Of a stretch of 40,846 bases of DNA, positions 1 to 40,846 are shown piece by piece. The position numbers were made by a program, and so were the translations under genes. The stretch is from IMG/VR virus record IMGVR_UViG_2630968414_000015; one strand, 5' to 3'. The stretch comes from a virus (lineage: Duplodnaviria; Heunggongvirae; Uroviricota; Caudoviricetes). The number at the start of each line of letters is the position of its first letter. Positions within the stretch are counted from its first letter, which is position 1. Below the pieces are notes generated by a model. That model was given only the letters and a program-made list of their open reading frames with translations, did not search any database and was not told the DNA's origin.

Positions 1-8330: not shown

Positions 8331-9242
8331 TTACACTGAACTTACCGTTCTCCAGGCATTATTAATATAAATCTGAACCGGGCGATAATAGACCCCACCG
8401 ATATTGTCCGCAGACCGGGAGCCGGTTTCCTGCACGTTAATTCCGGAAAGCATACAACCGGAAGGTGCGCTGTAATTCCATGACATTTCATTGCCTCCGG
8501 GTGAATGATAGCTCTGTGCTCCAAGCTGAACATTCTGTACATACCGGCCATCTGCGGTTGACTGCGTCATTCCTGACGTGATGTTGATATCCAGCGTTCC
8601 GTCAAAAGGAACACCATTAATATTTCTTGGGGTGGCGAGTCTGTTTGCTGCCACGGCGGTTCCACCCGATGGCAGGGCATCAGCAGCCTTATTTACCGTT
8701 TCCCGTAAACCAACGTTATCGATAAAAGCGCCTTTATCCGGAATGTCTGCGCCGTTCTGCTCCCTGCGCAGGTAACGGTTATCACCTTCGCTTTTGCTGT
8801 AAACATCCAGATTATTACGGGCGGTTCCCGCATTCTCCAGGTCGGCAAGGTTCTGATCCTTCGCCAGAGCATTAACGTCACCGGGACCAAGACTGTTTTT
8901 TGTGGCAAGCGCCCCAAGACCAAGATAACCACGGGCAAGACGCTGGGCTTCCGCACCGGCATCAGCAATTTCTTTCAGGTTGTTTTTCCGGGAAAAGGCA
9001 TTCGCAGCGATAATGGCTTTAATGGACAGCGTAAGCTGGTTTAACTGCGCCTTATCCGGCTGAATACTGGCTTCAGCCAGAATATTCAGCAGTTCGGCCT
9101 GGAGAATATTCAGCCAGTCCTGACCAATCCAGCTGATACCTTTTTGTCCGTCACCTTCGGTAAACCAGGTGGTGGTATTACTCTGCGCCGGTGCCAGCGC
9201 AGGCATATTCGCCACGCCGGAATTATTATCAACATGGAACAT
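8331..9242 (-). CDS. Tail fibre protein (S-like), currently expressed variant
   Basis: Last late-operon gene before the invertible segment; start ATG 9242 overlaps the upstream stop (TAATG); the C-terminal 130 aa lie inside the invertible segment. An upstream start at 9296 is possible. Confidence 0.75.
   Translation of the reverse strand: MFHVDNNSGVANMPALAPAQSNTTTWFTEGDGQKGISWIGQDWLNILQAELLNILAEASIQPDKAQLNQLTLSIKAIIAANAFSRKNNLKEIADAGAEAQRLARGYLGLGALATKNSLGPGDVNALAKDQNLADLENAGTARNNLDVYSKSEGDNRYLRREQNGADIPDKGAFIDNVGLRETVNKAADALPSGGTAVAANRLATPRNINGVPFDGTLDINITSGMTQSTADGRYVQNVQLGAQSYHSPGGNEMSWNYSAPSGCMLSGINVQETGSRSADNIGGVYYRPVQIYINNAWRTVSSV
8700..8725 (-). other. gix-like recombination site inside the tail-fibre gene
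   Basis: Minus-strand read TTATCGATAACG-TT-GGTTTACGGGAA; about 21/26 match to the Mu/P1 gix-cix consensus as I recall it (TTATCCAAAACC-TC-GGTTTACAGGAA); in frame (IDNV-GLRE). Confidence 0.65.
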
Positions 9243-9802
9243 TAAATATTCTCCTCTTCGTGACTGTTTGCATATACGTAAATAAACGTCTGCCATGCAG
9301 GCTTATAACGGTTCAGAATACATTCCAGCGCACCGCCTTCATAAATACGCAGCGGCGTGAGAATATCATCCAGCACATTCATATTCCGGTAGCCGGTTTC
9401 ACTGTTAATCGTGACAATACTGACCCACTGTGAATCCGGTGATGGCTGAATATCTATTTCATAACCAAACTCTGCCGCAAACCGGATATAAAATTCACGG
9501 TTAAGAGAGGGTTTCATCCGGTATTTATTCCCGGCATAACGCTGACGCTCCTGAATGGTTGCGCCGGTCATATCACATTCCGGTAACCCCAGATAACGCT
9601 CCCAGTCTTCCAGCAGCAGACGGGATGAATCAGGAAAACGTTCTGCCAGCATCTGGTTACCGGTCCAGGAAACACGCTCCGTGGAATGACTGAGGCCCAG
9701 GCACAAAGCCGCAAGAACGGATGACGGCCGCTTATCCCATGCCAGCCCGTCAGGCAGCAACTGCAACAGGGCGCGCTGATGCGGGGTCAGGGTTACAGCC
9801 AT
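9242..9802 (-). CDS. Tail/baseplate protein (Mu gp48-like)
   Basis: 186-aa ORF between the baseplate J-like gene and the tail fibre; assigned by position and size. Confidence 0.55.
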   Translation of the reverse strand: MAVTLTPHQRALLQLLPDGLAWDKRPSSVLAALCLGLSHSTERVSWTGNQMLAERFPDSSRLLLEDWERYLGLPECDMTGATIQERQRYAGNKYRMKPSLNREFYIRFAAEFGYEIDIQPSPDSQWVSIVTINSETGYRNMNVLDDILTPLRIYEGGALECILNRYKPAWQTFIYVYANSHEEENI

Positions 9803-10878
9803 GTGATTTCCCCCACGGTCAGCAACTCTGTATCTCCGGCCATCACGGACTTCAGCGGGCTGCGAACTTCAAAATCCTCCAGTCCTTTCACCCCTGCAAC
9901 AGCCCGCCAGAATGATGAAGGCAATACAAGTCCACCCGGCCGCGATTCGTTATAAAGCAGGTCTGTTAATGCCTGTTTTACGGCAGCCTGATTTTCCGGC
10001 GTTTTGGGTACAATCCTGATCTCAAACGCCACCGGCTTATTGGTCAGCTTAAACACGCTGATTGTCGGCCCAAGTGGCTGACCAACGGGCTGGCCCGTCG
10101 CCGGATCATCATGACTGCGGATATAATCCGCCACCCGCTTCACATCACCTTCTCCGGGGAAAATGTCAGGGTTATTATCCTGAACAAAAGTCACACCAAC
10201 ACTACCCGCCTCAGGCCATTCAGGCTTACACCATGCCCGCGTCACGCCCGGTACTTCCCGTGCCCAGCGTTCAAAATCATACTGTGTTCCCCCTGATGGC
10301 GGGTTCTGTACCCGGAATACCAGCCTGGACAGCAACTCCGGCACCGTTTCCACATCCGCACCACCGGTGAGTCCCGTGCCGGTGACCGTGGCTGTCTGGT
10401 TGATGCCCGCCTGTGGCGTGATAAAGGACAGGCGGGTTCCGGTCGGGGTATTTCCAGCGCGCCCCGCACTTTCCGCCTCCACATTAACATTCAGTGTTCC
10501 GGCTTTTCCGGTCGCAGAGCCGGTGATGCGGTACACAACCCCATCGCTTCGCTGAAGGAGTACGCCTTCCGTGATCCCTGCATCCGTGGTCAGCATCAGT
10601 TGTACCGGTCCGTCAGCGCGGGAAGCCGGTTTACGGATGACACCCCAGAATGCGCAGTGTTTCAGGAGTTCGGCTTCATCAGCTTCTGTCGGAATTATCT
10701 GCCGGGAGATCCAGGCCAGATGTTCATGCTCCTGTGCTGACAGACCCGCCAGTGCATACGCAATGGCATTCAGGGTGGTTTCATTCACGCCCGGCTGCGA
10801 ACCGGGCAGGCGCTGGCTGATATCCTGTTGTGTCTGTGTGATCAGTTGCGCCAGTGGTAAGGGCTGATAAGGCATCAT
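9793..10878 (-). CDS. Baseplate J-like protein (Mu gp47-like)
   Basis: 361-aa ORF in the conserved baseplate position, overlapping its neighbours by a few bp. Confidence 0.65.
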   Translation of the reverse strand: MMPYQPLPLAQLITQTQQDISQRLPGSQPGVNETTLNAIAYALAGLSAQEHEHLAWISRQIIPTEADEAELLKHCAFWGVIRKPASRADGPVQLMLTTDAGITEGVLLQRSDGVVYRITGSATGKAGTLNVNVEAESAGRAGNTPTGTRLSFITPQAGINQTATVTGTGLTGGADVETVPELLSRLVFRVQNPPSGGTQYDFERWAREVPGVTRAWCKPEWPEAGSVGVTFVQDNNPDIFPGEGDVKRVADYIRSHDDPATGQPVGQPLGPTISVFKLTNKPVAFEIRIVPKTPENQAAVKQALTDLLYNESRPGGLVLPSSFWRAVAGVKGLEDFEVRSPLKSVMAGDTELLTVGEITWL

Positions 10879-11312
10879 TCCCCCTTCATATCAGCATAAA
10901 AAATCATCGGATGTCTGCTTCCGTCCGGCAGGGTGATTTTCACGGAAAGCGAAAGGCGAGCATGCCCCACACGCATGGCATGACATACCACGGATGTGGC
11001 AGCACCGCTTTTATGCAGCCACGCCAGCGCTTCATCAGCATAGGCCTGTGCACGGCTGACCACGGAGGACAGCGTCTTTTCACGGCTTAACAGCCAGAGA
11101 CGGGAGCCAACGGGGCGCTCCCGGAAACTGTCTCCCCACCATCCCCGACGGTCACGGGTGCCGTCAGGGATTTCATCGGAATCCAGCGCCCGCCTGTCCG
11201 TAAACAGTGAAATAATGACCGCAGTCAGCAGGCTGTTATCCGTCAGAAGATCTGCGCCGTTCAGTTGCAGGGAACCGCAACCCTGATCCCAGACGACAGC
11301 AATATCAGCCAT
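10875..11312 (-). CDS. Baseplate protein (Mu gp46-like)
   Basis: Internal start MADIAVVWDQ...; its ATG overlaps the gp45-like stop; the longer ORF (to 11525) overlaps the upstream gene in another frame. Confidence 0.6.
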   Translation of the reverse strand: MADIAVVWDQGCGSLQLNGADLLTDNSLLTAVIISLFTDRRALDSDEIPDGTRDRRGWWGDSFRERPVGSRLWLLSREKTLSSVVSRAQAYADEALAWLHKSGAATSVVCHAMRVGHARLSLSVKITLPDGSRHPMIFYADMKGE

Positions 11313-11919
11313 TCTCTGGTCCTCCCGTTTTGCTGCCTTCACCGTTATCGTGATGCACATGACCTGAATAGGTGATCCCGGCAATAACCGCTTCGGACAT
11401 CGTGAACGTCCCCTGTGATCTTCCGGTGCCGTCAATGGACACATTGCCTTTGACATGCAGGTTCTTATCCACTGTGACATTACCGGTAAAGTGAGCCTCC
11501 GGTGTATCCACCTGAACACCTTCATCGGCGTAAATCTCCAGCGTCTTACAGGTCACAATGATCCGGCCGTTCTTTGTCAGACGTATACGGTGCCCCTCAT
11601 GGTGATACACGCCGGTATCTCCGGCGGTAAGTCCGGTCGGGCGACTGCGGCGGTCTTCCACCACAAGCACCACGGCCTGATCCCGTTGTCCGCCAGCACA
11701 GGCCAGAAAAACTTCCGCACCAGGCAGGGGGACGCTGATTTGCCCGTACTGCTGGGGGCGTTCAACGTCATCAAAGGTTTCACCATCCATACCGGTGATT
11801 TGCACATTCTGGATTTTCAGCGTGTCCGTTGTGCCGGTCAGTACACCACGCCCGAACAGCAGACGAACACCCCGCATCACGGGGGCCAGAAGGCGGCTGA
11901 TGACTTCGTCATTCATCAT
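11305..11919 (-). CDS. Baseplate spike/assembly protein (gpV-like, Mu gp45-like)
   Basis: 204-aa ORF with a beta-rich C-terminus (GNVTVDKNLHVKGNVSIDGTG) typical of spike proteins. Confidence 0.6.
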   Translation of the reverse strand: MMNDEVISRLLAPVMRGVRLLFGRGVLTGTTDTLKIQNVQITGMDGETFDDVERPQQYGQISVPLPGAEVFLACAGGQRDQAVVLVVEDRRSRPTGLTAGDTGVYHHEGHRIRLTKNGRIIVTCKTLEIYADEGVQVDTPEAHFTGNVTVDKNLHVKGNVSIDGTGRSQGTFTMSEAVIAGITYSGHVHHDNGEGSKTGGPENG

Positions 11920-13033
11920 TGAATTTAATCCCCTGTTTTTTCATCTGTGCCCGCACGAAGGCGTCCACGTCACCCGCATTTCCGCTTCCGCTGTTTCCCG
12001 GCTCTGCCGGAACAATAAAGCCGTCACGGGGTGCCAGAATCAGACGGGTGGTTTCGCCGTGATTTGCATCCAGCGAAAACTCCACCTGACAGACAAGAAG
12101 ATCACGCTCTTCCACTCCGGTGCGGGGAGCCGTGACAGCCGTCAGCAGGTTGATATCCCACAACTGGCCGTTCTCCCGAAACCAGTGCCGCACGGTGGCT
12201 GTCAGGCGCACAGAGCGGGCAACCGCCCGGCGCATTTCCCGGACAGCCCTCTGGCGTGCACCGTCTGCATCAACAGCATGATCCGCCAGCACAATTTTCG
12301 GTCTGTAACGGTGGATGGCACTGTCTGTCACCGTACCAACGGGTGCGGCCAGCGTTCCGGCTGTCAGTGCATCCCCGGCATGACCACCACCACGCCCGTG
12401 CCCCCGTACACGGTATTCACTGTGGCGCAGACGGTGATCCACGTTGTGATCCAAATCCAGCAGATTTTCGCCCAGCGTCAGCGTGTCGCCACGCTGACTG
12501 CCGGCCTGAGTGAAAACCAGTTCACCGGCGGCATTACTGGTTACCAGGACGCCTCTGTGTCTCGCGGCCCGTGTCAGCGCATCTGCCACGGTTTCTGAGT
12601 TTTCCAGTGTGAAGGTGGAAAAGGGCCGGGCTGCCGTTGCATCATTTACCTGCCAGCGCACCGTGACCCCGAACGGAGCACACAAATCTGAAGCAATGTG
12701 CTCCAGCGTGCGGTTCCTCCACTGGCTGCCCGGATGAATGGCTGAACAGTCCACCAGGTCACCGGTTTTATCCCGTCCGCTGAGCGTGATCTGAAAACGC
12801 GTGGCGCTGATGCGCTGCCGGACCTGATCCAGCCAGCCAGTGATCACAGGCTGACCGTCAATGCGCAATTCCAGAGACTGACCGGCACGGACGGATGACG
12901 GAAGGCGTACACCGGGCATCATTACCCCCAGTTCAAAGGAGCCCGCCAGATGTTCAAGAGAGCGACGAACACTCACCGTCAGCCAGCCGGAAAAAATCTC
13001 ACCGCCCAGATACAGTTCAACCCTGCTGCTCAC
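11909..13033 (-). CDS. Baseplate hub / tail protein (Mu P gp44-like)
   Basis: 374-aa ORF directly downstream of the N-like gene, as in Mu. Confidence 0.6.
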   Translation of the reverse strand: MSSRVELYLGGEIFSGWLTVSVRRSLEHLAGSFELGVMMPGVRLPSSVRAGQSLELRIDGQPVITGWLDQVRQRISATRFQITLSGRDKTGDLVDCSAIHPGSQWRNRTLEHIASDLCAPFGVTVRWQVNDATAARPFSTFTLENSETVADALTRAARHRGVLVTSNAAGELVFTQAGSQRGDTLTLGENLLDLDHNVDHRLRHSEYRVRGHGRGGGHAGDALTAGTLAAPVGTVTDSAIHRYRPKIVLADHAVDADGARQRAVREMRRAVARSVRLTATVRHWFRENGQLWDINLLTAVTAPRTGVEERDLLVCQVEFSLDANHGETTRLILAPRDGFIVPAEPGNSGSGNAGDVDAFVRAQMKKQGIKFNDE

Positions 13034-14387
13034 TAATCACCTCCACTGAATGGCCTCCGGGAATGAACAGCGGATCAACAATACCGTTACGGCGCACAAA
13101 ACGTTGCCAGCCGGTACTGTTCCCGGTGGCACGGTACAGGGTCACCAGTGCAGGCTCGGTGGTACGTACAGTCACTACTGTTGCACCGGGTAGCTGAACT
13201 CCCCGTGTATTCAGATCCTCTGTCAGTGCCAGTCTGGCATCACGAAGCGTCAGCGCCGTGGCGGTATACCCCTGCCCGGACAGTGTCATCACCTGCCGTT
13301 CGAGCGCTTCGCTTAAGTCACGGTTAATGCGCTGAAGATCAACTGAACTTTCCAGCCAGACAGGCCAGGTACGGTGGGCTGCGTCACTGTCCGGCAGGGT
13401 TTCCTGACTGAGAACCTGATCCAGCAGTTTTCCCACGGTCTGTGCCTGGGCCACCACGGCAGCACTCTGCATTACCGCCCGTATCAGACGAATATTCTTT
13501 TGTGCTGCCGGTGTCAGACCGATGAGAGTCTGCGGATTATCCTGCTCATCCAGCACGTAACGCAGGGAAGATAATGTCCTGTACAGTTGCGGCATTCCCT
13601 GAGAGAAGGCGGATGTCGTCCGGCCGATACTGCCACCGGGCCGGGTATTCAGGCCTCCTGAAGACAGTGACGGCAGCGATGGCAGGGTGATCAGGGCACT
13701 GAAAAGCCCCGCAAAAGATGAGGCCATGCGGGAAGGTGCTGTCAGTAATGCCGTGGCATTCCCTTTCAGCGCCGTGAACGTGGCAGTAAAGGCACTGATA
13801 TCCTGTACAATCCCCATGCCGGAAACGGCATTTTCCAGGGCGGACACCTTATCGCTGATGGTTTCGGTCATTGCCTGGACATCGTGCATTCCGTCAGAAA
13901 TCACCGTCCAGCCCGCTTCCAGGGTTTCAAAAACCTTCCCGAGCGCGGTGGTACTCTTCTGCTCCAGAATGGCGGCCGTGTCCTGTGTGACAGCAGGTGC
14001 GGTATCATCACTTACCGGCGTGACATTAATGGTGAACTCAACCACGCCCTGTTCAGCAGCGTTATAACGACTTTCAAAGCTGTTTATCAGCACATTTAAC
14101 GTGCCGTAATCCGGGTGAAGCAGCTCCCCGGCACCGGGAGCACGAAGGGCATCACGCAGACGATTTCGCTGTGTCTGAACATCATCCCCCATCACAAGTA
14201 CACTGAACGTAAATTCAGCCAGTTTAGGTCCCAGATCGTCTGCACCACCGGTTTCCCGTAACGGATATTCCCGACGGACAATGTTTCGCCCGCCACGTTC
14301 GCGCTGCTCACGCCAGACGAGGAACGGCACACCACGGAACGCACCACGACCGTCACCAGAGGCCATAATTCCCTCCGTTCCAGACAT
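13017..14387 (-). CDS. DNA circularisation protein N-like (Mu gp43-like)
   Basis: 456-aa ORF immediately after the tape measure gene; N-terminus GVPFLVWREQRERGGRNIVRREYP is typical of this family. Confidence 0.65.
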   Translation of the reverse strand: MSGTEGIMASGDGRGAFRGVPFLVWREQRERGGRNIVRREYPLRETGGADDLGPKLAEFTFSVLVMGDDVQTQRNRLRDALRAPGAGELLHPDYGTLNVLINSFESRYNAAEQGVVEFTINVTPVSDDTAPAVTQDTAAILEQKSTTALGKVFETLEAGWTVISDGMHDVQAMTETISDKVSALENAVSGMGIVQDISAFTATFTALKGNATALLTAPSRMASSFAGLFSALITLPSLPSLSSGGLNTRPGGSIGRTTSAFSQGMPQLYRTLSSLRYVLDEQDNPQTLIGLTPAAQKNIRLIRAVMQSAAVVAQAQTVGKLLDQVLSQETLPDSDAAHRTWPVWLESSVDLQRINRDLSEALERQVMTLSGQGYTATALTLRDARLALTEDLNTRGVQLPGATVVTVRTTEPALVTLYRATGNSTGWQRFVRRNGIVDPLFIPGGHSVEVISEQQG

Positions 14388-16428
14388 TCACATCCAGTCC
14401 GTGACCGGACGTGTCATCAATATCAATACTGCGAGCCTGCCACCCTTCCGGGGCAACCAGCTCCACACGGGCAGAGGCTTTTTGTACCGCCTGTCCACTG
14501 CTTTCATCATCACTGCCCCGTAATTTCTGCCAGGCTTCAGTCAGCCATCCCCCCAGATAGTTACCGAGATAGCTGCCCACCGTAGAACCAATGGCAATCC
14601 CCACAGGTCCGGCTGCCGCCCCCAGCGCACCACCGGCAATACTGCCTGCAAGAGAGCCGACCGCTTCTCCCTTGTCTGTGGCACTGGCGCTGCCATCCAG
14701 CAGAACCGGGGCTGCCATCGCGCCAGCCCACAGGGCACCTCCACCCAGCCGGCCGGCCAGTCCACCGGCACTGCGGAAAAAGCCGGAGAAACGCCCCAGC
14801 CCCATGCGGCTACCGACAGACGAAAGTAACCCACCGGCGCGCCCCATCATGCGCCCCCAGAACCCTGCCCCACCAGAAGAGGGAGACGGTGGCACTGGGG
14901 ACGGTGGCAGGGGAGGCGTGACCGGTCTTCCGCGCCCCGGTCCGCGTTTCCTGCGGCCCCGCCCCTGACGTCCGCCTGAGGATGTATCGGTCGCGCCGGT
15001 GCCGGACAGTCCTCCTGTGGGCCAGTTTGTTACAAGTACTGGCTGAACGGCTGCCGGATTTACCCCGGTAAGAAAGTTTATAAAACGTTGCCCTCGTCCC
15101 TGATATGTGCCTGGTGGTGTTCCGGCCGGAGGAGAGCGCCGGAAAGGTGAGGTCAGGAAGGCCGCCGCTGATAATCCGTATCCCAGCAATGCAGCACCCG
15201 GACGTATAATCCCCGTTCCGACAGCCCGCGCCATTTTCAGGGCACGGGTGGCGAGATACATGTACAGCAGGTATTTCGCGGCGGTCTGTGCCCCCTGACC
15301 AATGCGATCCAGCGCATCACCATAGCCCGCATCCCGCAGAGCCTGAAGCGTGTCGCGTACCTTTCTGATCGCCTGATAAAACCCAGTCACTGCATCACGG
15401 GCATACTCAAAGCCCTGGTTCATGGCTGATGCCGTGCTTTCCGCCAGGGAATGGTAACTGCCATCAGATTTGGCACTGTCAACCCATGAAAGAAATCCCC
15501 TGAGATTACCCTTCAGTTTTTCAAATGGCCCACTGTCCATCACATCCCGGGCAAACTGGTCCCAGACGTCACCCATCATGGCCGTCAGGCCACTCCAGGA
15601 ATTCATTGCGTCCTTTTGTGCTCCCCTGGCCTGTTCCGCCAGCGTCTGAAATAACAGGCGAATACTGTCCGGCCCAAGCAGCCCTTTTTCACCAAGTTTT
15701 CTGACCACTTTCTGGTCCACACCCAGACGATCAGCCAGCACGCGGTAGGCATTAATGCCGTAGGTGGCAAGAATATTTGCATCCGCCGCCTGAATACTGC
15801 CTCTTGCATACATCTGTTTCAGTTGCAGGGATGCCCCCTGTGCATCGGACAGTGACCAGCCGCCCACGGCACCCTGATCCTGAAGCATGGTGACAAAATT
15901 TCGGGCCTCCCTGTCACTCATACCAAAGCCCAGACTGGACGTATATTCCTGCATGACGCCAGCCAGCCCCCAGGTGGTTTCCTTCGCATTCTGTATTGCC
16001 CACCTGCGGACATCATCAGTTTTCGCCCGATCCCCTTTGTAAAGGGAGTTCAGGCGAATCATATAGGTTTCCATCTCCGCTGCCGGGCGAATAAATCCCC
16101 GGTTAAAGCCATATACAGCAGCACCACCGGCCAGCATTCCGTAAAGATTGCTGATCCGCCCGATGGTGCCGGTAATACTGCCCTGAAGACGGTCAAAATC
16201 AGAAGTGACATGGCGGATACTGCCCCGCACCCCGGCCAGCGTGCGCTGCATCCTGCTTCCGAGTACATCTGTTTCCTGCCCGGCACGGCGGGCAGCATTT
16301 CCCAGGCCACCCAGCCCCGCCTGGCCGGAGCGTGAGAATGCCCCCAGCTCCTGTGACCACTGGCGGGATTTGGCTGAGATATTGCCGAGCAAATCAACTA
16401 TCAGAGATGCTCTGAGATTTCGGGCCAT
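14353..16428 (-). CDS. Tail tape measure protein
   Basis: 691-aa ORF, alpha-helical N-terminal half and Gly/Pro-rich C-terminal half, located after the tube and chaperone genes. Confidence 0.8.
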   Translation of the reverse strand: MARNLRASLIVDLLGNISAKSRQWSQELGAFSRSGQAGLGGLGNAARRAGQETDVLGSRMQRTLAGVRGSIRHVTSDFDRLQGSITGTIGRISNLYGMLAGGAAVYGFNRGFIRPAAEMETYMIRLNSLYKGDRAKTDDVRRWAIQNAKETTWGLAGVMQEYTSSLGFGMSDREARNFVTMLQDQGAVGGWSLSDAQGASLQLKQMYARGSIQAADANILATYGINAYRVLADRLGVDQKVVRKLGEKGLLGPDSIRLLFQTLAEQARGAQKDAMNSWSGLTAMMGDVWDQFARDVMDSGPFEKLKGNLRGFLSWVDSAKSDGSYHSLAESTASAMNQGFEYARDAVTGFYQAIRKVRDTLQALRDAGYGDALDRIGQGAQTAAKYLLYMYLATRALKMARAVGTGIIRPGAALLGYGLSAAAFLTSPFRRSPPAGTPPGTYQGRGQRFINFLTGVNPAAVQPVLVTNWPTGGLSGTGATDTSSGGRQGRGRRKRGPGRGRPVTPPLPPSPVPPSPSSGGAGFWGRMMGRAGGLLSSVGSRMGLGRFSGFFRSAGGLAGRLGGGALWAGAMAAPVLLDGSASATDKGEAVGSLAGSIAGGALGAAAGPVGIAIGSTVGSYLGNYLGGWLTEAWQKLRGSDDESSGQAVQKASARVELVAPEGWQARSIDIDDTSGHGLDVNVWNGGNYGLW

Positions 16429-16554
16429 ACTTACTGCTTCGTTCTGATGATTTTTTCTGTCTGTCGGCAGTGCCGGTAAAGTTGCGACAGGGGGAGGTTA
16501 AGCGCCCATTCCGGACCGCTTTTTGTCACCATCCCCAGGATAATTGCCGCTTCT

Positions 16555-17049
16555 TCAATCTGATCCCGACACTGCGCCTGATCGCCCCCGGTCAGCTGCC
16601 AGCTTTCCGGCAAGCGCGGTATCCAGCAGGCTGACCGCTGCCATCAGGCGGGAGAGATCGCGCTCGCTTAACTGTCCAATCTGACGGGGTGACAACGGAC
16701 CTTCAATGTCTCCCACTGCGGCAATCTGACGGCGCAGCAGTGCAACACCGCGTAACGACGGAGACGCTATCAGCATCGGGCCATTGTTTGTCTCCACCAC
16801 GCGCTCGGCTTCTGCTTCTGCGTCAATACTGTCTTTCGCTGTCAGTTCCCGGAACGTGACACGATATTCACGGGTCTCACCAAACGGCAGACCATCAAGC
16901 AGATCCACATATCCCTTTGCCAGTTGCTCTGTCAGCCCGGCAGTGCGTGGATCAGCCCCCTCAAGTGCTTCCCGGATTGCCTCCATCACGGCTGCCTCGG
17001 AAACTGCCGTTTTTTTCTTACGTGTGGTCATTTTATTTTTCCTGATCAC
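16555..17049 (-). CDS. Tail assembly chaperone (Mu gp41 position)
   Basis: 164-aa acidic ORF between the tail tube and tape measure genes. Confidence 0.55.
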   Translation of the reverse strand: MIRKNKMTTRKKKTAVSEAAVMEAIREALEGADPRTAGLTEQLAKGYVDLLDGLPFGETREYRVTFRELTAKDSIDAEAEAERVVETNNGPMLIASPSLRGVALLRRQIAAVGDIEGPLSPRQIGQLSERDLSRLMAAVSLLDTALAGKLAADRGRSGAVSGSD

Positions 17050-17411
17050 TGAACACGGGTACTGGAGGCGCTGGCGAACTTCACGGAGATCTCCCCGCCA
17101 CCGTCAAGCGAGGCCGGTTCACTGCTCCAGGCCTTCGTCATCATGTGGACTTCGCCGGTATCCGCCACAAACTCGATAGTGACCGCAGTCCAGTTGTTGA
17201 TTTCATCGGCGGCTGGTGAACCTTCTCCGCCTGCCGGAAATTTGCAGTCCAGCGTCGCTTCACGTGGTTTCTGGCGGTAACCATAGACTTTCGCGCCTTT
17301 CACCACTTCACGTTCAAAACCAGACGGAGAAAATGTAGCCCCCTCAAGCGTCTCGTATTCCTGACCGTTCACACGGATAGTGGCCGTACCCTGATACTGT
17401 TTTCCGCTCAT
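17046..17411 (-). CDS. Tail tube protein (Mu M-like)
   Basis: 121-aa ORF directly after the sheath gene. Confidence 0.75.
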   Translation of the reverse strand: MSGKQYQGTATIRVNGQEYETLEGATFSPSGFEREVVKGAKVYGYRQKPREATLDCKFPAGGEGSPAADEINNWTAVTIEFVADTGEVHMMTKAWSSEPASLDGGGEISVKFASASSTRVQ

Positions 17412-17419
17412 GCCTTACC

Positions 17420-18922
17420 TCACAAAATGAAACGGATCTGTGCTGCCAGGAAGCGGAACTGGTTAACCAGATCCGGCGTGCATAACACGTCAAGACGGTT
17501 TCGATCTGACGCATTACGCTCCACAAGCAGATTCTTTTTAAAGGTGTCCAGATTTTCGACCAGCCCGAGTTCCACCCACTCTTCACCCAGCGAAATTAAC
17601 TGAAGCTTCATGATCTCCGGCGTCACGATATTCTGACCGGCACGAACGGGCGTCCCGTCATCAGCCAGTTTATGGCGCGGAAAACGTTGTGTGATAAAAG
17701 TACGCAGGGAATAACGCAGCCAGGAGAGGGTGTAGATGGTTTCCACATCCAGATAGCTGGGATCACTTTCGCCGTACACGTTCTGGCGATACATGGTCAC
17801 CTGACGTTCGATCTGAACCACATCACCGGCAGCCACACTGACCGTGGCAATCCCTCCCCACAGCAGACTGTTACGCTCTTCACGCGTCAGACGATCGGCC
17901 GGAGCCGGGGCCATGCGTGACGGAAGCGCCAGCGTCTGAAGCGGACGCGCAGGATCTGCTCCCAGAGAGGGTGCACAGGTGGCACAGACCGCCGCTGCCC
18001 AGAGGTAATCCGGTTCAGGGGCTTTGGGAATGGATGTGCAGGTCGCCAGAAAATCATTGCGTTTTGCCCCGAATGCCTGCACCTCACCAAACGTGCCGGT
18101 ATGTGCCAGCCACAGCACGCCGTCAGACATTTTGGCCGGTCCCCAGCGTTTCAGAAGCTCATCACTGATGATTTTCAGGTTTGCATCATCCTTATAGGGC
18201 ATGACGACATAGTTGTACTGGCGATCGCCCATACCCGCCACGCTTCGGGTGATATCCGGGTTAGCCGCTTTTTGTTTCGGATAGGCTATAGCGACCTGTA
18301 TTCCTTCCGGGGTTGCTTCCCCGTCGTGATAGTTCAGGCGCACATCATGAACGGAGCATTCACCGGTAAAGCGGGCGGTGATCCCCAGAGACCCTTTCAG
18401 ACCTGCGCCATTATCACCACTTCCTGCACCAGAGGAGGCCGTGAAGGGCGCGTCAGGATCGGCATTGATCAGCGCGGCCAGCTCGTCGGTCAGTTCTTTG
18501 CCTTTCTTACCTTTTGGTGCCGGGAGTGTATAACGCCGCCCCCCCACGCAGGCATAAACAATCCCGTCACGGGTGACCGTTCCGGTCAGATTCATGGCCG
18601 CAGCCGTTGCCTGTCCGGTGCCGTTCCCCTGAGCAATGGCATACAGTTCAGCATCAGGATTGATGGCGATAAATTCCGCCACCATCAGGGCAATCATGGA
18701 GCCGCGCCCCCAGAGTTCTGTTGCCTGAGACGCACGGGTGATCCTGACCGGAACATCCAGAACACCGGCACCGTCCACGGCATTCTCTTTCATTCTCGCC
18801 TGACCAAACAGCAGCACACACTGACGCTGTGCCGGAGTGCCGGTGACAGCCATGGAGTTATTAAACTCAACCTCAATCAGCGGTATACGGCGGTCATTAC
18901 CGATCCCGTCAAAATTAATCAT
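17420..18922 (-). CDS. Contractile tail sheath protein (Mu L-like)
   Basis: 500-aa ORF; size and position match myovirus sheath proteins. Confidence 0.8.
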   Translation of the reverse strand: MINFDGIGNDRRIPLIEVEFNNSMAVTGTPAQRQCVLLFGQARMKENAVDGAGVLDVPVRITRASQATELWGRGSMIALMVAEFIAINPDAELYAIAQGNGTGQATAAAMNLTGTVTRDGIVYACVGGRRYTLPAPKGKKGKELTDELAALINADPDAPFTASSGAGSGDNGAGLKGSLGITARFTGECSVHDVRLNYHDGEATPEGIQVAIAYPKQKAANPDITRSVAGMGDRQYNYVVMPYKDDANLKIISDELLKRWGPAKMSDGVLWLAHTGTFGEVQAFGAKRNDFLATCTSIPKAPEPDYLWAAAVCATCAPSLGADPARPLQTLALPSRMAPAPADRLTREERNSLLWGGIATVSVAAGDVVQIERQVTMYRQNVYGESDPSYLDVETIYTLSWLRYSLRTFITQRFPRHKLADDGTPVRAGQNIVTPEIMKLQLISLGEEWVELGLVENLDTFKKNLLVERNASDRNRLDVLCTPDLVNQFRFLAAQIRFIL

Positions 18923-19164
18923 TGCGGTTTCTCCTTATCGGATGCCGGTTGGGCGACCGGTTTTTCTGTCGCAGTCGTTGCATCCGCAGATACAGCCGGA
19001 GCCTCTTCAGCGGCTTTTTCAGCCTGAATGACATCGCCGTCATCAAGACGCCGACACCAGAACGGCGTAAAGGGCTTTTCCTCCCCCTCCTGTGCCAGCG
19101 GGCGCATTGTGTCGGGATCACGAATCAGGCGTCCCGGCGCGGGTTTGATAAAGATGGTTTTCAT
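18919..19164 (-). CDS. Hypothetical head-tail protein (Mu gp38 position)
   Basis: 81-aa ORF translationally coupled to the sheath gene. Confidence 0.5.
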   Translation of the reverse strand: MKTIFIKPAPGRLIRDPDTMRPLAQEGEEKPFTPFWCRRLDDGDVIQAEKAAEEAPAVSADATTATEKPVAQPASDKEKPQ

Positions 19165-19725
19165 TTACAGTTCCTCCGGCGGTTCGACCGCCGTTGTCGT
19201 GTTCCCCGGCAAATCAATATGTGCCTCAAACGGCGGCGTACCGGGCGGCTCCACAAAGGTTTCGTAATGACGCAGGAAGTCGTCCAGCGAGCTGGTATCG
19301 GTCAGCGGTGCGATCATTTCCTCGCAGGAGAAATAAAGCGCATACATCACCGCACCACTGTCCGCCTGGGTTTCGGTGTAACCGTTGACCGCCTTTTCAA
19401 AGTAAAGCGGTGAGGTTTTTTCTGTTCTGAAGCCGTTAAGCACGGCAATCAGCCGGGCCACAATCTGATACAGTCCGGGACGGCTGGCCTCACGCCCGTT
19501 GAGCATGTCGCCGATGACGTAGAACACCCAGTGACTGACCAGGCGACCACGGGTACGGCCTTCACCGGCACCCAGCCAGGCAACGTAGATCGCCGGGGCG
19601 TTAATCAGCATGCTGCGCAGTACGCCGTCGCTCCAGTCGCCGGGATGCGTGTCAACAGACACAAGTTCATTCCCGAAATACTCACGGATACGGGCGATGT
19701 ATGCCTGTTCGGTTTCCGTAATCAT
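19165..19725 (-). CDS. Head-tail joining protein (Mu gp37-like)
   Basis: 186-aa ORF; position and size. Confidence 0.5.
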   Translation of the reverse strand: MITETEQAYIARIREYFGNELVSVDTHPGDWSDGVLRSMLINAPAIYVAWLGAGEGRTRGRLVSHWVFYVIGDMLNGREASRPGLYQIVARLIAVLNGFRTEKTSPLYFEKAVNGYTETQADSGAVMYALYFSCEEMIAPLTDTSSLDDFLRHYETFVEPPGTPPFEAHIDLPGNTTTAVEPPEEL

Positions 19726-20141
19726 ATGAAGCCCTTCTGGTTGCGCCCGAATACCGCTGCATCAGACTGAACCAGTGGTAAATCCCCGGATTCAGGGGCC
19801 GCACCGTTCGTATCCACACCGACCGGCACATTGCCGTTCATGACATCTTTCAGCCAGGCCAGCGCTTCACGGTAACGGTCACGCGCCTGATCGGAGGCTC
19901 GCTGATCGCACAGGTAATAAAAGGCAATCGCGCAACAGTGCTGAACAAGAACGGCCGGAATAACCTCCAGCGGCAACGTGTAACGGGCGGACAGATAGCT
20001 GTCGATAAGGGCTGACGCATCTGTCAGCGCCCGGTTCAGCTTGCGCGTGTCCGGCTCATCCGAACGGGGCACAGCCAGTAACGGCCTGAGCAAATCCTCG
20101 CGGTAACGCGCCCGCATATCGGTTTCAGTGGCGTAATTCAT
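19722..20141 (-). CDS. Head-tail joining protein (Mu gp36-like)
   Basis: 139-aa ORF; position and size. Confidence 0.5.
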   Translation of the reverse strand: MNYATETDMRARYREDLLRPLLAVPRSDEPDTRKLNRALTDASALIDSYLSARYTLPLEVIPAVLVQHCCAIAFYYLCDQRASDQARDRYREALAWLKDVMNGNVPVGVDTNGAAPESGDLPLVQSDAAVFGRNQKGFI

Positions 20142-20542
20142 GCACGGGCCTGTTCCGCTTTGTTACCGGTCTTTTTCCGGGGAGCATCCTGTCCGGCTTC
20201 GGCTTCGGCTTCGGCTTCGGCTTCGGCTTCGGCTTCGGCTTCGGCTTCGGCTTCGGCTTCGGCTAAATCTGTACCGGCCACTGCATGAACCACACCCGCC
20301 ACGCTCCCCGCATCATCAGCAGACGTCTGTAGTATTCGCACAGTGAGGCATGGCTCCTCCTCCAGTCGGGCAAGCTGCTCCGGGGTGACCTCAACCTGCT
20401 GACGTCCACGCGTGAACAGGAACCCCGCACGACGAAACGCCGAACGACTGCAACGCACTTCTGCCAGCACCGTGACAGAATTGTCACCACTGACCTGAAG
20501 ACCTGAATCATCTGTTGCTGCCACAGTGTGATGTTCATTCAT
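20138..20542 (-). CDS. Hypothetical protein with (Glu-Ala)11 repeat and basic C-terminal tail
   Basis: 134-aa ORF downstream of the major head gene; C-terminal ...TDLA(EA)11GQDAPRKKTGNKAEQARA. Confidence 0.6.
   Translation of the reverse strand: MNEHHTVAATDDSGLQVSGDNSVTVLAEVRCSRSAFRRAGFLFTRGRQQVEVTPEQLARLEEEPCLTVRILQTSADDAGSVAGVVHAVAGTDLAEAEAEAEAEAEAEAEAEAEAEAGQDAPRKKTGNKAEQARA
20195..20260. repeat. Perfect hexanucleotide tandem repeat (GGCTTC)x11
   Basis: Eleven uninterrupted 6-bp units; in frame on the minus strand as GAA-GCC (Glu-Ala). Confidence 0.95.
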
Positions 20543-20585
20543 ATTTGCCCTCCGCAGGGGCCGGGCCGTAAGCCCGGCTCACCGT

Positions 20586-21533
20586 TTACAGATAATCCGC
20601 GACAACCAGCTCCAGCTTACCCTTCATCTCGTTAGAGACGGTTGCGTTTCCGTCTGCGAACAGTTCACGCTCCAGCAGCTGCACCGCCTGTTTTTCCAGC
20701 GAGGTGGGGACAACAATATGGGTGGGTTTAATGCCGAGTTTGCGGCCACCGTCAGCGGTAAATTCGCGCATGGCTGACCAGCCGTGCCACAGTGCATCCA
20801 GCGTCAGCGGTGACTGCATCATGTAGGCCATCTGCCAGAAGCCGTAGCCCACATTGCGACGGGCGGATGCACCAAACACAAATTCGTTATCGGTGAATGC
20901 GCGACCTTCATCGACTTTGGTCTGGGCAACCAGTTCAGCCTTACGGCGATCCTGATAAATCAGCGGTTTTACCGCGCGGGAGCAGTCAAGCAGATACCAG
21001 GCCGGACCGCTGTAATCAGCCTGTGCGCCGACAGAGCCGGTTTTTGCCACAAACATATTGCTGACCATCTGCGCATCCCCGGAGCCATCCACTTTGGGGT
21101 AAACCGGATGTTCGGTATCAAAGAAGTTCTGACCGTCATAGCAGGCCGCACTGATCCCGTCACGCAGGGCAGCAAAGACCAGCTCATCCGGTTGTACCGC
21201 CGCAGCGCGCCCCATCTCCTGGAACAACGGGGAATAAATACCGAGGTTGTCGTCTTCGAAGTCATCGCGGCTAATGGCGACAGTGCCTTCAAAAGTTTTG
21301 TTCACGATGGCATAGCCATAGGCTTTCATCTTCTCGATGACGCGGGAGCCGATCCACTCACGGAACTGCGGGAACTGCCCCAGCCAGCCGTAGGTGTTGG
21401 ATTTCGATGTGGAGGGCACGGTCATCGCAATTTTTTTATACTGCGACGGGGCCATGGACATCCCGGCCTGAAAATCAGAACGGTAGCCCGTCATCAGGGC
21501 TGTGATCATCGCCGGTGTAATCGGGGTAGGCAT
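20586..21533 (-). CDS. Major head subunit (Mu T-like)
   Basis: 315-aa ORF following the protease/scaffold gene, as in Mu. Confidence 0.8.
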   Translation of the reverse strand: MPTPITPAMITALMTGYRSDFQAGMSMAPSQYKKIAMTVPSTSKSNTYGWLGQFPQFREWIGSRVIEKMKAYGYAIVNKTFEGTVAISRDDFEDDNLGIYSPLFQEMGRAAAVQPDELVFAALRDGISAACYDGQNFFDTEHPVYPKVDGSGDAQMVSNMFVAKTGSVGAQADYSGPAWYLLDCSRAVKPLIYQDRRKAELVAQTKVDEGRAFTDNEFVFGASARRNVGYGFWQMAYMMQSPLTLDALWHGWSAMREFTADGGRKLGIKPTHIVVPTSLEKQAVQLLERELFADGNATVSNEMKGKLELVVADYL

Positions 21534-22657
21534 TATTGCATTTCCTCTTTCATTTTCAGGAACTCGGCTTCGGTTTTACCCAGCAGTTTGGCGGCCGCGA
21601 TATCTTCAGCCGACAGCGCAGCGGTGGCAGTCTTTTTATCCGGCACGGTCACGGTGTCGGTCTGAAGAGAGGTCAGGGCCGCAACCGGCTGGCGGGCGTC
21701 AAGCTGTGCAGAAAGTGCCGCAACGCCAATCTGCCCGCCCAGTTGTTCCAGATAGCCGCGTTCGCTTTTGAAGATGCGCCCTTCGGATTCAGCCTTGTCC
21801 AGCACCTGCTCCAGCGTGGTGCTGCCGTGCTGCGCCGACAGCGCAACGTATTCGGTACGCAGGGCGTTATACGTTTCAACGGGCACGTATTTCGTCAGAT
21901 CAATAATGCCGCCAGCCGGTGTGCCTTTTGCGGTTTCCAGCTCTGCCGACAGACTGGCGACCTGTGTTTTCAGGTTGTCGTGTGCATCCGCACGGGTTTT
22001 GATCCCGGTGAGGGCAGACAGCGCCGCCGTGCCCAGCTCCGGCGTAAATTCGTCACCGTCAGCCACGGTCAGACCGAGCGCCGTCAGCAACTGGCGTAAT
22101 TGCTCATTCATGGAGGTATCCTTTAAAGGAGGGTTTAAGGCGTTATAAAGGTCATCCGCCGACAGTGCGGCGACAGGATTCATGCCGGTCAGACCGGGGT
22201 CACCGGTAATAGCCAGCATCCGAAGTTCGACAGGTTCGCCGGTGCTCTCGTCATAGCCAATCACCGGTGAAAACCAGGGGAATTCGTTATTACGCAGATG
22301 TTCAAGGGCCGGAGGGTTCCACTTCGGGCGCACCTCGAAACCTCGCTCTTCACTGAAGCGAAAATTCTCCGGTGAGGCCATCACAAAACCGGCAGCCGGT
22401 GCCGGATGTCCCTCAATCAGGGTCTGGTGGTTGTAGTCAATTTTCACCGGCTGATTGAGCGCCACAACACGGGAGACCATGCGCTCAACGGCTGCATGGT
22501 TGATCAGCCAGCCTTCCGCCGGTTTTTCCGGGCGACCGTCACGGGCCTTTACCCGACCGGCTGGCATGATCTGACACCAGTCACCGTCCCCGTCTGCGGA
22601 CAGGCTGATGGCATTCAGAATGGCATAAGCAAGTTTGGGCGTGTTTTTCGTCTTCAT
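21533..22657 (-). CDS. Head maturation protease / scaffold (Mu I-like)
   Basis: 374-aa ORF with an Ala-rich coiled-coil C-terminal half typical of scaffold; position between the G-like and T-like genes. Confidence 0.7.
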   Translation of the reverse strand: MKTKNTPKLAYAILNAISLSADGDGDWCQIMPAGRVKARDGRPEKPAEGWLINHAAVERMVSRVVALNQPVKIDYNHQTLIEGHPAPAAGFVMASPENFRFSEERGFEVRPKWNPPALEHLRNNEFPWFSPVIGYDESTGEPVELRMLAITGDPGLTGMNPVAALSADDLYNALNPPLKDTSMNEQLRQLLTALGLTVADGDEFTPELGTAALSALTGIKTRADAHDNLKTQVASLSAELETAKGTPAGGIIDLTKYVPVETYNALRTEYVALSAQHGSTTLEQVLDKAESEGRIFKSERGYLEQLGGQIGVAALSAQLDARQPVAALTSLQTDTVTVPDKKTATAALSAEDIAAAKLLGKTEAEFLKMKEEMQ

Positions 22658-22833
22658 TCCGGCAGCATAGGCCGGGAATTTTCAGGGCGGGTTTTGCGGG
22701 ATTTCAGGAAGTGCTTCCAGGGGAAAAATACAAAGGCGCTTCACGCAGATTTTAAAGCCCGTTAAATACAGGTTAGAAAATCACGACACGCGCCTGAAGG
22801 GGGTAAGGTAATGCATTTGCATACCTTAAACAA

Positions 22834-23307
22834 TTAAGGCGTTTCTGTGGCCTTTTTAAAGCGTTTTCTGATTTCGTCCATGATCTCCTGCTCTGCCACC
22901 TGATCAAAACCCATATACGGACGTGCACCAATGGCCGCCGGTCCAGGCGGCATACCTGGCAGGCCACCCCACTGATGAATGGCCGCATAAGGCTCATTTG
23001 ATCCAATCAGCGCCCAGGTATCGCCATAATCCGTGGTCAGGCGTCGGGCCAGATCGCCGTTCAGCGTCAGGATTTTGCCGGGCATGTTTCCCTTACGGGT
23101 ACGCCACTTGCGGTAAGGATCTGACCAGTCATGCCAGCGTTCGCCGTCCGGCTCTTTTTCCTGTTCAAACGCCATTTCTGACGATGACAGAAGGCTGGAC
23201 GCCACACTGCGGGCCAGGTCTTTTCCACCACCCACAAACTGAAGCCGGGCAAAGACCCGCTGGAGACGCGCAACGTCCACCACCACGGCTGCATCGATGG
23301 ATGACAT
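22834..23307 (-). CDS. Virion morphogenesis protein (Mu G-like)
   Basis: 157-aa ORF between the F-like and I-like genes. Confidence 0.65.
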   Translation of the reverse strand: MSSIDAAVVVDVARLQRVFARLQFVGGGKDLARSVASSLLSSSEMAFEQEKEPDGERWHDWSDPYRKWRTRKGNMPGKILTLNGDLARRLTTDYGDTWALIGSNEPYAAIHQWGGLPGMPPGPAAIGARPYMGFDQVAEQEIMDEIRKRFKKATETP

Positions 23308-23425
23308 GTTGCCTCCTTAAAACTATCTGATTAAAATAAATACAGGCCGGTGTACTCTTAACTGGTAAAGCGGCATAAACCCTCAGGGGTCATATGTTTA
23401 TGCGGGTTCGACCCCCGTCACCGGC

Positions 23426-24751
23426 TTACAATTTACCTTCCAGTAGTTCCAGCTTTCCGCCCTCTATTGCTTTTTCAATATCAAATTTATTTACCCGGTA
23501 AGCATTAATTACCACATCCAGCTTATCCGGCTGGCGCTTCACACCATAAGGCGCATTGACGGCAATCTTTGCCGTTCCGTCACGGGTTTCAGTGATGTAA
23601 AGCAGGTTCTGATGGACATGATCCCACAGCACGGCATCGGGGGCAGCCAGCATGGCGGGAAGCTGCGCGAAATCCTCCGGCGTCAGGGCGATACCGTCAT
23701 TCTGATGTTTCACACTGTCCGCATGGAGCACATTTTTACCGCTCATCGCCAGCAGGCGGGCCGGTGGCGTTCCTGTCCGGCTTTCCACTGCCTGCGCAAT
23801 ACTTTCGGTCATAAAGCCCAGCGTGCGGATATCGTGACCACCGCGCCGGGTTTTCATGATATTTTTTGCCCAGATGCGGAACGCCAGCTGCCGCTCCGGG
23901 CTGTTGTTCATCTCCTGAACCACCATTTCCCGTAACGCCGGGCTTTTCACCTCGATCAGTTTACGGATCAGCGCCTGGTCTGTGCCGAACGCCGCCGAAC
24001 CGGGGTTATATGACCAGCCCACATCCGGTGTCATGGTTCTGGTGCCATCTGAATATGTGGTCACCGGCATTTCTCTGACTTCTCCGGTCTGTTTATCCAC
24101 GCCAGCCTCAACATTGCGGGTGGAGAGATGATCCTCACCGGATGAAACGGATAACCCCATTGCATCCAGACGGGCCTGAGACAATGGCCGCACACGGCAG
24201 CGGCAGTTCCAGCCATTGGGTGGGTAGTGTGTTTTCCAGAACGGATCATCATAGCGGAATACCAGACCGTTAAGGGTGGAATGCGACGGGCGGGTACGGC
24301 TGTCCATGACCGCCACATACTGCCAGAACGGATGCGTGTCCGTGTTGTTCATCATCTGCGTGTAACGCCCGGCATTGTAAGCCACGCGGGTGTTCACGTT
24401 GTAAATCAGCGCCAGACGGCGGGGACTGCCCAGCTGTACTTCTTCTGCGTTACCGGCGCTGTCCACCACAATCTGCTTCCCCCACCATCCCAGCTTTTGC
24501 AGGCGGGGTGTCAGTGTGCGGATAAATGCTTTCTGTGAAATCCCCTCATCAATGGCCCGTTGCACTTCCGCCTGTAGTGTGGTCAGTACGTCCAGGCGTG
24601 CCGCTTTTGCCGCCGTGAACGATCGGGCATGAACATCTGCGTCTGTTTCGAACCAGTTCCAGCTGATATGCGCCCCTTTGGCGCGGAAGTATGCCACCGC
24701 CTCTTTTGAGGGAAGGGTGGCGGCATAACCTAAATCAATCCCCTGTGCCAT
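23426..24751 (-). CDS. Minor head / head morphogenesis protein (Mu F-like)
   Basis: 441-aa ORF immediately after the portal gene; contains NGWNCRCR, resembling the Mu F family. Confidence 0.75.
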   Translation of the reverse strand: MAQGIDLGYAATLPSKEAVAYFRAKGAHISWNWFETDADVHARSFTAAKAARLDVLTTLQAEVQRAIDEGISQKAFIRTLTPRLQKLGWWGKQIVVDSAGNAEEVQLGSPRRLALIYNVNTRVAYNAGRYTQMMNNTDTHPFWQYVAVMDSRTRPSHSTLNGLVFRYDDPFWKTHYPPNGWNCRCRVRPLSQARLDAMGLSVSSGEDHLSTRNVEAGVDKQTGEVREMPVTTYSDGTRTMTPDVGWSYNPGSAAFGTDQALIRKLIEVKSPALREMVVQEMNNSPERQLAFRIWAKNIMKTRRGGHDIRTLGFMTESIAQAVESRTGTPPARLLAMSGKNVLHADSVKHQNDGIALTPEDFAQLPAMLAAPDAVLWDHVHQNLLYITETRDGTAKIAVNAPYGVKRQPDKLDVVINAYRVNKFDIEKAIEGGKLELLEGKL

Positions 24752-26333
24752 CCAGCATCCCCTTCATTTCCGCAGCAAACATGGCATCACTGAGCAGCGT
24801 CATCAGGCGGGAATCATCCATTTCACGGTAAAGGGCAGGCAGGTCTGCCAGCGCATCCGCCAGCCCCCGCGTTCTGATGGCATCAATGACCGGCTCCAGC
24901 AGCGGGTCGATAGCGTCCTGTAACCGGCGGGCAGGCACCGCATCCCCCATATCGTCCAGTTCATCACGGGGGCTGCTTTTCGCTTCCGGCAGTCGGGCTG
25001 ACAGCGCCGTCTGCTCTGTCTTCTCCTGTTTTTCCGGTGGCATCTCTTTGTCTGTCTGAGCAGGTTCATTGCCACTCTGACGGACACGGAAGATGGCTTC
25101 ACCGGGGGCAGGCTGTGGAATACCGGTCTGGTCCCGTACCCAGGGATCAGGAATATCCATCCCCGTACTGAGCTGCATCACCGCACTGGTGATTTTGGTG
25201 ATATCCCCCGGCTCTTTTGTCTGGAAACAGATACGCGGCAGGCGACGGATATCTATGGCGTGGGCGGTGTTCAGGGCATACAGCGGATACACCAGATCGC
25301 GGTTCAGCGTGGCGGCCAGCTGACGTAAATCAGAATCCCTGATTTCCCGGCGCACCTCGTTATGCACCTCACCCAGTGAGCGCGCGCCTTTGTCTCCGGC
25401 TTCCGTGGTCAGCGTGCCGCCGAGGATAGCTTTGGAGATGGAACGCTCCCCCCACGAAATCATGGTTTCAAACGGATCGGCCTGACCGTTCGCGGCTACC
25501 TGAAACTCCAGCGACATCCCGGCCGGGATGATCCCGCCTGTACGTCGCCCGATATCCATCACCGCCCGCATCAGGGCGCTTTTCTGCTCCGATGTTGCCC
25601 CGGACGGGTATTTACCGACCTTCATCGGCAGGCCGTACACCTCCAGAAATTCAGCCAGATCGCGCACGGAATAGTTTTTGAAAATGAACGGCCAGATAAG
25701 CGTTCTGACAAGCCCCGTCGCACCACCGTAACCGGTGCGTGAACGTGACTGATGCACTACCCAGCCAAAGGGCTGAAACGCCACCCCGGCATGGCTGCCG
25801 TCACGCAGCCGCAGTTCGCTCAAATCATCCGGGTTAAGGCAGAAATGCCCGCTGTCACGCCAGCGGATGGCGCGGATGATGTGCATTTTACCGAGCATCC
25901 CGTGCTCAATCTCCATGCAGGAATAGCCCTTCAGGATGGCATCCGTGGCGTCAAACAGCATGGCATCAAACCAGTCGGCGGAATGCAGATATTCGTCGAG
26001 CATTTCCGCGTCCTTTTTCTCATTCGCGCTGGCGTTCGGTGGCGGCTCAATACTCCAGGGCACGCTCTGAATGGCAAGACGTCGCTTGCCCAGCTCTGCA
26101 AAAAGGTGGGTATCCTTTTCTTCAATGTCAGCCGCCAGATCGGACTGGGCAATCAGATCGCCACGTTCAGCCCCGCGAAGGCACTGCGCCGCCCGGTTCG
26201 GGGTGATACCCGAGGCCGGATGTTCAATATAACGGCTGGCAATCTGCGGAATATCCAGCACGGCACTCTGCATCTCCGGGTCAAAGGAGAAAGGTTTTCC
26301 GTCAAGATCAATTATGCGTCCCACTACCAGCAC
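24735..26333 (-). CDS. Portal protein (Mu gp29-like)
   Basis: 532-aa ORF directly after the large terminase gene. Confidence 0.8.
   Translation of the reverse strand: MLVVGRIIDLDGKPFSFDPEMQSAVLDIPQIASRYIEHPASGITPNRAAQCLRGAERGDLIAQSDLAADIEEKDTHLFAELGKRRLAIQSVPWSIEPPPNASANEKKDAEMLDEYLHSADWFDAMLFDATDAILKGYSCMEIEHGMLGKMHIIRAIRWRDSGHFCLNPDDLSELRLRDGSHAGVAFQPFGWVVHQSRSRTGYGGATGLVRTLIWPFIFKNYSVRDLAEFLEVYGLPMKVGKYPSGATSEQKSALMRAVMDIGRRTGGIIPAGMSLEFQVAANGQADPFETMISWGERSISKAILGGTLTTEAGDKGARSLGEVHNEVRREIRDSDLRQLAATLNRDLVYPLYALNTAHAIDIRRLPRICFQTKEPGDITKITSAVMQLSTGMDIPDPWVRDQTGIPQPAPGEAIFRVRQSGNEPAQTDKEMPPEKQEKTEQTALSARLPEAKSSPRDELDDMGDAVPARRLQDAIDPLLEPVIDAIRTRGLADALADLPALYREMDDSRLMTLLSDAMFAAEMKGMLDGTGD

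Positions 26334-40846: not shown

What the first reader, a model, noticed from the sequence alone, without database searches (positions are those of the whole stretch)
20195..20260. Perfect (GGCTTC)x11 microsatellite encoding a (Glu-Ala)11 tract in a head-region gene
Eleven uninterrupted hexamer units lie inside the ORF 20138-20542, immediately downstream of the major capsid gene. The unit length is a multiple of three, so slippage would change tract length without frameshifting. A long perfect repeat is unexpected in a structural module and suggests recent expansion or a functional flexible acidic linker.
Basis: seen in the sequence. Interest (0 to 1): 0.45.

Follow-up and report, generated by a model that had tools for sequence, protein, structure and literature searches.

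The report
Known EHEC typing repeat (EHC-5)
The perfect 6-base repeat is real and varies from 1 to 20 copies among E. coli strains, but it is already known as the strain-typing marker EHC-5; it sits in the floppy tail of a small, probably capsid-decorating protein of a Mu-like prophage.

Summary
There are 11 perfect GGCTTC units at 20195-20260 (the array runs 20194-20264), in frame in a minus-strand 134-aa gene (20138-20542) just downstream of the Mu-type major head gene.

It is not new. Both published primers of the EHEC MLVA locus EHC-5 match the window exactly and bracket the array (20155-20177 and 20313-20335, a 181-bp amplicon).

Copy number is hypervariable. 228 of 5426 complete E. coli genomes carry the locus. 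I found 19 alleles (1-18 and 20 units), often with identical flanks. Two clonal cattle isolates are identical over 40,435 bp of flanking sequence and differ only by one unit (13 vs 14). Every allele I translated in full stays in frame, and the DNA has no hairpin potential. The mechanism is therefore ordinary replication slippage, not phase variation.

The protein is an "HI1506-related" FluMu_N protein at the Mu gp35 position. Its folded core (aa 25-75) is remotely homologous and syntenic to the Soc-like minor capsid protein gp39 of phage JBD30. The (Ala-Glu)n tract lies in a C-terminal region predicted to be disordered, ahead of a short basic tail. Relatives outside E. coli have a non-repetitive linker and a second domain there instead.

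A function for tract length is neither shown nor excluded.

Verdict: real, already known, low interest.

The parts
20194..20264 (-). Perfect hexanucleotide VNTR: (GGCTTC)11.8 on the + strand, (GCC-GAA)n on the coding strand, encoding A(EA)11. This is MLVA locus EHC-5.
   Evidence: TRF, 100% matches; codon read-out; allele series 1-20 in other genomes.
20155..20177 (+). Binding site of the published EHC-5 reverse primer CCGCTTTGTTACCGGTCTTTTTC
   Evidence: Exact match, unique in the window, none in 100 shuffles; primer from S5 Table of PMC10062581.
20313..20335 (-). Binding site of the published EHC-5 forward primer ATACTACAGACGTCTGCTGATGA
   Evidence: Exact match, unique, convergent with the other primer; amplicon 20155-20335 = 181 bp.
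20138..20542 (-). Gene for the 134-aa HI1506-related / Mu gp35-position protein. It has a FluMu_N core (aa ~25-75), then a disordered segment holding the (AE)n tract (aa 94-116), then a basic tail GQDAPRKKTGNKAEQARA.
   Evidence: Pfam PF17891 E=1.1e-8, 35.1 bits against a cutoff of 25.8; phrog_3622 E=2e-78; PDB 2OUT; AF2 pLDDT above 90 for aa 25-75 and below 50 for aa 79-134; RefSeq name 'HI1506-related protein'.
20586..21533 (-). Major head protein (Mu gpT family), immediately upstream
   Evidence: Pfam Mu-like_gpT E=6.6e-119.
21533..22657 (-). Head protease/scaffold (Mu gpI family)
   Evidence: Pfam Mu-like_Pro E=1e-76.
19722..20141 (-). Mu gp36-type head-tail adaptor; its start overlaps the stop of the repeat-bearing gene (ATGA)
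   Evidence: Pfam Phage_Mu_Gp36 E=7.4e-35; phrog_195 head-tail adaptor; coordinates.

Best explanation
The feature is a coding hexanucleotide VNTR already used for strain typing: MLVA locus EHC-5 of the Japanese EHEC scheme (Izumiya et al. 2010). It lies in the late head operon of an Sp18-type Mu-like transposable prophage of E. coli.

The perfect (GCC-GAA)n array gains and loses whole 6-bp units by slipped-strand mispairing during DNA replication. Because a unit is two codons, every change stays in frame and only adds or removes Ala-Glu dipeptides.

The array sits outside the folded part of the protein. The protein is a small FluMu_N-domain protein at the Mu gp35 position. By remote homology and conserved gene order with JBD30 gp39, it is most likely a Soc-like (beta-tadpole) decoration protein that binds as trimers to the three-fold positions of the mature capsid. 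The (AE)n tract forms part of a disordered C-terminal extension ending in a short Lys/Arg-rich tail, so length changes are tolerated.

Shown here: the identity with EHC-5, the polymorphism, the in-frame stepwise change, the absence of nucleic-acid structure, and the domain assignment. Inferred: slippage as the molecular mechanism, the capsid-decoration role, and near-neutrality of tract length.
For: Identity with EHC-5: both primers match exactly, face each other and flank the array. Published EHC-5 data show 'absent' in most O157 clades and 2-14 repeats elsewhere, as expected for a sporadically carried prophage.

Polymorphism: 228 of 5426 complete genomes carry the locus. Direct counts give 1, 2, 3, 5, 6 and 10-18, 20 units in arrays that are always pure. 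Spans imply 19 alleles, with every value 1-15 present in an evenly spaced sample. Rows with 100% identical flanks range from 5 to 20 units.

Stepwise change: strains 140 and 136 are identical over 20,095 + 20,340 bp of flanks and differ by one unit. Near-identical published MLVA profiles differ only at EHC-5. In interrupted alleles the variant unit has itself been duplicated (EVEV, ESES, AGAGAG).

No structure: the ssDNA folds worse than shuffled controls, z=+2.7.

Protein: FluMu_N above Pfam's cutoff; core modelled with confidence and tail disordered. Non-E. coli relatives carry a non-repetitive linker plus a C-terminal domain at this position. The family profile hits the JBD30 minor capsid protein (8RKC_B, E=0.004; hhalign E=1.8e-5), with the same gene order protease - major capsid - this protein - gp36 adaptor. 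JBD30 gp39 forms Soc-like trimers on the mature capsid (PMC11445458). Sp18 is predicted intact and its DNA is packaged (PMC2669165).
Against: The primary EHC-5 paper (Izumiya 2010) could not be read, so its stated repeat unit and counting offset are unverified; the identity rests on primer sequences reproduced in a later paper by the same group.

No virion proteomics or structure exists for Sp18. Neutrality of tract length is assumed, not tested. Low pLDDT for a low-complexity tract does not prove disorder; (EA)n could be partly helical.
Confidence: 0.9

Rival explanations
1. Tract length is functional. The (Ala-Glu)n segment would be a tunable acidic spacer or 'brush' on the capsid surface, or a spacer setting the reach of the basic tail. 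On this reading the VNTR acts as a contingency locus that diversifies virion surface charge or stability within a phage population.
For: The tract lies in a probable surface decoration protein present in hundreds of copies per capsid. Each unit adds one negative charge per subunit, and the tract carries about -11 charge against +3 for the tail. Alleles are spread broadly over 1-20 with no single mode. Other family members also have charged low-complexity tails (P0086, P0094).
Against: All units are identical at the DNA level, with no synonymous variation, which indicates mutational homogenisation rather than selection on the peptide. The single-unit allele is common (8 of 57) and is the only state in the three most diverged alleles fetched. 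Homologues in Salmonella, Erwinia, Mixta and Edwardsiella have no repeat. JBD30 gp39 is thought to be dispensable. There are no phenotype data.
Confidence: 0.08
2. It is a phase-variation (ON/OFF) switch or another nucleic-acid-level regulatory element, such as a hairpin, attenuator, terminator or recoding site.
For: Perfect simple-sequence repeats inside genes are the classic substrate of phase variation (general knowledge).
Against: The unit is 6 bp, so no frameshift is possible, and all 18 alleles examined keep the ORF intact. The tract has less secondary structure than shuffled sequence on both strands. The terminator-like sites found in the region did not exceed the number expected from shuffles (2 found vs 1.2 expected) and none overlaps the tract, and no promoter-like site was found.
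Confidence: 0.01
3. It is an assembly or sequencing artefact, or a one-off expansion private to this contig.
For: Many database entries for this protein are 'partial' and end inside the tract, so short-read assemblies do break here.
Against: The same array, with different integer unit numbers, is present in over 200 complete genomes from many laboratories. It has been measured by PCR fragment analysis for more than a decade.
Confidence: 0.01

Closest known systems
MLVA locus EHC-5 (Izumiya et al. 2010, Microbiol Immunol 54:569; primers reproduced in Hirai et al. 2023, PMC10062581, S5 Table)
   Same: It is the same locus. Both primers match exactly and flank the array. It is hypervariable, and it is absent from strains lacking the element.
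   Different: Nothing differs at the DNA level. Of the MLVA literature I could read only Hirai et al. 2023, and that paper uses EHC-5 as an anonymous marker; in what I could search I found no statement of which gene or prophage carries the locus.
Other coding 6-bp VNTRs of E. coli O157 used in MLVA (O157-3, -9, -17, -19, -25, -37)
   Same: Short-unit perfect arrays that change by slippage in whole units and are used for outbreak typing (unit sizes from my own knowledge).
   Different: Those loci lie on the chromosome backbone, other prophages or pO157. This one rides on a transposable Mu-like phage, so it can be absent, multi-copy (up to 4 places per genome) and at different chromosomal sites.
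HI1506 / FluMu gp35 (PDB 2OUT), Pfam FluMu_N PF17891
   Same: The N-terminal core is homologous (Pfam E=1.1e-8; profile vs 2OUT E=9.6e-11; Foldseek prob 1.0), and the gene occupies the same position after the major head gene.
   Different: HI1506 and the enterobacterial relatives have two domains. The E. coli Sp18-type protein lacks the C-terminal domain and has (AE)n plus a short basic tail instead.
JBD30 gp39 minor capsid protein (PDB 8RKC/8RQE), Soc-like beta-tadpole decoration protein
   Same: It has a FluMu_N-type core (hhalign E=1.8e-5) and identical gene order in a Mu-like transposable phage.

Membership tests
MLVA locus EHC-5 | Both published primers anneal, convergently, around a tandem array | tested here: met
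   0 mismatches at 20155-20177 (+) and 20313-20335 (-), each unique in the window; 181-bp amplicon containing the array. None of the other 34 primers of the scheme match the window.
MLVA locus EHC-5 | Copy number polymorphic among EHEC strains; null allele where the element is absent | tested here: met
   1-20 units in complete genomes; the locus is present in only 228 of 5426 genomes; published values are 0 and 2-14.
MLVA locus EHC-5 | Repeat unit size and counting offset as defined in the original description | not testable with these tools
   Izumiya et al. 2010 is not in the searchable library.
Slippage-driven VNTR / microsatellite | Perfect head-to-tail array; alleles differ by whole units on otherwise identical flanks | tested here: met
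   TRF 100% matches; flanks 100% identical with 5-20 units; a clonal pair differs by exactly one unit over 40.4 kb of flanking sequence.
Slippage-driven VNTR / microsatellite | Length heterogeneity arising within a culture; measured mutation rate | not testable with these tools
   Needs amplicon deep sequencing or mutation accumulation.
Phase-variable contingency locus | Unit length not a multiple of 3 (or a promoter location), so that slippage switches expression ON/OFF | tested here: not met
   The unit is 6 bp and lies inside the ORF; all 18 alleles are in frame.
Pfam FluMu_N (PF17891) / HI1506-related proteins | Match above the curated gathering score | tested here: met
   35.1 bits against a cutoff of 25.8, aa 36-72.
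Pfam FluMu_N (PF17891) / HI1506-related proteins | Two-domain architecture of HI1506 (N-domain + linker + C-domain) | tested here: not met
   The C-terminal domain conserved in P0084, P0087, P0089, P0091, P0093, P0095 and P0097 is missing from the window protein and from every E. coli sequence examined in full; the tract plus an 18-aa basic tail take its place.
Soc-like (beta-tadpole) capsid decoration proteins, JBD30 gp39 type | Sequence or profile homology to gp39 | tested here: inconclusive
   hmmsearch E=0.004; hhalign probability 78%, E=1.8e-5 over 46 columns; gp39 itself falls below Pfam's cutoff (22.5 vs 25.8 bits).
Soc-like (beta-tadpole) capsid decoration proteins, JBD30 gp39 type | Three-stranded sheet + hairpin + helix fold | tested here: inconclusive
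   [not shown]
Soc-like (beta-tadpole) capsid decoration proteins, JBD30 gp39 type | Gene directly after the major capsid gene in a Mu-type head module | tested here: met
   Mu-like_Pro - Mu-like_gpT - [this protein] - Phage_Mu_Gp36 in both the window and JBD30.
Soc-like (beta-tadpole) capsid decoration proteins, JBD30 gp39 type | Trimers bound at three-fold and quasi-three-fold axes of the mature capsid | not testable with these tools
   Requires virion proteomics or cryo-EM of an Sp18-type phage.

The most novel reading that the evidence does not exclude
The VNTR may be more than a neutral marker. By varying the number of Ala-Glu dipeptides in a decoration protein present in several hundred copies per head, slippage would produce a population of virions with graded surface charge or hydration, a 'tunable acidic brush'. 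It would then act as a contingency locus for capsid surface properties such as stability, aggregation, mucus or surface adhesion, and antibody recognition in the bovine or human gut.
Probability: 0.08. Interest if true: 0.5.

Novelty: already known. Interest (0 to 1): 0.15.

Why it matters
As a sequence feature it matters mainly in practice. It is one of the loci used routinely in Japan to type EHEC O157/O26/O111 outbreaks.

Three consequences follow from its location on a transposable, sometimes multi-copy Mu-like prophage:
- Null alleles reflect absence of the prophage rather than a PCR failure at the locus.
- Genomes with several copies could give multiple peaks.
- Short-read assemblies frequently break at the repeat, so copy number derived from whole-genome sequencing needs long reads or spanning reads.

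Biologically, the modest added value is an assignment for an 'anonymous' marker. It lies in the predicted-disordered tail of a probable Soc-like head decoration protein, which explains why 1 to 20 units are all tolerated.

Tried and rejected
- Full-text searches for all 12 rotations of the hexamer as whole words returned only irrelevant papers. A search for 'VNTR + Mu-like + O157' found nothing useful, and a search for 'HI1506' found no papers.
- Searching 'EHC-5' showed that only one open paper mentions it; its supplement supplied the primers.
- A single-sequence exhaustive HMMER search with the N-domain gave only 14 hits, one of them spurious (P0088, a eukaryote-like repeat protein). Source names for all homologues were uninformative, 'HI1506-related' or 'hypothetical'.
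- A hairpin or regulatory role for the repeat was rejected. A phase-variation role was rejected because the unit is 6 bp. An artefact was rejected.
- tblastn of the protein against the phage collection found only two Stx-phage records carrying an inserted Mu-like element, so no cultured-phage reference was available.

Full report

Yes. The + strand reads C(GGCTTC)11GGCT from 20194 to 20264. Tandem Repeats Finder reports period 6, 11.8 copies, 100% matches, no indels and score 142, while every other array in the 40.8-kb window scores 44 or less. A perfect 71-nt period-6 run has a chance expectation of about 1e-35 in a window this size.

The ORF 20138-20542 exists, but it is on the minus strand. 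On the coding strand the units are GCC-GAA, so the tract is A(EA)11, residues 94-116 of a 134-aa protein, followed by GQDAPRKKTGNKAEQARA.

**2. Genomic context**

The window is essentially a complete Mu-like prophage. It is collinear at 99.9% identity with the prophage of E. coli O103 RM8385, from mom/com at one end to the transposase, ner-like and repressor-like genes at the other.

Around the repeat, all on the minus strand, the genes are:
- protease/scaffold gpI (21533-22657, Pfam Mu-like_Pro)
- major head protein gpT (20586-21533, Mu-like_gpT, E=6.6e-119)
- the repeat-bearing gene
- the gp36-type head-tail adaptor (19722-20141; its ATG overlaps the stop of the repeat gene)
- gp37, DUF2635 and the tail sheath

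RefSeq calls the repeat-bearing product 'HI1506-related protein'. This prophage type is Sp18 of O157 Sakai. It is reported as predicted intact and spontaneously induced, with efficiently packaged DNA (PMC2669165), and it sits at different chromosomal sites in different strains (PMC7430833).

**3. It is a known typing locus**

Megablast of 20100-20600 against 5426 complete E. coli genomes found the locus in 228 of them. The matched span varied in steps of 6 bp even where the flanks were 100% identical. That is VNTR behaviour, so I looked at the EHEC MLVA literature.

In Hirai et al. 2023 (PMC10062581), the locus 'EHC-5' is scored 0 (no amplification) in most O157 clades and 2-14 elsewhere. This is the pattern expected for a locus on a sporadically carried element. 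The paper's S5 Table lists the primers of the scheme of Izumiya et al. 2010/2020.
- The EHC-5 reverse primer CCGCTTTGTTACCGGTCTTTTTC matches 20155-20177 (+) with no mismatch.
- The EHC-5 forward primer ATACTACAGACGTCTGCTGATGA matches 20313-20335 (-) with no mismatch.

Both are unique in the window, face each other and enclose the array, giving a 181-bp amplicon. None of the other 34 primers of the scheme match the window. The finding is therefore MLVA locus EHC-5.

**4. How variable is it, and how does it change?**

I fetched 18 loci and counted units directly. The counts were 1 (LAEAGQD only), 2, 3, 5, 6, 10, 11, 12, 13, 14, 15, 16, 17, 18 and 20. Every array was pure and every ORF intact.

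I then converted BLAST spans to units, allowing for two C-terminal tail types that differ by 9 nt. An evenly spaced sample of 57 of the 229 records contains every allele from 1 to 15, plus 17 and 18. With the top-scoring rows added, 19 different alleles are seen and no dominant mode appears.

The clearest single result comes from cattle isolates 140 and 136 from one project. They carry the prophage at the same site and are identical over 20,095 bp to the left and 20,340 bp to the right of the array, yet they have 13 and 14 units respectively. The published data likewise contain near-identical 17-locus profiles that differ only at EHC-5, for example 5 vs 9 and 2 vs 13.

In the 5.8-billion-protein collection there are interrupted alleles in which a mutated unit has itself been duplicated: AEVEVEAE…, AESESEAE…, …AEAGAGAGAG. 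Many entries are 'partial' and end inside the tract, showing that short-read assemblies break there.

All of this is the signature of replication slippage in whole units. The units are identical at the DNA level with no synonymous variation, which indicates mutational homogenisation rather than selection for the peptide.

**5. Rival mechanisms**
- Phase variation is excluded because a unit is two codons.
- A structural role for the DNA or RNA is excluded. Both strands fold worse than dinucleotide shuffles (z = +2.7), with an unpaired centroid. The terminator-like sites found nearby did not exceed the number expected from shuffles and none overlaps the tract, and no promoter-like site was found.
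- An artefact is excluded by the hundreds of independent genomes and by PCR-based typing.

**6. What is the protein, and where does the tract sit in it?**

Pfam assigns FluMu_N (PF17891) to aa 36-72 at 35.1 bits, above the cutoff of 25.8. The closest solved relative by sequence is HI1506/FluMu gp35 (2OUT; E=1.6e-4 with the single sequence, 9.6e-11 with a family profile; Foldseek probability 1.0).

More distant relatives from Salmonella, Erwinia, Mixta and Edwardsiella are 140-170 aa and have two domains: FluMu_N, then a non-repetitive acidic/Pro/Ala linker, then a conserved C-terminal domain. The E. coli Sp18-type protein lacks that C-terminal domain. After the core and the segment DDAGSVAGVVHAVAGTDL come (AE)n and a short Lys/Arg-rich tail. 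No non-E. coli homologue has the EA array, and the three most diverged E. coli alleles fetched carry a single unit. The array is therefore a lineage-specific expansion at a linker-like position.

An AlphaFold2 model built on a 21-sequence alignment gives a confident core (aa 25-75, pLDDT above 90; three strands and a helix). From residue 79 to the end, including the tract, pLDDT is below 50.

**7. Probable role**

The family profile also hits chain B of PDB 8RKC/8RQE (E=0.004; 427 chains in two entries). That chain is gp39, the minor capsid protein of the Mu-like Pseudomonas phage JBD30. It has a T4-Soc-like beta-tadpole fold and forms homotrimers on the three-fold and quasi-three-fold axes of the mature capsid. 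It was present on about half of the virions and is thought to be stabilising but dispensable (PMC11445458).

Tested independently, gp39 aligns to the family profile over the core (hhalign E=1.8e-5, probability 78%) and scores 22.5 bits against FluMu_N, just below the cutoff. JBD30 gp37, gp38 and gp41 belong to the same Pfam families, in the same order, as the window's protease, major head protein and adaptor.

**8. Novelty and score**

The repeat, its polymorphism and its practical use are already known, so the finding is not novel. The only modest addition is placing EHC-5 in the disordered tail of a probable Soc-like decoration protein of the Sp18-type Mu-like phage. I found no such statement in the searchable literature, though that search was limited.

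The most novel reading not excluded is that tract length tunes capsid surface properties. There is no positive evidence for it, and I give it a probability of about 0.08. Overall interest is low (0.15).

Noticed in passing
window 2567-5008: A 2.44-kb IS66-family insertion sequence that is absent from the otherwise 99.9%-identical RM8385 prophage. It has 22-nt terminal inverted repeats (GTAAGCGTAC…) and three + strand ORFs: 2638-3039 HTH_Tnp_1, 3036-3383 TnpB_IS66, 3433-4971 DDE_Tnp_IS66. It splits the 'DUF6645' gene of the invertible tail-fibre region into 5005-6609 and 2120-2578. An 11-bp overlap of the BLAST pieces suggests a target-site duplication.
   Followed up: yes
window 1-3 and 40844-40846 (window ends): The window begins exactly at the stop codon of mom (ORF 1-738, minus strand) and ends exactly at the stop codon of the repressor-like ORF (40241-40846). 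It seems to be trimmed to the outermost CDS boundaries, so the Mu-type ends and host flanks are not included. Several Logan contigs holding homologues are also about 40.8 kb (40846, 40840, 40791), which suggests these prophages often assemble as stand-alone contigs.
   Followed up: partly
L019 (yoaF), L021/L022 (next to a fimbrial operon); literature: sorM in Sakai, prpD-prpE in FRIK804: The same Mu-like prophage sits at a different chromosomal site in each lineage examined, and up to 4 copies of the locus occur per genome. This is consistent with active transposition. Multi-copy strains could give several EHC-5 peaks.
   Followed up: partly
proteins P0054, P0059, P0062, P0063, P0065, P0069: Many database entries for this protein are 'partial' and stop at or inside the EA tract, some with dozens of member sequences. 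Short-read assemblies commonly break at this 6-bp repeat, so EHC-5 calls derived from whole-genome sequencing are unreliable without spanning reads.
   Followed up: partly
proteins P0001-P0017, P0020, P0057, P0067: Some alleles are interrupted, and the mutated unit has itself been duplicated (AEVEVE, AESESE, AGAGAGAG, AGAGAE), or there are single-unit variants (AKAE, AETE, AAAE). These internal variants would be invisible to fragment-length MLVA but informative for phylogeny.
   Followed up: no
window 20138-20190 (C-terminal tail of the protein); L012, L015-L018: There are two tail types after the tract, …GNKAEQARA and …GNKAKQAKKARA (+9 nt), which segregate independently of unit number. This explains why spans fall into two classes differing by 3 mod 6. 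The longer tail looks like a small duplication of a KQA/KKA motif.
   Followed up: partly
window 20543-20585 (minus strand, between gpT stop and this gene's RBS): A GC-rich stem-loop (GAGCCGGGC-UUA-CGGCCCGGC region; RNA MFE -23.6 kcal/mol for 20535-20595) lies directly after the major head gene and just upstream of the GGAGGG Shine-Dalgarno of the repeat gene. It has no T-run. The z-score is only -1.83 (9 of 200 shuffles fold as well). It may be an mRNA-stabilising or expression-stepping hairpin, but the evidence is not significant.
   Followed up: partly
window 20138-20141: The stop of the repeat-bearing gene and the start of the gp36-type adaptor gene overlap as ATGA, which suggests translational coupling. 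Tract length could in principle influence downstream translation only through ribosome transit, not through frame.
   Followed up: no
L019 23247-23327 (about window 23346-23426): RefSeq annotates a 'tRNA-OTHER' between the virion-morphogenesis and head-morphogenesis genes in RM8385. ARAGORN finds no tRNA or tmRNA anywhere in the window.
   Followed up: partly
window 14353-16428 and 1-738 vs L019: Tape measure and mom are annotated as frameshifted pseudogenes in RM8385 but are intact ORFs in the window (691 aa and 245 aa) and in strains 136 and 140. Apart from the IS66 insertion, the window copy looks intact.
   Followed up: partly
[not shown]
   Followed up: no
PMC10062581 S2 Table: Locus EHC-6 is likewise null in most O157 strains and highly variable (6-19) where present. 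It is sometimes present with EHC-5 and sometimes without it. Its primers do not match this window, so it lies on a different sporadic element.
   Followed up: partly
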